Shown here: piece by piece, positions 1 to 64,000 of the stretch
How positions within the stretch are numbered: the stretch's first letter is position 1
How the letters are laid out: each line of letters opens with the position of its first letter
The notes under the pieces: model-generated
Seen by the model: the letters and a program-made list of their open reading frames with translations, nothing else
Told to the model about the DNA's origin: nothing
Databases searched by the model: none
Source of the DNA: Minisyncoccia bacterium
Lineage (GTDB): Bacteria > Patescibacteriota > Minisyncoccia > Phycocordibacterales > CAIZLB01
Reading direction: 5' to 3'
Assembly (NCBI GenBank): GCA_041752275.1
Contig: JBGSHK010000009.1
Location: forward strand, 19,156 to 83,155
Length of the DNA stretch: 64,000 nucleotides
Translations under genes and position numbers: made by a program

Positions 1-189
1 CATGATCAAGCAAGCCCAAGTCCTCGATAAATGAGAACCTTCTTACGAAGTAAGTATCATCCCTTATGGCTACACGCTGGTCAGACAAACAATGATTCTT
101 TGCTTCAACTTATTGGGAATCAATATTGTCACTGCTGACTATCTGCTTGAAAATCCACCAACTGAGAGGTTTGTGGATTTTTCTTTTGT

Positions 190-1296
190 TTATACCCTAA
201 ACTCTATAACATCTCCATCCTTAACCACATACTCTTTCCCTTCAGTTTTTACCAAACCTTTCTCTCTGGCCACACTATAGGACCCGCTATCTATAAGGTC
301 AGACCAGAATACTATTTCAGCCCTTATAAACTTATCTTTAAAGTCAGTGTGTATAGCCGTTCCAGCCAAGGGAGCTGTCCATCCTTTTTCTATAGTCCAA
401 GCTCTTGTTTCCTCAACTCCTGTTGTAAAATAACTCATCACGTTCAACAGCTTGTACCCTGCTTTTATAAGATCATTTATACCATCATCATGAGTTCCAC
501 CTAACTCTTGTCTGAACATCTCTTTCTCTTCACCTTCAAAATCCTTCAAATCATTTTCAATCCTTGCATCAACTATAGTATAGATTGCATTTTCATTTTT
601 AAAATATTCCATCAAAGAAATATATCGAGGATCAGTTGTGTCGTCGATAATATTTTTACTTCCAGATTTTTTATTTAACACAAACATCACAGGCTTCATT
701 GTTATAAGCTGAACATTTTTATTTAACAAAACTTTTTGATCTGATGACAAGTCTGTTTTTGATGCGAATATATCTTTCTTCAAATTGTCCAAAACTTTAT
801 CAAGAATATCTTTCAAGATTAAAGCATCTTTATCATTTCTTTTTATATCTCGGTCCAGTGATGACAATCTTTTCTCAACAACTTGTTTATCAGCAATGAT
901 GAGCTCAAAGTTTATAATAGCTATATCATCAACAGGATCAACTTTTCCATGAACATGTATAAGATTGTTGTCCTCATAGACTCGAACCACATGAGCTATA
1001 GCATTCACCTCACGTATATGTTGTAGGAACTGATTTCCAAGACCCTCTCCCTCTGATGCACCTTTTACAAGCCCAGCGATGTCTACAAACTCGACGACTG
1101 CAGGGGCCGTTTTTTTAGTTTTAGAGAATGCCGCAAGTTTATACAGTCTTTCATCAGGCACAGCAACAACTCCCACAGATGGGTCTATAGTACAAAAAGG
1201 ATAGTTTTCAGCTGGAACTGATTTCTTTGTTATTGCATTAAATAATGTTGATTTGCCTACGTTAGGAAGGCCTACAATGCCACAGCTAAGATTCAT
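190..1296 (-). CDS. ychF: Ribosome-binding ATPase YchF (Obg-family P-loop GTPase)
   Basis: N-terminal G1 motif GIVGLPNVGKSTLFNAIT, C-terminal TGS domain ending ...KDGDVIEFRV; 368 aa, typical YchF length. Confidence 0.9.
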   Translation of the reverse strand: MNLSCGIVGLPNVGKSTLFNAITKKSVPAENYPFCTIDPSVGVVAVPDERLYKLAAFSKTKKTAPAVVEFVDIAGLVKGASEGEGLGNQFLQHIREVNAIAHVVRVYEDNNLIHVHGKVDPVDDIAIINFELIIADKQVVEKRLSSLDRDIKRNDKDALILKDILDKVLDNLKKDIFASKTDLSSDQKVLLNKNVQLITMKPVMFVLNKKSGSKNIIDDTTDPRYISLMEYFKNENAIYTIVDARIENDLKDFEGEEKEMFRQELGGTHDDGINDLIKAGYKLLNVMSYFTTGVEETRAWTIEKGWTAPLAGTAIHTDFKDKFIRAEIVFWSDLIDSGSYSVAREKGLVKTEGKEYVVKDGDVIEFRV

Positions 1297-1355
1297 GGTG
1301 GTAGTTTAGCATGTAGTGGGGTTTTTGGGAATGGAAAAACTTAAACAACAACCTC

Positions 1356-2213
1356 TTATTTAGAATCTTCTTCTATAGGTAATGGAACGTCCATACCTCT
1401 AACTTTTACATAACCTTTAGATAAAACTATGAGTACATAAGGCAAAGAAAATAGTGTTGTTATTAAAGATATAAAAATAATTTCAATTAAATATATGTCA
1501 GTTAACATATTTATCAAATATTTGTTTATAGACATTATTAAAATCTCAACAGGTATAGAAACAATAATCATAGCTATAATAATTTTCCATATATCATTCA
1601 TTTTAGTTACACCTAAAACTATAGATTCTTTAACTGCATCTCTTGCAGATATATCATCTTTAGAAAAGAAAATATTTTTATATAAAACAAATCGAGTCAT
1701 GTTTAAAATAATACCTACAAAAATAGTTATTCCCGCCAAATAAACAAGTGTAAGCGAGATAATATAATTTTGAGTTAATGTATAAAATTCATTTAATACA
1801 TAAACAGCACCCAACAAAAGAACGGCAACAATAATATATAGCGCCAATCTCTTCACTATATACAATAGGCCCCAAATATTAACCATTACAAATTTCCAAA
1901 TATTTTTCTTTTGAAAATTATAACCCTCTTTAACACTAAAAACTCCATTGTCCTCGTTTTTTTGTATAGAACGATTAAAAGCAGGAATAAAAAATAAACT
2001 AACGGAAATAATGGAAACAAAATATATTAAAAAGGCAATAAAAAAGTGTGTACCCTCAAATTGACCATTCTCCATATTTTCTTGTATACCGAAAGCATAA
2101 TATTGTGCAACTATAGTCAACAAAACTATAGGCCAAGCCATGGTAAATATTTTTTTAAAGTTTATCTTATAAGTCACAAAAGACTCTTTTAGAAGTTGTA
2201 TTGTTTTTATCAT
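1356..2213 (-). CDS. Hypothetical polytopic membrane protein
   Basis: 285-aa ORF with multiple hydrophobic segments and AT-rich codon usage; no recognisable motif. Confidence 0.45.
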   Translation of the reverse strand: MIKTIQLLKESFVTYKINFKKIFTMAWPIVLLTIVAQYYAFGIQENMENGQFEGTHFFIAFLIYFVSIISVSLFFIPAFNRSIQKNEDNGVFSVKEGYNFQKKNIWKFVMVNIWGLLYIVKRLALYIIVAVLLLGAVYVLNEFYTLTQNYIISLTLVYLAGITIFVGIILNMTRFVLYKNIFFSKDDISARDAVKESIVLGVTKMNDIWKIIIAMIIVSIPVEILIMSINKYLINMLTDIYLIEIIFISLITTLFSLPYVLIVLSKGYVKVRGMDVPLPIEEDSK

Positions 2214-2266
2214 ATACTAATTATACCCATATTACATAAAAATAGTAAATACGTTATAATCCACTC

Positions 2267-3637
2267 ATGCCCATAAAACTCTATAACACCCTTTCAAAAG
2301 AAACCGAAGAAGTAAAACCTATAAAAGAAAACGAGATTTCAATGTATCATTGTGGTCCTACTGTTTATGATTATTTACATATTGGAAATATGAAAATGTA
2401 TGTGTTCGCGGACATACTTAGACGCACTTTTGAATATTCAGGATATAAAGTTAATCAGGTTATAAACATAACTGATGTCGGTCACCTTGTATCAGACGCT
2501 GACGAAGGTGAAGATAAGATGGAAAAAGCTGCAATAAAAAACAATAAAACCGCCAAAGAGATTGCAGAATTTTTTACAAATATTTTCTTTGAAAATTTAG
2601 AAAAAATGAATATAAAATCCGAAGGAACTATTTTTCCAAAAGCAACTGACAATATCCCTGAGCAGATTGCACTTATACAAAAACTAGAAGCGGAAAATCA
2701 TACATATAAAACAGAAGATGGTATTTATTTTGATGTATCAACTTTTCCTGATTATGGCAAGCTTGGAAATATTGACCTTAAAGGACTGCAGGCTGGTCAC
2801 AGAGTTGAATTTAATGAAGAAAAACATACACCATTTGACTTTGCTTTATGGAAATTTTCACCTGTAGAGGAGAAACGTCAACAAGAATGGGACTCTCCTT
2901 GGGGTGTGGGTTTTCCTGGTTGGCATATAGAATGTTCTGCTATGGCCCAAAAATACCTAGGAAACACTTTTGATATACATACTGGCGGTATAGATCATAT
3001 ACCAGGACATCACAATAATGAAATAGCACAGAGTGAATGCGCTAATCATGCTCCCCTTGCAAATATTTGGATGCATGGAGCCTTTATGAATTGGAAAGAT
3101 AAAAAAATGAGTAAATCAGATGGATCTTTTATAACATTGGCTGATTTACAAAAACAAAACATTTTCCCACTGTCATACAGATATTTTTTATTGCAAGCGA
3201 GATATAGTCAACCACTTTTCTTTGAATTAACAGATATTCAAGCATCACAAACAGCTTATCATCGTCTTAAAAATCGTATACAAGATATTTTAAAAAATGA
3301 GACAGAAAACCTAGAGGAAAAAAGTATAGAAAATAAAATCACTGAAATCATAGAAAATGATTTAGACACACCAAACCTTCTGGCATATCTTTGGGAGCTT
3401 ATTAATGCTCAAAAAATTAATAAGAGTATTATAGAAAAATTTGACTCCATACTTGGTCTTAAACTTTTAGAGCGAGATATTATTCCAGATGAAGTTCTGA
3501 CCCTTCAAAAAGAAAGAGATATAGCTCGGACAAATAAAGACTTTGCAAAGTCCGATGAACTTCGTGACAAAATAAAAAACCTCGGATATCAAGTGCTAGA
3601 CAGCAATGACGAATCCGAGATAGTTAAAAGTTGGTAA
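2267..3637 (+). CDS. cysS: Cysteinyl-tRNA synthetase
   Basis: Class I motifs HIGH ([13 protein letters not shown]) and KMSKS (KMSKSDGSF); 456 aa. Confidence 0.92.
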
Positions 3638-3822
3638 CATATCCAAGTGTGGACGACATATAGTAAGAAAAAAAGGTAAAAACTTACTTACATCATCCAC
3701 ACTTGGAACCATGTTCCACGAGCGCAACTAGTCCAACCAAAAAAGCTATACTCTTAATATGTTATCACACGGCTTATTTTTGTCAACAGCAATATGACTC
3801 ATGTATTTGATATACTTTATAT

Positions 3823-4281
3823 ATGTCAATAATACTTTTGTATATATTTCATCATATTATATTATCTTTAGGTCTGGCATCATCCATAGTTATAGATATC
3901 TTTATAATAATAGTTGAAAAAACTAAGAAAATAAGAGGTATTGAGAAAAGTATTATGAATAGAGTTATGTCCTACTCTTTTATTTCCTCTATGTTTATTT
4001 TTGTTATACAACTTATGTATTTTGCTTATATATATCTTAGTATAAACTCATTTAGTCCAAAGGTTTATGTTTTTAGTCTTATAACTTTTATACTCTCTGG
4101 GGTTCTTGTTTTTTGCACAGCAACACAAAAATATTATCAGTTTAAAATATTAAACAGATATCAAGAACAACATCATCACCTGTCGGATAGCTTTATAAAT
4201 CACCATAAAGAGTTTAAACAAACTTCTGTAATCATTTTTGTTCTTTGGCTAGCTTTATACATCTCTTATATTTTGATATAG
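3823..4281 (+). CDS. Hypothetical small membrane protein
   Basis: 152-aa hydrophobic ORF with no recognisable motif. Confidence 0.3.
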   Translation: MSIILLYIFHHIILSLGLASSIVIDIFIIIVEKTKKIRGIEKSIMNRVMSYSFISSMFIFVIQLMYFAYIYLSINSFSPKVYVFSLITFILSGVLVFCTATQKYYQFKILNRYQEQHHHLSDSFINHHKEFKQTSVIIFVLWLALYISYILI

Positions 4282-4288
4282 ATAACAT

Positions 4289-5695
4289 ATGCAAACCTCA
4301 ACCAAGTTCACAAAACAAAACGCGCAGGCTACAGCCATACATAACCTTAAACTACCACCCTACAGTTTAGAGGCTGAGCAGGCTGTGCTTGGATCTATCA
4401 TGATACGACCGGACGCATATGCTGAGATAGCTGACATTATCAGTGAGGAAAACTTTTATAGTGAAAAACATAAAAAGATTTTTAAAGGCACACTTGAGCT
4501 TTTAGAAAAAGGAAATCCTGTGGACTATCTTTCTTTAAAAAACACACTTGATAACATGGGCTATCTGGATCAGATCGGCGGTGCATCTTATCTTGCTGAA
4601 CTTGTACAGATGGTTCCATCTTCTTCAAACATAGAGTATTACGCTCGTATACTTGAAAAAAAGTTTATGATGAGGCATCTTATAAATGCAGCTGAGCGTA
4701 TAGGTAGTCTCGGTTATGCTGAGCAAGGTGATCTTGAAGAAATAATGGATACAGCCGAGAAAGAAATATTTTCTATAACAAATAAAAAAAGTAAAACTAC
4801 TGTCACTTCGATGCGTGAAGGTTTGATAGAGGCTTGGGATAGTATAGACAGAATACATAACTCAGGGGACGAACTTCGTGGTGTACCTACCGGTTTTCCT
4901 GACTTGGACAACAAGTTATCAGGTCTTCAAAAATCAGATCTAATCATCCTTGCGGCTCGTCCATCTTGCGGTAAGACATCTCTTGCACTTGATATAGCAA
5001 AAAACGCTGCAGTACATCATGGTGTACCGGTACTCATATTTTCTCTAGAGATGAGTAGTCAACAGCTTTTATATCGTATGATATCATCTCACTCTCGTGT
5101 AGACTCATGGAAACTACGAACTGGAAAACTTAACCTTAACAACTCTGAAGAATATGAAAGACTGCAGAACGGTATATCAGAACTTTCTAATGCGCCGATC
5201 TATATCGACGATCAAGCTGGAACAAACATAGTGAAGATGCGTAGTACTGCAAGAAAGATCAAGTCTGAAAGAAAACTGGGTCTTATAGTGGTCGATTATT
5301 TGCAGCTTATGTCCGCAACACAAAGTCGTAACTCAGATAACGTTGTGCAGCAGATATCAGAGATATCAAAATCTTTGAAACATCTAGCACGTGAACTTGA
5401 TGTACCAGTACTTGCCTTGTCACAGTTGTCTCGTGCTGTTGAGCAAAGACAAGGAAAGCCTAGACTATCCGACCTTCGTGACTCAGGTTCGATCGAGCAA
5501 GATGCCGACATTGTTATGTTCATACATAGAGAAGATAAGTATAAAGATCATTCAGAGCGCGACAACATCGCCGAGATACTCATAGAGAAGCATAGAAACG
5601 GTCCTACAGGTGCTATAAAGCTCAAGTTTGATGATAAACATTCATCTTTTGTATCTCTTGAAAAGGGTGATTATAGTGACTTTGACCATGAGTAA
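4289..5695 (+). CDS. dnaB: Replicative DNA helicase DnaB
   Basis: N-terminal LPPYSLEAEQAVLGSIM, Walker A ARPSCGKTSLALDIA, RecA-like core; 468 aa. Confidence 0.93.
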   Translation: MQTSTKFTKQNAQATAIHNLKLPPYSLEAEQAVLGSIMIRPDAYAEIADIISEENFYSEKHKKIFKGTLELLEKGNPVDYLSLKNTLDNMGYLDQIGGASYLAELVQMVPSSSNIEYYARILEKKFMMRHLINAAERIGSLGYAEQGDLEEIMDTAEKEIFSITNKKSKTTVTSMREGLIEAWDSIDRIHNSGDELRGVPTGFPDLDNKLSGLQKSDLIILAARPSCGKTSLALDIAKNAAVHHGVPVLIFSLEMSSQQLLYRMISSHSRVDSWKLRTGKLNLNNSEEYERLQNGISELSNAPIYIDDQAGTNIVKMRSTARKIKSERKLGLIVVDYLQLMSATQSRNSDNVVQQISEISKSLKHLARELDVPVLALSQLSRAVEQRQGKPRLSDLRDSGSIEQDADIVMFIHREDKYKDHSERDNIAEILIEKHRNGPTGAIKLKFDDKHSSFVSLEKGDYSDFDHE

Positions 5696-5710
5696 AACTA
5701 AACATTTATT

Positions 5711-6307
5711 ATGGAAGAACTTATAGAATTATTTAAAAAATTCCCTGGCATAGGCCCAAGACAAGCTAAACGGTTTGTGTCTTTTTTGATGCATACCAAC
5801 AACAGTTATAGACAAGAACTCATCACTGGTATAAGTCATGTAAATGATAAAGTTATAACTTGTGTTGAATGTAATCGTAAATTTATTAATTATAAAAATA
5901 CAGATAAGTGTCCGGTATGTGCAAAAAAAAGAGATGATAAAAATCTGCTTATACTCGCCTATGACAATGATATAGAAATATTTGAGAGAACTATGGCCTA
6001 TAGTGGTCAGTATTTTATTCTTGGAAAATATATACCACTGTTCTCTGAGAAGGCTCACGAGTATATAGACTTTGATAAGTTATACAAAAGAATAGAAAAT
6101 TTACAAACGAAAGGATTGGAGGAAATAATCTTGGCGTTGAATGCAACTAGTGATGGAGATTATACGATTAAGATATTGAAGGAAAATTTGGGGCGAAAAT
6201 TCCCATCTGCGAAAATCTCACTCCTTGGTCGTGGAATATCAACCGGGTCCGAGATAGAATATGCTGATCAGGAGACATTGCGTGAGGCGCTCCGGTTTAG
6301 GCGGTAA
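5711..6307 (+). CDS. recR: Recombination protein RecR
   Basis: N-terminal FPGIGPRQAKRFVSFL (helix-hairpin-helix), C4 zinc finger CVEC...CPVC, Toprim region; 198 aa. Confidence 0.92.
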   Translation: MEELIELFKKFPGIGPRQAKRFVSFLMHTNNSYRQELITGISHVNDKVITCVECNRKFINYKNTDKCPVCAKKRDDKNLLILAYDNDIEIFERTMAYSGQYFILGKYIPLFSEKAHEYIDFDKLYKRIENLQTKGLEEIILALNATSDGDYTIKILKENLGRKFPSAKISLLGRGISTGSEIEYADQETLREALRFRR

Positions 6308-6354
6308 GAAAAAGCCCCACCCCGGTGTGAACCAGGGAGGGTCTTGAATGAATT

Positions 6355-7017
6355 CTAACTAAGAGGATCCAGTGTAGGTACAGTTTTGTATAATAAGCCA
6401 GGTGCTTGTGTAAGATCAATGAAACCTCGCTTGATTTTAAAAAATTGATCATACGAAATGTAACCAGAACCAGCAAGATGTTCATGATAATAATACGTCT
6501 CAGTCCCTAGTGAAAAATCCTTGAGCCAATATAGGTCAATACCCAGTACCTTCATTAACTCGGTCACAAAATCTACAACCGCATCACAAAATGATCCATT
6601 GGGACGAAATGAGATTTTAAAGCTGCGATTACAGTCTGTTGAAACTTTAAAAAACAATCTTCTTACTGAAATAGATTCAATTCTTTTTATGATCTCATTC
6701 CGACACCTAGAATCTGGAGTCCCTGTGATTTCAAAACCAATAAGTGCATATCCATCAAGAACTTGAATAGCATGTGTTTTTTTCATCCAATATACCTCGT
6801 CTTTGTATGAGGGTTTAACTGGTTTTAGGTTGGTTTTCCAATCTGGTTCTTGCTGTCCAGTATTTCTCCAAATTAACCATGTTCTCTGCCATTTTTTATT
6901 TTTCATAATGTACTCACCACCCATAGACTTAAACACCATGTTTAAGTGGTTGCCATCAATAACAACTCTTTGAGGTAGCAGGTTTACAATATAATAAATA
7001 AAAAAATCTGTCAACAA
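6355..7017 (-). CDS. Hypothetical protein, compositionally atypical (higher GC, fewer Lys/Ile/Asn)
   Basis: 220-aa ORF with no recognised motif. It sits immediately downstream of rplU, where rpmA (L27) would normally be. GC-rich flanks at 6300-6360 and 7020-7040. Confidence 0.4.
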   Translation of the reverse strand: MLTDFFIYYIVNLLPQRVVIDGNHLNMVFKSMGGEYIMKNKKWQRTWLIWRNTGQQEPDWKTNLKPVKPSYKDEVYWMKKTHAIQVLDGYALIGFEITGTPDSRCRNEIIKRIESISVRRLFFKVSTDCNRSFKISFRPNGSFCDAVVDFVTELMKVLGIDLYWLKDFSLGTETYYYHEHLAGSGYISYDQFFKIKRGFIDLTQAPGLLYKTVPTLDPLS

Positions 7018-7049
7018 AAAAACACCCTCCCGGGCGTCTTCATCTTTCT

Positions 7050-7415
7050 TTACTTTATCTCCTCGATCTTCACTGCAAAGTAAGGTTGTCTGTGGCCATT
7101 CTTCACAAAGTATTTAGACTTTTGTTTGAACTTTCCTACAACGATCTTAGCTGCTCTATCGATCTCTGTAATAGTTGCCTTAACTGTAGACCCTACAATA
7201 GTTGGAGCTCCTAGTGTCAAAGTTGTTCCATCATCTTTCAAAAGGACCATATCAAATGACACTGAGTCACCTACTTTATACTCTTCTCTTGATTCTTGTA
7301 GAAGTTTTTCTATCTTTACAGTATCTCCTACTTGTACACGGTATTGCTTACCACCTGTTTTAATAACAGCTTGTGGTCCTGTGTTTTTCTCTTTTATTTC
7401 TTTAATTGTTGGCAT
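7050..7415 (-). CDS. rplU: 50S ribosomal protein L21
   Basis: AVIKTGGKQYRVQVGDTVKIEKL matches the bL21 N-terminus; 121 aa. Confidence 0.9.
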   Translation of the reverse strand: MPTIKEIKEKNTGPQAVIKTGGKQYRVQVGDTVKIEKLLQESREEYKVGDSVSFDMVLLKDDGTTLTLGAPTIVGSTVKATITEIDRAAKIVVGKFKQKSKYFVKNGHRQPYFAVKIEEIK

Positions 7416-7454
7416 AGTTCCTAAATATTAACCTATTCTTGAGTAAAAAGCAAG

Positions 7455-7483
7455 ATAAAAACCCGGGGTCCGATTAAGGACCC
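7455..7483 (-). terminator. Intrinsic terminator downstream of ORF 7515..8222
   Basis: Minus strand: GGGTCC-ttaatc-GGACCC hairpin followed by a T-run (the plus strand shows aaaaa before the hairpin). Confidence 0.45.
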
Positions 7484-7514
7484 ACAGGTTATGGAAATAA
7501 TAGGTTATTGACCT

Positions 7515-8222
7515 CTATTTATAACGAAGTGGCGGCTGAGGAGCAGTTACCAAGTCATAAAATTCATTATATGTAAGACTGTATGGAAATTTATCCTCCC
7601 TCCATGACAGAAGTACAACTAGCATATAAAAATGACGAATATGCCCCGGTAAAACCGACTTGTCTACATTCATACCTTTTATACCAAAGACTTTAAAGAA
7701 TTCAGTATTGGGCAAAGGTTTAAGAATCTCTTCTTTCCAAGCTTGAAGTGAGCCAATAAACTGATCAACTTTCCTAGAAATATCACCAGAAAGTTGTATC
7801 AACACAGACTCACATGAATGTAGTGACTCTGTAATATCCGGACAATAGTTTTTGGTCAACCTTCTTGCCCTAAACATCTCTTCATCAAAAATGAAGTGGT
7901 GTGAGAAGGCGGTTTGTTGAATATTCACTCCATCATTGTCACAATCCCCCTCTACTGTTACTTCATAGCCTATATAAAACAAGCTGGATCGAAATACTCC
8001 ATCCTGAGAAAGATTGATGGATTTATACCATGTCTCATCAGAATCTTTTTCAAGAACAAAAATGAAATCACGACCAGCGATAAATTTTTTTTCCGGATAA
8101 TCACTAGGTTTAGGAATTAAAAAACTAAGATTTCGATCGCTGTGAGCATAAGCCAATAATCCATCAACACGGACAAAACCAGCTTGCTCAAGTTCTTTTT
8201 GATATTGATTCAATTCTTTCAT
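7515..8222 (-). CDS. Hypothetical protein, compositionally atypical
   Basis: 235-aa ORF with no recognised motif and its own terminator. Amino-acid composition is unlike the neighbouring Lys/Ile-rich proteins. Confidence 0.4.
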   Translation of the reverse strand: MKELNQYQKELEQAGFVRVDGLLAYAHSDRNLSFLIPKPSDYPEKKFIAGRDFIFVLEKDSDETWYKSINLSQDGVFRSSLFYIGYEVTVEGDCDNDGVNIQQTAFSHHFIFDEEMFRARRLTKNYCPDITESLHSCESVLIQLSGDISRKVDQFIGSLQAWKEEILKPLPNTEFFKVFGIKGMNVDKSVLPGHIRHFYMLVVLLSWREDKFPYSLTYNEFYDLVTAPQPPLRYK

Positions 8223-8284
8223 AATGTTCTGTTGTTAGACAACCTGAACTATATCACCCTCACCTCAAAAATCAACAGTATTTT

Positions 8285-8764
8285 TTAAACCAGCGGATTT
8301 TTCTTACTCATCAAGAACACCGATAACATAGGAACTATCATACAGGTCAAATAGCCTAAATTTCCTTGAAAAAAGACCTCGAAAGGCTTATCTAGGTTAA
8401 ACACATCTTTATCAGGTAAAACATGAAAACAAATCCCTATAGTAAGAATAACTATACCTGTAGCAAGTAAAACAGACTCTCCTATACCTTTTATATTTTG
8501 ATGTGACTTGTAGTTATCAACAATACGCATCAAAGCGATATATACCGGAATTAAAACTAAGAGAAATATTATAAGATTATTTATGAAAATATTTTGACCA
8601 AAAAGTGTATTTATTTTTTCTGCTCCAAAATACTCGACTATAGCTTTATAAATAATTATAGTTGGATATGCCATGACAATAATTTTAAATAAATGACCTT
8701 TACCTTTGAGAAATGAAAGAAGAATTAATACTAAAAGTACTATGTAGAGTGTTAAATATTGCAT
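8285..8764 (-). CDS. Hypothetical membrane protein
   Basis: 159 aa with 4-5 hydrophobic helices. Confidence 0.4.
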   Translation of the reverse strand: MQYLTLYIVLLVLILLSFLKGKGHLFKIIVMAYPTIIIYKAIVEYFGAEKINTLFGQNIFINNLIIFLLVLIPVYIALMRIVDNYKSHQNIKGIGESVLLATGIVILTIGICFHVLPDKDVFNLDKPFEVFFQGNLGYLTCMIVPMLSVFLMSKKNPLV

Positions 8765-8889
8765 GTGTATATTGTAGCAAATTTTTTGATCTAATAAAAT
8801 TATTTATGTAGCAAAATCATCCACAGATTTAATTTCTCCTAGAGAAATAAAATCGAGGACCTCTGATTGAGTGGAGTAAATAATTTTTT

Positions 8890-9978
8890 TTAATATCCGA
8901 GATTTTGCAAATCTTTGACAATCTTTTTCACCTCACCTCCAACCTTCTTCGGCATATCAACCTTCAAGGTTATATGCATATCATCTCTCCTAGAAGTATC
9001 AACAAAGCCTCCTTTCTCCTTCGCTCGAAGTATATCTCCAGTATTTGATCCATGTGGCACAGTCAAAGTAAAATCACCGTCATAAGAGTTTACTTTTACG
9101 TCTCCACCACCGATCGCAACAGACAGTGGTATATGTAAACTCATATAAACTTTAGTTCTGTCTTTTCTAAAAACTGCATCTGGTTTTATAGTTACTTTAA
9201 TATAAAGATTTCCATCCACACCTCCTGCAATAGATTCACCTCGTCCCATAACTCTTAACTGCTCACCATTTTCTATACCTGATGGTATATGTATTGTTAT
9301 ATTTTCTTTTTCTTTTATAACACCCGCTCCGTGACATGTTTTACATTTGTTTGTTGGAATCTTACCTGTACCTTCACAATAATCACAAATATATTGCTGT
9401 TGTATATTTCCTAAAATAGTTCTCTGAACTTTTGTGGTAAAACCTTGTCCTTCACAATGTGAACATTTTTTAAGATCTGTTCCTTTCGACCCTTTACAGG
9501 TATCACATGTTTTATGTCTGTTATATTCTATAGTTTTGTCTATTCCTAAAACTGATTCTTTAAAAGATAACTGAACACTTATAACTATATCCTCACCTTT
9601 TTTTTGCTGTGATTGTCCGCGACCTCTACCTCGTCCTGCTCCACCAAAAAAAGATCCGAAAACATCCCCCATATCAAACTCATAGCCTTGTCCGCCCTGA
9701 CCACCAAAACCTGAGAAATCAAAGCCATCAAAACCTTGACCATATCCCCCTTGCCCACCCCCCATCCCTGGTCCAGCCGAACCAAAAGTGTCATATTGTT
9801 GTCTTTTTTTACTATCAGATAAAGTAGAATAAGCCTCGTTTACTTCTTTAAACTTTTCATCTTGACCACCTGTTTTATCTGGATGATGTTCAAGTGCAAG
9901 GCGCCGAAAGGCTTTTTTTATCTCATCTGGTGTAGCGTTTTTATCTACTCCTAGTGTTTTATAATAATCTTTACTCAT
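8890..9978 (-). CDS. dnaJ: Chaperone DnaJ
   Basis: J-domain [31 protein letters not shown], a Gly/Phe-rich region, and four CxxCxGxG zinc-finger repeats. Confidence 0.92.
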
Positions 9979-10044
9979 AGTTTTTATATAATATCATATC
10001 TGTCAATGTTTTTGGAGTTTTTTGTAACTTTTGGATAAATAACA

Positions 10045-10434
10045 ATGAGACTTTACTTTATAGATATATTGTTGTATATTTTCATTTGTCAGAACAACTC
10101 AAAAATTATGGAAAAACAATTTGCAAAGATATTTCCAATAAAAGTTATTTTTTATTCCAAAAAAGGTCTAACCGCATCAAAAGATACTTATCAAATGTGG
10201 ACACCTGGTTTAAACGAGCATTTATTACAAATAGATAATAGGGGTGAATTTTATTTAGATGATGTTCATTATGTAAATTTACAAGGCATTAATTATCCCG
10301 TTATTCAATCAGTAAAGGAGCAAGGTCTTGTTTTTGTAACCTTAACCCAAAACAAAAATAATGGTGTGTTAGAAGTGGGTGTAAACTCAACCTTGGATGA
10401 AATTCTAAGACTAAGAGTCTCTTTAAGAAAATAG
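10045..10434 (+). CDS. Hypothetical protein
   Basis: 129-aa ORF with no motif. Confidence 0.3.
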   Translation: MRLYFIDILLYIFICQNNSKIMEKQFAKIFPIKVIFYSKKGLTASKDTYQMWTPGLNEHLLQIDNRGEFYLDDVHYVNLQGINYPVIQSVKEQGLVFVTLTQNKNNGVLEVGVNSTLDEILRLRVSLRK

Positions 10435-10450
10435 GCAGAAAATACTACAC

Positions 10451-10497
10451 AAAAAAATCCAACTCTCAGTATATATTGAGAGTTGGCATTTTATTTT
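10451..10497. terminator. Bidirectional intrinsic terminator between convergent genes
   Basis: A-run, then CCAACTCTCA-gtatatat-TGAGAGTTGG (10-bp perfect stem), then a T-run. Confidence 0.7.
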
Positions 10498-11782
10498 ATC
10501 TCTTAGGCATATAAGCTAAAGGATCGAGATAGGCATTTATGGCAGCTATAGGCATAGTCAGGTTTTTACCAGGGCATGATGCAGATGGACGAGATATTGC
10601 ATTTACAGCGTCAGCTGGATACATACTTACATGAAGATGAGGTCCTGTAGAGTAGCCTGTATTACCTGAAAAACCTACCACATCTCCCGCTTTAACTGTT
10701 GCACCTGTAGACATGTTTAACTGTGAAAGATGTCCATAAGTTGAAGCCAGTCCATTATTGTATTTAATCAATACCCATTTTCCAAAAGATACACCTCGAC
10801 AAACAGCATCAGTATCCCCTTGTGCAACTAAAACACCATCACTCATGGCAAGTATAGGTGTACCAACCTTTGCTCTAAAATCTACTCCGTTATGTGAACC
10901 TGATTTATATAAACGTGCAGACGCATTTGTAACACCAAACTGTTGTGTTATATATACCGTTTCAAGTGGCCATGAAAGTGCTGACGATCCTTTTTTTGGA
11001 ATAGATGAAGGGTCTAAAACATATTTTAATTTATTTTCGAACTCAAACATTTCTTTTTCAAAGGCTACTTTTTGTTTCTTTCTATCTTCCAGTTGTTGCT
11101 TGAAAATACTTTCTTGATTTTTAGTTATTGCCAACTCTTTAGTCTGTTCTGTTTTTACAACAGAAAGTGATGTTTGTTTTATCTTTAAACTTTCTTTTTC
11201 TTTTTCCAATGTTTCTTTTCTTATCTCTTCTTCAGTTTTATCAACTTCAAGATCTTTTTTTACCTCAAAAATTTCATCTATACTTTTTTGTATTTGATCT
11301 TGTATATTTTTTAATACTTCAATTTCTTTTATTGAGGCCATAATATTTTTTTCAGATAAAAAGTTTTCTATTATACTAACATTGTCGAGTTTATACTGAT
11401 TTACAATACTTTCCTCCATACCCATACGCAGTCGCATTATTTTTTCCTCATTTCCAACAATGGCATTTGATAAATTAGTTATCTCAAGACTTGTTTTATC
11501 TATTGAAACTTGACTTTTTCTTACATCAGAACTTATAGCCTTAACTTGATTGTCTAAAGTTTTTATATAGTTACCCAAAGTTTGGGCTTCTTTTGAAGAC
11601 TTGTCGGCCAAGTCTGCATATGTTTTGATCTCTTGATCAAGTTTTTTTATAAGCTCAGATCTTTCATCAATCTTTTTTTGAAGTTCCTGAGCAGTCTCTT
11701 CTGCAAATATAAAATCAACAGACATTCTTAATCCTGCAATACATATCAATAATAAAAACCCTATTTTCATCTTTCGTGTCAT
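10496..11782 (-). CDS. M23 family peptidase (LytM/EnvC-like) with N-terminal coiled coil
   Basis: Signal/TM at the N-terminus, a long coiled-coil region, and a C-terminal LytM motif GHLSQL...GFSGNTGYSTGPHLHVSMY. Confidence 0.85.
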   Translation of the reverse strand: MTRKMKIGFLLLICIAGLRMSVDFIFAEETAQELQKKIDERSELIKKLDQEIKTYADLADKSSKEAQTLGNYIKTLDNQVKAISSDVRKSQVSIDKTSLEITNLSNAIVGNEEKIMRLRMGMEESIVNQYKLDNVSIIENFLSEKNIMASIKEIEVLKNIQDQIQKSIDEIFEVKKDLEVDKTEEEIRKETLEKEKESLKIKQTSLSVVKTEQTKELAITKNQESIFKQQLEDRKKQKVAFEKEMFEFENKLKYVLDPSSIPKKGSSALSWPLETVYITQQFGVTNASARLYKSGSHNGVDFRAKVGTPILAMSDGVLVAQGDTDAVCRGVSFGKWVLIKYNNGLASTYGHLSQLNMSTGATVKAGDVVGFSGNTGYSTGPHLHVSMYPADAVNAISRPSASCPGKNLTMPIAAINAYLDPLAYMPKR

Positions 11783-11807
11783 ATAGGGTCTATTATAGCA
11801 TTTTTAC

Positions 11808-12029
11808 CTACTTTCTTCTAATCAGTTTTGGTTTTCCGCCGTATGAATCCAACTCTATCTCGACTTTATCACCCACATATATACGTATACGATTGTATTT
11901 CATTTTTCCTGACATATAAGCAAGTAAAACTGCACCGTCTTCTAGTTGTACACGAAAATGCGTATCAGGTAGTGATTCTATCACTATACCGTTGAGAATT
12001 ATTTTACCTTCCTTATCTTGATTTGACAT
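11808..12029 (-). CDS. infA: Translation initiation factor IF-1
   Basis: 73-aa S1-like OB fold: GIVIESLPDTHFRVQLEDGAVLLAYMSGKMKYNRIRIYVGDKVEIELDSY. Confidence 0.85.
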   Translation of the reverse strand: MSNQDKEGKIILNGIVIESLPDTHFRVQLEDGAVLLAYMSGKMKYNRIRIYVGDKVEIELDSYGGKPKLIRRK

Positions 12030-12061
12030 ATAAAGAGTATGGTATCATACTTTGCGGAAAT

Positions 12062-12099
12062 GAAAAACCCTGAAATCTTAAATGAATAACAGATCAGGG
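12062..12099 (-). terminator. Intrinsic terminator downstream of hydroxylase-family gene
   Basis: CCCTGA...TCAGGG stem flanked by A/T runs. Confidence 0.45.
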
Positions 12100-12127
12100 T
12101 CTTGTGAATTTTTTCTATGATGATAAA

Positions 12128-12667
12128 TCAATGCCGAAATGTTCCTAATGCTAAATCAGCAATTGGTAAAACAACATTGAAGTTAGTCTTTGGGTTTTTA
12201 TGATGTAAGTTATGTCGTTTGTTAGACCAAATAAACCAACGCCGACGTTCAAACCACAGACCTGTAGGGTCATGCATACACCAGTGAAAATATTCGTAGG
12301 TGCAATAGTACAAAATAAATACAATGACAGTGACAACGGTTGGCCACCAAACAGGTAAAAATACTATGGTGATTAGAACAACAGGTAAGGAAGCGACGCT
12401 AATCAAAAAGATCCAATGCCACCAAGCCATAGGAATAGTTTTTTTATTTTTCTCTTTTTTTTCTGGTGGATGGTTTGAAAGTGAATAAGTTTTGCCAGCC
12501 CCAAAAATGACATGATGTGTTTCGTGATGTGCTTCATATGCACCCCTATATCCAAGGAATGTACGATGCATAACATATTTATGAAGTCCCCATTCAAAAA
12601 ACGAAGCGTAGGTTACAGCAAAGATAATAACTCCAAGAACTTGTAGTGTAATAATTAAAGTGTTCAT
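12128..12667 (-). CDS. Fatty acid hydroxylase / sterol desaturase superfamily membrane protein
   Basis: Histidine boxes HKYVMH, HHETHH and HNLHH within hydrophobic helices. Confidence 0.5.
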   Translation of the reverse strand: MNTLIITLQVLGVIIFAVTYASFFEWGLHKYVMHRTFLGYRGAYEAHHETHHVIFGAGKTYSLSNHPPEKKEKNKKTIPMAWWHWIFLISVASLPVVLITIVFLPVWWPTVVTVIVFILYYCTYEYFHWCMHDPTGLWFERRRWFIWSNKRHNLHHKNPKTNFNVVLPIADLALGTFRH

Positions 12668-12727
12668 ACACTATAATTATATACATATTAGAATAATTTT
12701 GCTTGGAGGTTGAAGAGGGTTTTGGTT

Positions 12728-14209
12728 TTAATACGCCTTAGCGAATAAAACTTTGTTTGGTGCATCTTTTTGACAATATATACACTTACCTGACAAACCT
12801 AATCCACCTTCATATGGAATACATCTTGTTGAAGCCTGAGTTTCTTCTTTGATTTTTTCTTCACACTGTGAATCTAAACATAAGTGAGTAAGGACAAAAC
12901 CTTTTTTATTTTCTATAATTTTTTTAAACTCAGTATAATCAGAAACTTCTCTTGTATTTTCCATTCTGAAATTTTTAGAATTTTCTAATAATGTATTTTG
13001 TATATTTTCTAATAATGATTTTACTGTATCAATCAAAATATCATCTTGAATAAATTCTTTTTTTCCATTTATTCTTTCTACTAGTACTGCAGAATTATTG
13101 GCAACATCTTTCGGTCCTATTTCCATTCGAAGTGGAACCCCTTTTCTTTCCCATTCAAAATACTTAAAGCCAGGACGACCTTCTCTATCGTCTACTTTAT
13201 ATAAAATACCCTCCTTATCCAAATCAGCTTTAACTTTTTCAACTTTTTCCATTACTATCTTTTTATCATCTTCATTTCCAAATATTGGAATAATAACAAC
13301 TTGAAATTGTGCCATTTTAGGAGGGAGTATTAATCCTTTATCATCTGAATGTGACATAATCATAGCACCGATTAACCTTGTACTTACACCCCAACTCGTT
13401 TGCCAAACATATTGATGTGTTTGATTTTCGTCCAAAAACTTAATATCAAAAGATTTTGCAAAACTTTGTCCAAGCATATGAGATGTACCACATTGCAATG
13501 CTTTTCCGTCTTGCATTAAAGCCTCTACAGTTGTTGTATAATCAGCACCTGCAAACTTTTCACTTTCTGTTTTAACTCCATCAACAACTGATATTGCCAT
13601 GTAGTTTTGCAAAAAATCTTTATATACAGACAACATCTCTTTTGTTTTAGTATCAGCATCTTCTTTGGTAGCATGAGCTGTATGTCCTTCTTGCCATAAA
13701 AATTCTGATGTTCGTAAAAAAGGTTTTGTTTTCAATTCCCAACGCATAACATTACACCATTGATTTAAAATCAAAGGTAAATCTCTATATGAACTAATCC
13801 ATTTTGAAACCGCATCATGAATAATAGTCTCTGAGGTTGGACGTATAACAAAAGGCTCTTCTAGTTCACCAGCAGGAATTAATTTTCCATCAACCTCTTC
13901 TAATCTATGGTGTGTTACTACAGCACATTCTTTAGCAAAACCCTGAACGTGTTCGGCCTCTTTCTCTAAAAAACTTACAGGTATAAGAAGTGGAAAATAT
14001 GCATTTTGAGTTCCTCTTTTTTTAAACTCAGTATCTAAAATGAAGTGTATCTTTTCCCATATTGCATAACCATAGGGTTTAATAACCATAGACCCTCGTA
14101 CTGGAGAATTTTCAGCTAATCCAGCTTCTCTAATAATATCTATATACCATTCTGAAAAATCTGTCTCTCTTGTGGTTATTGTGTTTTTTACACTTTCCTG
14201 ATTAGTCAT
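12728..14209 (-). CDS. proS: Prolyl-tRNA synthetase (archaeal/eukaryotic-type class II)
   Basis: N-terminal FSEWYIDIIREAGL...VRG, class II core, C-terminal zinc-binding domain ending in Tyr (...FAKAY). Confidence 0.9.
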   Translation of the reverse strand: MTNQESVKNTITTRETDFSEWYIDIIREAGLAENSPVRGSMVIKPYGYAIWEKIHFILDTEFKKRGTQNAYFPLLIPVSFLEKEAEHVQGFAKECAVVTHHRLEEVDGKLIPAGELEEPFVIRPTSETIIHDAVSKWISSYRDLPLILNQWCNVMRWELKTKPFLRTSEFLWQEGHTAHATKEDADTKTKEMLSVYKDFLQNYMAISVVDGVKTESEKFAGADYTTTVEALMQDGKALQCGTSHMLGQSFAKSFDIKFLDENQTHQYVWQTSWGVSTRLIGAMIMSHSDDKGLILPPKMAQFQVVIIPIFGNEDDKKIVMEKVEKVKADLDKEGILYKVDDREGRPGFKYFEWERKGVPLRMEIGPKDVANNSAVLVERINGKKEFIQDDILIDTVKSLLENIQNTLLENSKNFRMENTREVSDYTEFKKIIENKKGFVLTHLCLDSQCEEKIKEETQASTRCIPYEGGLGLSGKCIYCQKDAPNKVLFAKAY

Positions 14210-14230
14210 TGTTGTATATTACCACAAAAC

Positions 14231-15451
14231 CTATTTAACCTCCACACTTATATGATCCTCATCAGAAACAGATGACATCCAAAACGGAGAATAATTAATC
14301 TCCATCTTTATATGCTTACTAATCTCATTTTTAATTTTTTTCATAGTATCTTTTGAAAAACCTTTAAATGTTTTAGCTACTTTATCTTTGATAACTATTG
14401 GTTTTATTTCTATAATCAGGTTTTTAAATGATACAGGCAGTCCTGTAGTTGTATCTAGTTGTAACTCATAATCATTTATACTTATTTCATATTCTAAAAT
14501 ATCTGATATAGGTTTTAAATATTCTGTATAATCTTGTAAAATTTTACTATTTGATAACAAAACTTTTTCAAAATCTTTTTTATCTACAACAACAAGAGCA
14601 GATTGATTTACATTATTATCATAAATATAATTTTTTTTAAGTGATATAAAATTTTCTGGTATAAAAGAAAGTATTTCTTCACCTGGTGCAGTTATAGTTT
14701 TTACATTAGAACTTGTTGTTGAAATATCTGTTTGTATTTGATTTTGATCCATATAGTCAATGGCATAGAAATTGTCATAATCACTTGTACTTTTAAAGCC
14801 TATAACTTTATACTTTACCTGTTCATTATTATTAGAATTTTTTTGTGTAGGTTTTATATTTACAGCATTTCCAAGATAATATGTCACACCATCAACATCA
14901 AAACGAGTATCTTTTCGCAGTGGTACATTTGTATTTGTTTGATTTATAAGTTTTACTTTTTTTGAAGTAAAAGGACTTGTAGTTGCTGTATTTAGGTCAA
15001 AATATTCTTCACCTGTTTGATCTTTTACCTGTGTCACAGTACTTGTAGACTCTTCATATATTGGTGCAAAAACATTTCTATCTTTATCCTGATTATTGTA
15101 TATAAGATTATAAGATAAGGTGGTTGATGAAGATTTATTTTTTTCAGAAATACTCATTGGTATATTATCCTTTATCTCAAAAATAGTTGATTTTGATTCA
15201 AAAAATATACGTGTATTGTTATTGAAAACAGAATAATAAACTATAGATAAAATAATTAAAGTTAAAATAATTAAAATTATTGATATATTACTTTTTTTAT
15301 CTTTACCATCTATTGTGTGATAGATTTCCCTAGATGTTAAAATGGGTTCATTTTTTAAAATCTTGGTGTTACTTTTTATATCAAAATCATCAACTCGAGC
15401 TTTGATTTTAGAAAGATTATTTTTTTTAGGTGGTATTATATCTGAATACAT
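14231..15451 (-). CDS. Hypothetical membrane-anchored Asn/Thr/Ser-rich protein
   Basis: Single N-terminal TM (ISIILIILTLIILSIVYY) followed by a low-complexity extracytoplasmic region. Confidence 0.4.
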   Translation of the reverse strand: MYSDIIPPKKNNLSKIKARVDDFDIKSNTKILKNEPILTSREIYHTIDGKDKKSNISIILIILTLIILSIVYYSVFNNNTRIFFESKSTIFEIKDNIPMSISEKNKSSSTTLSYNLIYNNQDKDRNVFAPIYEESTSTVTQVKDQTGEEYFDLNTATTSPFTSKKVKLINQTNTNVPLRKDTRFDVDGVTYYLGNAVNIKPTQKNSNNNEQVKYKVIGFKSTSDYDNFYAIDYMDQNQIQTDISTTSSNVKTITAPGEEILSFIPENFISLKKNYIYDNNVNQSALVVVDKKDFEKVLLSNSKILQDYTEYLKPISDILEYEISINDYELQLDTTTGLPVSFKNLIIEIKPIVIKDKVAKTFKGFSKDTMKKIKNEISKHIKMEINYSPFWMSSVSDEDHISVEVK

Positions 15452-15466
15452 ATTTGTTATTTTAAT

Positions 15467-16519
15467 TTAAAATATTTTTTTAGTAAATACTTTTGATTCT
15501 GTTGTTAAAAGTTTGTTTAAGATATAGGCGTCTTGATTTATAGAATTTTTAAATATTAAATCAAAATTTGATAATAAAACATTGTCTATATAATATATTG
15601 ATATGTCTGTATCTTTTTTTATTAAACCAATACCTATACTATCTATAAAATTTCTAATTTGTTTTTTTATCATTTCTAATTCATCATTCAATATTTGATC
15701 AATCTTTATCTTAACCGAACTGTCTAAATCAGACCAAATATTATTTAAAGATTTATTATTTAAATCAGGTGTAAATTTTGATTTTAAAATTTTATCTAAA
15801 ATATTATCATCTACATGTAAAAATACTTTCAATTTGTTTCTTATATCTAAATAACTTGATTTAATAAAAAGTGTTGATATATTTTTATTTTCATAGACAT
15901 AGGAAATATCAAATCCAAAATCTTCTATTATTATCTTTAACTGATTGTCCTCGGTTTTACCATATACATGTTCAATATGTGAATATATAGAGTCTATATT
16001 TATTTTATGTATATGAAATATTGTTTCTAAAATTTTTGTAATTCTATTTAAAAAATTAGTTGAAGTATATATATTTATATATTGTACCTTTATTAAACCA
16101 GCTGATTGATTTTTTATTTCTTTAATATCATATTCATTTAATGATATATTTAAAACTGTATTTTTTAATATTGAAATATTATCTATATTTTTATGTAAAA
16201 TTAATTTATCAATAAAATCTTGATTTATTTTTTGAGGTTTATCTAATTTTTTTTCAATATTCATTATTTCATAAACACACCAAGGACTTGTTAAAATAAC
16301 TTTTATTTCTTGTATTTTTCTATTATTCTCTTTATATATATCTGTATTTAAAAAATCTTGACAAATATCTTTACAAACATAAATCATGCGATTTTCATAG
16401 TCTTCATGATTTTCATTTTCTATTTTCAGAATATCTTGATTACCTAAAAAAGTGTATAAATCATCTTTGCATGAATACATATTTATAGAGTTAGGTTTTA
16501 TGAGAAAAACAATTTGCAT
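15467..16519 (-). CDS. Hypothetical cytoplasmic protein (very Asn/Ile/Lys-rich)
   Basis: 350-aa ORF upstream of the membrane-anchored ORF; no motif recognised. Confidence 0.4.
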   Translation of the reverse strand: MQIVFLIKPNSINMYSCKDDLYTFLGNQDILKIENENHEDYENRMIYVCKDICQDFLNTDIYKENNRKIQEIKVILTSPWCVYEIMNIEKKLDKPQKINQDFIDKLILHKNIDNISILKNTVLNISLNEYDIKEIKNQSAGLIKVQYINIYTSTNFLNRITKILETIFHIHKINIDSIYSHIEHVYGKTEDNQLKIIIEDFGFDISYVYENKNISTLFIKSSYLDIRNKLKVFLHVDDNILDKILKSKFTPDLNNKSLNNIWSDLDSSVKIKIDQILNDELEMIKKQIRNFIDSIGIGLIKKDTDISIYYIDNVLLSNFDLIFKNSINQDAYILNKLLTTESKVFTKKIF

Positions 16520-16564
16520 TGATTACATTATATGGCAAATCTTATATTATTGCTATTTTTTCTC

Positions 16565-18406
16565 TTATTCTAAAACTGCTTTTATTCTTCTCACACCTTG
16601 ACTAACAGCTTCTTCTTTATGTATTTTAAAATGTCCAAGTTCGCTAGTGTTTTTTACATGAGGACCTCCACAAAATTCTTTTGAAAATGCAGAATCTAGA
16701 CTTTCGCCGATATAATAAACATTTACCATATCACCATATTTATCAGCAAAAAAATGTAGTGCACCTGAAGCAATCGCCTCATCCTTCGGCAAAGTCACCA
16801 TATTCATTGATAATCCTTCCTGAATTTTTTCATTTACAATATCTTCCACTTTTTGCTTTTCGTCATCGGACATCTTTCTGTCAAAAGCAAAATCAAAACG
16901 CAGTCTTTCTGTTGTGATGTTAGATCCTTTTTGTTGTACTGACTCACCTAAAACTTGTCTTAAAGCCTGATGCAGTAAGTGTGTGGCTGTATGATATTTA
17001 ACTTCCATAACACCGTCACCTGCCAATCCTCCTTTAAACTTCTTTTCAGCTCCTGCTCTTGAGTTATCTTGATGTATTTTAAACAACTGATCAAACTCAT
17101 CTTTGTTTATCTTTAACTTATTTTCACTAGCTAGCTCTTCTATCATTTCTATAGGAAATCCATAAGACTCGAAAAGGGTAAAAACTTTTTGAGAGTCAAC
17201 CATCTCTATGTTTTCTTCTTTATTATGAACAACTATTTTATTAAATTCTTTTATACCTTGTATCAAAGCTTTACGAAACTTTTTCTCTTCTGCATTTATG
17301 GAAACTTTTATTGTTTCTTTTTGACGGGCAATATTTTCATAAACATCTTTATAGTAATCAGTAAATATATCCGCTATCATATACAATGAGTTTTCTGGAA
17401 GACCTAATACGTCAGCATGACGTAATGCACGTCTTATCAAGCGTCGAAGTATATAACCTTGATCAGTGTTAGAAAACATAACTCCGTCAGATAGCATAAC
17501 AACAGCTGTTCTAACATGATCTGCGATGATACGTGATGAGCGTGCTATCTCAAAAGCTGCTATGTTTATGTTAAGACTTGTAAGCTCTGTTATCTTGTCG
17601 AGTGCGGGTTTAAATATATCCGTTTCGTAAACAGAGTTTACGCCTTGTACCATCATAACAATACGCTCGAAACCAGAACCTGTGTCTACGTTTTTATTTT
17701 GAAGTTTTGAGACTATTTTTCCATCTTTTTTTAAATACTCCATAAATACATCATTCCAGATTTCGACAAGTTCTCCACGATCGTCGAGTTTAATATATTC
17801 TTCCAAGTCCATACCTTCTGTATATTTTCCGGTTATATCGTAAAACATTTCAGTGTCTGGTCCACAAGGTCCATTTTCTCCAGCACTCCACCAGTTATTT
17901 TTTTTCGGTAAAAAATAAATTCGGTTTGTAGATACTCCATTTTTTTTGAAAATATCTTCCCAGATCTGGCTCGACTCTTCATCTTTCGGAGCATCCTCAT
18001 CCCCCTGGAAACATGTAACATAAAGTCTGTTTGGATCTAAACCAAAACCTTTTTCCTTATCAGTCAAAAGTTCATATGACCAGTTTATTGCTTCAGTTTT
18101 AAAATAATCTCCCAGAGACCAGTTTCCCATCATTTCAAAAAAAGTAAGGTGACGACTATCACCTACCTCTTCTATGTCGATAGTTCTGATACATTTTTGT
18201 AAGTTAGCTAGACGTTTACCTTGAGGATGAGCCTCGCCTAAAAGATACGGAACTAGCGGTTGCATACCGGCAATGTTGAAAAGAACTGAAGCGTCGTTTT
18301 CAGGAATGATTGGAGCTGATTTGATGATTGCGTGATCGTGCTTGGCAAAAAAATCTAAGAATTTTTGTCTTATCTCATGTGATGACATAGGTTTTTGATT
18401 ATACAT
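16565..18406 (-). CDS. alaS: Alanyl-tRNA synthetase, short form (catalytic plus editing domain, no C-Ala domain)
   Basis: FNIAGMQPLVPYLLG...RHLTFFEMMGNWSLGDYFK in the catalytic core; editing-domain HTATHLLHQALRQVLG and C-terminal CGGPHV; only 613 aa. Confidence 0.88.
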   Translation of the reverse strand: MYNQKPMSSHEIRQKFLDFFAKHDHAIIKSAPIIPENDASVLFNIAGMQPLVPYLLGEAHPQGKRLANLQKCIRTIDIEEVGDSRHLTFFEMMGNWSLGDYFKTEAINWSYELLTDKEKGFGLDPNRLYVTCFQGDEDAPKDEESSQIWEDIFKKNGVSTNRIYFLPKKNNWWSAGENGPCGPDTEMFYDITGKYTEGMDLEEYIKLDDRGELVEIWNDVFMEYLKKDGKIVSKLQNKNVDTGSGFERIVMMVQGVNSVYETDIFKPALDKITELTSLNINIAAFEIARSSRIIADHVRTAVVMLSDGVMFSNTDQGYILRRLIRRALRHADVLGLPENSLYMIADIFTDYYKDVYENIARQKETIKVSINAEEKKFRKALIQGIKEFNKIVVHNKEENIEMVDSQKVFTLFESYGFPIEMIEELASENKLKINKDEFDQLFKIHQDNSRAGAEKKFKGGLAGDGVMEVKYHTATHLLHQALRQVLGESVQQKGSNITTERLRFDFAFDRKMSDDEKQKVEDIVNEKIQEGLSMNMVTLPKDEAIASGALHFFADKYGDMVNVYYIGESLDSAFSKEFCGGPHVKNTSELGHFKIHKEEAVSQGVRRIKAVLE

Positions 18407-18426
18407 TATATGAGTATTTTTGTCGA

Positions 18427-20259
18427 TTAAAACATCCCTTCCACCTCAGTCAAATCCTTTTCTATTTTCTTCAATCCCTTCAAGAAAAAGTCTGGCTTAC
18501 TTGTATCTATTCCAATACTTTTGAAAATATCCTCAGGTGAAGCTGACCCACCCGCGCTCAAAAACTTTTTTATTTTCACTCCAAATGATTTATCTTTTTT
18601 ATATTCTTCATACAATGCGTTTGCTATAAGCTGACCATAGGCATAACTATAAACATAAAAGAAATATCTGAAATGATTTATATACACATATCCATATCCA
18701 TCAGTTTCTATAACCTCAACAGCGTCACCAACGTAGGATTTTCGACAGTCCGCAAACATGGATGCAAATTCTTCTTTGGAAACAAAACCTTTTTCTTTCA
18801 CAGCTTTATGTATATTTTTCTCATATTGAAAATATGCAATCTGTGCAAAAATAGTAAACACATTATCTTGCACCTTATTTACCAATAAATCTTTTTTCTC
18901 TTCAAGTGTTGCTATTTCCAACAAATTATCAAACAAAACATTTTCAAAAAAAGTTGATGCAACTTCAGCGATAGATATTGGATAGTCTTGATATATGGCT
19001 TCTTGTTTTTTTGACAGATCAGAATGTATAGAGTGTCCCATTTCATGAGCCAGTGTTGAAACGTCATTAAGTTTGTCTACATAATTTAACAAAACATATG
19101 TTGGAGCATTTATCATAGGCGAACAAAAAGCTCCTGATCTTTTTCCGAGTTTTGGATACACATCTATTTGTCCTTTTTTCAAATAACTTTGAAATATGTC
19201 AGCAAACTCTTGATCAACTCCTGCAAAAGATTTCGTTACCATTAAACACGCATCTTCAAATTTTATTTTCTTTTTACTTTTTGTTGTTGATATACCAGTC
19301 GCCAACTCTGCCATAGTTATCTTTTTCTCATCAGAATTTTCTATTTTGTTTAATATCTTAGCTTTAAGTTTAAAAAATCTATGTGATATATGATTATTTT
19401 TTGTTACTACATTTACTAGATTTTCTATAGATTTTACATCGTTTTGATATCCTAAAATAGTAGCTTCATAAGGAGTTTTATATCCTCGTATTTCATCATC
19501 TATTTTTTTATTTCGTATAACAGCATTTAACTCAGCCTCAGCTATGAAAGATATTTCTTTATATCTTTCCATAACTATTTTATGAAGTGCTCTTCTGTCT
19601 TTTTTGGGCAAATCAGCCTTTATACCCATAGCTTCAGACAAAGACATTTCTTTGCCTTTAAACTTTATCTTCTGTGAATTTCTATTTTTACTTCCCATCT
19701 CTTCCCAGGCTTCATGTGCAACTTGAGACTTATCGGTCAAAATCTTTTCCTCTTTTTCAGATAACATAAACTTTCCATGTAAAAAAGAACTTTCTAGTAA
19801 ATATTTATACTTTGCCAAAGTTTTATCTTTTAAATATTTTTCTTGTAACTTTTTATCAAGTTTACAAATAGCTAAACCAAAAAATATAGTTTCTTTTGAT
19901 GCTTTCAAATATATGTCAGAAAGTTTATTTATCTCTGCTTGTATTTTATCATTTGAACTATTTAAAGACTGCTGAAGTCCTAAATACCAAAGTGGAATAC
20001 TTGATGTTTTATTTGTTAAAGAATTATAATCATTTAAAGCATTTAGCATACCCTTTGAAGTTTTTAAAAACTTCAAGTCTTTATATTTATTTGCAAAAGA
20101 AACTAGGTGACGACATATAGCCTCAACATCTTTTTTTATTTTTGGATCATTTATATCTTTATATAGTTGAGAAAAATCCCATTCGGTTTTTATACTAGTT
20201 TTTGTGGTATTTTTTTTTGTAGTAGCTTTCAAGTTTGTCATATTGTGTGATTTTAACAT
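18427..20259 (-). CDS. pepF: Oligoendopeptidase F (M3 family)
   Basis: HEMGHSIH zincin motif; 610 aa. Confidence 0.85.
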   Translation of the reverse strand: MLKSHNMTNLKATTKKNTTKTSIKTEWDFSQLYKDINDPKIKKDVEAICRHLVSFANKYKDLKFLKTSKGMLNALNDYNSLTNKTSSIPLWYLGLQQSLNSSNDKIQAEINKLSDIYLKASKETIFFGLAICKLDKKLQEKYLKDKTLAKYKYLLESSFLHGKFMLSEKEEKILTDKSQVAHEAWEEMGSKNRNSQKIKFKGKEMSLSEAMGIKADLPKKDRRALHKIVMERYKEISFIAEAELNAVIRNKKIDDEIRGYKTPYEATILGYQNDVKSIENLVNVVTKNNHISHRFFKLKAKILNKIENSDEKKITMAELATGISTTKSKKKIKFEDACLMVTKSFAGVDQEFADIFQSYLKKGQIDVYPKLGKRSGAFCSPMINAPTYVLLNYVDKLNDVSTLAHEMGHSIHSDLSKKQEAIYQDYPISIAEVASTFFENVLFDNLLEIATLEEKKDLLVNKVQDNVFTIFAQIAYFQYEKNIHKAVKEKGFVSKEEFASMFADCRKSYVGDAVEVIETDGYGYVYINHFRYFFYVYSYAYGQLIANALYEEYKKDKSFGVKIKKFLSAGGSASPEDIFKSIGIDTSKPDFFLKGLKKIEKDLTEVEGMF

Positions 20260-20351
20260 ATTTTTAACATACTGTATCTGTTTGACATAATAGTTTAAAT
20301 ATTATATAGTATATTTGTTCAATAGAACCTTCCACAACAAAAAACACCGAA

Positions 20352-20933
20352 ATGATACAAGAACAAGAAGCAGTAGTTGTTGTAATGCCTGAAAACATAA
20401 AGTTAAGTGAAATAAAAAATGTAGCAATACCTCTTTGCTTAGGTGGTCCTAAAGATTTAAAAGATGGATGTCACGCTAGATTAAATAAAAGCATTGAGGG
20501 ACTAGAGTCTAAAAAAACACTGATTATTCAAACAGGAGGAACCTCTAAAAAACCTCTTTGCATAGAAATGCGTGATGTATTGAGGGAGGCGCAAAACCCT
20601 TGGAGTGAAAGATTTCTTTCTGTTCCATTAGGTTGGGGCACTCGGTCTGAAATTTACTATGCTTTTTATATTATTAATGAATTTAATAAAAAAGAGTTTC
20701 GAAATGGAATGGATACATCATCAGGATTTAAGGTAGTTATTGCATCAAATAAGGCTCATCTACCGAGAATTGAATGGTTTGTTTGGCTTTACAATATTCA
20801 CAATGTTAAAGTTGAATATAGAGAAGCTAAACATAGATTTGGTTTAATAAATACTCTTCGTGAGTATATAGGTACACCACTGATTGTAGCAAAAGATATG
20901 TTTATGATACTAGTCCGTTTTTGCTATAGATAA
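20352..20933 (+). CDS. DUF218/YdcF (ElyC/SanA)-like protein
   Basis: Pattern AVVVVMPEN...GGP...LIIQTGG...LSVPLGWGTRSE...VVIASNKAHLPRI resembles YdcF-family proteins. Confidence 0.4.
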   Translation: MIQEQEAVVVVMPENIKLSEIKNVAIPLCLGGPKDLKDGCHARLNKSIEGLESKKTLIIQTGGTSKKPLCIEMRDVLREAQNPWSERFLSVPLGWGTRSEIYYAFYIINEFNKKEFRNGMDTSSGFKVVIASNKAHLPRIEWFVWLYNIHNVKVEYREAKHRFGLINTLREYIGTPLIVAKDMFMILVRFCYR

Positions 20934-21000
20934 TTTAAAGTTTGTATTTTTTTTAGTATTTGATATAATATATGAGTCTTTGGAGAGACAAACCCACGGG

Positions 21001-21050
21001 CGTGGAGAGATAGAGAACTAAAAATCCCTATCCTCCACGCTTATTTTTTT
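21001..21050 (+). terminator. Intrinsic terminator with an alternative upstream hairpin
   Basis: CGTGGAG...(25 nt)...CTCCACG followed by a T-run. The CGTGG can alternatively pair with the upstream CCACG (20996-21005). Confidence 0.4.
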
Positions 21051-21078
21051 ATTCCCTCAAATATAGTAATATACATAT

Positions 21079-21855
21079 ATGAAAATCATAACTTGGAATG
21101 TAAATGGTCTGCGTGCAGTTTGGAAAAAAGGAGAATTTCAAAACCTTATCAAAAAATATCAACCCGACATACTCGGTATACAAGAAACAAAATCCTCTGT
21201 TGAACAACTTCATGATGATACAAAAAATCATGATGGGTATTATACATACTTTGAATCAGCAACTATGCGAAAAGGTTACTCTGGTGTTGCTATATATTCT
21301 CGCGAAGAACCACTAAACGTTAAAGCTACACTTGGCGATAAAAAATTTCTTGATAACGAAGGTAGGACTATCATTGCCGAATATGAGGATTTTTATTTGA
21401 TAAATTGTTATTGGCCAAACGGTGGCAAGTCTCCGGAACATTTTCAATACAAACTTGAATATTATGACAAATTTTTACACCTTGCCAAAAAACTTGAGAA
21501 AGAAAAACCTGTTATTTTCTTAGGAGATGTGAACGCTACAGTTGCTAACATAGACCTCGCTCGTCCAAAAGAAAACGCGGGTAAACTTGGCTGTACACCT
21601 GAAGAACGAGCATTGTTGAAAAAATACACAGATAGTTTTGTCGATACATGGCGTAGCGCTTATCCTGACAAAGTTGAATATACTTGGTGGGATATGAAAA
21701 CACGCTCAAGAGACAGAAACATAGGTTGGCGCATTGATTATATCTTTGTAAGTAAAAGTTTGTGGGATAAGGTTACAAACATAGAGATATTAGCAAATGT
21801 TTTCGGATCAGATCATTGCCCTGTGATGATAGAGTTGGATATGGATATGGAGTAA
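21079..21855 (+). CDS. xth: Exodeoxyribonuclease III (AP endonuclease)
   Basis: MKIITWNVNGLRA start, EEP-fold motifs, SDHCPV near the C-terminus. Confidence 0.92.
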   Translation: MKIITWNVNGLRAVWKKGEFQNLIKKYQPDILGIQETKSSVEQLHDDTKNHDGYYTYFESATMRKGYSGVAIYSREEPLNVKATLGDKKFLDNEGRTIIAEYEDFYLINCYWPNGGKSPEHFQYKLEYYDKFLHLAKKLEKEKPVIFLGDVNATVANIDLARPKENAGKLGCTPEERALLKKYTDSFVDTWRSAYPDKVEYTWWDMKTRSRDRNIGWRIDYIFVSKSLWDKVTNIEILANVFGSDHCPVMIELDMDME

Positions 21856-21889
21856 AGTCAATCTCGTAATAATTTGTATTTTTTCTATA

Positions 21890-23224
21890 ATGAAAATTGT
21901 TATGAAAAATACAAAACAAGACAAAAACAAATTACATGAAGTAATCATTCTCGACAACTTCCCTCCTGAAGACATAGCTATGCTTCAAGCATTATACTCA
22001 AGAGACCCTCGTACTGTACGAACCCACTTGGACAGAGTGCGCGAAGCAGGTCCTGGGAAGTTTATGGAGAAGTTTTATGTTGGATATGGACACAAGTCTA
22101 TTGGCGACTGTGGATCTACAACACTTTTCGTAGAAGGTGTGTCAATGCTTGGTGCGAAAGCAATACAAGATTGGCCATTGTATAACGGACAAGAGTCGTC
22201 CACTCGTTATCTTGATTTTTCAAAAATGAACCTTGCAAATCCACTAGGTACAAAAAAGGCTGAGGCAATACAACTAAAGTGGATGAAACTTTACAATGAA
22301 GCACTTGCTACTTTGATTAAAGCTTTAACAATAAAGTATCCGATAAAAGAAGGTGAAAAAACAGAGATCTATGAGAAAGCCATAAAGGCTCGTGCTTTTG
22401 ATATCTCAAGATGTCTCTTACCTGCAGGTATGACTACCATGGTTGCGTGGCATACAAACCTGAGACAAGCTGCAGATCACTTGAAAAACATGCATCATCA
22501 CCCACTACAAGAGGTTAAAAATGTTGCTGTGCAAATGATAGATGAGTTAAAAGCTAAATATCCAAACAGTTTTGGACATAAACAATATGAAGAGGAAGAA
22601 AAATATCTAGCGTCATCACAGGCCGAAGTTGCATACATGAAGCCATTTAAAGTTAAAGGTGTTGAATATAAATCATTTTTGAGAAAAGATATCTTGAAAC
22701 GATATGCAAGTATACTTAAAAACAGACCTCAGAAAGCAGAACTTCCTTATCAGATTAAGTCAGCTGGAGACATGATAGTAAAATACAACATAGACTTTGG
22801 ATCATATAGAGATATACAAAGACAAAGATCTGTTATTATGCCTCAACCACTGCTTACAACAAAGCTTGGTTTTCATCCTTGGTATTTAAACAATTTTCCA
22901 AAATCTTTTAGAGCAAAACTTGAAGGAGAAATAAAAAAACTTATTGTTGAGATAAATGCATTGAAATGTTCTGATGAAGATCGACAGTATTATATAGGTA
23001 TGGGATTTCAAGTATCGTTGGAAATGACGGCGACTATCCCTTCCCTTGTATATGTTGCAGAACTTCGTTCAGGTACAACAGTACATGCGTCCCTCCGCCC
23101 CATTGATCAAGAATTTGGAAAGATACTTAGAAAAGAGATTCCTGGAATGAAAATATACATTGACGAATCACCTGATGAATTTTCTGCAAAAAGAGGTGTA
23201 CAGGATATTGTGTTGAAAAAATAG
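21890..23224 (+). CDS. ThyX-like (flavin-dependent thymidylate synthase family) protein, divergent, apparently two-domain
   Basis: AWHTNLRQAADHL resembles the ThyX TVNARSL..HF motif, and ESSTRY resembles ELSGRYS. The canonical RHR motif is not evident in domain 1; RQRS occurs in the second half. 444 aa. Confidence 0.35.
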   Translation: MKIVMKNTKQDKNKLHEVIILDNFPPEDIAMLQALYSRDPRTVRTHLDRVREAGPGKFMEKFYVGYGHKSIGDCGSTTLFVEGVSMLGAKAIQDWPLYNGQESSTRYLDFSKMNLANPLGTKKAEAIQLKWMKLYNEALATLIKALTIKYPIKEGEKTEIYEKAIKARAFDISRCLLPAGMTTMVAWHTNLRQAADHLKNMHHHPLQEVKNVAVQMIDELKAKYPNSFGHKQYEEEEKYLASSQAEVAYMKPFKVKGVEYKSFLRKDILKRYASILKNRPQKAELPYQIKSAGDMIVKYNIDFGSYRDIQRQRSVIMPQPLLTTKLGFHPWYLNNFPKSFRAKLEGEIKKLIVEINALKCSDEDRQYYIGMGFQVSLEMTATIPSLVYVAELRSGTTVHASLRPIDQEFGKILRKEIPGMKIYIDESPDEFSAKRGVQDIVLKK

Positions 23225-23243
23225 TTTTTACAGGTTGTTTTAC

Positions 23244-23274
23244 AAAAAACCGTCGCTCACTCGGCGGTTTTTTT
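23244..23274. terminator. Bidirectional intrinsic terminator
   Basis: aaaaaa-CCGTCG-ctcact-CGGCGG-ttttttt. Confidence 0.6.
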
Positions 23275-23366
23275 ACTTAAGTGAGATAAAAATAAACACA
23301 TTTTCACATAAGTGAAATTTAAAATAAGTCCTCATTTCTTGGAGGGCTTATTTTTAATTGAGCTTA

Positions 23367-24263
23367 TTATCTCTCAAACATATTTAACAAATATCCATCT
23401 ATAAATCTCTGATCTAGATTATAAAAACTTATTTTATCTTGATACATTTGTGTTGCCAAAGCCTTGCCTACAAAACGCCAATGCCATGATTCATATGCAT
23501 AATATTGATTTCCTTTTGGGTATGAAAGTATAAACCCGTATCTGTGCGCATTATTTTGTAACCATGCATATTCTTTTGTTTTTTCAAAAGCTGTGTTGGC
23601 CGCTCTTATATTAGATGTTGTAAAATCAATAGTTGTTCCGAGCTGATGTTCAGAATATCCCTGATCAGCAACAAATCTATTTGCGCTATTTGAACCATAA
23701 GTAACTTTGTTTTGTGATTTTAAACTAGCCTGTGTCTCAAAAGATCTATATCCAGAAACAACCAAAAGATCCATACCCTCAAGTTTAGCATCATCTATCA
23801 TAGACAATAAAAAATACATCACATCTACATGTATACGATATTCGTTTTTAGGATAAGCAGTGTACTCGGGTAATATAGCTTGAGTTTCTCTGGGTGTATA
23901 ATTTTCATTTAAAAAATAAACCTTGGAATATTTTTGCAAGAGTTTTGGATCAGATCTAACAACTTTGTCTAAAGAACTAACCTTTTCCTCTAATGTTTTA
24001 TTTTTAAGACCTTCTTCATTTATAACCTTTGTCAGTGTTTCATATAAATCATTAAACTCTGCAGTGGATGATGCATGAACACCCCTTAGTTCATACAACT
24101 CTTTATTATAATTTTCATTTGCTACTTTTAATTCTTCTATTTTGTCAGACGAAAGATTTAGTTTATATTCTCCCCAAACAGCGTAAGCTATAAGTCCTAT
24201 GAAAAAAATAATAGAAAGTATTTTTATAAATATTGCTAATTTTGATTTTTTTCCCATATACAT
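23367..24263 (-). CDS. D-alanyl-D-alanine carboxypeptidase, M15B/VanY family
   Basis: N-terminal TM, then SGYRSFETQ, SEHQLGTTIDF and WHWRFVG (zinc ligands of the VanY fold). Confidence 0.8.
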   Translation of the reverse strand: MYMGKKSKLAIFIKILSIIFFIGLIAYAVWGEYKLNLSSDKIEELKVANENYNKELYELRGVHASSTAEFNDLYETLTKVINEEGLKNKTLEEKVSSLDKVVRSDPKLLQKYSKVYFLNENYTPRETQAILPEYTAYPKNEYRIHVDVMYFLLSMIDDAKLEGMDLLVVSGYRSFETQASLKSQNKVTYGSNSANRFVADQGYSEHQLGTTIDFTTSNIRAANTAFEKTKEYAWLQNNAHRYGFILSYPKGNQYYAYESWHWRFVGKALATQMYQDKISFYNLDQRFIDGYLLNMFER

Positions 24264-24294
24264 ATTGTAGCATGGTTAGTTTTTATATTTTTTA

Positions 24295-24861
24295 TTAGAC
24301 AGCATCAGGTAAACGTCCGTTTTTCTTTTTATACCATATTAAAAATGGTATCACTAAAATAAATGAAGTAAATATTATAACAGGTGTATTTAAAATAAGG
24401 CCTCCAAAATAATAAATAATAAAACCCATAGGAAAAGAAACCATAATAGAGCTTAGAAAATATGTAGTGGCTTTTATTTTAGTCAACCCTGCAATATAAT
24501 TTACGATATCAAAAAATGGACTTGAAAGGAAACGTAAACTAACTAGTGCCCAAAACTTTTCTGTTTCCGACAATTTATCTTCGAATGAGTGAATTTTTTC
24601 TATAGAAATAAATTTTCCAATCAAAGGTTCTCTAAACTTACGTCCTATAAAAAATGAAATCATTGAAGCCGTCACCACTGCTATTGTTGCATATATAAAA
24701 CCCCAAAACCAACCAAAAACTATAACACCAACTGCGTCCACTATAAGTCCAGGTATAGGTGGTATAACTACAGGAAGTATACGTATAAAAATAAATACAG
24801 CGGGGGCAATGATTGGATAGTCTATAAGAAATGCTTGTAGGGTTTGTATCATTACGATCAT
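24295..24861 (-). CDS. DedA / TVP38-TMEM64 family membrane protein
   Basis: ILPVVIPPIPGLIVDAVGVIVFGWFWGFIYATIAV...FFIGRKF pattern. Confidence 0.45.
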   Translation of the reverse strand: MIVMIQTLQAFLIDYPIIAPAVFIFIRILPVVIPPIPGLIVDAVGVIVFGWFWGFIYATIAVVTASMISFFIGRKFREPLIGKFISIEKIHSFEDKLSETEKFWALVSLRFLSSPFFDIVNYIAGLTKIKATTYFLSSIMVSFPMGFIIYYFGGLILNTPVIIFTSFILVIPFLIWYKKKNGRLPDAV

Positions 24862-24999
24862 TATACATTTTTACTTTATAAATTCATAATCGTCTTTGAA
24901 ATAAAGATCGTTTATATTACTTGAAAATTTACTTTTTCTTAGTTTTTTCTTTATATTTTCTTGAAAATTACTTTATATGACTGTTGATAGAATATTAAA

Positions 25000-25455
25000 A
25001 TGCATAAAAAATCACAATTTTTAAACGAATCAATCAGAATGTTAACAGAAGAAGAATCACTCTATTTAAACGACACTGAAAATGTATTGAGATCAAAAAC
25101 TGATAAAGCTATTATTTCACACTTACCTGGTTTTTTTTCAGATGATAACATTTCTAGGCCTTTAATTTTAACAAAAGAAACTGTGGTTAAAATAGAAAAT
25201 AAACATGGAAAAATAAATCCTGTGAATTTACTCATTAACACACATGATTGGAATATTGCAATTAAAAATATAGATAGAATCAATGGAAAGATATGTCTTA
25301 TTAAAAAAATTCCTTATTCTGAAAACATGTTACTTATAGCCGCTTTAAGGGTGAACGGTTACTTTGTCCTATCTCATTATGAAGTAGAGGTTTTAAAAGA
25401 TAATCAACTAAAAAGCCTCCTCGGTAGAGGAGGCGTTTTCAGAAAGGATGCCTGA
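25000..25455 (+). CDS. Hypothetical protein
   Basis: 151-aa ORF with no motif. Confidence 0.3.
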   Translation: MHKKSQFLNESIRMLTEEESLYLNDTENVLRSKTDKAIISHLPGFFSDDNISRPLILTKETVVKIENKHGKINPVNLLINTHDWNIAIKNIDRINGKICLIKKIPYSENMLLIAALRVNGYFVLSHYEVEVLKDNQLKSLLGRGGVFRKDA

Positions 25456-25573
25456 CCATGATCCATTGTATTTACCAATCAAGACTTTTATGTCTATCAG
25501 AGGAGGTTTCTGATGTCACAGGTAACATGTTTAGAGTTTAGTTCAAGTAATAATATATGTCAATACGTAAAAA

Positions 25574-26527
25574 TTAAACACCTTCATACATAAACTCATT
25601 TACCTCTTGCTCTTTTCCATATGTTTGTTGATGTGCCGTTCTGTACAATATGTATATAGAAACTATCTCTGCATAACTTGTAACCTGTTTTACCAGAGCC
25701 TGTCCATAGGCCTGTGTAAGATCACCTAGTGCTCGCCCAGCATTGCCAAGTCCCGGTATACCCATAGACACAGCTTTCAATCCTTCTGTCATAATCACTA
25801 CAAGTTGAGTTGTAATAGCATTTATTGAATCAACACCAATAGTTAATATAAGTGCCTTTTTAAAACCTTCACTTTTTGCAGTAACATTTAAAAGATTCAT
25901 TTTTTCATAAATAGAATTTATCTCAAGTTTTCCTCCTTTATACATATCTAAGAACACAAACCAAGAGAATCGCAGTTTTATACGAAGATAATAGTTGTAA
26001 ACAATAAAAGCAATAATAGAAGCGATCACAGTACCTAAGTATGAAAATAGAATTATATTTGAATCAAAATCAATATTGTTTGTTATAAGTAATATAGGTA
26101 CCGCAACAATTATAATCAAAAGGATTATTAGCGGAGTGAAATAATACTTAAAGAAAATATTAAATCTAAAAACTATAGCTGGCCACAAAAGTTTCTTAGC
26201 TAGTCCCCAACTTACCTTTCCACTTATTTCTTTTTTATCAAAGAATGAGTCAATCCAAATACGTTTTTCTATTTCAAAAATAAAACCAATGATGACCATA
26301 TAAATAATAGCAATAATAATATAAGCAAGAACATAAAGTATATTTGGAAAGGAGAATATAATTTGTTGTATATATTCTTCACCATAAAAACTATTGGCTC
26401 CGTATCCCAGAACAATAGCTAAAAGCACGGGCCATATGATCATGCCTGTGCGTAATAGAAGTAGTTTTTTACGGGCAATTATTTGCGCTCCTATTTCTTT
26501 GATTATTTCTTTGTATGTTGGTGTCAT
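25574..26527 (-). CDS. Hypothetical polytopic membrane protein
   Basis: 317 aa with multiple TM helices. Confidence 0.4.
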   Translation of the reverse strand: MTPTYKEIIKEIGAQIIARKKLLLLRTGMIIWPVLLAIVLGYGANSFYGEEYIQQIIFSFPNILYVLAYIIIAIIYMVIIGFIFEIEKRIWIDSFFDKKEISGKVSWGLAKKLLWPAIVFRFNIFFKYYFTPLIILLIIIVAVPILLITNNIDFDSNIILFSYLGTVIASIIAFIVYNYYLRIKLRFSWFVFLDMYKGGKLEINSIYEKMNLLNVTAKSEGFKKALILTIGVDSINAITTQLVVIMTEGLKAVSMGIPGLGNAGRALGDLTQAYGQALVKQVTSYAEIVSIYILYRTAHQQTYGKEQEVNEFMYEGV

Positions 26528-26540
26528 GTGTTTAGTATAG

Positions 26541-26578
26541 CAAAATAAAAATGCGTAACCTAGGTATTAGGTTACGCA
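26541..26578 (-). terminator. Strong intrinsic terminator
   Basis: TGCGTAACCTA-ggtat-TAGGTTACGCA (11-bp perfect stem) with a T-run on the minus strand. A second small hairpin GACGG..CCGTC lies at 26583-26597. Confidence 0.7.
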
Positions 26579-26605
26579 AATTGACGGACCAACCGTCATA
26601 ACTAA

Positions 26606-27352
26606 TTATTTTGCATCAGTAATCGCGAGGTCGATGACCTCGAGGTACTTATGGATGAGATCTTCACCACCTTCTTTGAAACGTCGCCCGGCGAACTTAG
26701 CGATATCTCGGTCGGGATAGTCTTTGAAAGCATCTTGCTCTATGTTTAGATTTTGATCTGGCTCCGCTAGTTCACCGGCCCTAATTCTATTTGCAATATC
26801 TTCAGCGGACAAGTTGTTTACTAACCAATTTTCGGCCAACTTCCAATTGTTTGAATCGTAGCCCAACAGCTCTGCCTCAAACCAAGTATTATAAACTTTT
26901 TGATGCTCTGGTTTAAGCATTGTCTCAAAACACATCTTGATGTTATAAAGAGTCTTTTTGAGACCATCCTTTTCCTCTTGGGTAAGTTTGGAAAACTCTT
27001 CTTTGAAGCGAGGTTGGATAATCAGATAAGTATCTTTCAGGTTTTCACCCGTAAAGAAGTATGATTTGATTCGGGCAATAATGATTGTACGACCTTGAAT
27101 GTAAGACTCCCAATCTTCCCAACTTAAATCCATTTTTTCATAGGTGGCAGAACGGGCTGAATGGTAGGCCTGATGACCTCCCGGTTCCATACCATATAAC
27201 TTTGCCGTCTTCCAAACCTCATCAAAAACATGTTCGGCAATAAAATCTTTGACAGAAAAGTTCAAGATTTTATCTATCAGCCTATCATCAATCTGAGCGG
27301 CGGATGCAGTTAAGGCGATTGTGGCAAAGGCGGCAATAAACAGTTTTTTCAT
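26606..27352 (-). CDS. Hypothetical secreted protein
   Basis: Signal peptide MKKLFIAAFATIALTASAA; non-AT-biased composition. Confidence 0.45.
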   Translation of the reverse strand: MKKLFIAAFATIALTASAAQIDDRLIDKILNFSVKDFIAEHVFDEVWKTAKLYGMEPGGHQAYHSARSATYEKMDLSWEDWESYIQGRTIIIARIKSYFFTGENLKDTYLIIQPRFKEEFSKLTQEEKDGLKKTLYNIKMCFETMLKPEHQKVYNTWFEAELLGYDSNNWKLAENWLVNNLSAEDIANRIRAGELAEPDQNLNIEQDAFKDYPDRDIAKFAGRRFKEGGEDLIHKYLEVIDLAITDAK

Positions 27353-27366
27353 GGTGGTGTTTATAG

Positions 27367-27400
27367 TTTTTGTTTTTGTTTTTGTTTTTGTTTTTTTGTT
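27367..27400. repeat. Microsatellite (TTTTTG)n
   Basis: Five tandem tttttg units in the intergenic region. Confidence 0.8.
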
Positions 27401-27460
27401 TGTATAATTTACTACCTATATATAATGTCATATATATAGTATAAAGTCAAGACAAGTTTT

Positions 27461-28396
27461 CTAAAACAACTCAAACAATTTTCCCATAAATAATGCATAT
27501 ATGATCAAATAAAATACAGCTTCTTGCATATGTATTTTCTTTGAAATACCGGAAAATGCAAACAATACAGTGGTCAATATCAAAACAGGTAAACCAATAG
27601 TCATAGTTTTAACATCAATAGAAAGATCTGAAAACAAAGCTGGTATACCAACTACCATCAAGATGTTAAAAATATTTGAACCAAAAATATTTCCCAAAGC
27701 AACTTCTGACTTCCCTGCTCGGGCCGCTTTTACGGAAACCAAGAGTTCAGGTAAAGATGTACCGACAGCAACTGCTGTTATTGAGATAATTGCTGGAGCT
27801 ATTTTTAATATATCTGAAATAGCTATAACTGCCTCTATGAGATAGTTTGCACTTACAGAAAGTAAAACAAGTCCTATTACAAGCCACATATAGTCTGCTC
27901 TTTTTGCTTTTTTCAGATTATTTAAACTATCATCTTTTTCATACACTTCTTTTGTGAAAATGGTAAACAAAACATAAGAGATGTATGCAGCAATAAGTAA
28001 TATACCTTCTATAAGAGTAATTTTTCCATCCAATGCTGTCATGTAAAAAAGAGCAGTTGAGGAAATCAACATTGGTATATCCAGATCAATTAGGTTTTTT
28101 GTAACAGTTAAGTTTTTAGCAACAAGTACCGATATACCAACTATTAAAAATATATTTGCAATGTTTGAACCGAGTGCGTTAGCTACCACTATCTCTGTAA
28201 CATTTCCAAAAACAGCAAATAGGGATGAGACTAGTTCAGGCATAGATGTACCAACTCCGACTATGGTTATACCGATAAGAAATGGTGACATTCCAAAAGA
28301 AAAACCTATTTTCTCAGCACTTTCCAGTAGCCAGTCGGCACTTTTAACTAGAAAGATAAGTGAGATGATGAATACTATAATCCAGATGATAAGCAT
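27461..28396 (-). CDS. Ca2+/cation antiporter (CaCA / YrbG family)
   Basis: Two alpha-repeat motifs: GNVTEIVVANALGSNIANIFLIVGI and ALGNIFGSNIFNILMVVGI. Confidence 0.85.
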   Translation of the reverse strand: MLIIWIIVFIISLIFLVKSADWLLESAEKIGFSFGMSPFLIGITIVGVGTSMPELVSSLFAVFGNVTEIVVANALGSNIANIFLIVGISVLVAKNLTVTKNLIDLDIPMLISSTALFYMTALDGKITLIEGILLIAAYISYVLFTIFTKEVYEKDDSLNNLKKAKRADYMWLVIGLVLLSVSANYLIEAVIAISDILKIAPAIISITAVAVGTSLPELLVSVKAARAGKSEVALGNIFGSNIFNILMVVGIPALFSDLSIDVKTMTIGLPVLILTTVLFAFSGISKKIHMQEAVFYLIIYALFMGKLFELF

Positions 28397-28442
28397 GAGG
28401 ATTATTGTAGCATAGGATAGTTAAAATGATATAATCATAAAT

Positions 28443-29084
28443 ATGAAATACTTCTTAATCATAGTTTTGTTGTTGATATCGTTGATTGGTATTTTCTTCT
28501 ATAACAAAAACGATGGAAAAATAAAAGAAACAAATCAACCTTTTAAAATAATAGCTTTTGGTGATTCTTTAACTGAGGGTTATGGAGTAAAACCAGAAGA
28601 AAGTTACCCTGCTATACTTGAAGTATATCTGAAAGAGGAAAATCCAAATATAGAAGTTGTAAACATGGGTTTATCAGGTGAAACAACTACAGAAGGACTG
28701 GCTAGAATAGATTCTGTTATATCTCAAAATCCTCAACTTGTACTTTTAGGACTCGGGGCGAACGACATGCTTCGCTCTACAGATACTGAGATAACTAAAG
28801 CAAATCTAGAAAAAATGATAATAACTTTTAAAGAGAATAATATCTTGGTTGTTCTTATGGGTGTGGAGGCTCAAATAAACAACAGTCCGAGTTTTAGAAA
28901 GAAGTTTAATGCAATATATAAAGATCTTGCAAAAAAACATGATGTAGCAATTGTTCCCTTCTTTTTGAAAAATGTTGTTTTAGTTAGATCTTTGAATGTA
29001 GATGGAATACATCCAAATGCTGAGGGTTATGAGAAAATAGTTGAGGAAAATGTTTTACCGGTGGTGAGGGATGTTTTGCGTTAA
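28443..29084 (+). CDS. SGNH/GDSL hydrolase (arylesterase/TesA-like)
   Basis: Block I IIAFGDSLTEGYG, a GxND block (GLGANDM) and a DGIHP block. Confidence 0.8.
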   Translation: MKYFLIIVLLLISLIGIFFYNKNDGKIKETNQPFKIIAFGDSLTEGYGVKPEESYPAILEVYLKEENPNIEVVNMGLSGETTTEGLARIDSVISQNPQLVLLGLGANDMLRSTDTEITKANLEKMIITFKENNILVVLMGVEAQINNSPSFRKKFNAIYKDLAKKHDVAIVPFFLKNVVLVRSLNVDGIHPNAEGYEKIVEENVLPVVRDVLR

Positions 29085-29087
29085 GGA

Positions 29088-29297
29088 TTACTTCAAACTA
29101 ATATTGTTTTTCTCAGCTATGTTTTTAATACTTCCACTTGATCGACCTAATGCAAGGCAAATGTCTTTCATAGGAGTTTTTAGTTTGACTAAGGCTTTGA
29201 GTTGTTTGATCTCGTCTGAAGTGTAGGGTTTACCGGAGTTTTCGATGTGGTTTTTTGTCATATACCAATATACTACCACCTTAACCCCACAACCCAA
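29088..29297 (-). CDS. Small hypothetical protein, possibly an HTH (likely starts at Met13, coordinate 29261)
   Basis: TSDEIKQLKALVKLKTPMKDICLALGRSSGSIKNIAEKN resembles a small helix-turn-helix. First ORF of the putative tRNA-adjacent island. Confidence 0.25.
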   Translation of the reverse strand: MGCGVKVVVYWYMTKNHIENSGKPYTSDEIKQLKALVKLKTPMKDICLALGRSSGSIKNIAEKNNISLK

Positions 29298-29709
29298 ACC
29301 TCTTCGTCACCGCATCAACCTCCTCTGTTGGACCATATAACAAACACCCTAGATATTTAAAATCCCCTGTTTCCTTCAAAAACATAGAATCATGAAGTTC
29401 ATCATCATGTCTTGTATCAAGCATTTCTTGAGGAAAATCTATAAGTACAATATCTTTATTATCTTTTACTGTATTGATCAGTTTAGATATATCATCACCA
29501 TTTCCTTGTTTAATAATAAAACCAAATCTTGCAATACCTTTATGATTGAAACCAGATTTGTCAGTTAATATTTCTCGACCCATCAAGTCTTCATCTTTAT
29601 TTACACCAAGAGATACAGACATATGACCTAGGACGTTGAGTGATTGCCAAGTCGGGATGTTTGAGTCGATAATGGCGATAATTTTCTTTTGTTTGTAGTT
29701 GTAGGGCAT
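29281..29709 (-). CDS. Hypothetical protein
   Basis: 142-aa ORF with no confident motif. Confidence 0.35.
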   Translation of the reverse strand: MPYNYKQKKIIAIIDSNIPTWQSLNVLGHMSVSLGVNKDEDLMGREILTDKSGFNHKGIARFGFIIKQGNGDDISKLINTVKDNKDIVLIDFPQEMLDTRHDDELHDSMFLKETGDFKYLGCLLYGPTEEVDAVTKRFGLWG

Positions 29710-29718
29710 GGATAAAAG

Positions 29719-30090
29719 TTAATTTAAATATAATAAGGTAATTAATGAAATTATAAGTATCGTAGGTATATAAACAAAAGGATTATCCATAGAAAACCAT
29801 TTTTTCTTAGAAATAGACCCTTGAATAATTTTTGTTTTTTCATTTACTAAATCTCCTCTAATTTGTGTAGACATAACAGAATCTTCACTTAAATGAATTT
29901 CACTGCCTTTCATTGTCATATCTCCACCAACTTCAAAATATAACCCAGGTTTGTATCCTAATTTTTGATATCTTAATCCAAGTTCTGTTTGAGCTTTCTG
30001 AAAACGACTTCCTGGTGTATTAGGATTTTCATGAAGTCTTATAATAGCTTCCAGTTCATCGTTATTCATTTTTGAAATATCTTCATTCAT
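29719..30090 (-). CDS. Hypothetical protein with C-terminal TM anchor
   Basis: 123 aa with a C-terminal hydrophobic tail IPTILIISLITLLYL. Confidence 0.35.
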   Translation of the reverse strand: MNEDISKMNNDELEAIIRLHENPNTPGSRFQKAQTELGLRYQKLGYKPGLYFEVGGDMTMKGSEIHLSEDSVMSTQIRGDLVNEKTKIIQGSISKKKWFSMDNPFVYIPTILIISLITLLYLN

Positions 30091-30100
30091 ATTATTTTGA

Positions 30101-30120
30101 TTTTCGGTTTATTTTCGGTT
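30101..30120 (+). promoter_or_regulatory. Direct repeat TTTTCGGTT x2 upstream of the LexA-MTase fusion gene (candidate operator)
   Basis: gaTTTTCGGTTtaTTTTCGGTTatac lies about 40 bp upstream of the start codon. Confidence 0.25.
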
Positions 30121-30158
30121 ATACTTAAATTATAGCAAAAATAAATATTATCGCAAAT

Positions 30159-31724
30159 ATGTCAAATCTTACAAAAAAACAAAAAGAAACTTTCGACTAT
30201 ATAACTAAGTATATAGATAAAAATAGTGTATCCCCTACTATGGAAGAGATTAAGAAAGGTCTTAAACTCAGTGCTGTTTCTACCGTACATGAACACATTC
30301 AATCCCTCAAGGAAAAAGGTTTTCTTTCTAAGACCAAAAGTCTTTCACCTAAAAAAGAAATAAAATCCATACTGAGCATTCCTATCATAGGTACCATAGC
30401 AGCTGGTTATCCAATTGAAGCTATAGAAAATGGCACTGATAATGTTTCAGTTGTAAACAGCTCTATAAAAAATCCAAAAGATTATTATGCCCTTAAAGTT
30501 ACTGGAGAAAGTATGATTGATGAAGGTATATTTGATGGAGATATAGTAGTGATAAAAAAACAATCTGTTGCTGAAAACGGTCAAACTGTTGTAGCTATTA
30601 TAGATAATAACGAAGCAACTCTTAAAAAGATATATAGAGATAAAAACAGATTTCGCCTTGAACCCAGAAATCAAACAATGCTTCCGTTTTATAGAAAAGA
30701 AGTTGAGATAAGAGGTGTAGTTGTTCAAGTTATAAGAAATATAAATCAAGAGGAAAAGAAGATTACAAAAACTAAAACAAAACATGGTTTTGATACCATA
30801 GACTTATTTGCAGGAGTTGGTGGTATACGTTTAGGTTTCGAAAATGCTGGGTTTAAAACAGTATTTGCAAATGATTTTGAAGCTAAATGTAAAGACACAT
30901 ACGATTTAAACTTTAAAGATTCAAAACTTGTAGTAGAAGATATTAGAAAAGTTGGAATAGATGATTTACCAAATTTTGATTTCTTGCTAGGAGGCTTCCC
31001 TTGCCAGGCATTTTCTATAGCTGGTCATAGACAAGGCTTCAAGGATGAGAAGGGTCGTGGTAACCTGTTTTTTGACGTTGCGAGAATTATAGAAGCAAGA
31101 AAACCAGAAGGATTTTTATTAGAAAATGTTAAAAATCTTAAAAGCCATGACGAAGGTAGAACATTTAAAATAATCATTAAAACTCTTGAAGATCTTGGAT
31201 ATCATATAAAATCAAAAGTTTTAAATAGTATGGAATATGGAAACATTCCACAAAACAGAGAGCGTATATATATTGTCGGTTTTAAAAATAAAGATTATTA
31301 TGACAAATTTGAATTCCCTGCTCCTGTAAAATTAACAGTTAAGATTACAGATTTATTAGAAAAGAATGTTGATCAAAAATATTATTATAATGACAAACCT
31401 TTATATGAAAGAATAAAGGATTCTGTAAAAGACATAGGAAAAGTATATCAGTGGCGTAGACAATACGTAAGAGAAAACAAAAGTGGAGTATGCCCTACAT
31501 TAACAGCCAATATGGGTATGGGTGGACACAATGTTCCAATAATAAAAGATAAGAAGGGTATACGAAAATTAACACCAACTGAATGTGCAAGGATACAAGG
31601 TTTTCCTATTGATTATAAGTTACCTAAGATAGCTGATTCTGCGTTGTATAAGCAGTTTGGAAACTCAGTGAGCGTGCCTGTTATTAAAGCTGTTGCTAAG
31701 CAGATGATGAAGGTGATGAACTAG
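30159..31724 (+). CDS. Fusion protein: full-length LexA-like repressor (wHTH plus S24 autopeptidase) fused in frame to a C5 cytosine DNA methyltransferase
   Basis: N-terminus LTKKQKETFDYITKYIDKNSVSPTMEEIKKGLKLSAVSTVHEHIQSLKEKGFL matches the LexA DNA-binding domain. The LexA protease catalytic region is present: GESMIDEGIFDGDIVVI...NGQTVVAIIDNNEATLKKIYR (Ser in GESM, Lys in TLKK) ending ...VIRNI. A Lys/Thr-rich linker NQEEKKITKTKTK follows. MTase motifs are then I DLFAGVGG, IV GFPCQAFS, VI LLENVKNL and X QFGNSVSVPV. Confidence 0.8.
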   Translation: MSNLTKKQKETFDYITKYIDKNSVSPTMEEIKKGLKLSAVSTVHEHIQSLKEKGFLSKTKSLSPKKEIKSILSIPIIGTIAAGYPIEAIENGTDNVSVVNSSIKNPKDYYALKVTGESMIDEGIFDGDIVVIKKQSVAENGQTVVAIIDNNEATLKKIYRDKNRFRLEPRNQTMLPFYRKEVEIRGVVVQVIRNINQEEKKITKTKTKHGFDTIDLFAGVGGIRLGFENAGFKTVFANDFEAKCKDTYDLNFKDSKLVVEDIRKVGIDDLPNFDFLLGGFPCQAFSIAGHRQGFKDEKGRGNLFFDVARIIEARKPEGFLLENVKNLKSHDEGRTFKIIIKTLEDLGYHIKSKVLNSMEYGNIPQNRERIYIVGFKNKDYYDKFEFPAPVKLTVKITDLLEKNVDQKYYYNDKPLYERIKDSVKDIGKVYQWRRQYVRENKSGVCPTLTANMGMGGHNVPIIKDKKGIRKLTPTECARIQGFPIDYKLPKIADSALYKQFGNSVSVPVIKAVAKQMMKVMN

Positions 31725-31726
31725 AA

Positions 31727-32296
31727 TTACCAAAGCTTAACTTTTGAAGCTAGTGGTTTTATATTATGTTTTATTATTATATCTTTTTTTATAGAAAATC
31801 TAGGTCTTCTTTTATCACCTTGCTGATCTTTCATTGCTTGTGATTTATTAACTTTATTTCCATAAATTAAATCATTTGGTATTAAATAAATATCAAATTT
31901 ACCATCAACTTTACCTTCGTTATAAAAATCAAGAAAATATAAATCATCCCATTTAGATTTTGGGCCAAATGAAGTTAAATCTTCTTCTACGCTACAAGCT
32001 TTTATTTGCTCAGCTCTCATTTTTTTAACATTAACTGTATCAAATGAAGTATTTGATAACTTTTTAGCTTTTAAAAGTCTAGCTGATGAACCTTCAGACC
32101 ATATACAAAAAGCTGCTTCTGATAAACCTTCGGGAAAATTAGGTTCTCTGGCTTTATAATCTCTCATACCCATTTTTAAATCTCTCCATTTATCAAACAT
32201 AAACTTCCAGGTTTTACCATCAGATTTTATAAACTCCATAACACTTAAAACACAGTCTTGGTTAAATATTTTAGCTTCTATTGTGTTTATTCGCAT
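31727..32296 (-). CDS. Putative type II restriction endonuclease partner of the adjacent methyltransferase
   Basis: 189-aa ORF tail-to-tail with the MTase, stops 3 bp apart. Possible PD-(D/E)xK-like segment WDDLYFLDFYNEGK. Assignment is by context only. Confidence 0.3.
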   Translation of the reverse strand: MRINTIEAKIFNQDCVLSVMEFIKSDGKTWKFMFDKWRDLKMGMRDYKAREPNFPEGLSEAAFCIWSEGSSARLLKAKKLSNTSFDTVNVKKMRAEQIKACSVEEDLTSFGPKSKWDDLYFLDFYNEGKVDGKFDIYLIPNDLIYGNKVNKSQAMKDQQGDKRRPRFSIKKDIIIKHNIKPLASKVKLW

Positions 32297-32338
32297 ATAA
32301 AAAATATATTACCACAATATAGAATTTTTACACATTTA

Positions 32339-33364
32339 TTAAAATTCCCCTGAAACTGTTTTAGTATTAGGCATATATATACTCAACCTATCCTCTTCGT
32401 TAAATAAATCAAATAAAAAGTTCAACATATCACTTACGCCCTTAAACGCTTTCATTGCTTCTTTATATGAATATTTTATATTTTTACCGTGTGCAACATC
32501 GTTTCTATACTCTCTTGAAAAATTAGACCAGTTATTATATTTTTGTTTAAAATCATTATTATTATCAATATTGATAGTAAACTCCTCTTTTATGATATTC
32601 CTAAGAAAAGAAGTTATACTAAGAGGGTACCCTTTTTTGTCTTCAAACTTTTTATCAATTTTATCAGAAGATAAACCTTTATTTTCAAAATATTTTCTAA
32701 TCATTTGAGCATATTTTGCCTCAAATAAAATCTCGATTAATAAAATAGCAATATTGTAATCTTCGGTCATTAAGTATCTAGAAGCAGAGAAAGAAAGAGT
32801 TTGTAAATCATCTACTTTATTTTCATTTAAAATTAACTTTCTTAATAGTTCATCCTTTTCTTTGTCAATATTTGACCCTAATCCCTTTCCTGTACCCAGA
32901 GTTCCTTGAGTAAAAGGGTCTTGATTACCCTCCTGATCAATACCTATAAAAGTAAAATGTGCTACGTGCGCATCTGTTAATGGAAATATCCAAAATGAAC
33001 CCATCACCAAGGCATAATTTTTAACAAATTGATTAAAGGCTTTTAAGGTAAATTCTTTTATTATTTCTATATTATTTCTAAAGTTTTCAATATTATATTT
33101 ATTTATAAATTGACTATCAAACCATATCTGAATAATACTATTATTTAATCTACCAAACATATCTTCAGTTGCAATCATGACACCACCCAAGTCTTTTAAT
33201 TTCTTTTCAGATCTAATCATCACATGAATATCTTCTATTAAAAATACATAATCTTTATATTCGCCAGTGACAGACTCTTTCTTCATTGAATCAGGTAACA
33301 TAAGAACATAAGGGATTTCAAATTGAACTATTATATTTTTTAGACCTATTTGAGCGCACGACAT
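32339..33364 (-). CDS. Hypothetical protein (island cargo adjacent to tRNA)
   Basis: 341-aa ORF whose annotated start overlaps the tRNA 3' end by 2 nt; no recognisable motif. Confidence 0.4.
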   Translation of the reverse strand: MSCAQIGLKNIIVQFEIPYVLMLPDSMKKESVTGEYKDYVFLIEDIHVMIRSEKKLKDLGGVMIATEDMFGRLNNSIIQIWFDSQFINKYNIENFRNNIEIIKEFTLKAFNQFVKNYALVMGSFWIFPLTDAHVAHFTFIGIDQEGNQDPFTQGTLGTGKGLGSNIDKEKDELLRKLILNENKVDDLQTLSFSASRYLMTEDYNIAILLIEILFEAKYAQMIRKYFENKGLSSDKIDKKFEDKKGYPLSITSFLRNIIKEEFTINIDNNNDFKQKYNNWSNFSREYRNDVAHGKNIKYSYKEAMKAFKGVSDMLNFLFDLFNEEDRLSIYMPNTKTVSGEF

Positions 33365-33437
33365 GGTGACCTCACGGAGAATCGAACTCCGATTAACAGA
33401 TTGAGAACCTGTTGTCCTAACCGTTAGACGATGAGGC
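33363..33437 (-). tRNA. tRNA-Glu (anticodon CTC)
   Basis: Minus-strand sequence GGCCTCATCGTCTAACGGTTAGGACAACAGGTTCTCAATCTGTTAATCGGAGTTCGATTCTCCGTGAGGTCACCA folds as a cloverleaf with acceptor GGCCTCA/TGAGGTC, T-arm CGGAG-TTCGATT-CTCCG, anticodon loop TTCTCAA and encoded CCA. Confidence 0.7.
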
Positions 33438-33524
33438 CATACAAAGAATATATCACAAGATTAACAATAAAAAAAGCGCATCAACCCGACAAGGTCAACA
33501 CACTCTATTTTTCGAATCAATCCA

Positions 33525-34214
33525 CTATTTCAACAAAAACCGGAGCGTCGACACAACCCTTATCTTCTTAAACTCAGGGGACCCTGGATCTTTCTCTGAT
33601 ATATCAAACACACCCTGATTCCCTCTTGTCACAGCACCCAAAGAGGCCCCTGACTCTGTAGCAAAGTTTCTAGCTGTATCTTTTGCATTTTTAATACTTT
33701 CACTAAGCATCTCTGGCTTCACACTGTTTATATCTGAAAACTCAAAGTTTATAGAGTTCCCACTTAAAGTCACACCTCTTTTAACCAAAGCTAAAGTTTC
33801 TTTTGAGGTAGACTTAACTAGATCAACTTTGTTTGTATAAACAGACATTTGATTTGTAGAGTTATATCTAAAAGCGGCATCTCTATATGTATCTTGATAA
33901 ATATTTATCGGTGCTATATTTATCTCACTTTCTTCAAAACCTTTTTCTTTTAAGAAATTTTTAATAGTTGTAGTATTACGCTCTATATCAGCATATAAAC
34001 TATCGATATCATTTGACTTAATATCAAAGTTTAGATTCCAGATAGCAACATCAGCTTTAACTATTTTTTCTGACAATCCTTTCACTTCTACATAAGCACC
34101 TTGATCAGAAAATGATCTGGCCGAGATGAGAAATATTAAAGAAAATATCAAGACGGCTGCGGCTGCTATTATTCCTATTTGTAATGTAGTGTTGTTTTTG
34201 ATTTTTTCTAACAT
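33525..34214 (-). CDS. SIMPL/DUF541 (BP26-like) periplasmic protein
   Basis: N-terminal TM anchor, then a region typical of the SIMPL domain (VKADVAIWNLNFDIKSND...VSTLRFLLK); 229 aa. Confidence 0.55.
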   Translation of the reverse strand: MLEKIKNNTTLQIGIIAAAAVLIFSLIFLISARSFSDQGAYVEVKGLSEKIVKADVAIWNLNFDIKSNDIDSLYADIERNTTTIKNFLKEKGFEESEINIAPINIYQDTYRDAAFRYNSTNQMSVYTNKVDLVKSTSKETLALVKRGVTLSGNSINFEFSDINSVKPEMLSESIKNAKDTARNFATESGASLGAVTRGNQGVFDISEKDPGSPEFKKIRVVSTLRFLLK

Positions 34215-34454
34215 GTATTAAGTATAGCACCTATTGATTTACAATATGCAGATCTTTATAAACATAAAACACCTCATAGAATGAGATGTTTTACTACCTG
34301 GATGGACGGTATCAACCTTAATAAGGTTCGAGTTCCATCATAAGACCTGCCGTGGCGCACCGATCGTCTCAAAATATATTCTATAGATAAACATTTTCCA
34401 CTGTTCAGATATGTATATATAATATCAAATATACTTTCAATGTCAAACTAGGTC

Positions 34455-35195
34455 CTACTTATAAAAAATCTTATCACCAAATCTCACATCAACATATTCT
34501 AACTTACCCTCACCTCCTTTATACTCAGCTTTAAACAAAGCAACATTTCTCATAGTTGTAGTCGCATTGTTCAAAGCTTTTATATAATACCCATACTCTG
34601 TAAACATACGCAGATCTTCACCTTCCATAACCACTTTCATAACTTTGTTCTGTGTTAAAAAACTCACAAAAGTTTTATCTATACATGTATCTACACAAAG
34701 TGCTTTATCATAAAAGTTTAAAGGTGTACTTGAAGCAATTTCCCACTTAGTAAAAACTGCTCCGGTGTAGTCAAAACTTTTTTTGAAAATAGTCCCTTCG
34801 TCATCAAAGAAATAACACAACTCATCACACCAAACACCTGTCGCCATTCTATCTTTTATGGAAATAACAACGTCCATATCTTTGGTCTTACTAACATCTA
34901 CAAACTCTACCGATGGATAGGTTTCAAGTATGTGACGTTCTATCTGTCTCTTCGATAAAAATATTATATGATTATTTGGAATAATCAAAAACTTTTTAGT
35001 TTGAGTTATGTTATATATATCTGTTTTTACTGCTTCTATATCTGTATGTTTTGCATCTATTATCTCAATATTGTTTATTTTCCAAAATACTCCATAAACG
35101 AACCACCAAAGAAAAGCTAAAAATGCTATCAATGAAATAATTGATATTATTTTTGCAAAAAAGTTTTTCTTTTTATTTGATGATTTCAATACCAT
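34455..35195 (-). CDS. Membrane-anchored protein, possibly FtsQ/DivIB-like
   Basis: Single N-terminal TM (IISIISLIAFLAFLWWFVYGVFW) plus an ~200-aa extracytoplasmic domain. The start overlaps the serS end by 23 nt. Confidence 0.3.
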   Translation of the reverse strand: MVLKSSNKKKNFFAKIISIISLIAFLAFLWWFVYGVFWKINNIEIIDAKHTDIEAVKTDIYNITQTKKFLIIPNNHIIFLSKRQIERHILETYPSVEFVDVSKTKDMDVVISIKDRMATGVWCDELCYFFDDEGTIFKKSFDYTGAVFTKWEIASSTPLNFYDKALCVDTCIDKTFVSFLTQNKVMKVVMEGEDLRMFTEYGYYIKALNNATTTMRNVALFKAEYKGGEGKLEYVDVRFGDKIFYK

Positions 35196-36447
35196 TCATG
35201 TAAGGTCTTAAAACTGCAGGAATCACTATTGATCCATCTTCTTGTTGAAAATTTTCTAATATGTTTACCAAAACTCTAGGTGTTGCTATAGCTGTGTTGT
35301 TAAGAGAGTGAGCAAATCTAAGTTTACCTTCGTCATCTTTGTATCTGATGTTAAGTCTTCTTGTTTGAAAATCATGAAAATATGATGCAGAGTGAGTTTC
35401 TCTATATGTGTTCTGACTTGGTACCCAAGCTTCTATGTCATATTTTTTAACATGACCTAAACCTATGTCAGCCGTACACATAAGTATAACTCTATATGGT
35501 ATCTCAAGTGATTGCATAAGATCTTCTGTATTTTTCAAAAGCTCTTCATGAAAGTTTACAGACGCTTCATGACTAGCCTCACAAAGTATAACTTGCTCCA
35601 CTTTATAAAACTCATGAACACGTATAAGACCTTTTGTATCACGACTATGACTTCCCGCCTCACGACGAAAACATGGTGACCATGCAACCATCTTTTTTGG
35701 TAAATCTTTTTTATCTAACACTTCACCAGAATAATAACTCATAGTCGCCACCTCTCCTGTACCTGCAAAATATTGATCATCTTGTGTTCTATACAAATCA
35801 TCTTCTCCTTGTGGAAGATAACCTGAACCTAAAAGTGTCTCTCTTTTTACAAGAGATGGAACAAGCATAGGATCATATCCTCTATTTATCAAAAAGTTCA
35901 TAGTATATTGCCACAAAGCCATCTCTAGTTGTGCACCAGCGCCTTTCAAAACATAACCTCTAAAACCTGATATCTTTGTACCCCTTTCAAAGTCAGCCAA
36001 ACCTTTTTCTTCACATATTTCTATATGATTTTTTATAGGAAATGAAAAACTCGGTACTTCACCCCATGTTCTTAACTCTTGATTATCATTTTCACTTTCA
36101 CCTTCAGGTACAGACATGTCTGGAATGTTTGGAACTTGTAACATAAGTTCATGCCAGGCTTTCATAACTTCACCCAACCCCTCTTCTTCAGCTTTGATTT
36201 CATTTTTTAAAACAGTCATTTTTTGCATTAAATCCTCCTTTTGATAGTTTGAACCCAAATGTTGTGGATTTGCTATAAAAAGACCATATTTGTTTTGCTC
36301 AGCTTTCTTGGCTTCTATGCTGGCCATAATAGTTTTTCTTTTATCATCAACCTCAACCAAAGACTCAACATCGAAAGAAATCCTCTTTTTTCTAGCTGCT
36401 TCCTTTATAAAATCTTTATGCTCTCTGATAAATTTGATGTCTAACAT
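35173..36447 (-). CDS. serS: Seryl-tRNA synthetase
   Basis: N-terminal coiled-coil arm (MLDIKFIREHKDFIKEAARKK) and class II core motifs; 424 aa. Confidence 0.92.
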   Translation of the reverse strand: MLDIKFIREHKDFIKEAARKKRISFDVESLVEVDDKRKTIMASIEAKKAEQNKYGLFIANPQHLGSNYQKEDLMQKMTVLKNEIKAEEEGLGEVMKAWHELMLQVPNIPDMSVPEGESENDNQELRTWGEVPSFSFPIKNHIEICEEKGLADFERGTKISGFRGYVLKGAGAQLEMALWQYTMNFLINRGYDPMLVPSLVKRETLLGSGYLPQGEDDLYRTQDDQYFAGTGEVATMSYYSGEVLDKKDLPKKMVAWSPCFRREAGSHSRDTKGLIRVHEFYKVEQVILCEASHEASVNFHEELLKNTEDLMQSLEIPYRVILMCTADIGLGHVKKYDIEAWVPSQNTYRETHSASYFHDFQTRRLNIRYKDDEGKLRFAHSLNNTAIATPRVLVNILENFQQEDGSIVIPAVLRPYMNGIEIIK

Positions 36448-36531
36448 GTTTTTGTTTTTTATTTTTTCTTGATATATTTTTTATAACTTCTTTATAAAAA
36501 TATCATATCATAAAAGCTATGATATTTCTAT

Positions 36532-37218
36532 ATGAAAACAAATAGCATAACAAAATTTAACAAACTGATAGACAACATACCAGACAAGCCTAAGGAGCTT
36601 TTCTATGAGGGTAACATTGATTTACTGGGTGGAAATCACCTTTATCTATGCATTGTAGGTCCAAGAAAAGCTACGCCATATGGTATGCAAGCCACTGAGC
36701 ATATTATGGAGTTTTTAAAAGACTTCAACGTAGTTACAGTTTCCGGTGCCGCTTATGGCATAGATGGATTAGTTCATACTCTGTCAATAAAGCATGGTAT
36801 CAAAACCATATGTATACCTGGTAGTGGTATAAGTGACGACTTTTTCTATCCAAGGGTACACCTTGATCTTAAACATGAGATCTTGGATCACGGAGGACTT
36901 ATCATAAATGAGTTTGAACCTGAGACGCGTGCCAGTCCTTGGACTTTTCCAGTTCGCAATCGTCTCATGGCTGGAATGTCACATATGACTATAGTTGTAG
37001 AAGCGGAAGAAAGGTCGGGTACTCTTATAACCGCAAACTTGGCAGCTGACTATAACAGGGACGTTTTAGCTGTGCCTGGAAACATTTTCTCAAGAAATTC
37101 ACAGGGTACAAATGAGCTTATAGATAAGGGAGCGAAGATTTTTGTAAATCTTGAAAGTTTAAGAGAGATGTTGATGCAACTTGGTGTGGTTTATGAGGTG
37201 GTTGTGCATAAGGACTGA
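36532..37218 (+). CDS. dprA: DNA processing protein DprA (Smf), Rossmann domain only
   Basis: LCIVGPRKATPYG...VSGAAYGIDGLVH...GTLITANLAADYNRDVLAVPG; 228 aa short form. Confidence 0.85.
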   Translation: MKTNSITKFNKLIDNIPDKPKELFYEGNIDLLGGNHLYLCIVGPRKATPYGMQATEHIMEFLKDFNVVTVSGAAYGIDGLVHTLSIKHGIKTICIPGSGISDDFFYPRVHLDLKHEILDHGGLIINEFEPETRASPWTFPVRNRLMAGMSHMTIVVEAEERSGTLITANLAADYNRDVLAVPGNIFSRNSQGTNELIDKGAKIFVNLESLREMLMQLGVVYEVVVHKD

Positions 37219-37267
37219 CTTTATCTTTATGATTATCTGTGTTATATTTTTTGAAGTAAAAAACAAC

Positions 37268-37594
37268 ATGAACCTTATGAAATTTGTACGACGCATTATC
37301 GGTGCTTTTGGTTTTTCAACCTTTCATCTTCATAACGTATCCTTATTCAACACATCATCATTGTCTAATGTTATTCCTCCTGAAGTTAGAAGTGGAGATT
37401 TATTGACTGAAGTTGAAAAACAACTCAAGGGAAAAAATTTTTCTTTTCAAATAATAGAGTATAAAAAAAATGATGATGATATTCCTGTATGCATAAAAAC
37501 AAAGAATAACAGAGGATCAGGATACAGACCTCCCAAGCATATAAAACCAACCCGTAATCATGGTCGTCCCCAATCTGGAAGCAGAAAAAGATGA
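37268..37594 (+). CDS. Hypothetical small protein with basic C-terminus (start trimmed from 37181 to an internal ATG)
   Basis: The ORF 37181..37594 overlaps the dprA 3' end; a plausible start is MNLMKFVRR at 37268. The C-terminus is basic: RGSGYRPPKHIKPTRNHGRPQSGSRKR. Confidence 0.3.
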   Translation: MNLMKFVRRIIGAFGFSTFHLHNVSLFNTSSLSNVIPPEVRSGDLLTEVEKQLKGKNFSFQIIEYKKNDDDIPVCIKTKNNRGSGYRPPKHIKPTRNHGRPQSGSRKR

Positions 37595-37721
37595 TGTTGA
37601 CTTTTTTCAAAAAGAGCATACGATTATGGTTACGTGTCTGGCCATAAGACACTATGTTGGTTTGTGATTCAAAAAACTAACCTTCGCTTTAAGGTCGATA
37701 AAGATCTTGAAGGTTGTACCC

Positions 37722-37764
37722 CCGCTCGAGTCCCCGTTGGACTTAAGGAGCGGGTCTTTTTTTT
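37722..37764 (+). terminator. Intrinsic terminator
   Basis: CCCGCTC...(loop)...GAGCGGG followed by T8. Confidence 0.6.
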
Positions 37765-37802
37765 GCTTGGTTTAGGGGGTTTTAGTGACGGTTTAGTGGT
37801 GC

Positions 37803-37830
37803 TTGACATTATTTCAGAGCATGATATGAT
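37803..37830 (+). promoter_or_regulatory. Sigma-70-like promoter (TTGACA-16 nt-TATGAT)
   Basis: cTTGACAttatttcagagcatgaTATGATacat shows near-consensus -35 and -10 elements. Confidence 0.45.
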
Positions 37831-37837
37831 ACATAAG

Positions 37838-37984
37838 TCGGTTTTATAGCAAAACAGAGGCCCTCAAGAACGGCCATATCCCCCGTTCATTACAGCCCGG
37901 CCAACATGACCTAAAACCAAACCTAAACCCCTCTTCATTGTGGGTATCACCCCTTCCGACTTGTTCGGTCGGGGTGCTTTTTTT
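37838..37984 (+). ncRNA. Candidate ~145-nt small RNA or leader between a consensus promoter and a strong terminator, upstream of topA
   Basis: GC-rich for this genome, with hairpins GGCC..GGCC. Terminator CACCCC-tt-CCGAC-ttgttcg-GTCGG-GGTG plus T7 at 37948-37984. No plausible ORF. Confidence 0.3.
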
Positions 37985-38041
37985 ATCCCCAAGTTGTCTA
38001 TAATTTGCTTTGCTCTATATATATATGTTATCACTATATGC

Positions 38042-40231
38042 ATGAGTAAACATTTAGTTATCGTAGAATCACCATCAAAGATAAAGAAACTAGAAGCATT
38101 TCTTGATAAAGACTATATTGTCATGTCATCAGTTGGACATATAAGAGACCTCCCAAAGTCCAACAAAAAGGCCATAGATATAGAAGGTGGCTTTATTCCC
38201 CACTATGAAGTTTCAAAAGGAAAAGAAAAAGTTATACATGACTTAGAGCAAGCACTTCACAAGGTGGACGATGTTTATCTTGCCTGCGACCCCGACCGTG
38301 AAGGAGAAGCTATTGCATGGCATTTAAAAGAGGCTCTGCAGCTCAAAAAACCAAAACGTATAACTTATAACGAGATCACCAAAGAAGCAGTACTACACGC
38401 TATTGCTCACCCTAGAGAAATAGATATGAACATGTTCAGAGCTCAAGAAGCTCGTCGTGTATTAGACAGACTTGTTGGTTATGACTTGTCAGGATTGATC
38501 TGGAAAAAAGTTCGTTATGGACTTTCAGCTGGTCGTGTTCAATCTCCTGCACTTCGTATAGTTATGGAAAGAGAAAGAGAAATACGTGCTTTTATACCAG
38601 AAGCTTATTATGTTTTATACGCAAACCTTTCTCAGTCAGGAAATAAAACTGATGTATTAAAGTTCACATGTTCTGAAGAAATAAAAGACAAAAAAAGAGC
38701 TGAAGAGATTGTGGATAAAGCCCAAATACATAAAAACAATTGGGCAGTCATCGACATCACAGAAACAGAAGTTAAAAGAGCTGCTCGTGCACCATTTATC
38801 ACATCTACCCTTCAACAAGTTGCCTCAACTCGTCTTGGTTTTTCACCATCACGTACTATGCATGCTGCACAAAAACTATATGAACATGGTGCCATAACAT
38901 ATATGAGAACTGACAGTACAAGTTTAAGTAATCAAGCACTGGAATCTATAGAACAATTTATTACAAAAAACTATGATAAAAAATACTTAGATAGAAAAAA
39001 CTTCGCTTCAAAATCTAAAAATGCTCAAGAGGCTCATGAAGCTATACGTCCATCTGATATTAAAAAGATAAATGCAGGTATTTCAGATGATGAGAAAAAA
39101 CTTTATCGAATGATACATAACAGAACTCTTGCTTCTCAGATGAGTGACGCTTTGACTCTACGAACCAAGATAACATCAAGTATAAAAGAATATAAAGCAG
39201 AAAAATTTCCAGAATTTTCACTAAACGGTTCTCGTATACTTTTTGATGGTTGGCTTATAGCAGATCCTGAGTCTGCTGGCGAAGATGTAAGTGTACCAGC
39301 TCTCCTGAAGGAAATGGCTATGGATTTTATCTCTATAGAAAATCTTGAAAAGTTCACAGAACCACCATCAAGGTATACTGAAGCAGGACTCATCAAAGAG
39401 CTTGATAAAAGAGGTATAGGTCGTCCTTCAACTTTCGCATCCATCATGCGCACACTTGAGGATAGACAATATGTCGAAAAAGTTGGACGTGCATTAAAAC
39501 CAACAGACACAGGTGACGTAGTTTCCACTTTTCTTGAGGAAAATTTTGCTGACTATATAAGTGATTCGTTTACATCAGAGATGGAAGATAAGCTTGACCT
39601 TATTGCAAACGGTGAAGCAAAATATTTACAAACTCTGAAAGATTTTTATGGTCCATTCACAAAAGAAGTAAAACTAAAAAGTACATCTGCAAAAATAACC
39701 GACCTCGGATCATCTGACTTTAAGTGTCCAAAATGTGGTGAAGCGATGATTGTAAAATTATCAAGAAATGGAAAGTTTTTATCATGTTCAAAGTTTCCAG
39801 AATGTGACGGTGCACTTACCATAGACGGTGTTGAGATAAAAGATGATGAGCCTATAGGATTAGACCCAGAATCAGGACTACCGATCTATGTGAAAACTGG
39901 ACGCTTTGGTCCTTATGTGATGCTAGGAGAGAAAACCAAGGAAAATAAAAAACCTCGTATGGCAAGTATTCCAAAAGAAGTAGACCTTGCAAACGTTACT
40001 ATGGAGCAAGCTTTGCTTTATCTATCACTTCCAAGAGTATTGGGTGTAAATCCAGCCAATGGAAAAGAAGTCATCGCGAACAAAGGTCGTTTCGGTCCTT
40101 ATGTTGGCTGTGAGAGAGATTTTAGATCTCTAAAGACTCAGGATGTTTATAAAGTAACACTTGAAGAGGCATTGGAGTTATTAAATACCCCAAAGAAGCC
40201 TAGAGGGTTTCAGAAGAAGAAAGCTGAGTAA
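38042..40231 (+). CDS. topA: DNA topoisomerase I
   Basis: Real start is MSKHLVIVESPSKIKKLEAF (Toprim); the upstream 34 codons of the ORF overlap the terminator. Active-site region TYMRTDSTSLS; C-terminal zinc ribbons CPKCGEAMIV...CSKFPECDG. Confidence 0.92.
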   Translation: MSKHLVIVESPSKIKKLEAFLDKDYIVMSSVGHIRDLPKSNKKAIDIEGGFIPHYEVSKGKEKVIHDLEQALHKVDDVYLACDPDREGEAIAWHLKEALQLKKPKRITYNEITKEAVLHAIAHPREIDMNMFRAQEARRVLDRLVGYDLSGLIWKKVRYGLSAGRVQSPALRIVMEREREIRAFIPEAYYVLYANLSQSGNKTDVLKFTCSEEIKDKKRAEEIVDKAQIHKNNWAVIDITETEVKRAARAPFITSTLQQVASTRLGFSPSRTMHAAQKLYEHGAITYMRTDSTSLSNQALESIEQFITKNYDKKYLDRKNFASKSKNAQEAHEAIRPSDIKKINAGISDDEKKLYRMIHNRTLASQMSDALTLRTKITSSIKEYKAEKFPEFSLNGSRILFDGWLIADPESAGEDVSVPALLKEMAMDFISIENLEKFTEPPSRYTEAGLIKELDKRGIGRPSTFASIMRTLEDRQYVEKVGRALKPTDTGDVVSTFLEENFADYISDSFTSEMEDKLDLIANGEAKYLQTLKDFYGPFTKEVKLKSTSAKITDLGSSDFKCPKCGEAMIVKLSRNGKFLSCSKFPECDGALTIDGVEIKDDEPIGLDPESGLPIYVKTGRFGPYVMLGEKTKENKKPRMASIPKEVDLANVTMEQALLYLSLPRVLGVNPANGKEVIANKGRFGPYVGCERDFRSLKTQDVYKVTLEEALELLNTPKKPRGFQKKKAE

Positions 40232-40282
40232 AAAATAGAGTATCCAAAAAAAAGATACTCTATTTTATTCAGCTTTAGAAGA

Positions 40283-41281
40283 CTAAACCGAAAACTTCAT
40301 CACACTATATATATCTGGATTTTCTTCTTCCTCACTAGCTACAACATTTTCCACAACCATCTCATCCCCATTGTCATTTACCAAAACTGAGCTCGTATCG
40401 TTTTCATCATCCAACTTTTCACTTTGCTCGTTTTGCAACTTATCCAAAATCTTTTTCAAATCAACAAGATCATAATAATCAATAGTAATCTTTCCTCCTT
40501 GTTCTTTACTTTCTATATGAACTTTTGTTCCTAATACTTCATTAAACCTATTTTCAAATTCTATAATCTCAGGGTTTAGCTCTTTCTCTTTTTTTCTAGC
40601 TCTTTCTTTTGCTATACGACGCGCTATCATTTCTGATTCACGAACATTTAGTTTTCTATTGAGAATGTCTTGGAACAAAGTCTCTTGCTCCTCAGGTCTA
40701 TCAACAAGCATAAGTAGTGGTCTAGTATGACCTTCCATGATTCTCTTTTCACCCAAAGCTTGCAACATATGATCAGGCAAAGACAAAAGCCTCATACTGT
40801 TAGTTACATATTCTCTAGATTTATTCATTTTCTGAGCTACTTCAGCATGCTTAAAACCAAACTCTTTTACAAGTTGTTGAAAAGCACGAGCACGATCTAT
40901 AACATTTAAATCCTCTCTTTGAATATTTTCTATAATAGCAAGCTCTAGCTTTGTTCTAGCATCTTCTTCTTTGGCACGTATGATAGACGGTATTTGCAAC
41001 AAACCAGCAAGACGGGCCGCACGAGTACGACGCTCACCTGATATAAGTTCATAATGAACAGCAAGTCCTCCATCTTCTTTTATAGTTTCTATACGCGTAA
41101 CCGTTATAGGCTGAAGTAATCCATACATCCGTATAGATTCGGATAAATCTTGCAAAGCAATTGGATCAAAATCCTTACGCGGTTGATAAGGATTTGCTTT
41201 TATTTTATCTAATTCTATCCAAAAAATGGCATCGCTATAATATTGTGACATATAATCAAATCTTAACATATTCTTTAACAA
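40283..41281 (-). CDS. parB: Chromosome partitioning protein ParB/Spo0J
   Basis: ParB box ISGERRTRAARLAGLLQIPSII, HTH, C-terminal dimerisation region. No adjacent parA. Confidence 0.85.
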   Translation of the reverse strand: MLKNMLRFDYMSQYYSDAIFWIELDKIKANPYQPRKDFDPIALQDLSESIRMYGLLQPITVTRIETIKEDGGLAVHYELISGERRTRAARLAGLLQIPSIIRAKEEDARTKLELAIIENIQREDLNVIDRARAFQQLVKEFGFKHAEVAQKMNKSREYVTNSMRLLSLPDHMLQALGEKRIMEGHTRPLLMLVDRPEEQETLFQDILNRKLNVRESEMIARRIAKERARKKEKELNPEIIEFENRFNEVLGTKVHIESKEQGGKITIDYYDLVDLKKILDKLQNEQSEKLDDENDTSSVLVNDNGDEMVVENVVASEEEENPDIYSVMKFSV

Positions 41282-41334
41282 AAACTTATCTTTTCTTTAT
41301 GAAAAATTCATGATCATATTGTTAATATTTCTTT

Positions 41335-42168
41335 ATGCAAACAAAAAACCATGAAGAAATATTATTTGAATCAATATATTCCTCTGTTAGACAAAACATG
41401 TTAAGTGTATGTCAAGATATTGATATGGATTTTATTATAGAAAAAATAAGTAAAAGCAAATCTTTTATAAAATCCATATGTTTACTACCATATTGGTTTT
41501 ATACTTGTTTTGAAAACAAAAACAATATAGATATAGAAAATGAACTCTTTATACTCGGAAAAGCCAATCTACAAGCTTGGATAGCATATACTTTATATGA
41601 CTATATAAGAGATGGAAAAATAGAAAAGCAAAAGATAAATATATCTGTATCCATAGCTAACATAATGCATCAAAAATCCATCAAAGATTTTTATAGTTTA
41701 GTTGATTATAACAAAGATAAAATAAACATTATAAATAATCTTTTGAACATTATAGATAGTCATTATTTAGAAAATAAAACAATAGAAGATATACATTATC
41801 ATTTTAAACATATGTGTGATGAGTCATACAAAAAATCTATTGGCGCCTCAATAGTTGCGATAATAGTTGTCTGGCTTTTGGGTTATAAAACAGATAGTAA
41901 TAATCACATAGAGACATATGAGTTTTTTAAAAATTATCTGAATGCAAGACAGCTTTCTGATGACCTAGATGATATGTCAGATGATATAATACATAACATA
42001 TATACACCTGCAACTTTTCTTATGCGAGCACAATACAGCAAAGATTATATGCAAACTATGTTGCGCTCACGTATAGATATGAGTATGCGTTTAGCTTATG
42101 AAGCACTTAGAAATATAGCTTTTTTTGATTATGATAAGTTTATAGAATTGTATGTAAGAGAATGCTGA
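41335..42168 (+). CDS. Hypothetical protein
   Basis: 277-aa ORF with no motif. Confidence 0.35.
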   Translation: MQTKNHEEILFESIYSSVRQNMLSVCQDIDMDFIIEKISKSKSFIKSICLLPYWFYTCFENKNNIDIENELFILGKANLQAWIAYTLYDYIRDGKIEKQKINISVSIANIMHQKSIKDFYSLVDYNKDKINIINNLLNIIDSHYLENKTIEDIHYHFKHMCDESYKKSIGASIVAIIVVWLLGYKTDSNNHIETYEFFKNYLNARQLSDDLDDMSDDIIHNIYTPATFLMRAQYSKDYMQTMLRSRIDMSMRLAYEALRNIAFFDYDKFIELYVREC

Positions 42169-42231
42169 ATCTGATTTACTAAAAATAATTAAAAATGTAA
42201 ATATTGCCCCTAGGAATATTGGAATTTTTAA

Positions 42232-42648
42232 TTATTTTTTACAACATTTTTTACACACTCCAAAAAGTTCTAAAGAATGTTTGGTTATAGCATTAAATTT
42301 ACTTGATGATTTTATAACCTTATCTGAAAGATAATCAAGATCACATTCTTCAAAACCTTCAACAAGACCACAATCCGTACAAACAATGTGATGGTGATGA
42401 TGTCCAGACATTTCATAATAAACAGAATCTTTTTGAAGATCGACACGTTTTAGTATGCCAGCATTTTCAAATGAAGTTAAAGTTCTGTATATTGTTACTA
42501 TATTAACTTTTTCTTTTTTAAGTTTTTGGAAAATAAATTCAGCATTTACAGGTTCACAGTCAACAGAAAAAACTTTAAGTATAGCAAGCCTTATAGGCGT
42601 TACTTTAAAACCGTTGGTTTTGAGCATGTTTGACAAGTCTTCTTTCAT
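42232..42648 (-). CDS. Fur-family metalloregulator (Zur/Fur-like)
   Basis: Winged-helix N-terminus (VTPIRLAILKVF), His-rich site SGHHHHHIVCTDCG, and C-terminal CxxC pair CTDCG...CKKCC. Confidence 0.88.
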   Translation of the reverse strand: MKEDLSNMLKTNGFKVTPIRLAILKVFSVDCEPVNAEFIFQKLKKEKVNIVTIYRTLTSFENAGILKRVDLQKDSVYYEMSGHHHHHIVCTDCGLVEGFEECDLDYLSDKVIKSSSKFNAITKHSLELFGVCKKCCKK

Positions 42649-42665
42649 ATATCTTTATAATAATC

Positions 42666-42728
42666 TAAATGCAACTTATTTGCAATTGTTTTTATTTATG
42701 CTATATTAAATGCAACTCAGTTGCAAAC
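42666..42728. promoter_or_regulatory. Two copies of AAATGCAACT; the second forms a perfect palindrome TGCAACT-c-AGTTGCA (candidate Fur/Zur operator in a divergent promoter region)
   Basis: aaATGCAACTtatttgcaatt (42666-42686) and aaATGCAACTcAGTTGCAaac (42708-42728). A TATATT -10-like element abuts the second site. Confidence 0.4.
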
Positions 42729-42773
42729 ACTAATGCGAGCATTGAGTCTGAACAAACAAACTAAAATACCAAC

Positions 42774-42872
42774 ATGAATACCTGCCCTGAATGCGGACAT
42801 CCTGAAACATCCACTACCACTCCATCATGTGAAGATGGATCCTGTGGCTGCGGAGGTGGTTCTGCCGGCTAA
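42774..42872 (+). CDS. Unannotated 32-aa cysteine-rich peptide MNTCPECGHPETSTTTPSCEDGSCGCGGGSAG
   Basis: ATG at 42774, TAA at 42870. Seven Cys/His in a CxxCxH...C....CxC pattern. GC-rich island immediately downstream of the palindromic operator and upstream of the P-loop ATPase and ZIP transporter. Confidence 0.4.
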   Translation: MNTCPECGHPETSTTTPSCEDGSCGCGGGSAG

Positions 42873-42966
42873 TAGGCCATCCCTCAGGGTTGTGCGTCAC
42901 CATGCGTACTTCCCTGTTTTTTATACTCGATTTTTATACACAAATTTACACAAAATATACACACAT

Positions 42967-43788
42967 ATGATAATAGGCTTTCTCGGAAAAGGTGGATCAG
43001 GAAAATCAACACTTGCAACAAAAGTTGTAAACTTTTTGAGTACAGATAAAAACAACACAATCTTGGCCATAGATGCGGACTATAACATGGACTTACTGCA
43101 CAACTTAAACGCAGGTGATGATTTAAACTATCTAGGAACAGATGCAAAGTTTATAATGAAAAAAGTTTTAGAAGTCGATGAAAAAGCATTGTATGCTGAT
43201 ATAGTGTTAGGTGAAAATAATGCAAACAAGTTTTCGATATCAAACCCAGATGATTTTACAAAAACATATAGCAAAAAACTAAAAGAAAATCTATACCTCA
43301 TGGCGGTTGGACCACACTCAGAAAACGTACTCAATGACAAGATGTGTTCTCATGGTTTGGGAGCGTTACTAAAAGCATATTTACCACTTATAAATATAAA
43401 AGAAAATGAATATGTAATCATCGACGAAAAAGCCGGAGTAGACAGTGTTGGAACTGGCATACCTACAGGTTTTAATATGTCCATAATAGTTGTTGAGGCA
43501 ACAGTTTATGGTATAAAAGCAGCAAAGCAAATATCAGACTTGTTAGAAAATCATTATCATCTACCTTTTGCATACATAGTTAACAAAGTTAAATCTGACA
43601 CTGATATATATATGATAAAACAAGAGCTTGATGAAAAATACATAATAGATTATATACCTTTTGGTGAAAACATAGATGATGTGTATGCTGAAAAAATAAT
43701 AAAACACGTTCAAAAATATATACGAGAAAACGGAGACAACATACTTGCACAAAGTATAGCAAAGTTTAAAAACAACAAATCAAAATAA
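42967..43788 (+). CDS. CooC/MinD-family deviant Walker A P-loop ATPase (start trimmed to MIIGFLGKGG)
   Basis: GFLGKGGSGKSTLATK (KGGxGKS/T deviant Walker A) and AIDADYNMDL (compare CooC AIDADPDANL). Cys-Ser-His at MCSHG. The 46 upstream codons of the annotated ORF overlap the peptide gene and are likely not translated. Confidence 0.55.
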   Translation: MIIGFLGKGGSGKSTLATKVVNFLSTDKNNTILAIDADYNMDLLHNLNAGDDLNYLGTDAKFIMKKVLEVDEKALYADIVLGENNANKFSISNPDDFTKTYSKKLKENLYLMAVGPHSENVLNDKMCSHGLGALLKAYLPLINIKENEYVIIDEKAGVDSVGTGIPTGFNMSIIVVEATVYGIKAAKQISDLLENHYHLPFAYIVNKVKSDTDIYMIKQELDEKYIIDYIPFGENIDDVYAEKIIKHVQKYIRENGDNILAQSIAKFKNNKSK

Positions 43789-43792
43789 AACC

Positions 43793-44485
43793 ATGACACT
43801 TATATACATATCAATACTAGCCTTTTTATCAACACTTTTTGGTGGTTACATAGCATTTAAGTACAAAAGGTTTATACACATATTTTCAGGACTAACAGCA
43901 GGTACACTACTTACCTTAGTTTTCTTGGAAATAATACCTGAGGTTATGGAACTTAACGACTCCTCTTTTATATTACTTTCAGTTATAGCTGGTTTTATTA
44001 TTTTCCATATCATAGAAAAAGTTTTTTCACTACACAATCATCATGAACATGATCATCAACATCACAATCATATATCATCTAAAAAAATAGGTGCTTGGGC
44101 TTTGATATTGCACTCGCTTTTTGATGGTATAGCTATAGGTTTAGCATATAACGTATCCCCTGCTTTTGGACTGGCAGTTGCTATAGGTGTTATAGCGCAT
44201 GATTTTTCTGATGGTTTTAACACTGTGACCTTGAGTCATTCTAAAAGATTATTATTTTTAGATTCTATAGCTCCTATGCTTGGTATCATTATCGGATCTT
44301 TTTTTGTTTTTCCTGACAATATCATGAGTGTTTTGTTTGGATTATTTGCTGGTGTACTTTTATATGTTTCTACATCAGACATATTACCTGAAGCCCATTG
44401 TGACAATAAAAAACACATGACTCAAAATCTATTAGCCATGCTAGTGGGGGTTTTATACATATTTCTGGTTGTATATTTAAGATAA
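43793..44485 (+). CDS. zupT: ZIP family metal transporter (ZupT-like)
   Basis: His-rich loop HNHHEHDHQHHNH; signatures HSLFDGIAIG and HDFSDGF. Confidence 0.85.
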   Translation: MTLIYISILAFLSTLFGGYIAFKYKRFIHIFSGLTAGTLLTLVFLEIIPEVMELNDSSFILLSVIAGFIIFHIIEKVFSLHNHHEHDHQHHNHISSKKIGAWALILHSLFDGIAIGLAYNVSPAFGLAVAIGVIAHDFSDGFNTVTLSHSKRLLFLDSIAPMLGIIIGSFFVFPDNIMSVLFGLFAGVLLYVSTSDILPEAHCDNKKHMTQNLLAMLVGVLYIFLVVYLR

Positions 44486-44536
44486 TTACAATAATCAGAA
44501 TAACTGGAACAGTTTGAATAATTTGGCAAAAAAATC

Positions 44537-44630
44537 AGGACGGGAGAACGCTCATTGATCAACTATATGCAGCCCTCCCCAGAATTGCATTAGCGATAAG
44601 CATTCACCCCGTCCTTTGTATTTTGTTTTC
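44537..44630 (+). promoter_or_regulatory. Structured RNA element / terminator with mutually exclusive pairings
   Basis: AGGACGGG (44537-44544) pairs with CCCGTCCT (44608-44615) followed by a T-rich tract. The overlapping GGGAG (44542-44546) can alternatively pair with CTCCC (44575-44579). Confidence 0.35.
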
Positions 44631-44743
44631 TTCACCGAAGACCCCCTCAGTTCTAAGGTAAAGAATAACAATAATTTAAATATTATACCTTCTTAAAATA
44701 AAGTCAAGTATATTGTCATTAGAAAATATAATACAATTATACA

Positions 44744-45193
44744 ATGATTCACAAAATGATTAAGTTTATACAAAAAAATGCAATATATATTATACTGACT
44801 CAGGCAATTGTAGCATTACTTGGTAGTCTATACTTTTCTGACATAGAAGGTTATGCACCATGTGTTTTATGCTGGTGGCAGAGAATATTTATGTACCCTA
44901 TTATTATCATAATAATTATAGCTACATTAAAAAAAGAAACTAGAATATATCAATATGTATTACCTATGGCCATATTGGGTATAACAGTATCTGTATATCA
45001 CAACTTGTTATATACAGGTATTATAAAAAATGAAGAGTTTTGCACTGGAGGCATATCTTGTACAAGTAAATATGTTGAATATTTTGGATTCATAACGATA
45101 CCATTTTTAGCATTTTTAGGTTTTGCTATCATAATCACATTATCAATAATTAGTAGAAATTATATAAATAAACAAAATAAAGAAAATAAATAA
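44744..45193 (+). CDS. dsbB: Disulfide bond formation protein B (BdbC-like)
   Basis: APCVLCWWQR motif (compare B. subtilis BdbC PCVLCWYQR), a second Cys pair CTGGISC, four TM helices. Confidence 0.75.
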   Translation: MIHKMIKFIQKNAIYIILTQAIVALLGSLYFSDIEGYAPCVLCWWQRIFMYPIIIIIIIATLKKETRIYQYVLPMAILGITVSVYHNLLYTGIIKNEEFCTGGISCTSKYVEYFGFITIPFLAFLGFAIIITLSIISRNYINKQNKENK

Positions 45194-45197
45194 ACAC

Positions 45198-45920
45198 ATG
45201 ACAACAGAAACAAAAATTATAGGAGGTATATCATTGTTAACGTTATTAATAATAGTGGGTGGTATATTTTTATTTAATTCAAATAAAACAAATAATATAC
45301 CGGGTGACTATTCCAGATATATAAACACAGGACTAAGTTTAGATATATCAAAATTATCAAGACCTGAAAATCCTAAAATAACAGGTGCTGCAAAAAATGC
45401 ATCGTCTACAGAATTATCTGCAGCATCATCAAGTAAAATACTTATAACAGAGTTTCTTGACTACGAATGTCCTGCATGTGCCGTAAATGGAGAAATGTTA
45501 ACAAAACAACTTTTAGAAACTTATGGTGATCGTGTTATTATTACAAGAAAAATATTTCCAGTACACAATCAAGGTTCTATAGACTCAGCAAGACTAGTAC
45601 TTGCTTCACAAATATTTGGTGGTGATATTTATGAAAAAGTTCATGCAAAGTTTTTTGAAACACTTGCACAATGGTCTATATTAAGTCGTGACGATAGAAC
45701 TGAATTTTTTAAGAAAATTATTGTAGACTTAGGTGTTGATTATGACAAGCTTTTAGTTGAATCACAAGACAAAAAATACGATGAGCAAATAGCAAAAGAT
45801 AGGCAAGATGCTTTAGATCTAGAAGTAAAAGCTACACCAACTTTTATTATAGGAAATCATACACGTATCACAGGAGGTTTACCTTTAGCTGAGTTTGTAA
45901 AATATATTGACAGTAATTAG
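45198..45920 (+). CDS. Thiol-disulfide oxidoreductase, DsbA/BdbD-like (thioredoxin fold)
   Basis: N-terminal TM anchor, CPAC active site (LDYECPACAV), DsbA-like length. Confidence 0.7.
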   Translation: MTTETKIIGGISLLTLLIIVGGIFLFNSNKTNNIPGDYSRYINTGLSLDISKLSRPENPKITGAAKNASSTELSAASSSKILITEFLDYECPACAVNGEMLTKQLLETYGDRVIITRKIFPVHNQGSIDSARLVLASQIFGGDIYEKVHAKFFETLAQWSILSRDDRTEFFKKIIVDLGVDYDKLLVESQDKKYDEQIAKDRQDALDLEVKATPTFIIGNHTRITGGLPLAEFVKYIDSN

Positions 45921-45926
45921 GTTAAG

Positions 45927-46175
45927 GTGTATAATATAAGAGTCAACCTTTATGTTATTATGATAATTAATCAAGGACAGAAGCAAGAAAATGATCTTAC
46001 AAATTCTCAAGTTTTTGAAAGATTTCAAAAACTGATTGACAGTGCCCCACCTGAACCGAGATACAAAAGATTTAGAGATATCATTCAAATACCAAAAGAA
46101 ACACCTCAAGACTTTACTGTTCCATCAGTAAAAGCTGAAGATCTTCCTGGGTATAGACCACAAGACTGGGAATAA
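45927..46175 (+). CDS. Hypothetical small protein
   Basis: 82-aa ORF with no motif. Confidence 0.3.
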   Translation: MYNIRVNLYVIMIINQGQKQENDLTNSQVFERFQKLIDSAPPEPRYKRFRDIIQIPKETPQDFTVPSVKAEDLPGYRPQDWE

Positions 46176-46206
46176 TAAATAATAGTTCTAAAACTTAATA
46201 AAAAAC

Positions 46207-46236
46207 GGGACCCATCAAACGGGTCCCAATTTTTTT
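46207..46236 (+). terminator. Intrinsic terminator
   Basis: GGGACCC-atcaaac-GGGTCCC followed by a T-run. Confidence 0.7.
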
Positions 46237-46275
46237 GCCTATTTTTGCCTATTTTTTATTTTTAATATATTTGTT

Positions 46276-46485
46276 CTATTCTCCTCTAATAGATCTGTAT
46301 ATTGTAACAAGGTCTTGCCATACAAGTATTAACATTTCTTTAGAATATTGTATAAACTCTTTAACCCACTCTTTTGCTAAAACACCACTTATATCTATGT
46401 TCAAAAAACGAAGCAATATAAGTGCAACTAAAATAATAACTATTAGCTCAAGAAAACCACCTTGCTTTTTATTATTTTTCATCAT
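46276..46485 (-). CDS. Small hypothetical membrane protein
   Basis: 69 aa with one TM (FLELIVIILVALILL). Overlaps the asnB start by 14 nt. Confidence 0.25.
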   Translation of the reverse strand: MMKNNKKQGGFLELIVIILVALILLRFLNIDISGVLAKEWVKEFIQYSKEMLILVWQDLVTIYRSIRGE

Positions 46486-48367
46486 TTATAAATCTATTAT
46501 ACCATAGGGACAACATTAATAAAGTAAATATTCTTCTTGCTGTAAATTTATCGTTTAGCTTTGATTTACTAAATAAACTTTCTATATAATCAAGGTTACA
46601 TATCTCAGATATAAGCTTATTTTCCATAATAATACTTTTAACTTTATCACTATCCTGTTTAAGCCATATATGCCATGGTGTTGGAAAACCGAGCTTCGGT
46701 CTTTTGTTTGTTCTCTCAGGCATATCTTTTGAAAATGCATCTCTCAATATAAACTTGGTTGTTCCGTTTTTATATTTCCAATCATCTATCAACCCTTCGG
46801 CCACTTTTGATACTTCAACATCCAAAAAAGGGACACGAAGCTCGAGTGAGTTTGCCATAGTCATCTTATCTGCTTTTTGCAATATATCCCCCCTCATCCA
46901 GTTATGTATATCTGCAAATTGCATGTATTCAGATGGAGAAAGTTTTGATACGTCTTGTTGTTGTAAATCAAGCTTCGCTATAAGATCTTGTGCTTTATAG
47001 TTTTTAAAAAGTTTTTCTTTTTCTTTTTCTTTAAACAAGTTTGCATTTCCAATATATCTTGATTGTACTGGTGTTAATGCGCGATTTAAAAAACTTACAC
47101 CGGGAAAACCTGCAAGTACTGGAAATAGTCTTACTTTGAAGTTAACAATGCTCAGAAGTGGTTTTAAAAAAACAAACTTAAACCACTCAGGTTGTTTGCT
47201 TATAAGTTGTATGTATTTGTTATGTGGCTCTTGATATATGCCGTAACCTCCGAAAAGTTCGTCGGCGCCTTCACCTGACAAAACAACTTTTACCTCTTTT
47301 GCCACCTCGCGAGACAATAAGAAAAGTGATATAGCAGAAGGGTCGGCTATAGGCTCATCAAAATGCCAAACACATTTTTTTAAAGATTCAAAATAATCTT
47401 CAAAAGTAACTGTGATTTCTTTATGATCTGATTTTATAAAGTCTGCAAACTCTTTTACATCAAATATTTCACTATCAATATCTTTAAAACCTATAGTATA
47501 TGTTTTCAGGTTTTTACCTTGTGCCTGCATCTCACGCTGTGCGATCATGGCAATGATTGACGAGTCAACACCTGATGACAAAAAAGAAGCAACAGGGACA
47601 TCTGCTATCATGTGATGTTGCACTGAGTCTGTTAGGATTTTTTTTATATCGTCACGAGATTTTTCATAATCAGTATCTCTTTGTTCGTTGAAATTCCATT
47701 GCCAATATTTTTCTATGAGATATTGCCCATTTTCAAGATCAACAGTCAAAGTGTGTCCAGGTGCCAGTTTGTATATGTTTTTGAAAAATGTTTCTTCGTG
47801 GGGATTATATTGAAAACTTACATAGTCAAACACATAGTCAATATTGACATCTCTCTTGACATTTTTATCTTCTAATATTGATTTTATCTCCGATGCAAAT
47901 GCTGAAATTTTTCCATCTTGTAAATTATAATACAATGGTTTAATACCAAAATGGTCTCGCACTATAAAAAGTTTATTTTTTCTTTTGTCATATATAGAGA
48001 ACGCAAACATACCTCTTAGGCGCTTTGGCAGTTCCATACCCCATTCTTCATATCCATGTACAAGGGTTTCCGTATCTGAATGAGTTTTAAAAATATGTCC
48101 CTTTGACTCTAAATCCTTACGGAGTTCTAGATGATTATATATTTCTCCATTAAACACAACTGTAACAGTTTGATCTTCGTTCGATATAGGCTGCTTACCT
48201 GCAGCTATATCTATGATAGAAAGCCGTCTCATACCCATAGCAACGCCTTCGGTGAAAAACATACCTTCATCGTCTGGTCCACGGTGGACAATGCAGTCCA
48301 AAGATCGTTTTAACAAATCTCTGTCTTGTATGATTTTATAGTTTATGAATCCGGATATGCCACACAT
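46472..48367 (-). CDS. asnB: Asparagine synthetase (glutamine-hydrolysing)
   Basis: N-terminal nucleophile MCGISGF, PP-loop SGGVDSS; 631 aa. Confidence 0.9.
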   Translation of the reverse strand: MCGISGFINYKIIQDRDLLKRSLDCIVHRGPDDEGMFFTEGVAMGMRRLSIIDIAAGKQPISNEDQTVTVVFNGEIYNHLELRKDLESKGHIFKTHSDTETLVHGYEEWGMELPKRLRGMFAFSIYDKRKNKLFIVRDHFGIKPLYYNLQDGKISAFASEIKSILEDKNVKRDVNIDYVFDYVSFQYNPHEETFFKNIYKLAPGHTLTVDLENGQYLIEKYWQWNFNEQRDTDYEKSRDDIKKILTDSVQHHMIADVPVASFLSSGVDSSIIAMIAQREMQAQGKNLKTYTIGFKDIDSEIFDVKEFADFIKSDHKEITVTFEDYFESLKKCVWHFDEPIADPSAISLFLLSREVAKEVKVVLSGEGADELFGGYGIYQEPHNKYIQLISKQPEWFKFVFLKPLLSIVNFKVRLFPVLAGFPGVSFLNRALTPVQSRYIGNANLFKEKEKEKLFKNYKAQDLIAKLDLQQQDVSKLSPSEYMQFADIHNWMRGDILQKADKMTMANSLELRVPFLDVEVSKVAEGLIDDWKYKNGTTKFILRDAFSKDMPERTNKRPKLGFPTPWHIWLKQDSDKVKSIIMENKLISEICNLDYIESLFSKSKLNDKFTARRIFTLLMLSLWYNRFINDEK

Positions 48368-48879
48368 AAGGCTTATTTTAGCATAAAAAATATATTGACA
48401 ATATTACCAATATATACGTGATTTCATTCCAAATCATTACAGAAACACGAGAGTAAGTTTTACTCGCAATCAAGAGGACATCTTCAGTTTTTATTTTTGA
48501 TATGTATATAGGCCCACCTATACACAATATGGACTAACGAAGAGCCTTCGTCTGTTGTCCAACATATGCTACATATATACTCTAATCTGCAGTAAGAATA
48601 TACATGTGTATTTGCATACGGGGTGATTCAGTTTATTTACACCCACTTATGAACAATACTATTGTAATGTTATCTTGAAACCATACTACTCGTCCCTTTT
48701 AACTTTCGTATGTGCACTATTCCTTGTTCTAGAAATTATTATGCGAGTCTCTGTAATGATTTGTAATTTTTAATGTGCTCTTCTTATTATAAATACGAGT
48801 TCGATGGTGTAGATATTACAGAAAAAATATTGTGTGGTTTTAGATTTGACAATAATTTTAATTTTGCTATTATACAGAT

Positions 48880-49440
48880 ACAAATGGGTTGTCCCACTTA
48901 TCCGAATCATGTAGATGATTCGGATTTATGTTTTATAAGATTAATTACCTTACTTTCAATTTTGTTAAAATCTTGTTTTGAGATATATCCTATAAACAAA
49001 TACAATCTTTTACTGTCTAGAACTCTTAGTTGCGAAATTATTGCAGACTGTTCAACATCCTTAAGTAATATTTTTATATAATACTTATTATCCTTATTTT
49101 TAGTACTCATAGGTATACCCCAGAATATGTAATTGGAAAATTTTTTAAATACGAGCACAGGTCGGTGGAAATACTCACCTTTACCATTTTGCTCGAATCC
49201 TACGTTCTCACCCATAAAGCACCAGTATACTTGTCCTTCGTTTATAATGAGGTCATTTCTTGGGGTTTTATCAATAATTATCTTTGTTAGTATCCAATCT
49301 ATAAAATGTTTTATCATTCATATATAGTAAAACAAAGCACATAAATTTCTCATAAAGATAAAATAAATTTTCACCGAGGAAATGATAAAAAACTGACCTT
49401 GGAATTAACCTTAGTCAGCTTTTTTATTTTAGATTTTATA
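48880..49440. repeat. Direct repeat copy A (~0.55 kb) containing a MazF-like gene and its upstream region
   Basis: Shares ~80% identity over the ORF with 52455-53020, and near-identity over ~100 bp of upstream non-coding sequence (ataaagataaaataaattttcaccgaggaaatgataaaaaactgaccttggaattaaccttagtcagctttt). Confidence 0.8.
48907..49317 (-). CDS. MazF/PemK/EndoA-like endoribonuclease toxin homolog (paralog A), no obvious antitoxin
   Basis: [30 protein letters not shown] parallels EndoA [40 protein letters not shown] parallels DSVILLEQIRTIDKQRL. ~25-aa N-terminal extension. Confidence 0.65.
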   Translation of the reverse strand: [136 protein letters not shown]

Positions 49441-49443
49441 AAC

Positions 49444-51348
49444 TTATTCCTTAACCTCCGCATCCTTCACCTCACTTTCTGCAGCACTTTCCGGACCAGC
49501 ACTTTCTCCACCTGCAGGATTATTAAATTGCGCTTCTGCTTGTGGATTTGCTTTTGCAATCTCATCATGCACCTTAGCTAACTCTTGAGACAATGCATCA
49601 GTATCAGTTTTTATAGCATTCATATCATCTTTATCTTTAGATAATCTCAAGGCTCCTATCTTAGTTTCTACGGCTGCCACAAGCTCAACACTCAACTTAT
49701 CTTTACTTTCTCTCAAACTCTTCTCAGCTGTGTATATAGCCTGATCTGCAGTGTTTCTAACCTCGATAAGTTCTTTCTTTTTCTTATCCTCTCCTTCATG
49801 TGACTCCGCTTCTTTTTTCATACGTTCTATATCATCTTTTGAAAGACCTGTTGAAGCCTCTATACGTATAGTATTTTCTTTTCCTGAGGCTTTATCTTTG
49901 GCTTTCACATTTAGTATACCGTTAGCATCAACATCAAAAGTAACTTCAACCTGAGGTATACCGCGTGGAGCTGGTGGTATGCCATCAAGAACGAAACGTC
50001 CAAGAGACTTGTTGTCTGTTGCCATAGCTCTTTCACCTTGAACTATATGTATCTCAGTTGATGTTTGATTGTCAGCTGCAGTTGAGAAAACTTGTGAGCG
50101 AGATGTTGGTATAGTAGTGTTTTTCTCTATAAGATGAGTTGCTACACCTCCCATAGTTTCTATACCTAGGGACAATGGAATAACATCAAGTAGAAGTATA
50201 TCTTTAACATCACCTCCAAGTATGCCTCCTTGTACAGCAGCACCGAGTGCTACTACTTCATCAGGGTTTATAGACTGGTTAGGTTCACGACCAAACAACT
50301 CTTTTACAGCCTCTTTTATCTTAGGCATGCGAGTTTGACCTCCAACAAGTATAACTTCTTGTATGTCAGCAATCTTGAAAGGTGAAGCTTCTATAGCTCT
50401 CTTTGTGATTTGTATAGCGCGAGTTATAAACTCATCAGCAATCTCTTCAAGTTTTGCACGACTCATTTTCAAAACTAAATGTTTTGGTCCAGTCGCGTCT
50501 GATGTTATAAAAGGAATGTTTATCTCTGTGTCCACTGCAGATGAAAGCTCTATCTTTGCCTTCTCTGCTGCCTCATCTAGACGTTGCAGTGCCAACGCAT
50601 CAGTTCTAACGTCTATACCAGACTCTTTTTTAAACTCATCTGCAATCCAATGTATGATTTTTTGATCAATATCTTTTCCTCCTAGGTGAGCATCTCCATC
50701 TGTTGATTTTACTTCAACAATATCAGCACCAACTTCAAGTATAGATATGTCAAATGTTCCTCCTCCAAAGTCAAACACCGCTATTTTTTCATCAGCTTTT
50801 TTATTAAAACCATATGCGAGTGCAGCTGCCGTTGGTTCGTTGATAATACGTTTAACATCCAGTCCTGCAATCTTACCAGCATCTTTTGTTGCTTGTCTTT
50901 GTGCATCGTTAAAGTAAGCAGGTACAGTGATCACTGCTTCTGTTATCTTTTCTCCAACACGAGCTTCTGCATCATTTTTCAACTTTGTTAAAATCATCGC
51001 TGATACTTCTTCTGGAGTGTATGTTTTTTCAGCCATAGTTATACCAACACCGTTTGTGTCAGTTTTAACTATCTCAAAAGGTACTGTATCTTTATCTTTC
51101 TGAACATTGTTCTCGTCAAATGAGTGACCGATAAATCTTTTAATACCGAAAACAGTGTTTTTTGGATTTGTTACACCTTGTCTTTTTGCTAAAAGTCCAA
51201 CAAGTCTTTCGCCTGTTTTAGATATAGCAACAATAGATGGTGTTGTACGTGCACCTTCTGCATTTTCTAATATTTTTGGCTCACCTACCTCCATGATAGC
51301 GACAGCTGAGTTTGTTGTTCCAAGATCAATTCCTAATATTTTTGCCAT
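49444..51348 (-). CDS. dnaK: Chaperone DnaK (Hsp70)
   Basis: [32 protein letters not shown]; 634 aa. Confidence 0.95.
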
Positions 51349-51446
51349 AATTTATATATATTTTGTTTATTTATTAATTAATTAATGTTTATAATTGTTT
51401 TAATAATTTCTTACCGTGTTCTCTATTATACACCATGTGTCAAGTC

Positions 51447-52097
51447 CTACTCTGATTGATAAACTTTAACTAACGCCACCCTTATAACCTTGTCATGAAG
51501 CTTATATCCTTTTTGCATTATCATTGAAACCGTGTGATTTTTTTCTTTTTCTGTTGTTGTATCTTGTCCTAAGGCCTCGTAAATATTTGGGTCAAACTGA
51601 TCTCCAACTGTCCCATATGATTCAACACCAACTTTTTTAAGTGCACCGTATATTTTTTCAATGATTGCTTCTATTCCCTTTCTCCAAGCTTCATCAACTG
51701 TGGTCCAGGTCGGTTGGGCTTTAGCTTGTTCATATCCATCGATGATTGGGAGTAAATCGGCAATTAACATTTGATTAGAATATTTGATGATTTCTTGTTT
51801 TCCTTCTTCATCTCGTTTTCTGGCATTTATAAACTCAGCCTTATCTTTTTGCCAGTTAGTTAACATATCCATCTTTTCCTGCTTAACTTGTTTAAGCTCA
51901 TCTTTTAGCTTTTTAAGGGCTGCTTTAGGGTTTTCTGACTCATCCTCGGATATGATGTCGTCTTCGTCTGTGTGGTCCTCTACGTGCTCGATTTCTGGCT
52001 CTAGGGACTCAATTACAGAATCTAGGTCAACCTCAGGCTCTGTGTCTAAATCAATTTTGATTTCTTCATCTTTATTGTCATTTATATCATTATTCAT
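51447..52097 (-). CDS. grpE: Nucleotide exchange factor GrpE
   Basis: Acidic N-terminus, coiled coil, C-terminal GYKLHDKVIRVALVKV. Confidence 0.88.
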   Translation of the reverse strand: MNNDINDNKDEEIKIDLDTEPEVDLDSVIESLEPEIEHVEDHTDEDDIISEDESENPKAALKKLKDELKQVKQEKMDMLTNWQKDKAEFINARKRDEEGKQEIIKYSNQMLIADLLPIIDGYEQAKAQPTWTTVDEAWRKGIEAIIEKIYGALKKVGVESYGTVGDQFDPNIYEALGQDTTTEKEKNHTVSMIMQKGYKLHDKVIRVALVKVYQSE

Positions 52098-52148
52098 AAG
52101 TCTATAATAGCATTTAATAAAAAAATTTACATTGTCGGATTTGGGTTT

Positions 52149-52400
52149 TTATGGGGTAAATTTGTATATTTGTGAGCTATAATATATTGAAACACTTGAA
52201 CATGTTTTACCAAATGCAAAAAGAGAGCTTGCACCCATACCAATAGCCATAAAACCTCCAGTTATTGCACCTTGAGCTGGAGTCATTCCACTGATCAGCC
52301 AATATGGAGCAGTAATGAAGCTACCTCCTCCTCCAGCTATACCACTTAATATACACGCAGCGAAAGTAACAAAAAATGTTATGATATATGCTAAATCCAT
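52149..52400 (-). pseudogene. Truncated TauE/SafE (TSUP) family transporter fragment
   Basis: 83-aa ORF with the signature SGIAGGGGSFITAPYWL, but only about a third of normal length. Confidence 0.4.
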
Positions 52401-52454
52401 GGATATAATATTAACACAAATTTGACAACAAAATATTTTTTGCTAAACTATAAG

Positions 52455-53020
52455 TACAAATGGGTTATTCCACACGCTAGGACCATAAAGGTCCAGCCTA
52501 ATATCTCCAGATAATATCAATTATCCGGTTTTGTATTTTATTAAAATCTGCTCTTGATATATAACCAATATATTCATCTAGTCTTTTACTGTCCAGAACT
52601 CTGAGCTGAGATATCATGGCCGATTGCTCTACATCCTTAAGTAAAATTTTTACATAATATTTATTGTCTTTGTTTTTTGTAGTCAAAGGTATACCCCAGA
52701 ATAAATTATTGTTAAACTTTTTAAATATCAACACAGGACGACGAAAAATCTCACCTTTGCCATTTTCCTCATCTCCCACATTTTCACCTAAAGAGCACCG
52801 AAAAACTTGATATTCATTTATGATGACATCCCGCCTTTCTGTTTTATCCATGATTATCTTTGTTAGTATCCAATCTATAAAATGTTTTATCATTTATCTA
52901 TAATAGAATAATCCACATAAAGTTCTGATAAAGATAAAATAAATTTTCACCGAAGAAATGATAAAAAAACTGACCTTGGAATTAACCTTAGTCAGCTTTT
53001 TATTTTGAGGTTTATAAAGT
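52455..53020. repeat. Direct repeat copy B (~0.55 kb) containing a MazF-like gene and its upstream region
   Basis: See copy A. The shared ends are tacaaatgggtt...ccac (low-coordinate side) and ...cttagtcagcttttt (high-coordinate side). Confidence 0.8.
52498..52893 (-). CDS. MazF/PemK/EndoA-like endoribonuclease toxin homolog (paralog B)
   Basis: Same motifs as paralog A: [22 protein letters not shown] and [15 protein letters not shown]. ~75% identical to paralog A. Confidence 0.65.
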   Translation of the reverse strand: [131 protein letters not shown]

Positions 53021-53139
53021 TTCCAAACAAAAAACTCCGCCATACGACGAAGTTTTTGTATATTATCTCTTTGTCCACGTACAGTCTGCTCGCATGCTCG
53101 CAACGACTGTTGCTCCGCACCCGAGTAAACGTTAAACTG

Positions 53140-53547
53140 TTAACGTTTACTCCATTGTTTACTCTTTCTCGCTTTCTTCAAACCGAATTTTCTTCTTTCT
53201 TTAGCTCTACCGTCTCTTGTTAGAAATCCTTCTTTTTTAAGTGGAGCTCTAAGCTCTGCATCAAAAGCCTCAAGAGCTCTTGCTATACCAAGTCTTACAG
53301 ACTCTGCTTGACCGTTGATACCACCACCTGTAACTTTAACTGTGATCTCGAAACCTTTTTCAGGTAGAGTTTTAACCAAAGACTCTATAGATAGGTTTTG
53401 TAGCTCTGGAGTTTTAAAATAATCTGTATGTTCTTTATCATTTATAACTACAGATGTTTTTGTAGCTGGTGTTATACGAACTCTTGCAGAAGATGTTTTT
53501 CTTCTTCCTACTGCTTCGAAGTATTTTGATGTTGATTTTGTTGCCAT
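53140..53547 (-). CDS. rpsI: 30S ribosomal protein S9
   Basis: C-terminal ...KKARKSKQWSKR. Confidence 0.9.
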   Translation of the reverse strand: MATKSTSKYFEAVGRRKTSSARVRITPATKTSVVINDKEHTDYFKTPELQNLSIESLVKTLPEKGFEITVKVTGGGINGQAESVRLGIARALEAFDAELRAPLKKEGFLTRDGRAKERRKFGLKKARKSKQWSKR

Positions 53548-53552
53548 ATTGT

Positions 53553-53897
53553 TTATTTAGTTATTTCTATATTTAAAAGCATACGATCTCTAAGTTTGTT
53601 TTTTGGTAACATACGAGATACCGCACGAACTATAACTTCCTCTACTCCTTTTCTCTCAAGAAGATGTCCTAAAAACTCTTTCTTTTGTCCACCTGGGTAT
53701 CCTGAGTATGTAAGATAATATTTTTCATCTTTTTTCTTATCAGTAATATCAAGTTTTGAAGCGTTGATAACCAAAACCTCAACATCAGCTACTACGTTTT
53801 TAGCGAAGTCCACTGAGTTTTTACCCATAAGAGCCTTTGCCACATCTTGTGCCAAGTTTCCTAATCTTTTATTTGTTGCGTCTATTGTGTATTTCAT
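53553..53897 (-). CDS. rplM: 50S ribosomal protein L13
   Basis: DATNKRLGNLAQDVAKALMGK near the N-terminus and SRMLPKNKL near the C-terminus; short 114-aa form. Confidence 0.85.
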   Translation of the reverse strand: MKYTIDATNKRLGNLAQDVAKALMGKNSVDFAKNVVADVEVLVINASKLDITDKKKDEKYYLTYSGYPGGQKKEFLGHLLERKGVEEVIVRAVSRMLPKNKLRDRMLLNIEITK

Positions 53898-53921
53898 ATG
53901 ATTGTAATTATTATAATAGAA

Positions 53922-54272
53922 TTATACTAGTTCTATGATAGCCATAAGAGCTCCATCAGTTTGTCTTGGACCTTTCTTGATAATTCTTGTGTATCCTCCG
54001 TTTCTACCAATATACTTAGGTGCTATCTCTGAGAAAAGTTTTCCAACTATATCATTGTTAGCCATACGTTTTGCAACATCACGACGTGAAGCAACAGTAT
54101 CGATACGTGCTTTTGTTATAAAATCTTCTGCATATGGTGCTGACTCTTTAGCTTTAGCTAAAGTTGTCTCTATCTTACCATGTACAAAAAGTTCACGTAC
54201 CAAAGATCTTATCAAAGCTTTTCTTTGATTTCTGCCTCTATTAAATTTTCTGTTTGCGTTGTGATGTCTCAT
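53922..54272 (-). CDS. rplQ: 50S ribosomal protein L17
   Basis: MRHHNANRKFNRGRNQRKALIRSLVRELFVHGKIETTLAKAKE. Confidence 0.9.
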   Translation of the reverse strand: MRHHNANRKFNRGRNQRKALIRSLVRELFVHGKIETTLAKAKESAPYAEDFITKARIDTVASRRDVAKRMANNDIVGKLFSEIAPKYIGRNGGYTRIIKKGPRQTDGALMAIIELV

Positions 54273-54320
54273 TGTTTTGTAAATATATCTTAAATACTCT
54301 TAAAAATCAAGTATTATTTA

Positions 54321-55298
54321 TTATTCTTTAATTGTTAAGTCAAACTTAGCTAATATCTCTTTTAACTCATCTATACCTTTTTTACCCATTCCATCAACAT
54401 CCAATAGGTCTTTTTCTTTCTTTCTGATCAAACCACCAATAGTTCTGATGTTGGCTTCTATAAGAGCATTTATAGTTCTTTGACTAATATCTAGAGACTC
54501 TATGCGAGTTTTCAAAACATCATCAAGTACATCTTTATCAAGTTTATTTTCTTCATCATCTTTAGATTCTTCTTTTTGAGACTCAACCCCTTCCTTAACA
54601 ACTTCAATATCTTGAAAATCAATAATAGCCTTAAGTTGATAAATCATTATTTCTATTGATTTTTCAAGAGCTTCTTTTGGAGTTATTGAACCATCAGTTT
54701 CTATGTTTATAACAAGTCTATTGAAATCAGTTCTATCTCCAACACGCATTTGATCAACATCATAAGATACGTTTAAAATAGGTGAAAACGCTGCATCTAA
54801 TGCAATAGATTCAACTTGAACTCTTTCTTTTTGAAGAACCTCACGAGAAACATAACCTATACCGTTTGATATTGTTATTTCCATTTGTAAAACAGTATCT
54901 GATTCTGTTATAGTCGCGATATGTTGATTTGGTGTAAGAACCTCAACTTGACCTGCAACATCAATATCTTTTGCTGTTATATCACCTAAACCTTTTTTCT
55001 TTAAAGTTAAAACAATCTCATCACCAATAACTTTAGAAAATTTTATTTTTTTTAAATTTAAAATCATTGAAATAACATCTTCTTTTACACCTTTTATAGT
55101 AGAAAATTCATGAGGTATACCTGAAATCTTTATAGATGTTATAGCGGCCCCAGAAAGTGAAGAAAGTATAATACGTCTTAAAGAGTTACCTAAAGTATGT
55201 CCGTATCCTGGATACAAACCACCTATTTCATAACTCCCTTTATTTCCTTCTTCTTTTACAATTTTTGGTTTTGATGGTGATACTATTGATGTGTTCAT
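54321..55298 (-). CDS. rpoA: DNA-directed RNA polymerase alpha subunit
   Basis: LYPGYGHTLGNSLRRIILSSLSGAAI (NTD), C-terminal CTD. Confidence 0.92.
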   Translation of the reverse strand: MNTSIVSPSKPKIVKEEGNKGSYEIGGLYPGYGHTLGNSLRRIILSSLSGAAITSIKISGIPHEFSTIKGVKEDVISMILNLKKIKFSKVIGDEIVLTLKKKGLGDITAKDIDVAGQVEVLTPNQHIATITESDTVLQMEITISNGIGYVSREVLQKERVQVESIALDAAFSPILNVSYDVDQMRVGDRTDFNRLVINIETDGSITPKEALEKSIEIMIYQLKAIIDFQDIEVVKEGVESQKEESKDDEENKLDKDVLDDVLKTRIESLDISQRTINALIEANIRTIGGLIRKKEKDLLDVDGMGKKGIDELKEILAKFDLTIKE

Positions 55299-55336
55299 AA
55301 TTTTTGTTTTTTTATTTAATAAATTATTAATGTATC

Positions 55337-55945
55337 CTATCTCTTTGAGAACTCTATTACTTGACCTAAATCAAATAATACATCTTGACCTACAAGAGTT
55401 GGCATTTTTACAACTTTTCCTGACATTTTATCTGAATCAAAAGATAGCCAATCTTGCATAGTAAAGTTTTTACTTCTCTCTGCATAATCATGGAAAGTTT
55501 TTGTTTTTTTACTTCCTTCACGTATTGAAATAATATCACCAGCTTTAACTACAGTTGAAGGTATTGTGTTCTTAACTCCATTAATCAAAACATGACCGTG
55601 AGAAACTATTTGTCTGGCAAAACGTCTTGTGTTTGAAAGACCCATACGATATATAACGTTGTCCAATCTTGTTTCTAGTTTTTTATATAACTCCTCTGGA
55701 CCTTGTATAGTTTTTGAGTCAATAACCTCTTTTATATATCTTCCAAATTGTCCTGCTGTTATACCATATGTAAAACGAGCTTTTTGTTTTTCAATCAACT
55801 GAAGACCATAAGAAGAAACATTTTTCTTACCTTTTTTACCTTTTGGAGCATTTTCCATTTTTACTCTAAACTTTTGAGTTTGAGTTTTTTCAAAAATTGG
55901 AGCACCTAGACGTTTTGCTATTTTAAATTTTGGACCGATTTTCAT
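55337..55945 (-). CDS. rpsD: 30S ribosomal protein S4
   Basis: MKIGPKFKIAKRLGAPIF, S4 domain. Confidence 0.9.
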   Translation of the reverse strand: MKIGPKFKIAKRLGAPIFEKTQTQKFRVKMENAPKGKKGKKNVSSYGLQLIEKQKARFTYGITAGQFGRYIKEVIDSKTIQGPEELYKKLETRLDNVIYRMGLSNTRRFARQIVSHGHVLINGVKNTIPSTVVKAGDIISIREGSKKTKTFHDYAERSKNFTMQDWLSFDSDKMSGKVVKMPTLVGQDVLFDLGQVIEFSKR

Positions 55946-55992
55946 ATTTGTTTAATTATTATTAGTATTATAAATTGATGTGATTCTAATTA

Positions 55993-56409
55993 TTAGATTC
56001 TTCTTGGTTTTTTAGGTTTTGGACCATTGTGTGGTACAGGAGTTCTATCTTTTATAGTATCTATAGCTATACCTTTTGATATAAAAGATCTTACAACTGA
56101 TTCACGACCAGATCCTGTACCTTTTATAACAACGCCAACTTCTTTAACACCCATAAGTATAGCTTTATCTGCTAAAACTTCACCTATCTTAGCAGCGGCA
56201 AAAGGAGTACCTTTTTTAGCACCACTAAAACCTAGAGATCCTGACGAAGAAGATGCTACAGGATTTCCTTTTTCATCTGTCAAAACAACTTTTGTGTTGT
56301 TATAAGTAGACTGTATATTTAAAACAGCATAAGCCATTTTTCTTTTACTTAATTTATTTGCAGATGATTTCGCATCTTTAGCTGTTTTTTTAATTATTGT
56401 TTTTGCCAT
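55993..56409 (-). CDS. rpsK: 30S ribosomal protein S11
   Basis: C-terminal ...DRTPVPHNGPKPKKPRRI. Confidence 0.9.
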   Translation of the reverse strand: MAKTIIKKTAKDAKSSANKLSKRKMAYAVLNIQSTYNNTKVVLTDEKGNPVASSSSGSLGFSGAKKGTPFAAAKIGEVLADKAILMGVKEVGVVIKGTGSGRESVVRSFISKGIAIDTIKDRTPVPHNGPKPKKPRRI

Positions 56410-56458
56410 AATAATGAATGTTGGATTAGATATTAGATTTGGGTTAATTTAATGTATT

Positions 56459-56836
56459 TTATTTCTTTGTCTCTTTTTTCTTACCAGATCCCATAGTTTT
56501 TTTAACACCCTTAAGAGTACGTGCATTTGTTTTTGTTCTTTGACCACGAACAGGAAGTCTTTTTGCATGTCTTACCCCTCTGTATGATTTTATATCTTTC
56601 AATCTTTTTATATTTGTCCCTATCTCTCTTTTTAAATCAGCTTCAAGTTTAAAAGACTCTATTTCTGTACGAATCATATTTTCCTCTTCAACAGATAAAT
56701 CTTTAGGTTTCTTTCCATATTCTATATTAACCTTGTCTAATATAGTGTGCGCTCTTGAGCGACCTATTCCAAAAACAGCCGTTAGAGCCATTTCTATTCT
56801 TTGATTATCTTTAAGATTTATACCTAATATACGCAT
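56459..56836 (-). CDS. rpsM: 30S ribosomal protein S13
   Basis: MRILGINLKDNQRIEMALTAVFGIGRSRA. Confidence 0.9.
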   Translation of the reverse strand: MRILGINLKDNQRIEMALTAVFGIGRSRAHTILDKVNIEYGKKPKDLSVEEENMIRTEIESFKLEADLKREIGTNIKRLKDIKSYRGVRHAKRLPVRGQRTKTNARTLKGVKKTMGSGKKKETKK

Positions 56837-56918
56837 GTATTTTTTTTAAAATTTTAATATTTTCCTTCTTTAATAAATAGTAACAAAAGCATAGCACAAA
56901 TAATATTTGTAATCAAGT

Positions 56919-57971
56919 TTATTTTTCAATAATTACATGATATTTACCTGAGGTATCTTTTTTGAAAACAGCAGAGTTTTGAAGATTTACTAAAATAGTG
57001 TTTTCTTTAACATATCTTTCCTTCATAACCTTATCAAATATCTCTTCTCTAGTCATTGGTCCATGCTTATTTATAACTTTAACTATAACATCTTTAACAA
57101 CACCTGAAACATAACCCCATTCAGATAATGCATATAGACCCCTACCCACTAAAACAAATCTATCATCTTTTATTAACTCATTGTGAGTTGTGGCCTCATG
57201 AGCTCTTTTGCCAAATACATTTTGTATAAGCTTAGCTATTTCTTTAAAGTGAACAGGAGAGCCGTGTTTTCTCATGGCCAGATATGCATAATCACGTATA
57301 CCCTTAACTTTAACATTTGTTGAAACAGTTTTACCCCATTCGCCTAAAGGGTTTTTATCTATATTTTTTGATATACGTAACCATCTTTTTGATATTTCTT
57401 CATCTTTTAATTCTTCTGAAATATCTTTTATGCTGTCCATAAAAGATTTAATCATTTCTGTTTCAGGTATCAAAGAATCGTCATCTAGATTTGTATATAG
57501 TTTTTTAAGAGCATCATGTATTTTATTGGATAAATCAGAATCAACATGCCATCTGTGATGAAATTCATCATTTTCTTTTTCTTTTTTAAACTGGTCTCCT
57601 ATTATCAATAAAAAATGATAATGATTTTGAGTAGATTCATCTTTTGATAAATTATTCAATAAATCATGCTCAGCTATTATACCTCCTATTTTTTTTACAT
57701 ATAAAGCAAGTTCTTCAAAAACCTTAGTCTCTTCTCTGAAAACTTGAGATTTTCTAATTGTAATTATAGAGTTAGCTTCTATTTGTCTTACTCTTTCACG
57801 TGTTATATTGTAATTTTCACCTATAGCTTCAAGTGTCATTTTTTCAATACTTTTATCCAAACCAAAACGATGAGATATTATAACTCTTGATCTTTCAGGT
57901 ATTGATGATAATAGTTTTTTAGTTACATTTTTTACTTTAAATGAAAATGTAGGTGTTGTGGTATTTGCCAT
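56919..57971 (-). CDS. Putative transcription-associated protein: sigma-70 region-4-like HTH (N-terminal) plus HARE-HTH / RNAP delta-like winged helix (C-terminal)
   Basis: N-terminus MTLEAIGENYNITRERVRQIEANSI resembles sigma-70 region 4.2. C-terminus HFKEIAKLIQNVFGK...DDRFVLVGRGLYALSEWGY resembles the HARE-HTH of RpoE/delta (FISLGENKWGLRSWY). Located between rpmJ-like and rpsM. Confidence 0.5.
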   Translation of the reverse strand: MANTTTPTFSFKVKNVTKKLLSSIPERSRVIISHRFGLDKSIEKMTLEAIGENYNITRERVRQIEANSIITIRKSQVFREETKVFEELALYVKKIGGIIAEHDLLNNLSKDESTQNHYHFLLIIGDQFKKEKENDEFHHRWHVDSDLSNKIHDALKKLYTNLDDDSLIPETEMIKSFMDSIKDISEELKDEEISKRWLRISKNIDKNPLGEWGKTVSTNVKVKGIRDYAYLAMRKHGSPVHFKEIAKLIQNVFGKRAHEATTHNELIKDDRFVLVGRGLYALSEWGYVSGVVKDVIVKVINKHGPMTREEIFDKVMKERYVKENTILVNLQNSAVFKKDTSGKYHVIIEK

Positions 57972-58155
57972 AATGTTCTTATATTTTTATCATGTTTGTT
58001 GATATAAGTCAAATAATGGTCAAGTGTCTTGTCAAGGACATGTTGTACTTAATGTCTTTTATATTAAAGGACAGGCTATATACAATAAGTGTCTTTTATA
58101 TAATATGAATATTTTTAAATAGATATATTAGTTTATAAAAAACAAAAACAAGGTT

Positions 58156-58278
58156 TTATCCTTGTTTTGCGTTTCTTTTGCGATTAGCTTTGTTTACACG
58201 GTATAGATGCTTGCCCCGGCGAACAAGAAACTCACCTTGACGAAGGTCTGCTTTTTTAAGTGAAGATAATAATTTCAT
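58156..58278 (-). CDS. rpmJ: Ribosomal protein bL36, zinc-independent (C-minus, YkgO-type) form; unannotated 40-aa ORF
   Basis: MKLLSSLKKADLRQGEFLVRRGKHLYRVNKANRKRNAKQG. Length and basic pattern match bL36 type B (compare MKVLSSLKSAK...RRRG..YVICK.NP..KQRQG), and it has no Cys. A hairpin AACAAGG-tttta-CCTTGTT overlaps the stop. Confidence 0.55.
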   Translation of the reverse strand: MKLLSSLKKADLRQGEFLVRRGKHLYRVNKANRKRNAKQG

Positions 58279-58341
58279 AATTCATACAATATAACACTAA
58301 TCAAATATTATTTCAAGTTATCTGTATAATATGGAATAAAA

Positions 58342-58824
58342 TTATCTAGTCACTATGATCTCTTGATCTGTATCAACTTCACTTCTAGCAACTACACTTA
58401 GCCTTCCATCTTCAGCAACTCTTAACTGATAACCTGTATCATAGTCATCTTCATTAACGTATTTAGCTGTTTCAGACTTTGGATCATAAGGTAGTTTTGG
58501 TAAATAGTCAGGAACTAAACATTCAGCTATATCAAAACTACTACCCTCTTCACCTGTTCTTATGGTAAGTGCTGACGCAGTTAGATTTCTTATTGAACCG
58601 TTACAAAAAAATTTACCCTCATGATCTGCTATGTTTTGACCTATTGCGTTTAACAATGTATTAACATTTGCAATTCTTTGAGAGTCTCTTGCTTGTTTAA
58701 ACTGACGACTAGGATTTACAGCTACCAATACAACAGTTGCCAAAATACCTATAATACCTATAACAACAAGTATTTCTATAAGTGTAAATCCTTTTTGATT
58801 TTTTATTTGATTTTGATTTTTCAT
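58342..58824 (-). CDS. Type IV pilin / pseudopilin (prepilin N-terminal methylation motif)
   Basis: KGFTLIEILVVIGIIGILATVV (G|F cleavage site, Glu+5, hydrophobic helix). Confidence 0.8.
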   Translation of the reverse strand: MKNQNQIKNQKGFTLIEILVVIGIIGILATVVLVAVNPSRQFKQARDSQRIANVNTLLNAIGQNIADHEGKFFCNGSIRNLTASALTIRTGEEGSSFDIAECLVPDYLPKLPYDPKSETAKYVNEDDYDTGYQLRVAEDGRLSVVARSEVDTDQEIIVTR

Positions 58825-58879
58825 ATGTTTTTTTATTTATATAATTAATTGATAATATAATTATGGTAAAACATCTGAT

Positions 58880-59296
58880 TTAAATTAAATTGAAAGATTT
58901 AATAAATTTAACAAATCCTTTTTCAAATATATATTCATAGGCAAAATCATCTATTATAAAGAAAATACCCTTAATGCTCTCATTTTCAAAATACAGCCGT
59001 ATGGAATAAACTTTACACAAATAATTGTCTTTATAGTATAGATTTCGATAGAAAATATACTCATTATTAATAAAATTTATATTATATTTAGCTTGAATAA
59101 TATTATTTATAAAAGCATCGGCACATAATATGTTCTCATTTAGAATTAATCTATTTTCGATAAAATCATTTTTTATATTTATATATTCAAAAACCCTTTC
59201 GGAACTTAAAGAAATCCAAGTTAAAAAAGTTAATGATATTCCTAATATAAAAAATAATGATATAAATCCGTTTTTTAGGTTGTTTTTATTTTTCAT
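58880..59296 (-). CDS. Hypothetical protein, possibly a degenerate pilin-like protein
   Basis: N-terminus KNGFISLFFILGISLTFLTWISL is weakly prepilin-like and lacks Glu+5. Confidence 0.3.
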   Translation of the reverse strand: MKNKNNLKNGFISLFFILGISLTFLTWISLSSERVFEYINIKNDFIENRLILNENILCADAFINNIIQAKYNINFINNEYIFYRNLYYKDNYLCKVYSIRLYFENESIKGIFFIIDDFAYEYIFEKGFVKFIKSFNLI

Positions 59297-59453
59297 AAAA
59301 AAATACTAGCAAAATGTATATTAAATTTTTATAAAGAAACAATAAATAAAATGTTATTATTTATATTAAACAATAACTATGTATTTTTATAAATATAAAT
59401 AAAATATAAAAGTATTGCTTTAACTTACAAATAGTAGTATATTACTATGTATT

Positions 59454-59526
59454 GGGCCCGTAGCTTAGTTGGTAGAGCGCCTCATTTGCACTGAGGAGGT
59501 CAGGAGTTCGAATCCCCTCGGGTCCA
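59454..59526 (+). tRNA. tRNA-Ala (anticodon TGC)
   Basis: GGGCCCGTAGCTTAGTTGGTAGAGCGCCTCATTTGCACTGAGGAGGTCAGGAGTTCGAATCCCCTCGGGTCCA has the G3:U70 Ala identity pair and anticodon loop TTTGCAC. CCA is not encoded. Confidence 0.85.
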
Positions 59527-59553
59527 CAAGCTTATTATGATTTGAGTTTATAA

Positions 59554-59629
59554 CCGCCTATAGCTCAGTTGGTAGAGCAGTCGCCTCTTAAGCGAACGGT
59601 CATAGGTTCAAATCCTATTAGGCGGACCA
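59554..59629 (+). tRNA. tRNA-Lys (anticodon CTT)
   Basis: CCGCCTATAGCTCAGTTGGTAGAGCAGTCGCCTCTTAAGCGAACGGTCATAGGTTCAAATCCTATTAGGCGGACCA with anticodon loop CTCTTAA and encoded CCA. Confidence 0.85.
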
Positions 59630-59641
59630 GTTATGAAAATT

Positions 59642-59726
59642 GGGCAAGTGGCGGAATTGGTATACGCGCTAGTCTTAGGAACTAGTTCTTCACGGATTGA
59701 GGGTTCGAGTCCCTCCTTGCCCACCG
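59642..59726 (+). tRNA. tRNA-Leu (anticodon TAG)
   Basis: GGGCAAGTGGCGGAATTGGTATACGCGCTAGTCTTAGGAACTAGTTCTTCACGGATTGAGGGTTCGAGTCCCTCCTTGCCCACC has a long variable arm and anticodon loop CTTAGGA. Confidence 0.85.
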
Positions 59727-59759
59727 TAAAAAATACAGAGTTTATCTCTGTATTTTTTG
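59727..59759 (+). terminator. Intrinsic terminator after the tRNA cluster
   Basis: ATACAGAG-tttat-CTCTGTAT followed by T6. Confidence 0.7.
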
Positions 59760-59769
59760 TTGGGCAAGA

Positions 59770-59880
59770 GAAACTGCCAGACGGCAGTTTCGTGATGGAC
59801 CCGAAAGGGTTCTCCTATATTTTTGAACAGCTATAAGCTGTGAGAAAATAGGAAACCCCTACTGGTCCTGTAAGGACCGA
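59770..59880 (+). ncRNA. Candidate structured RNA region (series of perfect hairpins)
   Basis: GAAACTGCC-aga-GGCAGTTTC, ACCC-GAAA-GGGT (GNRA loop), CAGCT-ata-AGCTG, GGTCCT-gta-AGGACC. GC-rich for this genome. Overlapping ORFs 59633..59836 and 59831..60160 look spurious. Confidence 0.25.
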
Positions 59881-60027
59881 GTCTATATATAAAACCCTTA
59901 TTTCTCTTCTGCCCTACCCCTTGCTTTTTTACATAAAACATGATACAATATATAAGTAAATACCCTTTTTCAAAGCAGAAATAGGGATGAAATTTAAATA
60001 CAAAAAAAACAATAAAAAAAAGAAAAT

Positions 60028-61071
60028 ATGAGTGCAGATCCAGATGTTTTAAGAGAAATGTATAAGGCAGATATGATAAGAGGAGAATTCTATAAATGGC
60101 TATTATTCCTCTTGTATCACACAGTGGTTTATGGAGGAATATGGTTATTAACCATAACATTCATAAGCCCAGCCTTTACAACGGAGTGGATTATCGGATT
60201 AAATTGGTTAAGTATCGGATTAAATTGGCTACGTAATACAATCATAGTCATAGCTCAAGTGACACTCTTAGGAGTTTTTACTCATTCAATCTTGTCATGT
60301 TTTTCAGCGAAAAAACTTACCAAGACACAAATGGGTCAATGGTCTTTATCTGAATGGATGCCGACATGGGGCAGAAATCAGAAGAACTCATGGTATGGTC
60401 TTTTCTTAGGACTACCTGATTGGCTAGTAAAAGTACAAGCCATTGAATCTGTATCAACAGTCATCACCGACAAAAAAGAGATACAGGTGGAGGAAGCTGG
60501 AAACACAGATGGGCGTAAGTTTGCTGCTGTTTTTGAGTTTTCTTTTCAATACAATGTGATGGATACCTTAGAACACATAAGGAGACCCAATTCAGACAAG
60601 GACTTAGTAAACCTAGTTATCACTTATTTGACAGAATGGTTAAATGACAGCAATCACAATTATGAAAACATTCTAAGACTGAAAGCTAAAAAAGTGGAAA
60701 TTCAAGAATGGATTATTGACCAGCTTTTAGTTTCAATTTCTATGTTTGGTGATGAAATCATTAATTTCAGAATTATTGACATTGAGGTCCCTCAAATTCA
60801 AATTGATCAACAAAACAGAGACGCAGCTGCATTGGCTGCTCAAAAAGCTGTGGATGAGAGGGAGAGACTAAATATTGAAAATCAAGTCAAAAAAATGTTA
60901 GATTTTGGTAAAAACAGAAAAGAAATAATGGCAGAACTTAGTATAGACGAAGCTGCTTTCAACAATATTTTTGAACAAATTGAGAGAGTAGAAGGTAGAA
61001 CTAGATCAAATTTGAACAGGAACGAAGGAAGAGGTCGTCCACCTTTATTTGGTGGAGGTGGCCCAGACTAG
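60028..61071 (+). CDS. Membrane protein with possible SPFH/band-7-like C-terminal region
   Basis: Two N-terminal TM helices and an in-frame 21-bp tandem repeat (IGLNWLS/IGLNWLR at 60193-60234). C-terminus ...NFRIIDIEVPQIQIDQQNRDAAALAAQKAVDERERLNIENQ resembles the SPFH coiled region, and the protein ends Gly/Arg-rich. Confidence 0.3.
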   Translation: MSADPDVLREMYKADMIRGEFYKWLLFLLYHTVVYGGIWLLTITFISPAFTTEWIIGLNWLSIGLNWLRNTIIVIAQVTLLGVFTHSILSCFSAKKLTKTQMGQWSLSEWMPTWGRNQKNSWYGLFLGLPDWLVKVQAIESVSTVITDKKEIQVEEAGNTDGRKFAAVFEFSFQYNVMDTLEHIRRPNSDKDLVNLVITYLTEWLNDSNHNYENILRLKAKKVEIQEWIIDQLLVSISMFGDEIINFRIIDIEVPQIQIDQQNRDAAALAAQKAVDERERLNIENQVKKMLDFGKNRKEIMAELSIDEAAFNNIFEQIERVEGRTRSNLNRNEGRGRPPLFGGGGPD

Positions 61072-61091
61072 TTTTTTAAACCTTTAACAAC

Positions 61092-61127
61092 CCACAGACT
61101 CGTTCAATCCGAGCCTGTGGTTTTTTT
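61092..61127 (+). terminator. Intrinsic terminator
   Basis: CCACAG-ACTCG...CGAG-CTGTGG followed by T7. Confidence 0.65.
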
Positions 61128-61190
61128 ATTTAAGGTATTGACATATAGCTATATATTATGCTATAATATGTAAGTCAAACATTTAAATAT

Positions 61191-61673
61191 ATGATAAAAA
61201 CACTTGTTATTGTAGCTGTGTCCGTAATTGGTTTATTTGTGTTTGGAGCTAAGCAATGCTCATCAGACTCAAATAATCAAAAGAAAACCATAGTGGTTAA
61301 AGAAATTCAAACCCCTGCTCCACAACCAAATCCCGGTTGGAAAAAAATAGGTATTGAAAATGGATACACTATGTATGAACCTTCAAACCAAGACTTTACT
61401 ACCGAATGGTTTTGCGTTCAGGACTGGAATTCTACTTATGCTATAAGAGATTGCATTATGCAATTCAAAAAGCAAAACGGAGATATTGTCTCTTTTAAGT
61501 ATAATTGCGATACACGTGAATGTTTTTTGGAGACATCACTAGGATCTGGCATATTCGCAACGGAACCATGGACTGGCTATAATGAAACAGGTTTAATATC
61601 AACCCATGTTCGCTTTATAAAAACAACAGATCCATTCAATGTCACAGTTGGAGTCAAAAAACTCTCACCATAA
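61191..61673 (+). CDS. Hypothetical secreted protein or lipoprotein
   Basis: Signal peptide MIKTLVIVAVSVIGLFVFGAKQC, several Cys in the mature part. Confidence 0.4.
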   Translation: MIKTLVIVAVSVIGLFVFGAKQCSSDSNNQKKTIVVKEIQTPAPQPNPGWKKIGIENGYTMYEPSNQDFTTEWFCVQDWNSTYAIRDCIMQFKKQNGDIVSFKYNCDTRECFLETSLGSGIFATEPWTGYNETGLISTHVRFIKTTDPFNVTVGVKKLSP

Positions 61674-61719
61674 CAAATCAAATCGCCGCCATCTCTACCC
61701 AGAGCTTGGCGGTATTTTT

Positions 61720-62013
61720 CTACTCTATATTTAAAACTCTGTTAACATTGTCTCTACTTCTTTCACTCACAGGAACTGTATTTAATATAAATCTAAAAAA
61801 ACCAAAAACAGACACCATAACAAACATACCAAAAAGTCCCCAACCCATATGAAGTCTTCCCTCTTTCATCTTTGCCGGATCAGACTTTGATTTCCATATA
61901 TATTCAAAAACACCGTACATAAAATACAGTAAAGCTACTCCAAAAAGTAATGCTATTATTGGATTTATTATGATTTCATTTATTTTAGATAAAATACTAT
62001 AGGCTTTTTGCAT
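61720..62013 (-). CDS. Small two-TM membrane protein, paralog P1 (lacks signal peptide)
   Basis: Shares motif ...WGLFGMFVMVSVFGFF with P2 and P3 (WGIVxLFVMVSVWGLVN). Confidence 0.4.
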   Translation of the reverse strand: MQKAYSILSKINEIIINPIIALLFGVALLYFMYGVFEYIWKSKSDPAKMKEGRLHMGWGLFGMFVMVSVFGFFRFILNTVPVSERSRDNVNRVLNIE

Positions 62014-62050
62014 AAACTAATTATATAATGAATTTCAACTCGAAGCAAAA

Positions 62051-62081
62051 AATAGTTAATAAAAAACTAAGGCCGAAAACC
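62051..62081. terminator. Bidirectional intrinsic terminator
   Basis: aaaaaa-CTAAGG-ccgaaaa-CCTTAG-tttttt. Confidence 0.6.
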
Positions 62082-62114
62082 TTAGTTTTTTAATTTTACA
62101 AAATATGATGTGTA

Positions 62115-62507
62115 CTATCTTGCATTAGGAGTTGCAAAAGGAGCGTTTTGAACAGGCACAGCAGGTGCTGCAGGAATATTATCATTGTCTAGATTAAAAG
62201 TTCCTCTTAAAACGTTTACAAGTCCCCAAACAGATACCATAACAAAAAGCGCAACTATACCCCACAATATATAGTTTCCAGCTTCTTTTTTATCAGCAGC
62301 ATCACCTCCCCAGAAAAATCTTCTTACTATACCAAACAAAAACAAAACTAGAGCTGCAAGTATAAGTAGAGGTAAAGCTCTTCCTGATATATATATAAGC
62401 CAGTTAAGTATGCCGTCTATACTTCTTGCAGCGTTGTTAGCAGGGGCGTTGTTAGCAAACAAAACCATAGGTGATATTAGTATTAATAATGATAGTATTT
62501 TTTTCAT
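62115..62507 (-). CDS. Small secreted two-TM protein, paralog P2 (VirB2/TrbC-like pilin candidate)
   Basis: Signal peptide MKKILSLLILISPMVLFA, TM1 LPLLILAALVLFLFGIV, short charged loop, TM2 ILWGIVALFVMVSVWGLVNVL. Confidence 0.45.
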   Translation of the reverse strand: MKKILSLLILISPMVLFANNAPANNAARSIDGILNWLIYISGRALPLLILAALVLFLFGIVRRFFWGGDAADKKEAGNYILWGIVALFVMVSVWGLVNVLRGTFNLDNDNIPAAPAVPVQNAPFATPNAR

Positions 62508-62557
62508 TTTATTTAAATTATTTTATTTTTTTAATTTTTAATTATGTACTTATTATA

Positions 62558-63073
62558 CTACTTAAACTGAGGTATAATCAAGGGTCCATTACCAAATAAA
62601 GAAACTTTTAATATATTTACCAGTCCCCAAACTGATACCATAACAAACAAAGATACTATACCCCAGAACATAAACTTGCGAGCTTGTTCACGAGACTCTG
62701 GTTTTAAACCATCAACAAATGCAAGTTTAAATATTCCATATAAAAATACAACTAAAGATGCACCTAGTATTAGATATATAAGTTGATTCATAATACCTGC
62801 AAGCCAAGCAACTAAACCCGCAAGAGAAACTTTTGGTACACTACTGTTAGATGATGAAAATGGAGATGATCTGTTTAACTCAGATCCGGAAACACTGTTT
62901 TGACTACCTAAACCTGTACTTATAGCACCATCACCAGATCCAGGCATTATATTACCAGGATTTGTACCACTTTGATTTATATTACCAGGATTTGTCCCTC
63001 TAGGACTAATAGGATCAGCGGCAAAAGTAATTACACTTATCAACAGCAAGGTTATTACAAATATTTTTTTCAT
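62558..63073 (-). CDS. Small secreted two-TM protein, paralog P3 with repeat-containing Gly/Ser/Asn-rich variable region
   Basis: Signal peptide, internal GTNPGNI repeat (DNA repeat attaccaggatttgt at 62950 and 62980), TM1 LIYLILGASLVVFLYGIF, TM2 FWGIVSLFVMVSVWGLVNIL. Confidence 0.45.
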   Translation of the reverse strand: MKKIFVITLLLISVITFAADPISPRGTNPGNINQSGTNPGNIMPGSGDGAISTGLGSQNSVSGSELNRSSPFSSSNSSVPKVSLAGLVAWLAGIMNQLIYLILGASLVVFLYGIFKLAFVDGLKPESREQARKFMFWGIVSLFVMVSVWGLVNILKVSLFGNGPLIIPQFK

Positions 63074-63103
63074 ATTATTTTGATTTAAATTATTATTTAT
63101 ATA

Positions 63104-63451
63104 TTATTGTCCTTTAAAAACTTCTTTAACTGTGTCCCCTATACCTAAAGCCAAAACCTCAGCAGTAAGTATAAGTGCAGCACCTACCAAGCCCCACAGT
63201 AGTGCATTTCTAGCATCCCCTATTTTTTTCGGATCACCTTTGGCTGTAACAAACATAAAACCTGCATATATAAGATAAAGTGTTGTTATCATTATAACTA
63301 TGGTTTGTGCTATATCTAAAACATTCATAAAAACTGTTCTCAGGTCGGTACCTTCACCAAGAGGTGGTTTTATTGGTGCACTTACTGCATATATTGCAAC
63401 ACTTTTAAGTGAAGTTATTAAAGTTGCGATTATTATTGCTATTTTTTTCAT
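63104..63451 (-). CDS. Small secreted two-TM protein, paralog P4 (second subfamily)
   Basis: Signal peptide MKKIAIIIATLITSLKSVA, TM1 IVIMITTLYLIYAGFMFV, loop TAKGDPKK, TM2 LLWGLVGAALILTAEVLAL. This topology is typical of VirB2/TrbC pilins. Confidence 0.45.
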   Translation of the reverse strand: MKKIAIIIATLITSLKSVAIYAVSAPIKPPLGEGTDLRTVFMNVLDIAQTIVIMITTLYLIYAGFMFVTAKGDPKKIGDARNALLWGLVGAALILTAEVLALGIGDTVKEVFKGQ

Positions 63452-63476
63452 TTTTTTATTATTTTATATATTTATT

Positions 63477-63800
63477 CTATATAATAGTATCTCTTCTAAA
63501 TTCTTCAGAAACACCTAAGCTGTCTAACATAAACTCAACTATATAATAAGCTCCAACAAGTAATATCATACCTATAACTATGCCTATAAATATTTTTCTA
63601 ACTTGTGTTCTTGCATCAGCTGAACCTTGTTTAGTTACAAGTATATAGCCAGCATAAAAAATCATCAGAGTTGCAATAAAAAATCCTAGGAGAATCATGT
63701 TTTGAAGCAACTCGGTTATTATAGGATTTAAATCTGACCAACCACATCCTCCACCTAATTTGTCTTCAAAACATTTTGATAAACTTGAAAATAATTCCAT
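63477..63800 (-). CDS. Small two-TM protein, paralog P5 (second subfamily)
   Basis: MILLGFFIATLMIFYAGYILVTKQGSADARTQVRKIFIGIVIGMILLVGAYYIV has the same helix-loop-helix layout as P4. Confidence 0.4.
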   Translation of the reverse strand: MELFSSLSKCFEDKLGGGCGWSDLNPIITELLQNMILLGFFIATLMIFYAGYILVTKQGSADARTQVRKIFIGIVIGMILLVGAYYIVEFMLDSLGVSEEFRRDTII

Positions 63801-63817
63801 ATGTTTATAATATCATA

Positions 63818-64000
63818 TTATCTTATTAAATATAATTTATCTAATCTTTCGGATGCATCACTTATTGCATCAGAAAGATTTTGAGTACCATTTACTATAG
63901 AATTTACCATGTTTGAAAATATAATATCAGTAGAAGCAAAATCTGGATCTAACCATGTTTTTGCATATATAGCTGAATTGTTTATAACAGCCGCGTCAGC
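63818..64000 (-). CDS. 3' end of a gene continuing beyond the window (partial)
   Basis: Open frame on the minus strand from the window edge to a TAA at 63818-63820 (...TQNLSDAISDASERLDKLYLIR*); function unknown. Confidence 0.3.
   Translation of the reverse strand, partial: ADAAVINNSAIYAKTWLDPDFASTDIIFSNMVNSIVNGTQNLSDAISDASERLDKLYLIR

What the first reader, a model, noticed from the sequence alone, without database searches (positions are those of the whole stretch)
29088..33437. tRNA-Glu-adjacent island encoding a LexA::C5-methyltransferase fusion convergent with a putative restriction enzyme
ORF 30159..31724 reads as a complete LexA followed in the same frame by a complete Dcm-type m5C methyltransferase. 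The LexA part has the DNA-binding domain LTKKQKETFDYI...VHEHIQSLKEKGFL and the S24 autopeptidase with Ser in GESM and Lys in TLKK. A Lys/Thr-rich linker (NQEEKKITKTKTK) joins it to the MTase, whose motifs are FAGVGG, PCQAFS, ENV and QFGNSVSVPV. A 189-aa ORF (31727..32296) ends 3 bp away in convergent orientation, as in type II R-M systems. A further unknown 341-aa ORF abuts the 3' end of a tRNA-Glu (33363..33437), the classical integration site for genomic islands. Inference: RecA-stimulated self-cleavage of the LexA module would detach the DNA-binding domain from the methyltransferase, coupling methylation or restriction control to the SOS response. MTases with short N-terminal HTH autoregulators are known; fusion to a full cleavable LexA is not something I recognise as described. 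A direct repeat TTTTCGGTT x2 (30101-30120) upstream is a candidate operator.
Basis: partly seen in the sequence, partly recalled or inferred. Interest (0 to 1): 0.85.

Follow-up and report, generated by a model that had tools for sequence, protein, structure and literature searches.

The report
LexA-fused methyltransferase restriction-modification cassette
A small restriction-modification module has its protective DNA methyltransferase fused to a complete, apparently self-cleaving LexA repressor; the fusion recurs in many ultra-small (CPR/Patescibacteria) bacteria and probably ties self-protection to the DNA-damage signal, an arrangement I could not find described.

Summary
ORF 30159..31724 encodes one 521-aa protein made of a LexA DNA-binding domain, an S24 autopeptidase, a disordered linker and an M.HhaI-like m5C methyltransferase. 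It is convergent, 2 bp apart, with a Bsp6I-family restriction endonuclease.

It is not an artefact. 159 distinct full-length versions (66-97% identity) occur across many CPR lineages. Gly83, Ser118, Lys156 and Cys282 are invariant; Ala82 is in 157/159.

TTCGG-N6-TTCGG fills the 17-nt spacer of a conserved sigma70-like promoter. It occurs 72 times in 1.17 Mb, and every instance is at or beside a LexA-MTase gene start.

Promoter, fusion and nuclease move as a ~2.15-kb cassette. The methyltransferase's recognition domain is constant, but the convergent partner has been swapped among at least 8 unrelated families.

Best explanation: an autorepressed "dual-function MTase repressor", as in SsoII/EcoRII, in which the repressor is a cleavable LexA. 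RecA-stimulated cleavage would then derepress the methyltransferase. The identity of the parts and the conserved promoter are shown. Binding to the repeat and the SOS coupling are inferred.

The parts
30097..30102 (+). -35 hexamer TTGATT of the fusion-gene promoter
   Evidence: Sequence and promoter scan. The position is conserved as GCTTTG / TTGAyT across 59 non-redundant loci.
30103..30120 (+). Putative LexA operator: direct repeat TTCGGTT (30103-30109) and TTCGGTT (30114-30120), 11-bp period. It fills the 17-nt promoter spacer and overlaps the first base of the -10.
   Evidence: 55 of 59 non-redundant upstream regions have exact TTCGG-N6-TTCGG, with per-base conservation of about 0.9 or more. 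There are 72 occurrences in 1.17 Mb against 0-7 at other spacings, all at or beside a LexA-MTase gene start. The same box is found with a LexA::N6_N4-MTase fusion (L012) and with stand-alone LexAs (L094, L095). It is the only exact match in the 64-kb window.
30120..30125 (+). -10 hexamer TATACT
   Evidence: The hexamer in this position is TATAAT in 41 and TATACT in 10 of 74 motif instances.
30159..31724 (+). LexA::m5C-methyltransferase fusion gene (521 aa). LexA wHTH is aa 1-59 (30159-30335). The Ala82-Gly83 cleavage site is at 30402-30407. S24 is aa 75-189 (30381-30725), with Ser118 at 30510-30512 and Lys156 at 30624-30626. The linker is aa 196-210 (30744-30788). The MTase is aa 211-521 (30789-31721), with catalytic Cys282 at 31002-31004.
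31727..32296 (-). Bsp6I-family Type II restriction endonuclease (189 aa), tail-to-tail with the fusion gene with a 2-bp gap
   Evidence: Pfam RE_Bsp6I 2.4e-11. PADLOC REase_II 3.1e-23. It is 59-67% identical to the partners in L006 and L009. DNA homology to those loci covers 30096/30102..32234/32239. Natural Bsp6I::MTase fusions exist (P0357, P0343).
32339..33364 (-). 341-aa orphan ORF: strain-specific cargo between the cassette and the tRNA, not part of the conserved cassette. It carries an R-NDVA-H (Rx4H, HEPN-like) motif.
   Evidence: The only database hit is itself. Only a faint HEPN_Swt1 match, 0.074. No PADLOC hit. Replaced by other genes in the 97%-identical relative L001.
33364..33438 (-). 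tRNA-Glu(CTC), with its 3' end facing the cassette. This is where synteny with the sister strain resumes.
   Evidence: ARAGORN, blastn against L001, and the family-level tRNA census.

Best explanation
This is a mobile Type II restriction-modification cassette of CPR/Patescibacteria bacteria, made of a promoter, a LexA::m5C-methyltransferase gene and a convergent Bsp6I-type endonuclease gene. The probable target is GCNGC. The methyltransferase is of the 'dual-function MTase repressor' kind, but its repressor module is a full LexA. Proposed mechanism: the LexA module, dimerised through its S24 domains, binds the two TTCGG repeats inside the -35/-10 spacer and blocks RNA polymerase, so methyltransferase synthesis limits itself. 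DNA breaks or single-stranded DNA (from damage, repair synthesis, or cutting of under-methylated host DNA by the cassette's own endonuclease) produce RecA filaments. These stimulate Ser118/Lys156 self-cleavage at Ala82-Gly83. The DNA-binding domain is detached, the promoter is derepressed, and a burst of methyltransferase re-protects the genome. Because no terminator separates the convergent genes, read-through may also give transcription antisense to the endonuclease gene. The outcome would be a Type II counterpart of damage-induced restriction alleviation. What is shown: the architecture, intact catalytic and cleavage residues, the conserved promoter, mobility of the cassette, and the R-M context. 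What is inferred: LexA binding to the repeat, RecA-dependent cleavage, the protective direction of the response, and the GCNGC target.
For: The domains are complete and individually above curated cutoffs. The LexA module aligns end to end with solved LexA structures, with the cleavage site and dyad aligned. The MTase is closest to M.HhaI (1e-61). In 159 distinct sequences, Gly83, Ser118, Lys156, Cys282 and Glu322 are 159/159 and Ala82 is 157/159, while the linker drifts. The AlphaFold model has three folded modules and a disordered linker at 197-207. The operator lies in the promoter spacer, is conserved above background, and all 72 instances in 1.17 Mb are at or beside a LexA-MTase gene start. 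The box follows the LexA module whatever is fused or downstream (L012, L094, L095). The recognition helix differs in the one LexA that has a different repeat. Direct-repeat LexA boxes of 11-bp period are an established type (GTTC-N7-GTTC, PMC8565304). All 64 loci with room have a tail-to-tail convergent gene, and in 62 it falls into one of 8 families. Four of those families (40 loci) have REase or nuclease profile support: Bsp6I, PDDEXK_5, a NgoFVII-like family (PADLOC 3.5e-102), and a weak REase_II match. C-protein-like HTH genes precede the partner in 17 of 64 loci. No terminator-like site was found between or within the two genes. Fused MTase-repressors and damage-induced restriction alleviation are both established concepts (PMC12707154).
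Against: No biochemical evidence exists for DNA binding, cleavage or methylation specificity. LexA-family proteins keep their catalytic residues by default, so conservation alone does not prove that cleavage is used in this context. The fate of the S24-MTase fragment is unknown; in E. coli (from my own recollection of the literature) LexA fragments are degraded by ClpXP or Lon, which could lower rather than raise MTase activity. The window's cassette lacks the C-protein found in 17 of 64 relatives, so control of the endonuclease here is unexplained. GCNGC is not avoided in the window (65 sites against 47.6 expected). I could not examine a complete genome for a second lexA or for more boxes.
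Confidence: 0.55

Rival explanations
1. SsoII-like autoregulation only. The LexA module is used purely as a dimeric DNA-binding autorepressor that caps methyltransferase expression during establishment and maintenance. Self-cleavage is a retained ancestral property with no role in the R-M system.
For: The operator sits in the gene's own promoter and no other targets were found. Known fused MTase-repressors work without any protease (PMC12707154 section 11; PMC3978073). Many cassettes also carry a C protein for the REase side.
Against: The Ala-Gly site and the Ser/Lys dyad are essentially invariant in 159 sequences that diverge to 66% identity. A ~70-aa HTH suffices in known systems, so keeping a 120-aa active protease is unexplained. 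LexA modules are also fused or linked to other MTase classes (PF01555, PF02086, Eco57I-type), which suggests the whole LexA is what is selected.
Confidence: 0.2
2. The fusion is the organism's general SOS repressor. It is the cell's (only) LexA and controls a DNA-repair regulon, with a methyltransferase attached as a passenger or for damage-coupled epigenetic marking.
For: It scores above the curated cutoff of the LexA equivalog model. It is 50-58% identical to ordinary ~200-aa CPR LexAs. NCBI names many copies 'transcriptional repressor LexA'. No second lexA is present in the 64-kb window.
Against: Promoter, gene and REase move as a 2.15-kb unit into unrelated chromosomal contexts. The protein is 66-81% identical across many different named CPR lineages, which fits horizontal spread. 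No additional boxes were found in 1.17 Mb of flanking DNA. Of four close stand-alone relatives examined, L011 and L095 head methyltransferase operons, L094 precedes an unannotated gene, and L101 sits on an inovirus-like contig.
Confidence: 0.12
3. Damage- or infection-triggered suicide. RecA-stimulated cleavage destabilises the methyltransferase, methylation lapses, and the endonuclease kills the cell. This would be an abortive-infection or addiction function.
For: Cleavage creates a new C-terminus ending ...IAA, resembling the ClpX-recognised end of cleaved E. coli LexA (from my own recollection of the literature). R-M systems are known to cause post-segregational killing (PMC11324026, listed).
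Against: Every bout of DNA damage would be lethal, which is hard to reconcile with persistence in hundreds of small genomes. Cleavage simultaneously derepresses synthesis of new fusion protein. Existing methylation persists for at least a generation.
Confidence: 0.1
4. Artefact: a sequencing or assembly frameshift has joined two separate genes, lexA and dcm.
For: None beyond the general possibility in metagenome assemblies.
Against: 159 distinct full-length sequences from many independent assemblies and sources share the same junction. A second assembly of the same organism agrees. There is no Met or start signal at the beginning of the MTase domain.
Confidence: 0.01

Closest known systems
Dual-function MTase repressors of Type II R-M systems (M.SsoII, M.Ecl18kI, M.EcoRII; PMC12707154 section 11, PMC3978073)
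   Same: An m5C methyltransferase carries an N-terminal DNA-binding module joined by a flexible linker. That module binds a regulatory site in the gene's own promoter region and represses MTase transcription.
   Different: In the known cases the module is a ~70-residue HTH region with no protease and no link to a cellular signal. SsoII and Ecl18kI also control a divergent REase promoter. Here the module is a 200-residue complete LexA with an intact autopeptidase and cleavage site, and the genes are convergent, so the operator cannot act directly on the REase promoter.
Canonical LexA repressor (E. coli 1JHH/3JSO, T. maritima 3K2Z)
   Same: It has the same two domains, hinge Ala-Gly site and Ser/Lys dyad over its full length. 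It exceeds the NCBIfam equivalog cutoff. It has a box in its own promoter.
   Different: It is covalently fused to an enzyme and travels on a mobile R-M cassette. No regulon beyond its own promoter was detected in the DNA available.
Direct-repeat LexA boxes (GTTC-N7-GTTC, Alphaproteobacteria; cited in PMC8565304)
   Same: Two direct half-sites with an 11-bp period. In about a third of loci the second half-site reads GTTCGG, so it contains GTTC at that period.
   Different: The core is TTCGG, and the base before the first repeat is usually T. Binding has not been tested. The organisms are CPR bacteria, not Alphaproteobacteria.
C-protein-controlled R-M systems (e.g. PvuII; PMC2175313, PMC12707154 section 13)
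   Same: 17 of 64 related cassettes have a small HTH_3 gene immediately upstream of the REase gene.
   Different: The window's own cassette has no C gene. The C protein governs the REase side, whereas the LexA module governs the MTase side.
Bsp6I (GCNGC) and NgoFVII (GCSGC) R-M systems (specificities recalled from Pfam/REBASE, not tested here)
   Same: The window's REase matches Pfam RE_Bsp6I. Another partner family matches NgoFVII_C and a PADLOC REase_II model at 3.5e-102. The MTase's recognition domain is invariant across partners.
   Different: The specificity of this MTase is not determined. The classical systems have stand-alone MTases.
Damage-induced restriction alleviation of Type I systems (ClpXP degradation of HsdR; PMC12707154 section 25)
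   Same: The proposed outcome is the same: after DNA damage the balance shifts from restriction towards modification, to protect newly made unmodified DNA.
   Different: The mechanism is entirely different: host proteolysis of the nuclease subunit versus self-cleavage of a repressor fused to the methyltransferase. The review's restriction-alleviation passages that I read concern Type I systems.

Membership tests
LexA repressor (TIGR00498 / PF01726 + PF00717) | N-terminal winged-HTH LexA DNA-binding domain | tested here: met
   PF01726 5.9e-13 at residues 1-59. Full-length alignment to solved LexAs. Helices at 6-22, 28-34 and 40-52 in the model.
LexA repressor (TIGR00498 / PF01726 + PF00717) | S24 domain with Ser/Lys dyad and a hinge Ala-Gly cleavage site | tested here: met
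   PF00717 3.9e-29. Ser118, Lys156 and Gly83 are 159/159 and Ala82 is 157/159. They align with E. coli S119, K156 and A84-G85.
LexA repressor (TIGR00498 / PF01726 + PF00717) | RecA-stimulated self-cleavage | not testable with these tools
   Requires biochemistry. Only the catalytic apparatus is shown to be intact.
LexA repressor (TIGR00498 / PF01726 + PF00717) | Box in its own promoter (autoregulation) | tested here: met
   A conserved TTCGG-N6-TTCGG lies in the promoter spacer in 55 of 59 loci. Actual binding was not tested.
LexA repressor (TIGR00498 / PF01726 + PF00717) | Controls a multi-gene SOS regulon (recA, uvr, translesion polymerases) | tested here: inconclusive
   No further boxes in the window or in 1.17 Mb of related loci. 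However, only one uvrA and no CPR recA lay in that DNA. The metagenome pattern scan was uninformative.
LexA repressor (TIGR00498 / PF01726 + PF00717) | Stand-alone protein of about 200 residues | tested here: not met
   The protein is 521 aa with a C-terminal methyltransferase in the same frame.
Type II restriction-modification system | C5-cytosine MTase with catalytic PCQ Cys, ENV and the AdoMet motif | tested here: met
   PF00145 3.1e-95 and TIGR00675 352 bits. M.HhaI 1e-61. Motif residues are 159/159.
Type II restriction-modification system | Adjacent cognate restriction endonuclease gene | tested here: met
   RE_Bsp6I 2.4e-11 and PADLOC REase_II 3.1e-23. The pair is conserved in 21 loci. 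Bsp6I::MTase fusions exist elsewhere.
Type II restriction-modification system | Matching recognition sequence of MTase and REase; nuclease activity | not testable with these tools
   GCNGC is inferred only from the family names of two partner families.
Dual-function MTase repressors (SsoII / Ecl18kI / EcoRII type) | MTase fused N-terminally to a DNA-binding transcription-factor module through a flexible linker | tested here: met
   (linker 197-207 has pLDDT below 50). The concept is in PMC12707154 section 11.
Dual-function MTase repressors (SsoII / Ecl18kI / EcoRII type) | The module is a short HTH region homologous to the SsoII/EcoRII N-terminal regions | tested here: not met
   The module is LexA plus S24 by Pfam and NCBIfam. 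No other HTH family passes threshold.
Dual-function MTase repressors (SsoII / Ecl18kI / EcoRII type) | The regulatory site also governs a divergent or overlapping REase promoter (SsoII/Ecl18kI subtype) | tested here: not met
   The genes are convergent. No box lies near the REase or C-gene start in any locus.
tRNA-integrated genomic island | Integrase or recombinase gene within the island | tested here: not met
   None among the called ORFs between 29088 and 33438. One relative, L009, has a serine recombinase overlapping a tRNA-Glu.
tRNA-integrated genomic island | Direct repeat of the tRNA 3' end at the far boundary | tested here: not met
   No repeat family involving 33364-33438 within 26000-33600.
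tRNA-integrated genomic island | Compositional deviation from the flanks | tested here: not met
   GC is 0.28-0.36 throughout 24-40 kb.
tRNA-integrated genomic island | Lies next to the 3' end of a tRNA gene; strain-variable content | tested here: met
   (content differs from L001 between 31724 and 33365); 17 of 44 loci have a tRNA whose 3' end faces the REase side.

The most novel reading that the evidence does not exclude
CPR bacteria harbour a large, horizontally spreading class of Type II R-M systems in which a dedicated clade of LexA has been recruited as an SOS-sensing controller. This LexA is either stand-alone at the head of an MTase operon or fused to m5C, N4/N6 or Dam-type MTases. 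DNA damage or self-restriction would cleave the repressor and raise methylation. That would be the first damage-responsive 'restriction alleviation' circuit for Type II systems and the first case of LexA covalently coupled to an enzyme it regulates. The constant LexA-MTase also serves as an anchor next to which unrelated isospecific nucleases are repeatedly exchanged. A positionally fixed DnaA-box-like element suggests an additional input from replication.
Probability: 0.4. Interest if true: 0.85.

Novelty: new variant of a known kind. Interest (0 to 1): 0.72.

Why it matters
R-M systems must keep methylation ahead of restriction. The control devices I am aware of are C proteins, short HTH extensions on the MTase, antisense RNAs and promoter methylation, and all of these sense only the system's own components. 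A methyltransferase fused to an intact LexA would add a cellular signal, RecA filaments, which mark DNA breaks. That gives a directly testable mechanism by which a Type II system could sense and correct its own autoimmunity or protect repair-synthesised DNA. It also affects annotation and regulon work in CPR/Patescibacteria. Many proteins named 'LexA' there are R-M components with a private operator, and they should not be read as evidence of a classical SOS regulon. The repeated exchange of unrelated nucleases beside one invariant methyltransferase is a clean natural data set on how REases are replaced. It is also a source of candidate new isoschizomers, probably of GCNGC.

Tried and rejected
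(1) Frameshift or assembly artefact: rejected by recurrence.

(2) att-site duplication of the tRNA-Glu 3' end: not found. There is no GC break.

(3) Phage origin: no full-length fusion in IMG/VR, only MTase-only or LexA-only relatives. One LexA-only relative sits on an inovirus-like contig.

(4) Global regulon: the box is unique in the window. A PWM scan of 1.17 Mb found nothing beyond own promoters. But almost no SOS genes were in that DNA.

The rest were high-GC coding sequence or TTCGG-rich simple repeats. Follow-up of 12 low-GC hits gave no coherent downstream genes. This was uninformative.

(6) 341-aa ORF: no homologues other than itself. No PADLOC or Pfam family passes threshold. I therefore did not attempt a structure.

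(7) Partner families f360, f278, f345 and f315: no Pfam or PADLOC match. Calling them REases rests on position and, for f360, on C-protein linkage. Structure prediction of these was not possible because locus-derived proteins cannot be submitted.

(8) GCNGC avoidance in the window: not seen, 65 against 47.6 expected.

(9) Literature: ten searches found no description. Sanchez-Osuna, Barbe and Erill 2017 (Environ Microbiol 19:3465, Patescibacteria SOS network) could not be opened and may report the motif or the fusion.

(10) The sigma70 scan by itself is not significant in this AT-rich DNA, 24 against 20 expected. The promoter call rests on cross-species conservation.

Full report
**1. The observation**

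The ORF at 30159..31724 (+) is uninterrupted and encodes 521 aa. Pfam places LexA_DNA_bind at residues 1-59, Peptidase_S24 at 75-189 and DNA_methylase at 211-517, all far above their gathering scores. NCBIfam's LexA equivalog model scores 164 bits against a cutoff of 111, and the dcm model scores 352 bits.

The LexA part aligns over its whole length with solved LexA structures: T. maritima 3K2Z at 1.3e-29 and E. coli 1JHH/3JSO at about 1e-24. Its IAAG, GESM and TLKK lie opposite the E. coli Ala84-Gly85 cleavage site, Ser119 and Lys156. The MTase part is closest to M.HhaI among solved structures (1e-61, full length).

An AlphaFold model (mean pLDDT 79) shows a winged HTH (6-52), an S24 beta-barrel (72-192) and the MTase (212-520). 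They are joined by a disordered linker at 197-207 with pLDDT below 50. The pTM of 0.56 fits independently folded modules.

The 189-aa ORF 31727..32296 (-) ends 2 bp from the fusion's stop. It matches Pfam RE_Bsp6I (2.4e-11) and a PADLOC Type II REase model (3.1e-23). tRNA-Glu(CTC) is at 33364..33438 on the minus strand.

**2. Not an artefact, and not rare**

A search of 5.8 billion proteins returned at least 120 clusters of about 525 aa with all three Pfam domains, at 77-97% identity. Every copy that carries a name comes from a CPR/Patescibacteria lineage.

The best 80 are full-length fusions at 66-81% identity. They come from genomes labelled Paceibacterota, Giovannoni-, Vogel-, Zambryskii-, Nomura-, Taylor-, Uhr-, Moran-, Shapiro-, Staskawicz-, Magasanik- and Nealsonbacteria, among others. 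A few short contigs carry other taxonomic labels, which I take to be mis-binning.

In a library clustered at 50% identity the family collapses to essentially one representative. A second assembly of the window's own organism has the same gene order.

Across 159 distinct sequences, Gly83, Ser118, Lys156, the catalytic Cys282 and the ENV Glu322 are invariant, and Ala82 is present in 157 of 159. Only the Lys/Glu/Thr-rich linker is variable.

**3. The promoter and operator**

Upstream regions from loci with unrelated upstream genes share one architecture. From 59 non-redundant loci the consensus is tgtGgatAA-nntn-GCTTTG-an-TTTCGGTTT-nTn-TTCGGT-TATAAT-na-AATTGTAGCg.

In the window the elements are:
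- the -35 TTGATT at 30097-30102;
- the repeats TTCGGTT at 30103-30109 and 30114-30120;
- the -10 TATACT at 30120-30125.

The repeats exactly fill a 17-nt spacer. The repeat bases are conserved at about 0.9 or more, clearly above the 72-75% nucleotide identity of the cassette as a whole.

Exact TTCGG-N6-TTCGG occurs 72 times in the 1.17 Mb I held, against 0-7 for spacings of 2-5 and 7-11. Of these, 70 lie just upstream of a LexA-Dcm fusion gene on its own strand. One is at the L012 LexA-N6/N4 fusion promoter. One, in L068, lies near the fusion start but on the opposite strand. None is at another gene. A weight-matrix scan added only background-level matches. In the window the only exact match is this promoter.

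The box follows the LexA module rather than the enzyme:
- A LexA::N6_N4-MTase fusion (L012) has TTGCAT-gTTCGGtaaatgTTCGG-TATAAT.
- The stand-alone LexA P0230 (L095) has the box in reverse orientation just after its promoter.
- P0161 (L094) has TTCGG-N6-TTTGG overlapping TTATAAT.
- The one LexA with a different 11-bp-period repeat (ATTTTCTAT x2, L011) also has a different recognition helix, STAHFHIS instead of STI/VHE/QHI.

Direct-repeat LexA boxes of this period are an accepted class (GTTC-N7-GTTC in Alphaproteobacteria; PMC8565304). In about a third of loci the second half-site reads GTTCGG.

I conclude, by inference from position and co-occurrence, that the LexA module binds this repeat and occludes its own promoter.

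**4. The R-M context and mobility**

DNA homology between the window and the distant loci L006 and L009 covers exactly 30096/30102..32234/32239. That span is the promoter, the fusion gene and the Bsp6I-like gene, at 72-75% identity. The chromosomal surroundings of the cassette differ from genome to genome. So this is a mobile two-gene cassette of about 2.15 kb.

All 64 loci with enough sequence have a convergent gene whose stop lies within 250 bp of the fusion's stop. In 62 of them it lies within about 20 bp, with one exception at 66 bp. These 62 fall into eight mutually unrelated families:

| Partner family | Loci | Support as a nuclease |
|---|---|---|
| Bsp6I-like (includes the window) | 21 | Pfam RE_Bsp6I, PADLOC REase_II |
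| ~360 aa | 10 | none; C-protein gene upstream in 4 |
| PDDEXK_5 | 8 | Pfam PD-(D/E)XK endonuclease |
| ~383 aa | 6 | PADLOC REase_II 3.5e-102, Pfam NgoFVII_C |
| ~278 aa | 5 | none |
| ~277 aa | 5 | weak PADLOC REase_II, 3.7e-06 |
| ~345 aa | 4 | none |
| ~315 aa | 3 | none |

A C-protein-like HTH_3 gene lies immediately upstream of the partner in 17 of 64 loci, spread over five families.

The MTase's target-recognition region is identical in seven MTases paired with five different partner families. Partner type is uncorrelated with MTase phylogeny. Nearest neighbours share a partner family in 9 of 38 cases, against about 20% by chance, and MTases that are 96.6% identical can have unrelated partners. 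The window itself shows this. Its 97%-identical relative L001 shares only 30094..31723 and then the tRNA-Glu and everything beyond. Between those points L001 has three different ORFs where the window has the Bsp6I-like gene and a 341-aa orphan.

From my recollection of Pfam and REBASE, Bsp6I recognises GCNGC and NgoFVII recognises GCSGC, so the target is probably GCNGC. Natural Bsp6I::m5C-MTase fusions (P0357, P0343) independently link this MTase clade with that nuclease family.

**5. A wider LexA-R-M association**

The nearest relatives of the LexA module (50-78% identity) include ordinary ~200-aa CPR LexAs. They also include LexA fused to PF01555 (N4/N6) and PF02086 (Dam-type) MTases, and a 777-aa LexA-S24-Dcm-Eco57I-type protein.

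I examined four stand-alone relatives:
- One heads an operon of LexA, an N6_N4 MTase and a HinfI-family REase (L011).
- One overlaps by 4 nt with an N6_Mtase/Eco57I gene inside a defence island (L095).
- One precedes an unannotated 344-aa gene (L094).
- One is on an inovirus-like contig (L101).

No full-length fusion is present in IMG/VR.

**6. Mechanism**

Shown: the domain composition, intact catalytic and cleavage residues under long-term conservation, a conserved private box in the promoter spacer, the convergent R gene, and cassette mobility.

Inferred: (i) the LexA dimer binds the box and represses MTase transcription; (ii) RecA filaments stimulate cleavage at Ala82-Gly83, which separates the DNA-binding domain from the S24-MTase fragment; (iii) the result is derepression and more methyltransferase. 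Read-through into the convergent REase gene is also possible, because the 2-bp gap leaves no room for a terminator and none was detected inside either gene.

This would make the system homeostatic. Breaks caused by under-methylation or by repair synthesis would raise methylation. That is the functional equivalent of the damage-induced restriction alleviation described for Type I systems (PMC12707154).

The rivals are these:
- Autoregulation only, with cleavage irrelevant.
- A global SOS repressor that happens to carry an MTase.
- Damage-triggered loss of MTase leading to suicide.

They are weighed in the structured sections of this report. The main gap is that I could not inspect any whole genome for a second lexA or for further boxes. 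The flanking DNA I held contained almost no SOS genes, and the metagenome pattern scan was swamped by chance matches.

**7. Comparison with what is known, and novelty**

The nearest established category is the 'dual function MTase repressors' (Ecl18kI, SsoII, EcoRII) in the 2025 EcoSal Plus review. In those, a ~70-residue N-terminal region regulates transcription (PMC3978073). The present protein works like these in being a fused autorepressor. It fails membership in two respects: the module is a LexA with an S24 protease, and the genes are convergent.

It meets the structural definition of LexA. It is not a stand-alone protein, and it shows no regulon in the DNA sampled.

That review never mentions LexA, and ten full-text searches found no description of a LexA-MTase fusion or of LexA control of a Type II system.

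I therefore rate it a new variant of a known kind. It is well supported as an object, with a plausible but untested signal-coupling mechanism.

**8. The 'island'**

The window has no integrase, no duplication of the tRNA 3' end and no compositional break. 18 of 44 loci have a tRNA gene within 5 kb on the REase side (Glu 8, Ser 5, Gln 4, Asn 1), and 17 of those 18 have their 3' end facing the cassette. Only 4 of 47 loci have a tRNA on the promoter side. In L009 a large serine recombinase gene overlaps a tRNA-Glu(CTC) next to the cassette.

Noticed in passing
L007, L008, L011, L013-L092 promoters (absent from window 30060-30096): A perfect DnaA-box complement, TGTGGATAA(C), sits at a fixed distance upstream of the operator: 19-24 nt, mode 22. 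It is exact in 38 of 59 non-redundant promoters and within one mismatch in 47 of 59. Of 81 copies of the 9-mer in 1.19 Mb, 45 are at this position; permuted 9-mers average 12 copies in total. This may be a replication-coupled input or another regulator's site. The window and L001 lack it.
   Followed up: partly
L001-L092, region immediately 3' of the fusion gene; window 31727-33363: One methyltransferase with an invariant recognition domain is paired with at least 8 unrelated convergent genes. The partner family is uncorrelated with MTase phylogeny, and even 96.6-97% identical MTases have different partners. This looks like frequent exchange of isospecific nucleases beside a fixed anchor gene.
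   Followed up: yes
P0169, P0179, P0184, P0188, P0190 (L012), P0203, P0204, P0213, P0220, P0223, P0360: LexA+S24 modules are also fused to N4/N6 (PF01555) and Dam-type (PF02086) MTases, and to a Dcm+Eco57I double MTase. Stand-alone LexAs head MTase operons in L011 and L095.
   Followed up: partly
P0357 (539 aa), P0343 (567 aa): These are natural single-chain fusions of a Bsp6I-family endonuclease domain to an m5C MTase 44-46% identical to the window's MTase domain.
   Followed up: no
window 32339-33364 (-): A 341-aa ORF with no homologue other than itself in 5.8 billion proteins. It has an R-NDVA-H (Rx4H) motif near the C-terminus and a faint HEPN_Swt1 match (0.074). Its annotated ATG overlaps the last base of tRNA-Glu, so the true start is probably further in, for example MKKESV.
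   Followed up: partly
L009 7209-8860: A large serine recombinase gene (Resolvase/Recombinase/Zn_ribbon_recom) overlaps the 3' end of a tRNA-Glu(CTC) right beside the cassette and a ThsB-TIR gene. L010 has the same cassette without the recombinase, in a different right flank. This is a candidate integrative element carrying the cassette.
   Followed up: partly
window 30129-30174 (-): Two good sigma70-like matches on the minus strand overlap the fusion gene's 5' leader and point towards the divergent 123-aa orphan ORF (29719-30090): TTGACA-16-TATTTT, and TTGCGA-16-TATAAT with an upstream TG. This raises the possibility of divergent promoter interference specific to this strain.
   Followed up: no
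window 32297-32338: The 42-bp gap before the REase start contains TGTGGTAATAT, an extended -10-like TGnTAATAT about 10 nt upstream of the ATG. There is no C-protein gene here, unlike 17 of 64 related cassettes. How the nuclease is expressed in this strain is unexplained.
   Followed up: no
window 26522-26611 and 29205-29261 versus L001 1-141: On the promoter side too, the sister strain L001 differs. Its first 141 bases match two window segments 2.6 kb apart, and the genes between them and the cassette are different. The conserved LexA-MTase gene is thus flanked on both sides by strain-variable DNA.
   Followed up: no

Follow-up and report, generated by a model that had tools for sequence, protein, structure and literature searches.

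Organization of the Locus

The locus described here lies in a window (the whole stretch of DNA that was analyzed) of 64 kb from a member of the Patescibacteria (CPR). A Fur-family regulator gene on the minus strand is divergent from a micro-ORF, which is followed on the plus strand by a terminator, an ATPase gene, and a ZIP gene. The features are as follows:

42232..42648, minus strand: Fur-family metalloregulator gene (138 aa; HHHHH-IVCTDC ... CKKC; PF01475)
42667..42687, no strand assigned: putative operator 1 (core TGCAACTTATTTGCA at 42670-42684)
42699..42707, plus strand: predicted TG-extended -10 of the micro-ORF promoter (TGcTATATT)
42708..42728, no strand assigned: putative operator 2 (perfect palindrome TGCAACTCAGTTGCA at 42711-42725)
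42774..42872, plus strand: unannotated micro-ORF for a 32-aa Cys-rich microprotein, MNTCPECGHPETSTTTPSCEDGSCGCGGGSAG (motif CPxCG...C-x-DGSC-x-C)
42867..42884, plus strand: predicted small hairpin around the stop codon (GGCU-AAUA-GGCC), followed by the C-rich spacer CCATCCCT
42885..42922, plus strand: intrinsic terminator (CAGGG-UU-GUGCGU-loop-GCGUAC-UU-CCCUG, then U6)
42967..43788, plus strand: CooC-like deviant-Walker-A ATPase gene (273 aa; PF01656; C127-S128-H129)
43793..44485, plus strand: ZIP-family metal importer gene (230 aa; PF02535; His-rich loop HNHHEHDHQHHNH)
58156-58278, minus strand: Cys-less L36 gene (rpmJ type)

For comparison, we assembled about 170 related Patescibacteria loci (designated by L numbers), all of which were picked via ATPase homology. 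A census of neighboring genes in 167 of these loci sought Fur, YibE/F, ZIP, COG0523, DsbA/B, and ParB genes and one 277-aa protein, and an operator scan covered 162.

The Regulator and Its Duplicated Operator

The initial annotation placed the minus-strand gene in the Fur/Zur family, of which the Fur assignment was borne out and the Zur identity is tentative. PF01475 matched with an E value of 4e-24 (85.4 bits vs. a cutoff of 23.1), and the translation contained GHHHHHIVCTDCG and CKKCC, which represent the His-rich motif and the two CxxC pairs of the structural zinc site typical of the Fur family. When solved structures were ranked against the regulator, Fur (80 bits) came first, followed by PerR, FurB/Zur, and Nur; in NCBIfam, the equivalog models for PerR and for Fur gave about 78 bits, well short of their cutoffs (146-220). 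A Fur-family gene was present in the flanks of 97 of the 167 related ATPase loci.

The duplication reported for the divergent region was reproduced: the 10-mer AAATGCAACT occurred exactly twice in the window, at 42667 and 42708, with the second copy belonging to a perfect 7-1-7 palindrome, TGCAACTCAGTTGCA (42711-42725), of which TGCAACTTATTTGCA (42670-42684) is a copy with one mismatch. Elsewhere in the 64-kb window, no further copies of the palindrome with up to two mismatches were found, and the generic count of such palindromic patterns there was not above chance; thus, operator function was supported by conservation among relatives and not by the window alone. The motif TGCAA-N5-TTGCA (at most one mismatch) was found in the 400 nt preceding the ATPase gene in 111 of 162 loci, ATPase-upstream sites accounting for 160 of the 250 motif matches, and it also preceded Fur, ZIP, and COG0523 genes in related loci. 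The two-operator layout recurred in L001, L003, L004, L006, L007, L008, L149, L168, L171, and L172. The suggested link of rpmJ to the regulon was not supported: the Cys-less L36 gene is present, but a search of the window revealed no operator near it.

A promoter scan assigned TTGCAA and TATATT, separated by 16 nt and with TG upstream of the latter, to the micro-ORF. Its -35 (42680-42685) lies inside operator 1, as does the -35 of the divergent Fur promoter, and the predicted transcription start falls inside operator 2. The palindrome had been described as overlapping the TATATT element; the two are indeed adjacent, but operator 2 abuts the TG-extended -10 without overlap. The sequence tgctata(t/c)t was kept among relatives. 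Taken together, the comparison established a conserved operator and supported the prediction that the neighboring Fur-family regulator acts through these palindromes.

The operator shares its 6-5-6 arrangement and the core TGCAA-N5-TTGCA with the Nur box of Streptomyces coelicolor, tTGCaa-N5-ttGCAA (PMC2691836), whereas the regulator scored higher against Fur than against Nur. An orthologous relationship to Nur was rejected: the box fits, but of the S. coelicolor Ni-site residues His70, His72, and His126 (PMC2691836), the first two are absent from the regulator, in which KRVD is aligned to the SHAH of Nur and the His126 equivalent alone is retained.

The Micro-ORF as a Protein-Coding Gene

The 32-aa Cys-rich mini-ORF that the initial annotation had noticed outside the ORF track was located at 42774-42872. 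It is GC-rich as stated (53% G+C vs. 32% in the window), and it contains 5 Cys among 32 residues, compared with a Cys content of 0.69% in the window's long ORFs. The case shows that looking for G+C-rich islands in an A+T-rich genome is a practical route to hidden small genes.

A Cys-rich ORF was found at the equivalent position in 16 of the 16 loci with an operator-to-ATPase spacing of 190-315 nt, and a start codon was present at every locus compared. Between the micro-ORF of the window and its closest relative, L168, pS was 0.64 and pN was 0.16, corresponding to a dN/dS of ~0.12 (range over comparisons, 0.12-0.4), with synonymous sites near saturation and one Ser codon alternating between TCC and AGT. 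In nucleotide-only alignments, the differences at the three codon positions numbered 6/2/15, a third-position bias, and all 12 of the 12 gaps were multiples of three. The coding frame was the only one open in 15 of 15 loci, the other frames mostly holding stops. Residues other than Cys were also kept within peptide subtypes (CPxCGxP, DGSC, IVRLPA, and CGCSGAC). Thus, position, start codon, and codon-level constraint all held among relatives, and on this comparative evidence the micro-ORF is a real protein-coding gene under purifying selection.

The accessory peptides were 29-42 aa long across loci; that of the window combines CxxC with CxC and lacks aromatic residues. The peptide evolved fast, and its types were exchanged among loci whose ATPases were 81-85% identical. 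GC3 was 0.34-0.71 in the micro-ORF vs. 0.17-0.45 in the ATPase gene. When 5.8 billion proteins were searched with a profile, the sole match was a 50-aa, over-extended call of the L006 ORF, and no homologue was found among 1.84 billion representative proteins. Ten peptides searched against Pfam at E values up to 10 gave no metallothionein match and zinc-ribbon matches at noise level alone.

A Conserved Terminator between the Micro-ORF and the ATPase Gene

An intrinsic terminator that had not been described in the initial annotation is conserved between the micro-ORF and the ATPase gene. Its predicted stability is -16.6 kcal/mol, and across 11 relatives 7 of its 11 pairs changed on both sides, which was matched by 0 of 500 shuffles. 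Nonhomologous hairpins with U-runs occupied the same position in L168, L005, L089, L009, and L047, so that a strong intrinsic terminator followed the micro-ORF in all compared loci of this architecture. In L003, the ATPase start codon comes only ~24 nt after the terminator. No second operator was found downstream of the terminator in the loci compared, and the stretch from the terminator to the ATPase start codon contained no convincing -35/-10 pair, the sole scan match overlapping that codon. Because the strong terminator is always placed after the micro-ORF, the ATPase and ZIP genes are probably expressed by terminator read-through.

The stop codon is separated from the terminator by 12-19 nt in most loci (12 to ~60 nt overall). 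A stop-codon hairpin was predicted for the window and for almost every relative, although its sequence differed, and its segment was predicted to be able to pair with Gly codons or with the terminator 5' arm. The predicted pairing of the spacer with the 5' arm was -15.3 kcal/mol in L001, -7 to -10 kcal/mol in L172, L087, L007, L008, L003, and the window, and negligible (~-2 kcal/mol) in L168 and L149. The idea that the G+C-rich patch encodes an already known structured RNA was rejected: Rfam at the gathering score detected four tRNAs only in the window, searches at E values up to 10 in 42640-42980 gave noise only, and the RNA body was no more structured than shuffled sequences (z -0.42). Likewise, the duplexes predicted between the micro-ORF transcript and a neighboring candidate antisense small RNA had energies no better than shuffled sequences gave.

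A CooC-Like ATPase with a Cys-x-His Site

The assignment of the downstream gene to the MinD/CooC family was confirmed by KGGSGKST, AIDADYNMDL, and PF01656, and GKGGSGKST, a deviant Walker A motif, was invariant in the family alignment. CooC1 (PDB 3kje) was the best match in a profile search against PDB (E 1e-15) and also came out on top (E 7e-12) when the AlphaFold2 model (pLDDT 94) was submitted to Foldseek. The sequence profile and the predicted fold thus support a CooC-like ATPase. The metal-site position differs: Cys-Ser-His of the ATPase aligned to Cys-Tyr-Cys of CooC1 (C112-x-C114), so that the Cys-x-Cys of CooC is not reproduced. The CSH sequence was invariant in 32 diverse homologues, and the L084 ATPase carried Cys-Asn-His at this position.

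The micro-ORF was not found in most loci of the ATPase family (those with ATPases less than 50% identical to that of the window); therefore, the ATPase does not generally need the micropeptide. Other lineages had COG0523 or Fur instead between the operator and the ATPase gene, and in L004 the micropeptide-ATPase pair was retained with neither Fur nor ZIP nearby. Fusion of the peptide to the ATPase elsewhere was examined and discarded, since the longer homologues did not carry a Cys-rich domain; in a few of them, a short tail at the C-terminus finished with one or two Cys (CC or FC).

The Regulon and Its Probable Metal

The ZIP permease with a poly-His loop was present as described (PF02535, E 1.6e-21; loop HNHHEHDHQHHNH), with a weak match to NCBIfam ZupT. 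The comparison also established the membership of the regulon: ZIP genes occurred at 30 of the 167 related loci, often with their own operator, and a COG0523 gene with GCICC lay beside the ATPase gene in 17 of the 167, frequently just before it and behind the operator that they share. YibE/F, DsbA/B, and ParB genes and the 277-aa protein were also found in related loci. The content of this regulon (ZIP, COG0523) is Zur-like. No CO dehydrogenase gene was found among the called neighbor genes at the listed loci. The signals for the metal conflict: the regulator is Fur-like, the box is Nur-like, and CooC is a nickel protein, whereas ZIP and COG0523 point to zinc, which is probably the metal handled.

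A Proposed Two-Part Metallochaperone

From these results, we proposed that the whole locus is a metal-starvation operon in Patescibacteria in which the micropeptide partners the CxH CooC-like ATPase, a tentative reading to which we would assign a probability of roughly 0.45. The metal-loaded Fur-family repressor would bind both 6-5-6 operators and thereby cover the -35 and the start of the TG-extended promoter, together with the -35 of its own divergent promoter. Metal shortage would permit transcription, the first product being a ~200-nt RNA for the 32-residue microprotein, which would bind metal via its 4-5 Cys. The microprotein may consist of a CPxCG zinc-knuckle part and a CxC cluster part, and therefore looks part zinc ribbon and part metallothionein. 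The terminator would end most transcripts, and the read-through fraction would yield the CooC-like ATPase and the ZIP importer. The ATPase dimer would hold metal at the invariant Cys-x-His, where CooC has Cys-x-Cys, and the peptide and the ATPase would probably form a two-part metallochaperone, in which the abundant peptide would capture imported metal and the ATPase would spend ATP on passing it to client proteins. By analogy, the proposed pair would resemble CooT/CooJ with CooC, HypA with HypB, and UreE with UreG. Several features argue against this partnership: the fast evolution of the peptide and the exchange of its types between close loci are unusual for a specific protein partner, most of the ATPase family does without a micro-ORF, and a very strong terminator between the genes of partners would be strange unless the two products are needed in skewed stoichiometry.

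Those features suit a somewhat unlikely alternative, a stand-alone metal buffer, in which an abundant metallothionein-like or zinc-ribbon peptide is made on derepression and scavenges or buffers metal or protects thiols without working directly with the ATPase; the regulated promoter would merely be shared, and the terminator would make the micro-ORF an almost independent gene. The coding evidence fits this alternative equally, as do the strong terminator present throughout, the free swapping of peptide types among close relatives, and the lack of a micro-ORF beside most ATPase homologues, and the raised GC3 would fit the codon bias of strongly expressed genes. However, the cassette lay directly upstream of the ATPase gene in 16 of 16 loci (all selected via the ATPase), including L004 and L047 with their differing surroundings, and none was seen beside the Fur, ZIP, YibE/F, or COG0523 genes in these loci. 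Moreover, a sequestering metallothionein is normally induced by metal excess and not by Fur-type derepression.

We consider it less probable still that the micro-ORF serves as a Cys-codon attenuator, in which a ribosome stalled on the clustered Cys codons by scarce Cys-tRNA would let the spacer pair with the terminator 5' arm and permit read-through into ATPase and ZIP, while a ribosome reaching the stop codon would cover the spacer and allow the terminator to form. Because cysteinyl-tRNA synthetase requires zinc, such an attenuator could signal a lack of this metal. The layout corresponds in most loci, with a short ORF of 4-5 Cys codons, a stop, a 12-19-nt C-rich spacer able to pair with the 5' arm, and a strong terminator through which the ATPase gene must be reached; the stop-codon hairpin could act as an anti-antiterminator, the raised GC3 represents codons rare in this genome, and mycobacterial polycysteine leader ORFs provide a precedent (bioRxiv 10.1101/834739). 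Against this, purifying selection acts on the non-Cys residues even though synonymous sites have diverged, so that constraint is not confined to the Cys codons, as would be anticipated for a pure leader peptide, and pairing is negligible in L149 and in L168, whose peptide is the closest to that of the window. Furthermore, the stop-to-terminator distance varies from 12 to ~60 nt, the Cys codons are interspersed with none consecutive, the downstream genes are unrelated to cysteine metabolism, and the terminator 5' arm is too invariant to show antiterminator covariation. Amino-acid attenuators such as the trp-type and polycysteine leaders (bioRxiv 10.1101/834739) do share a short one-codon-rich ORF directly before a terminator or operon, but here the peptide is selected, the downstream genes are for metal, and the antiterminator is not universal.

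A combined scheme seems improbable: because Cys-tRNA is charged by a zinc-dependent cysteinyl-tRNA synthetase, the decoding of Cys codons could report zinc sufficiency, and the Cys-codon-rich ORF might be a translation-coupled metal sensor whose decoding speed sets terminator read-through, a second, graded zinc check atop the repressor, with the peptide also binding metal as partner of an ATPase that would represent a new CxH class of the CooC-like type.

Finally, a non-coding, Fur-regulated small RNA of the RyhB/FsrA/IsrR kind, with the ORF incidental or secondary to the 200-nt transcript, would account for the Fur-type operator at the promoter of a ~200-nt G+C-rich RNA with an intrinsic terminator and a C-rich tract ahead of it, and MntS of E. 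coli was once taken for a small RNA, but this is very improbable given the third-position bias, the in-frame indels, the coding frame alone being open, an RNA body that is no more structured than shuffles and has no Rfam match, and the near absence of Shine-Dalgarno sites (1 of 50 genes), which leaves little for a C-rich seed to target.

Comparison with Known Systems

The metallochaperone that we propose has its nearest counterpart in CooC with CooT/CooJ, small accessory metal-binding proteins beside CooC. CooC1 of Carboxydothermus hydrogenoformans (PDB 3kje) and the ATPase described here are both of the MinD/SIMIBI type with a deviant Walker A, and they have in common the position of the metal site at the dimer interface. 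However, CooC has Cys-x-Cys there and inserts nickel into CO dehydrogenase, whereas this ATPase has Cys-Ser-His and belongs to a regulon with ZIP, COG0523, and YibE/F; CooT and CooJ are unrelated in sequence to the 29-42-aa Cys-rich peptides. UreG, an NTPase with a small metal-binding partner, has Cys-Pro-His at its dimer-interface metal site, and the nickel site CxxCGC at the N-terminus of E. coli HypB is similar to the C-terminal ...SCGCGG of the peptide, by analogy only. UreG/UreE and HypB/HypA nevertheless involve G3E GTPases, unlike the MinD/CooC-type ATPase, and the locus has no urease or hydrogenase context. Zur-regulated COG0523 GTPases (ZagA, ZigA, YeiR) belong to the same kind of regulon as the ATPase but to another NTPase family with a CxCC motif, and no COG0523 gene occurs in the window.

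Bacterial metallothioneins (SmtA/BmtA, MymT) are, like the peptide, small, with CxC and CxxC motifs and small residues between Cys; the peptides here are 14-17% Cys with only 4-5 Cys and no Pfam metallothionein match, and a Fur-type (starvation) operator takes the place of the excess-sensing ArsR/SmtB of metallothionein systems. The type B peptides (CSCSGACTCGAG) resemble CSCAAGDSCTCAGSC, the N-terminus of mammalian metallothionein (beta-domain motif). MntS, a 42-aa protein of the E. coli MntR regulon, is made on metal shortage and modulates the handling of that metal; it is a tiny overlooked protein like the peptide, although the two have no sequence similarity and MntS is not Cys-clustered and has no ATPase partner.

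Implications for the CPR

A literature search turned up no work on this CPR module or on Zur or Fur regulons that include CooC-like ATPases. The CPR/Patescibacteria are a huge and almost wholly uncultured group with tiny genomes that are rich in proteins of unassigned role. Our analysis defined a conserved CPR regulon, probably for metal starvation, comprising the operator, a Fur-family repressor, the CxH ATPase, ZIP, YibE/F, COG0523, and a CCCG-motif family, and added to it a Cys-rich microprotein family overlooked by gene callers. If Cys-codon decoding regulates the terminator, it would be a new way of metal sensing. If the peptide and the ATPase exchange metal, they would represent a MinD/CooC-class metallochaperone with a role other than CO-dehydrogenase maturation and would offer a minimal, easily synthesized model of metal transfer.

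Organization of the Locus

The initial annotation described a Fur/Zur-family regulatory locus with a duplicated operator, an unannotated 32-amino-acid Cys-rich ORF (micro-ORF), a CooC-like ATPase, and a ZIP transporter. This observation is confirmed, and the following features were mapped in the window.

42232–42648, minus strand: Fur-family gene (PF01475, E 4e-24)
42667 and 42708: 10-mer AAATGCAACT, exactly two occurrences in the window
42670–42684: operator copy 1, one-mismatch copy of the palindrome
42680–42685: −35 hexamer TTGCAA, inside the first operator copy
42699–42707: TG-extended −10 (TGcTATATT)
42711–42725: operator copy 2, perfect palindrome TGCAACTCAGTTGCA
42774–42872: micro-ORF, 32 codons, translation MNTCPECGHPETSTTTPSCEDGSCGCGGGSAG
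42885–42922: terminator CAGGG-UU-GUGCGU-loop-GCGUAC-UU-CCCUG + U6 (−16.6 kcal/mol)
42967–43788: ATPase gene (PF01656)
43793–44485: ZIP gene (PF02535), with the His-rich loop that had been noted
58156–58278, minus strand: Cys-less (C-minus type) ribosomal protein L36, MKLLSSLKKADLRQGEFLVRRGKHLYRVNKANRKRNAKQG

The Fur-family gene lies on the minus strand, as had been claimed, and the repeated 10-mer and the perfect palindrome also stood; the reported overlap of the palindrome with the −10 did not, as the second operator copy abuts the −10, beginning directly after it and spanning the expected start site. The same TTGCAA can also serve as the predicted −35 of the divergent Fur-gene promoter. No further palindrome copies with two or fewer mismatches were found elsewhere in the 64 kb, and although the Cys-less L36 gene was correctly recognized, its suggested link to the regulon fails, with no operator nearby. 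Cys makes up 16% of the micro-ORF product versus 0.69% in the long ORFs of the window, and its G+C content is 53% versus 32% window-wide.

A conserved 277-aa ORF with no match in Pfam or NCBIfam lies between the ParB and Fur genes (41335–42168, plus strand), and its position is kept in several of the related Patescibacteria loci fetched around ATPase homologues (L001, L006–L008, L166, L168, and L171; L numbers denote such loci throughout).

Conservation of the Operator and the Regulator

Hundreds of ATPase homologues were found, every one from Patescibacteria/CPR metagenome-assembled genomes, and approximately 170 surrounding loci were fetched for comparison. In a BLASTP survey of the neighbors in 167 loci, with the proteins of the window itself as reference, a Fur-family gene was observed in 97, a YibE/F membrane protein in 48, ZIP in 30, a COG0523 GTPase with a GCICC motif in 17, frequently just upstream, and DsbA/DsbB in 17. 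The core TGCAA-N5-TTGCA, allowing at most one mismatch, matched 250 times across 817 kb of related loci; 160 of these matches fell in the 400 nt preceding the ATPase start, a stretch with at least one match in 111 of 162 loci. Some of the remaining copies precede Fur, ZIP, and COG0523 genes. On this comparison, we consider the predicted operator to be real and conserved.

Other copies precede a family of ~240 aa without assigned function or Pfam match, which starts with MC..Y.G or MC...FNP, contains an internal CCCG or HCCG, and lies directly behind perfect operator copies (L125 1779–2501, L127 1665–2444, L032 3932–4651, L054 2160–2936, and, on the minus strand, L090 1172–1954 and L014 1094–1834); it is probably another regulon member. 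In L016, a perfect operator copy precedes a small membrane protein (1513–2061, minus strand) that includes a run rich in His (HTHNHNHTHNHVH) and probably also serves metal uptake within the regulon. The Fur and ATPase genes of L018 and L045 flank a 242-aa protein that looks unrelated and carries an HxCxCxCC motif.

The Zur identity proposed for the regulator stays putative; among solved structures, the protein scored highest with Fur (80 bits), followed by PerR, FurB/Zur, and Nur. The operator shares its core and 6-5-6 architecture with the Streptomyces Nur box, tTGCaa-N5-ttGCAA (PMC2691836); however, the regulator lacks both nickel-site residues of Nur, His70 and His72. The predicted regulon content (ZIP and COG0523) looks like that of a zinc regulon, with zinc as a candidate metal. 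In Mycoplasma genitalium, nickel uptake is under the sole Fur-family regulator, which may respond to zinc (PMC6968530), a case that cautions against inferring the metal from the family name in reduced genomes.

Coding Potential of the Micro-ORF

Spacing between the last operator and the start of the ATPase gene fell into two groups across 88 nonredundant loci. It was at most 60 nt in 60 loci, which are under direct control with a short or absent leader, and 190–315 nt in 16 loci, all 16 of which contained a Cys-rich ORF of 29–42 codons. In loci whose spacing had grown for another reason, the gap was taken up by a Fur or COG0523 gene. The peptides are of two types: type A, including those of the window, L168 (MNPNNKPGQACPDCGKPTDPTTPSCDDGSCGCGG), and L171, has an optional amphipathic N-terminus, CxxC(G/N/Q)xP, 4–9 residues, and C-x(3,4)-C-x(1,3)-C, and type B reads M(K).IVRLP...(S)CGCSGACxCG.G.

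Between the window and L168, synonymous differences (12 of 18.7 sites) far exceeded nonsynonymous ones (10 of 62.3; dN/dS ~0.12), and one Ser codon was exchanged between TCC and AGT. In nucleotide-only alignments, differences at codon positions 1, 2, and 3 numbered 6, 2, and 15, and all 12 gaps in seven pairs were multiples of three; moreover, the proposed frame was the only one open in all 15 loci tested. By these signatures, the micro-ORF is a protein-coding gene, with selection acting on the protein. Its lack of a Shine-Dalgarno sequence is no objection, because the genome is nearly devoid of them: such a sequence was found for just 1 of 50 long ORFs or genes of the window, and many genes look leaderless. 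Before the ATG of the micro-ORF lies a stretch rich in A and C, like that preceding the ZIP gene. In many window genes, a TATAAT-like −10 ends only 5–12 nt before the ATG, which suggests widespread leaderless translation.

A profile search of 5.8 billion proteins returned one match, an over-extended call; nothing was found among 1.84 billion representative proteins, and there was no Pfam family. The peptide family is essentially unannotated. A Cys-rich C-terminal tail closely resembling the peptide motif (CxxCxDGxCxC, e.g., SCPNCKDGVCMCK) was observed in DoxX-like membrane proteins near distant ATPase homologues (L084 4695–5129, L066 5665–5850, L156 4973–5170, and L083 on the minus strand).

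The peptide type differed among loci whose ATPases are 81–85% identical: type A without the N-terminal helix in the window, type A with the helix in L001, and type B in L087, L149, and L172. Across these loci, near identity was retained in the operators and in parts of the 5' leader, a pattern that suggests cassette-like replacement. The GC3 of the micro-ORFs (0.34–0.71) was always above that of the adjacent ATPase gene (0.17–0.45) in the window and 14 relatives, for which expression-linked codon bias, RNA structure, and deliberately slow decoding are candidate causes.

The CooC-Like ATPase

The assignment of the ATPase as CooC-like was corroborated by profile, with CooC1 (3kje) as the nearest solved relative (E 1e-15, full length), and by fold, as the AlphaFold2 model (pLDDT 94) matched CooC1 best in Foldseek (E 7e-12). 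GKGGSGK(S/T), DxDxNxD, C127-S128-H129, and D-E-K-A were invariant in 32 diverse aligned homologues. The Cys-Tyr-Cys metal site of CooC1 aligns with Cys-Ser-His of the ATPase. With another motif in place of CxC, and with a metal-uptake context instead of one of CO dehydrogenase, the predicted protein is CooC-like but not a CooC. The metal site of UreG is Cys-Pro-His, which the putative Cys-x-His site recalls. Homologues in one lineage (L018 2995–3894, L045 2962–3906, and protein P0107) have short C-terminal tails with one or two Cys (KKKVFC, KKDCC, and KKKVCC), which could be a built-in metal-binding tail where the micro-ORF is absent.

Terminator and Downstream Transcription

The initial annotation did not include the strong intrinsic terminator behind the micro-ORF. 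Across 11 relatives, 7 of the 11 pairs in its two-tier hairpin had changed at both partners, a level reached by 0 of 500 shuffles, and slid controls collapsed; L168, L005, L089, L009, and L047 have unrelated hairpin sequences, yet a strong hairpin and U-run lie in the same place. Neither a second operator nor a convincing promoter was found downstream of the terminator, and in L003 the U-run is only ~24 nt from the ATPase start codon. Most simply, then, the ATPase and ZIP genes would be expressed by read-through from the regulated promoter.

An insertion of ~70 nt follows the terminator in L001 (2893–2965), L086, L168/L169, and L172/L173 and is missing from the window, L171, and L170; the inserted sequence includes a GAGGAG box and two inverted 12-bp arms that match perfectly (GAAGTGAACATA/TATGTTCACTTC). 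It may represent a mobile mini-element or an additional regulatory site. A candidate unannotated small RNA was observed in the interval from ZIP to DsbB (44529–44707, minus strand). Its promoter (−35 TTGACT, 44707–44702; −10 TATAAT, 44687–44682) is nearly invariant in seven relatives, and its ~150-nt body has a predicted fold much more stable than that of shuffled sequences (−55.9 kcal/mol, z −5.9), with a 5' hairpin bearing a G-rich loop (GAGGGGG; CCGGGGGG in relatives) and a long 3' hairpin with U-run that doubles as a bidirectional terminator for ZIP. Neither an Rfam match nor a conserved ORF was found in it.

A Putative Metal-Starvation Operon

We tentatively proposed a metal-starvation operon in which the micropeptide and ATPase act as a pair (probability about 0.45). 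The metal-loaded repressor would close both divergent promoters; when metal is scarce, a short abundant transcript would yield the Cys-rich microprotein, and the read-through share would yield the ATPase and the ZIP importer. A metal site of 4–5 thiolates is compatible with the peptide's conserved CPxCG knuckle and CxC cluster. That the micro-ORF always sits directly before the ATPase gene, in L004 too, where neither Fur nor ZIP is nearby, argues for a functional pair. The pair may be analogous to CooT/CooJ with CooC, HypA with HypB, and UreE with UreG. The initial interpretation is largely borne out, with a putative metallochaperone function.

It is rather unlikely that the peptide is a stand-alone metal buffer tied to the ATPase only by a shared promoter. 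Still less probable is a Cys-codon attenuator as the main function, which could coexist with a functional peptide. In nearly all loci, a predicted hairpin encloses the stop codon and pairs Gly codons rich in G with a C-rich spacer, a feature uncommon at a genomic G+C of 32%. When the last Cys codon was masked, mimicking a stalled ribosome, the spacer could pair instead with the 5' arm of the terminator (−15.3 kcal/mol in L001; −7 to −10 in a number of other loci, the window among them), a trp-type attenuator geometry. Cysteinyl-tRNA synthetase requires zinc, which would supply a rationale for such a sensor. However, L168 and L149 show almost none of this alternative pairing, the stop codon lies anywhere from 12 to ~60 nt before the terminator, and selection acts on non-Cys residues of the peptide. 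A purely non-coding small RNA, set against the coding signatures of the micro-ORF, is very unlikely.

Taken together, the paired system would extend the known themes of metallochaperones and metal-starvation operons, with an unannotated microprotein family and an uncharacterized CxH branch of CooC-like ATPases among its parts.

Follow-up and report, generated by a model that had tools for sequence, protein, structure and literature searches.

Each of the two direct repeats that flank dnaK-grpE in the window (the whole analysed stretch of 64 kb from a Minisyncoccia bacterium) is one complete and compact module, present in multiple copies among the Patescibacteria (CPR bacteria) and made up of a terminator hairpin, a promoter, a mazF-like gene and a convergent gene for a small RNA (sRNA). 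The last of these elements specifies a previously undescribed small structured RNA, which was missed by the first-pass annotation of this DNA. The reading that we favour, with some confidence, is that the four elements form an RNA-controlled MazF toxin-antitoxin system, and that dnaK-grpE came to lie between two copies by way of junctions at which such modules share a tendency to settle. All sequences compared are MAGs or metagenomes, and in all site calls the promoter and terminator rules of Patescibacteria were assumed to be σ70-like.

The repeats measure about 593 bp (48844-49436 and 52420-53013), lie at an offset of 3576-3577 in several ungapped blocks, and share exact blocks of 42, 38 and 26 nt. 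The first-pass annotation had described direct repeats of about 0.55 kb, each with a MazF-like gene, and this description holds, both genes encoding a predicted PemK fold. Apart from the MazF-like gene and the sRNA gene, the repeats contain no other genes. The features are collected in Table 1.

Table 1. Features of the two modules and of the DNA between them; promoters, terminators and RNA ends are predictions.
Feature	Position	Strand	Description
sRNA-A promoter	48846..48873	+	TTGACA, 16 nt, TG-n-TATTAT; 11/12 consensus positions plus extended -10
sRNA-A, ~57 nt	48880..48936	+	Leader ACAAAU 48880-48885; hairpin 1 GGGUUGUCCC 48886-48895
sRNA-A hairpin 2, also terminator	48902-48923	+	U-rich tail to 48936
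mazF-like gene A, 136 aa	48907..49317	-	Predicted MazF/PemK fold with N-terminal helix; P0029
Putative weak mazF-A promoter	49324..49353	-	-35-like ATGAGA 49348-49353, 18-nt spacer, -10 TACTAT 49324-49329
Module A upstream bidirectional terminator/insulator hairpin	49387..49424	-	A-run, stem CTGAC..GTCAG, T-run; z -5.3
dnaK 49444-51348, grpE 51447-52097	49444..52097	-	Fixed housekeeping backbone, not cargo
TauE/SafE-like N-terminal fragment, 83-aa ORF	52149..52400	-	Passenger; last codons enter conserved grpE upstream sequence
sRNA-B promoter	52422..52449	+	TTGACA, 16 nt, TG-n-TAAACT
sRNA-B, ~87 nt	52456..52542	+	Leader ACAAAU; hairpin 1 GGGUUAUUCC 52462-52471; hairpin 2 52476-52497
sRNA-B terminator hairpin	52507-52528	+	One A-C mismatch; U-tail to 52542
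mazF-like gene B, 131 aa	52498..52893	-	P0001, exact match
Putative weak mazF-B promoter	52900..52929	-	-35-like ATCAGA 52924-52929, -10 TATTAT 52900-52905
Module B upstream bidirectional terminator/insulator hairpin	52964..53001	-	A/T runs, CTGAC...GTCAG; folding z -4.7

When considered at the protein level, A and B, the products of the sole MazF-like genes of the window, are 75.0% identical over 128 aa, in agreement with their earlier description as MazF/PemK/EndoA-like paralogs of about 75% identity. The comparison with PF02452 that had been proposed at that stage gave 35.4 and 45.7 bits, so that both proteins pass the gathering score of this Pfam family (PemK_toxin, 23.1), and a family profile matches Staphylococcus aureus MazF and Bacillus subtilis EndoA in the PDB with E values of 4e-6 to 5e-5. 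An AF2 model of copy B (pLDDT 84, pTM 0.78) retrieved only MazF structures among its top 50 Foldseek matches in the PDB (TM 0.55-0.77). R52, the catalytic Arg of the RPV motif, is invariant across 64 sequences, and in the alignment Ser or Thr stands where S. aureus MazF has the Thr of its AAIT sequence (Thr48-equivalent); the counterparts of these residues are R25 and T48 of B. subtilis MazF, with the roles presumably being those described in published MazF work. Profile score, predicted β-barrel fold and catalytic residues all place A and B in the MazF/PemK toxin family PF02452, and the module protein is, on these grounds, a putative endoribonuclease toxin of MazF/PemK fold in which the catalytic Arg and Ser/Thr are kept. 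The N-terminal extension, which had already been remarked upon as unusual, is a predicted helix (residues 2-17) that is Lys-rich, specific to the family and devoid of a counterpart in solved MazFs. At 50% identity, the subfamily falls into 268 clusters when the limit is E<=1e-30, and into about 1,800 at E<=1e-10.

A MazE/PemI gene was sought beside both A and B and was not found, as the first reading had stated. There is indeed no room for one, since the spacer upstream of copy A is 126 nt long and filled by the terminator and promoter, while the spacer downstream of copy B is 97 nt long; moreover, no conserved ORF adjoins the module in the seven loci inspected for it (L001, L002, L005, L020, L102, L104 and L105). 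The 69-aa ORF at 52894-53103, doubted from the start, has no family match and is most likely spurious, because its reading crosses the terminator hairpin and the promoter.

The hairpins upstream of the two mazF-like genes correspond to the CTGAC...GTCAG stems with A and T runs that had been noticed before. In module A the hairpin lies 19 nt past the dnaK stop, and its equivalent accompanies the module in L001, L014, L020b, L022 and L104, behind differing upstream genes. Between hairpin and coding sequence lies the putative mazF promoter, which in copy A falls short of the cut-off used in the consensus scan. Its -10 box, read by eye, ends 6 nt ahead of the ATG in 14/14 window-type loci, from which we infer that the mazF mRNA is leaderless or nearly so. 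The upstream non-coding DNA, which includes the two smaller exact blocks (38 and 26 nt), is 88% identical between the copies over 112 nt, as against 72% for the coding sequence from nt 61 to its end, and the earlier remark that the non-coding part is the more conserved one is thus correct. Within it, A and B agree at 94% of the distal 67 nt, while A and its 94%-identical L104 ortholog agree there at only 74%, which indicates that A and B have recombined, as had been anticipated; to judge from these alignments, gene conversion within this genome, over a tract of about 70 nt, accounts for the near-identity of the upstream DNA.

On the opposite strand, the two sRNA promoters rank top in an independent promoter scan, the sRNA-A site being the best in 48700-53200. 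sRNA-A (folding z -3.6) overlaps the stop and last codons of mazF-A by about 30 nt, and sRNA-B (z -3.2) those of mazF-B by about 45 nt, both values depending on predicted ends. An independent scan places a terminator-like site at 48900-48925 in sRNA-A; the sRNA-B terminator did not pass the strict scan, which its orthologs in L001, L020b and L014 did pass. Hairpin 1 of sRNA-B contains a G-U pair that is valid on the + strand only. Rfam covariance models did not match the sRNAs, either in 48300-53200 (E<=5) or in six related loci (E<=1).

The coupling of this RNA to MazF-like genes extends well beyond the window. A 42-nt DNA motif built from six copies matches the window only in the two mazF 3' flanks, with 0 matches expected by chance, and has 12 matches in the GTDB species genomes, all of them in Patescibacteria and all 19-74 nt past a MazF-like ORF. 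Among 91 distinct MazF-like 3' flanks from Patescibacteria, 73 carry the antisense promoter and leader pattern and nine more are recognised by covariance model, so that the sRNA architecture follows the gene in at least 82/91 loci; conversely, 49/54 covariance-model matches adjoin a MazF-like ORF in antisense orientation. This association spans proteins down to 35% identity and unrelated genomic contexts. The conserved order is a leader A-Y-A-A-A-Y, then two covarying hairpins, and then a terminator overlapping the mazF stop. In the sRNA alignment 99.4% of cells are paired, compared with 77.6% in shuffles, and compensatory changes occur in 10/10 pairs. The window-type set, aligned by structure-blind MAFFT, gives 91.6% against 80.3% in shuffles, with double changes in 7/11 pairs (slid controls 20-66%). 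Covariance models derived from the more frequent subtype miss the subtype found in the window, whose ties to it are limited to the shared 42-nt motif, the geometry and an alignment of 14 sequences made separately.

The RNA is read opposite to mazF, to judge from UUCG and GNRA loops, which appear almost only on the antisense strand: hairpin-1 loops are UUCG in 33/72 cases on that strand and in 0 on the sense strand, and hairpin-2 loops are GNRA or UUCG in 32/61 and 1, respectively. The promoters have a -35 box TTGACA or TTGACT in 64/73 loci, a spacer of 16 or 17 nt in 66/73 and an extended -10 TG in 52/73, with the leader starting 6 nt past the -10 box in 60/73, statistics that are partly circular, since the loci were gathered with a fuzzy pattern. 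A hairpin plus U-run terminator is found in 53/73, giving RNAs with a median length of 77 nt (range across the module 55-90 nt) and a median mazF overlap of 26 nt; with ends that are predictions, 43/53 loci overlap the mazF coding sequence and about 10/53 do not.

When compared with type II MazEF/PemIK systems (MazF, EndoA/YdcE, PemK, Kid; PF02452), the toxins of the window are family members by score, fold and residues. The modules nevertheless differ in carrying an N-terminal helix and a convergent sRNA, in being multi-copy in tiny Patescibacteria genomes, and in having no adjacent MazE/PemI in any locus examined; assignment to type II was rejected because an adjacent, co-transcribed antitoxin gene is missing. 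Type III systems (ToxIN, CptIN, TenpIN) likewise combine an endoribonuclease toxin with a small structured RNA that has an A-rich single-stranded stretch, and have no protein antitoxin, and the ToxN fold is related to Kid/MazF. Membership of the ToxN/CptN/TenpN toxins was rejected too: NCBIfam CptIN matches copy A only, and weakly (E 0.0024, 17.7 bits where the cut-off is 90), and the top 50 fold matches include no structure of the ToxN type.

Judged from its sequence and position, the sRNA is probably the antitoxin or controller of the adjoining toxin. In view of the conserved 5' domain outside the mRNA, direct binding of the RNA to the protein is tentatively put forward as the most likely mode of control, while a fuller scheme, held more tentatively still, would have the MazF-fold toxin neutralised by a bound, convergent, single-unit sRNA whose leader serves as pseudo-substrate and for which the N-terminal helix is the adaptor, defining an RNA-antitoxin branch of MazF that is abundant and multi-copy in Patescibacteria. 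The upstream bidirectional terminator hairpin would insulate the module, and the near-consensus, strong promoter would make abundant convergent sRNA, the toxin promoter being weak. Under direct binding, the single-stranded AYAAAY leader and the two hairpins would attach to the MazF-like dimer and inhibit it, in the manner of type III RNA antitoxins, with the N-terminal helix possibly acting as an RNA-binding adaptor, and the RNase would be freed once the unstable RNA is lost. Against direct binding, known type III antitoxins are tandem repeats located upstream on the same strand and parted from the toxin gene by a terminator, whereas the RNA here is a single convergent unit with its own promoter, and no tandem repeats adjoin either mazF-like gene; furthermore, a convergent arrangement with 3' overlap is a hallmark of type I.

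Type I antitoxin RNAs that are convergent and overlap the toxin gene at its 3' end include those of B. subtilis txpA/RatA and bsrG/SR4, which act through mRNA decay, and in the Enterococcus faecalis par system Fst and RNA II share a bidirectional terminator. A comparable mode of action, in which the sRNA pairs across the shared terminator with the 3' end of the mazF transcript and causes its decay, or its strong promoter represses mazF by transcriptional interference, with the 5' hairpins only stabilising the sRNA, is conceivable though rather unlikely. It would fit the convergent genes and the overlap with stop and last codons, the shared hairpin flanked by an A-run and a U-run, which suggests a bidirectional terminator, and the pairing of a strong sRNA promoter with a weak toxin promoter. 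However, the overlap is short (about 25-45 nt) and lies inside the self-paired terminator stem, and type I toxins are small hydrophobic membrane peptides, a description that the soluble RNase-fold proteins of 131-136 aa do not match. Pure antisense action is further disfavoured because the 5' domain, which is the sequence-conserved and covariation-supported part of the sRNA, lies outside the mazF mRNA and is no more complementary to the 5' end of that mRNA than expected (mean z -0.16), and because about 10/53 loci have no overlap.

It is improbable that the sRNA is not an antitoxin at all, in which case a protein encoded elsewhere or the N-terminal helix would restrain MazF, or the protein would be a non-toxic housekeeping RNase, and the sRNA would be an independent regulator, substrate or guide that only accompanies the gene. 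Solo toxin homologs are common and antitoxins acting in trans are known (PMC2701414, PMC4803016). For instance, the solitary MazF-mx of Myxococcus xanthus, which resembles the window copies in having no adjacent mazE, is reportedly inhibited by the distant transcription factor MrpC (PMC4803016); unlike it, the window copies are physically coupled to a conserved sRNA gene. The family-specific helix and the persistence of several copies in very small genomes would also suit such an explanation, but against it stand the coupling of gene and sRNA across divergent proteins and contexts, the retained catalytic residues, and the fact that paralogs within one genome differ in hairpin-2 sequence, as fits cognate pairing.

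The first-pass annotation had seen in the repeats and the Hsp70 genes a recombination-prone composite cassette, from which dnaK-grpE would be excised or amplified and in which the toxins were orphans. The synteny comparison that it had suggested went the other way: the rpsI...grpE-dnaK...asnB backbone is fixed in four relatives (including L001, L104 and L105), with zero, one or two modules at its two junctions, where MazF modules are gained, lost or swapped. mazF-A has its 94%-identical ortholog in L104 at the other junction, and mazF-B a 93%-identical ortholog in L105 at the same junction. The claim of rearrangement as such stands, as the TauE/SafE-like fragment, a sub-threshold match to TauE (20.6 bits, threshold 32.6, E 3.9e-4), is inserted by comparison with L104 and L105, with the shared flank ACCCCATAAAAACCC. 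Elsewhere, the module is found in many unrelated contexts, alone or in tandem, with at least two copies only a few kb apart in 13 of about 101 loci. Both junctions of the conserved backbone are probably just places where modules settle, leaving dnaK-grpE between two copies. A composite transposon or mobile cassette carrying dnaK-grpE was accordingly rejected and is highly improbable: direct repeats with exact blocks, evident gene conversion and the two copies that bracket the housekeeping gene gyrB in L020 speak for it, but grpE-dnaK stays between rpsI and asnB, an unsystematic look revealed neither a transposase or integrase in the gene calls nor terminal inverted repeats at the module ends, losing the sole visible dnaK-grpE would probably be deleterious, and each toxin has a conserved sRNA partner. 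This partner also supersedes the label of orphan, and a conserved antitoxin gene adjacent in both copies, which had been named as evidence against the cassette, was nearly found, as a candidate RNA and not as a protein.

For a large MazF subfamily, the dedicated sRNA gene, with its covariation, promoter and terminator, provides a specific and testable answer to the question of what restrains the toxin. It also offers a rule for annotation, since these genes, which lack a type II partner, currently carry the label 'type II PemK/MazF family toxin'. Should the sRNA prove to be the antitoxin, the reach of RNA antitoxins would come to include the best-studied of the type II toxin folds, and a defined RNA-protein pair would be available for structural work; direct binding, if true, would link type II MazEF with type III ToxIN-like systems. 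An antitoxin function of the sRNA would, finally, explain how Patescibacteria with minimal genomes come to hold several RNase toxins without antitoxin proteins.

The direct repeat claimed around dnaK-grpE in the first-pass annotation is present in the window, and the two ORFs that it carries, taken there as paralogs, share 75% identity over 128 aa, with no further MazF-like gene in the 64-kb window. Their assignment to MazF/PemK was borne out, since both ORFs score above the Pfam PemK_toxin threshold, and a profile of the window's MazF-like family finds solved MazF/EndoA chains. Modelled with AF2 (pLDDT 84), copy B has the MazF barrel together with two helices, one at residues 2-17 and one C-terminal, and the top 50 Foldseek matches in the PDB are all MazF; in the alignment, the catalytic Arg never varies, and Ser or Thr stands at the position equivalent to Thr48. 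The type III toxin model CptIN matches copy A but not copy B, and does so below its cut-off (17.7 bits, with 90 required; E 0.0024), and PADLOC returned no defence-system match. The proposed lack of an adjacent protein antitoxin applies to the window and also to the fetched relative loci, none of which has an antitoxin ORF next to the MazF-like gene. The 69-aa ORF reported to abut copy B is doubtful, as it is without a family match and its frame crosses the terminator hairpin.

Positions of the features discussed (window coordinates, except for relative loci named by an L number)
Feature	Position	Strand	Remarks
Direct repeat, copy A	48844-49436
Direct repeat, copy B	52420-53013		offset from copy A 3576-3577
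MazF-like A	48907-49317	-	136 aa
MazF-like B	52498-52893	-	131 aa
TauE/SafE-like ORF	52149-52400	-	83 aa
Hairpin at rpsI stop codon	53123-53152		perfect 13-bp palindrome, GAGTAAACGTTAAAC..GTTAACGTTTACTC
Candidate structured ncRNA	48420-48770
Long closing stem of candidate ncRNA	48426-48449 paired with 48744-48767
Weak sRNA-core match, L001	1212-1250	-	17.5 bits (R1), 27.3 bits (R2)
Tandem sRNA cores, L042	2908-2985	-	51.5 and 28.5 bits
Local MazF-like array, L064	1692-3881

Just 3' of the mazF stop codon, the flanks of six copies share a block of ~52 nt that exceeds the coding sequence in conservation and reads, on the opposite strand, TTGACA, 16 nt, TGnTAnnnT, 6 nt, ACAAAUGG and then hairpins. 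A degenerate 42-nt motif occurs in the window in the two mazF flanks only, with 0 matches expected, and has 12 matches in the GTDB species genomes, 12/12 in Patescibacteria and 12/12 at 19-74 nt 3' of a MazF-like ORF. A metagenome scan by protein yielded 80 loci at 35-78% identity, in which the architecture is mostly shared. A fuzzy promoter-plus-leader pattern, whose flank counts are partly circular, matched 73 of 91 distinct flanks, and nine more were added by covariance model; among the covariance-model matches, for which E-values are rough, 49/54 adjoin and are antisense to a MazF-like ORF, the remaining five being the weakest. The AUG inside ACAAAUGG was considered as the start of a small peptide, which was rejected because many loci lack this AUG (AAAUUG, AAACGG) and the frames are 6, 14 or 65 codons long.

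Judged from its sequence, the downstream block is a predicted RNA gene on the strand opposite to mazF. Single-sequence folds give a recurrent layout in which 6 nt of unpaired leader precede hairpin 1, hairpin 2 and a terminator. In the model alignment, which was fitted to the covariance model and is biased towards it, 99.4% of cells are paired, against 77.6% in shuffles and 43-60% in slid controls, with compensatory changes in 10/10 pairs. The covariance models (R1 and R2) were built on the commoner sRNA subtype and do not detect the window's own subtype, filters off included; a separate, structure-blind MAFFT alignment of 14 sequences of the latter subtype gave 91.6% paired against 80.3%, with slid controls at 20-66% and double changes at 7/11 pairs. 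Hairpin 1 exists in more than 10 complementary versions. UUCG/GNRA tetraloops are found on the antisense strand in 33/72 cases for hairpin 1 and 32/61 for hairpin 2, compared with 0 and 1, respectively, on the sense strand, and G-U pairs such as the one of hairpin 1 in copy B are valid on the antisense strand only. The geometry of the sRNA promoter is uniform across loci, and in an independent consensus scan the two sRNA promoters of the window are the best sites of the region and the sole ones with an extended -10. A hairpin plus U-run is present in 53/73, with medians of 77 nt for the RNA length and 26 nt for the overlap with mazF; in the main subtype this hairpin is flanked by an A-run and a U-run and would therefore be a terminator shared with mazF. 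Sigma-70 and intrinsic-terminator rules are assumed in these promoter and terminator predictions. No Rfam family matches the sRNA, and literature searches turned up no Patescibacteria MazF described as having an sRNA partner. One relative locus, L042, has two tandem sRNA cores after a single MazF-like gene, the only repeated RNA unit among the loci examined.

On the other side of the gene, the repeat begins at a strong hairpin flanked by runs of A and T, which in relatives travels with the module behind different genes and is read as a putative insulator against read-through in both directions. By eye, the distance from the end of the mazF -10 box to the ATG is exactly 6 nt in 14/14 window-type loci, and the site falls below the threshold of the consensus scan; the sequence suggests a leaderless mazF mRNA made from a weak promoter. 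Given this layout of upstream hairpin and promoter, the limits of the repeat would therefore be those of a functional module. Conservation across the whole MazF-like family is seen in the first 60 nt of the CDS. Another subfamily (L056, L057, L075, L077, L089 and L101) has a different conserved hairpin, CTGGTAATTTTTACCAG then ATTTTGTTTTAATA, ~20-50 nt before the MazF-like ATG, in replacement of the window-type insulator hairpin.

Every gene of the region is encoded on the minus strand, in the order rpsD-rpoA-rplQ-rplM-rpsI, MazF-like B, the 83-aa ORF, grpE, dnaK, MazF-like A, ~460 nt of non-coding DNA and asnB. The first-pass annotation likened dnaK-grpE and its flanking repeats to a composite cassette, a reading that is not supported by the synteny of relative loci, where the backbone keeps its place and it is the modules that move: the order is rpsI-(A-type, 94%)-grpE-dnaK-...-asnB in L104, (B-type, 93%)-grpE-dnaK-241aa-asnB in L105 and rpsI-114aa-262aa-grpE-dnaK-242aa-(B-like, 83%)-asnB in L001, and a B-type copy adjoins GluRS in L102. 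The A-type module is found at one junction in the window and at another in L104. Rearrangement of the region was correctly perceived, the TauE-like fragment being an insertion relative to L104 and L105; the ORF is an N-terminal fragment, and its match to TauE is sub-threshold only. In L104 and L105 the conserved sequence upstream of grpE, ACCCCATAAAAACCC, comes directly after the module; in the window the ORF separates it from module B, and the final codons of the ORF extend into this flank of grpE. The hairpin overlapping the rpsI stop codon is distinct from module B's own hairpin, ~120 nt further on. In L001, a weak sRNA core follows the 114-aa non-MazF ORF at the rpsI-grpE junction and may be the remnant of a lost module; the 114-aa ORF as a diverged MazF and the 262-aa ORF as a full-length TauE were both rejected for lack of similarity. 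Over the distal upstream 67 nt, A and B share 94% identity, but A shares only 74% with its ortholog and B 82% with L001, and identities in the other segments follow orthology. This indicates gene conversion of the distal upstream tract within the window's genome, which explains the early observation that non-coding DNA is more conserved than coding DNA between the copies.

Members of the family are found in unrelated housekeeping contexts, often in more than one copy; the fetched protein relatives are annotated as Patescibacteria only, except for one record labelled Arenimonas, and the sequences used come from MAGs and metagenomes. One 365-kb contig holds three copies, two of them in tandem, and gyrB is bracketed by two copies in L020 (pheT-MazF-119aa-gyrB-MazF). 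At least two copies lie within a few kb in 13 of ~101 loci. Local arrays or fragments in which 2-4 MazF-like genes, a number of them apparently truncated, are spread over a few kb are seen in L064, L012, L028, L031, L038, L089, L093 and L094, which suggests frequent local duplication and decay. Motif scans of IMG/VR gave no match that would mark the modules as phage-borne. The non-coding DNA between MazF-like A and asnB includes ~350 nt that are richer in GC and form a candidate structured ncRNA of no known family, with fold z-scores of -4.86 on the minus strand, which is favoured, and -2.26 on the plus strand, and no Rfam match. L014 has a copy with 84% identity over 365 nt, likewise just 3' of a MazF module, with compensatory pairs at 4/79, and the region is missing from L001.

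Regarding the way in which the sRNA would control the toxin, the module lacks the defining set of features of type III systems as well as that of type I systems. Type III-like protein binding is proposed tentatively and is favoured over type I-like antisense action, which is judged somewhat less probable, because the part of the sRNA with sequence conservation and covariation support lies outside the mazF mRNA, no excess complementarity was found for par-like pairing of the sRNA 5' domain with the mazF mRNA 5' end, and in some loci the sRNA has no overlap with the CDS. By either route, the sRNA is likely the antitoxin of the adjacent MazF-like toxin, since the two stay tightly coupled in deeply diverged members and in unrelated contexts, a protein antitoxin is absent, and a strong promoter for the RNA stands against a weak one for the toxin.
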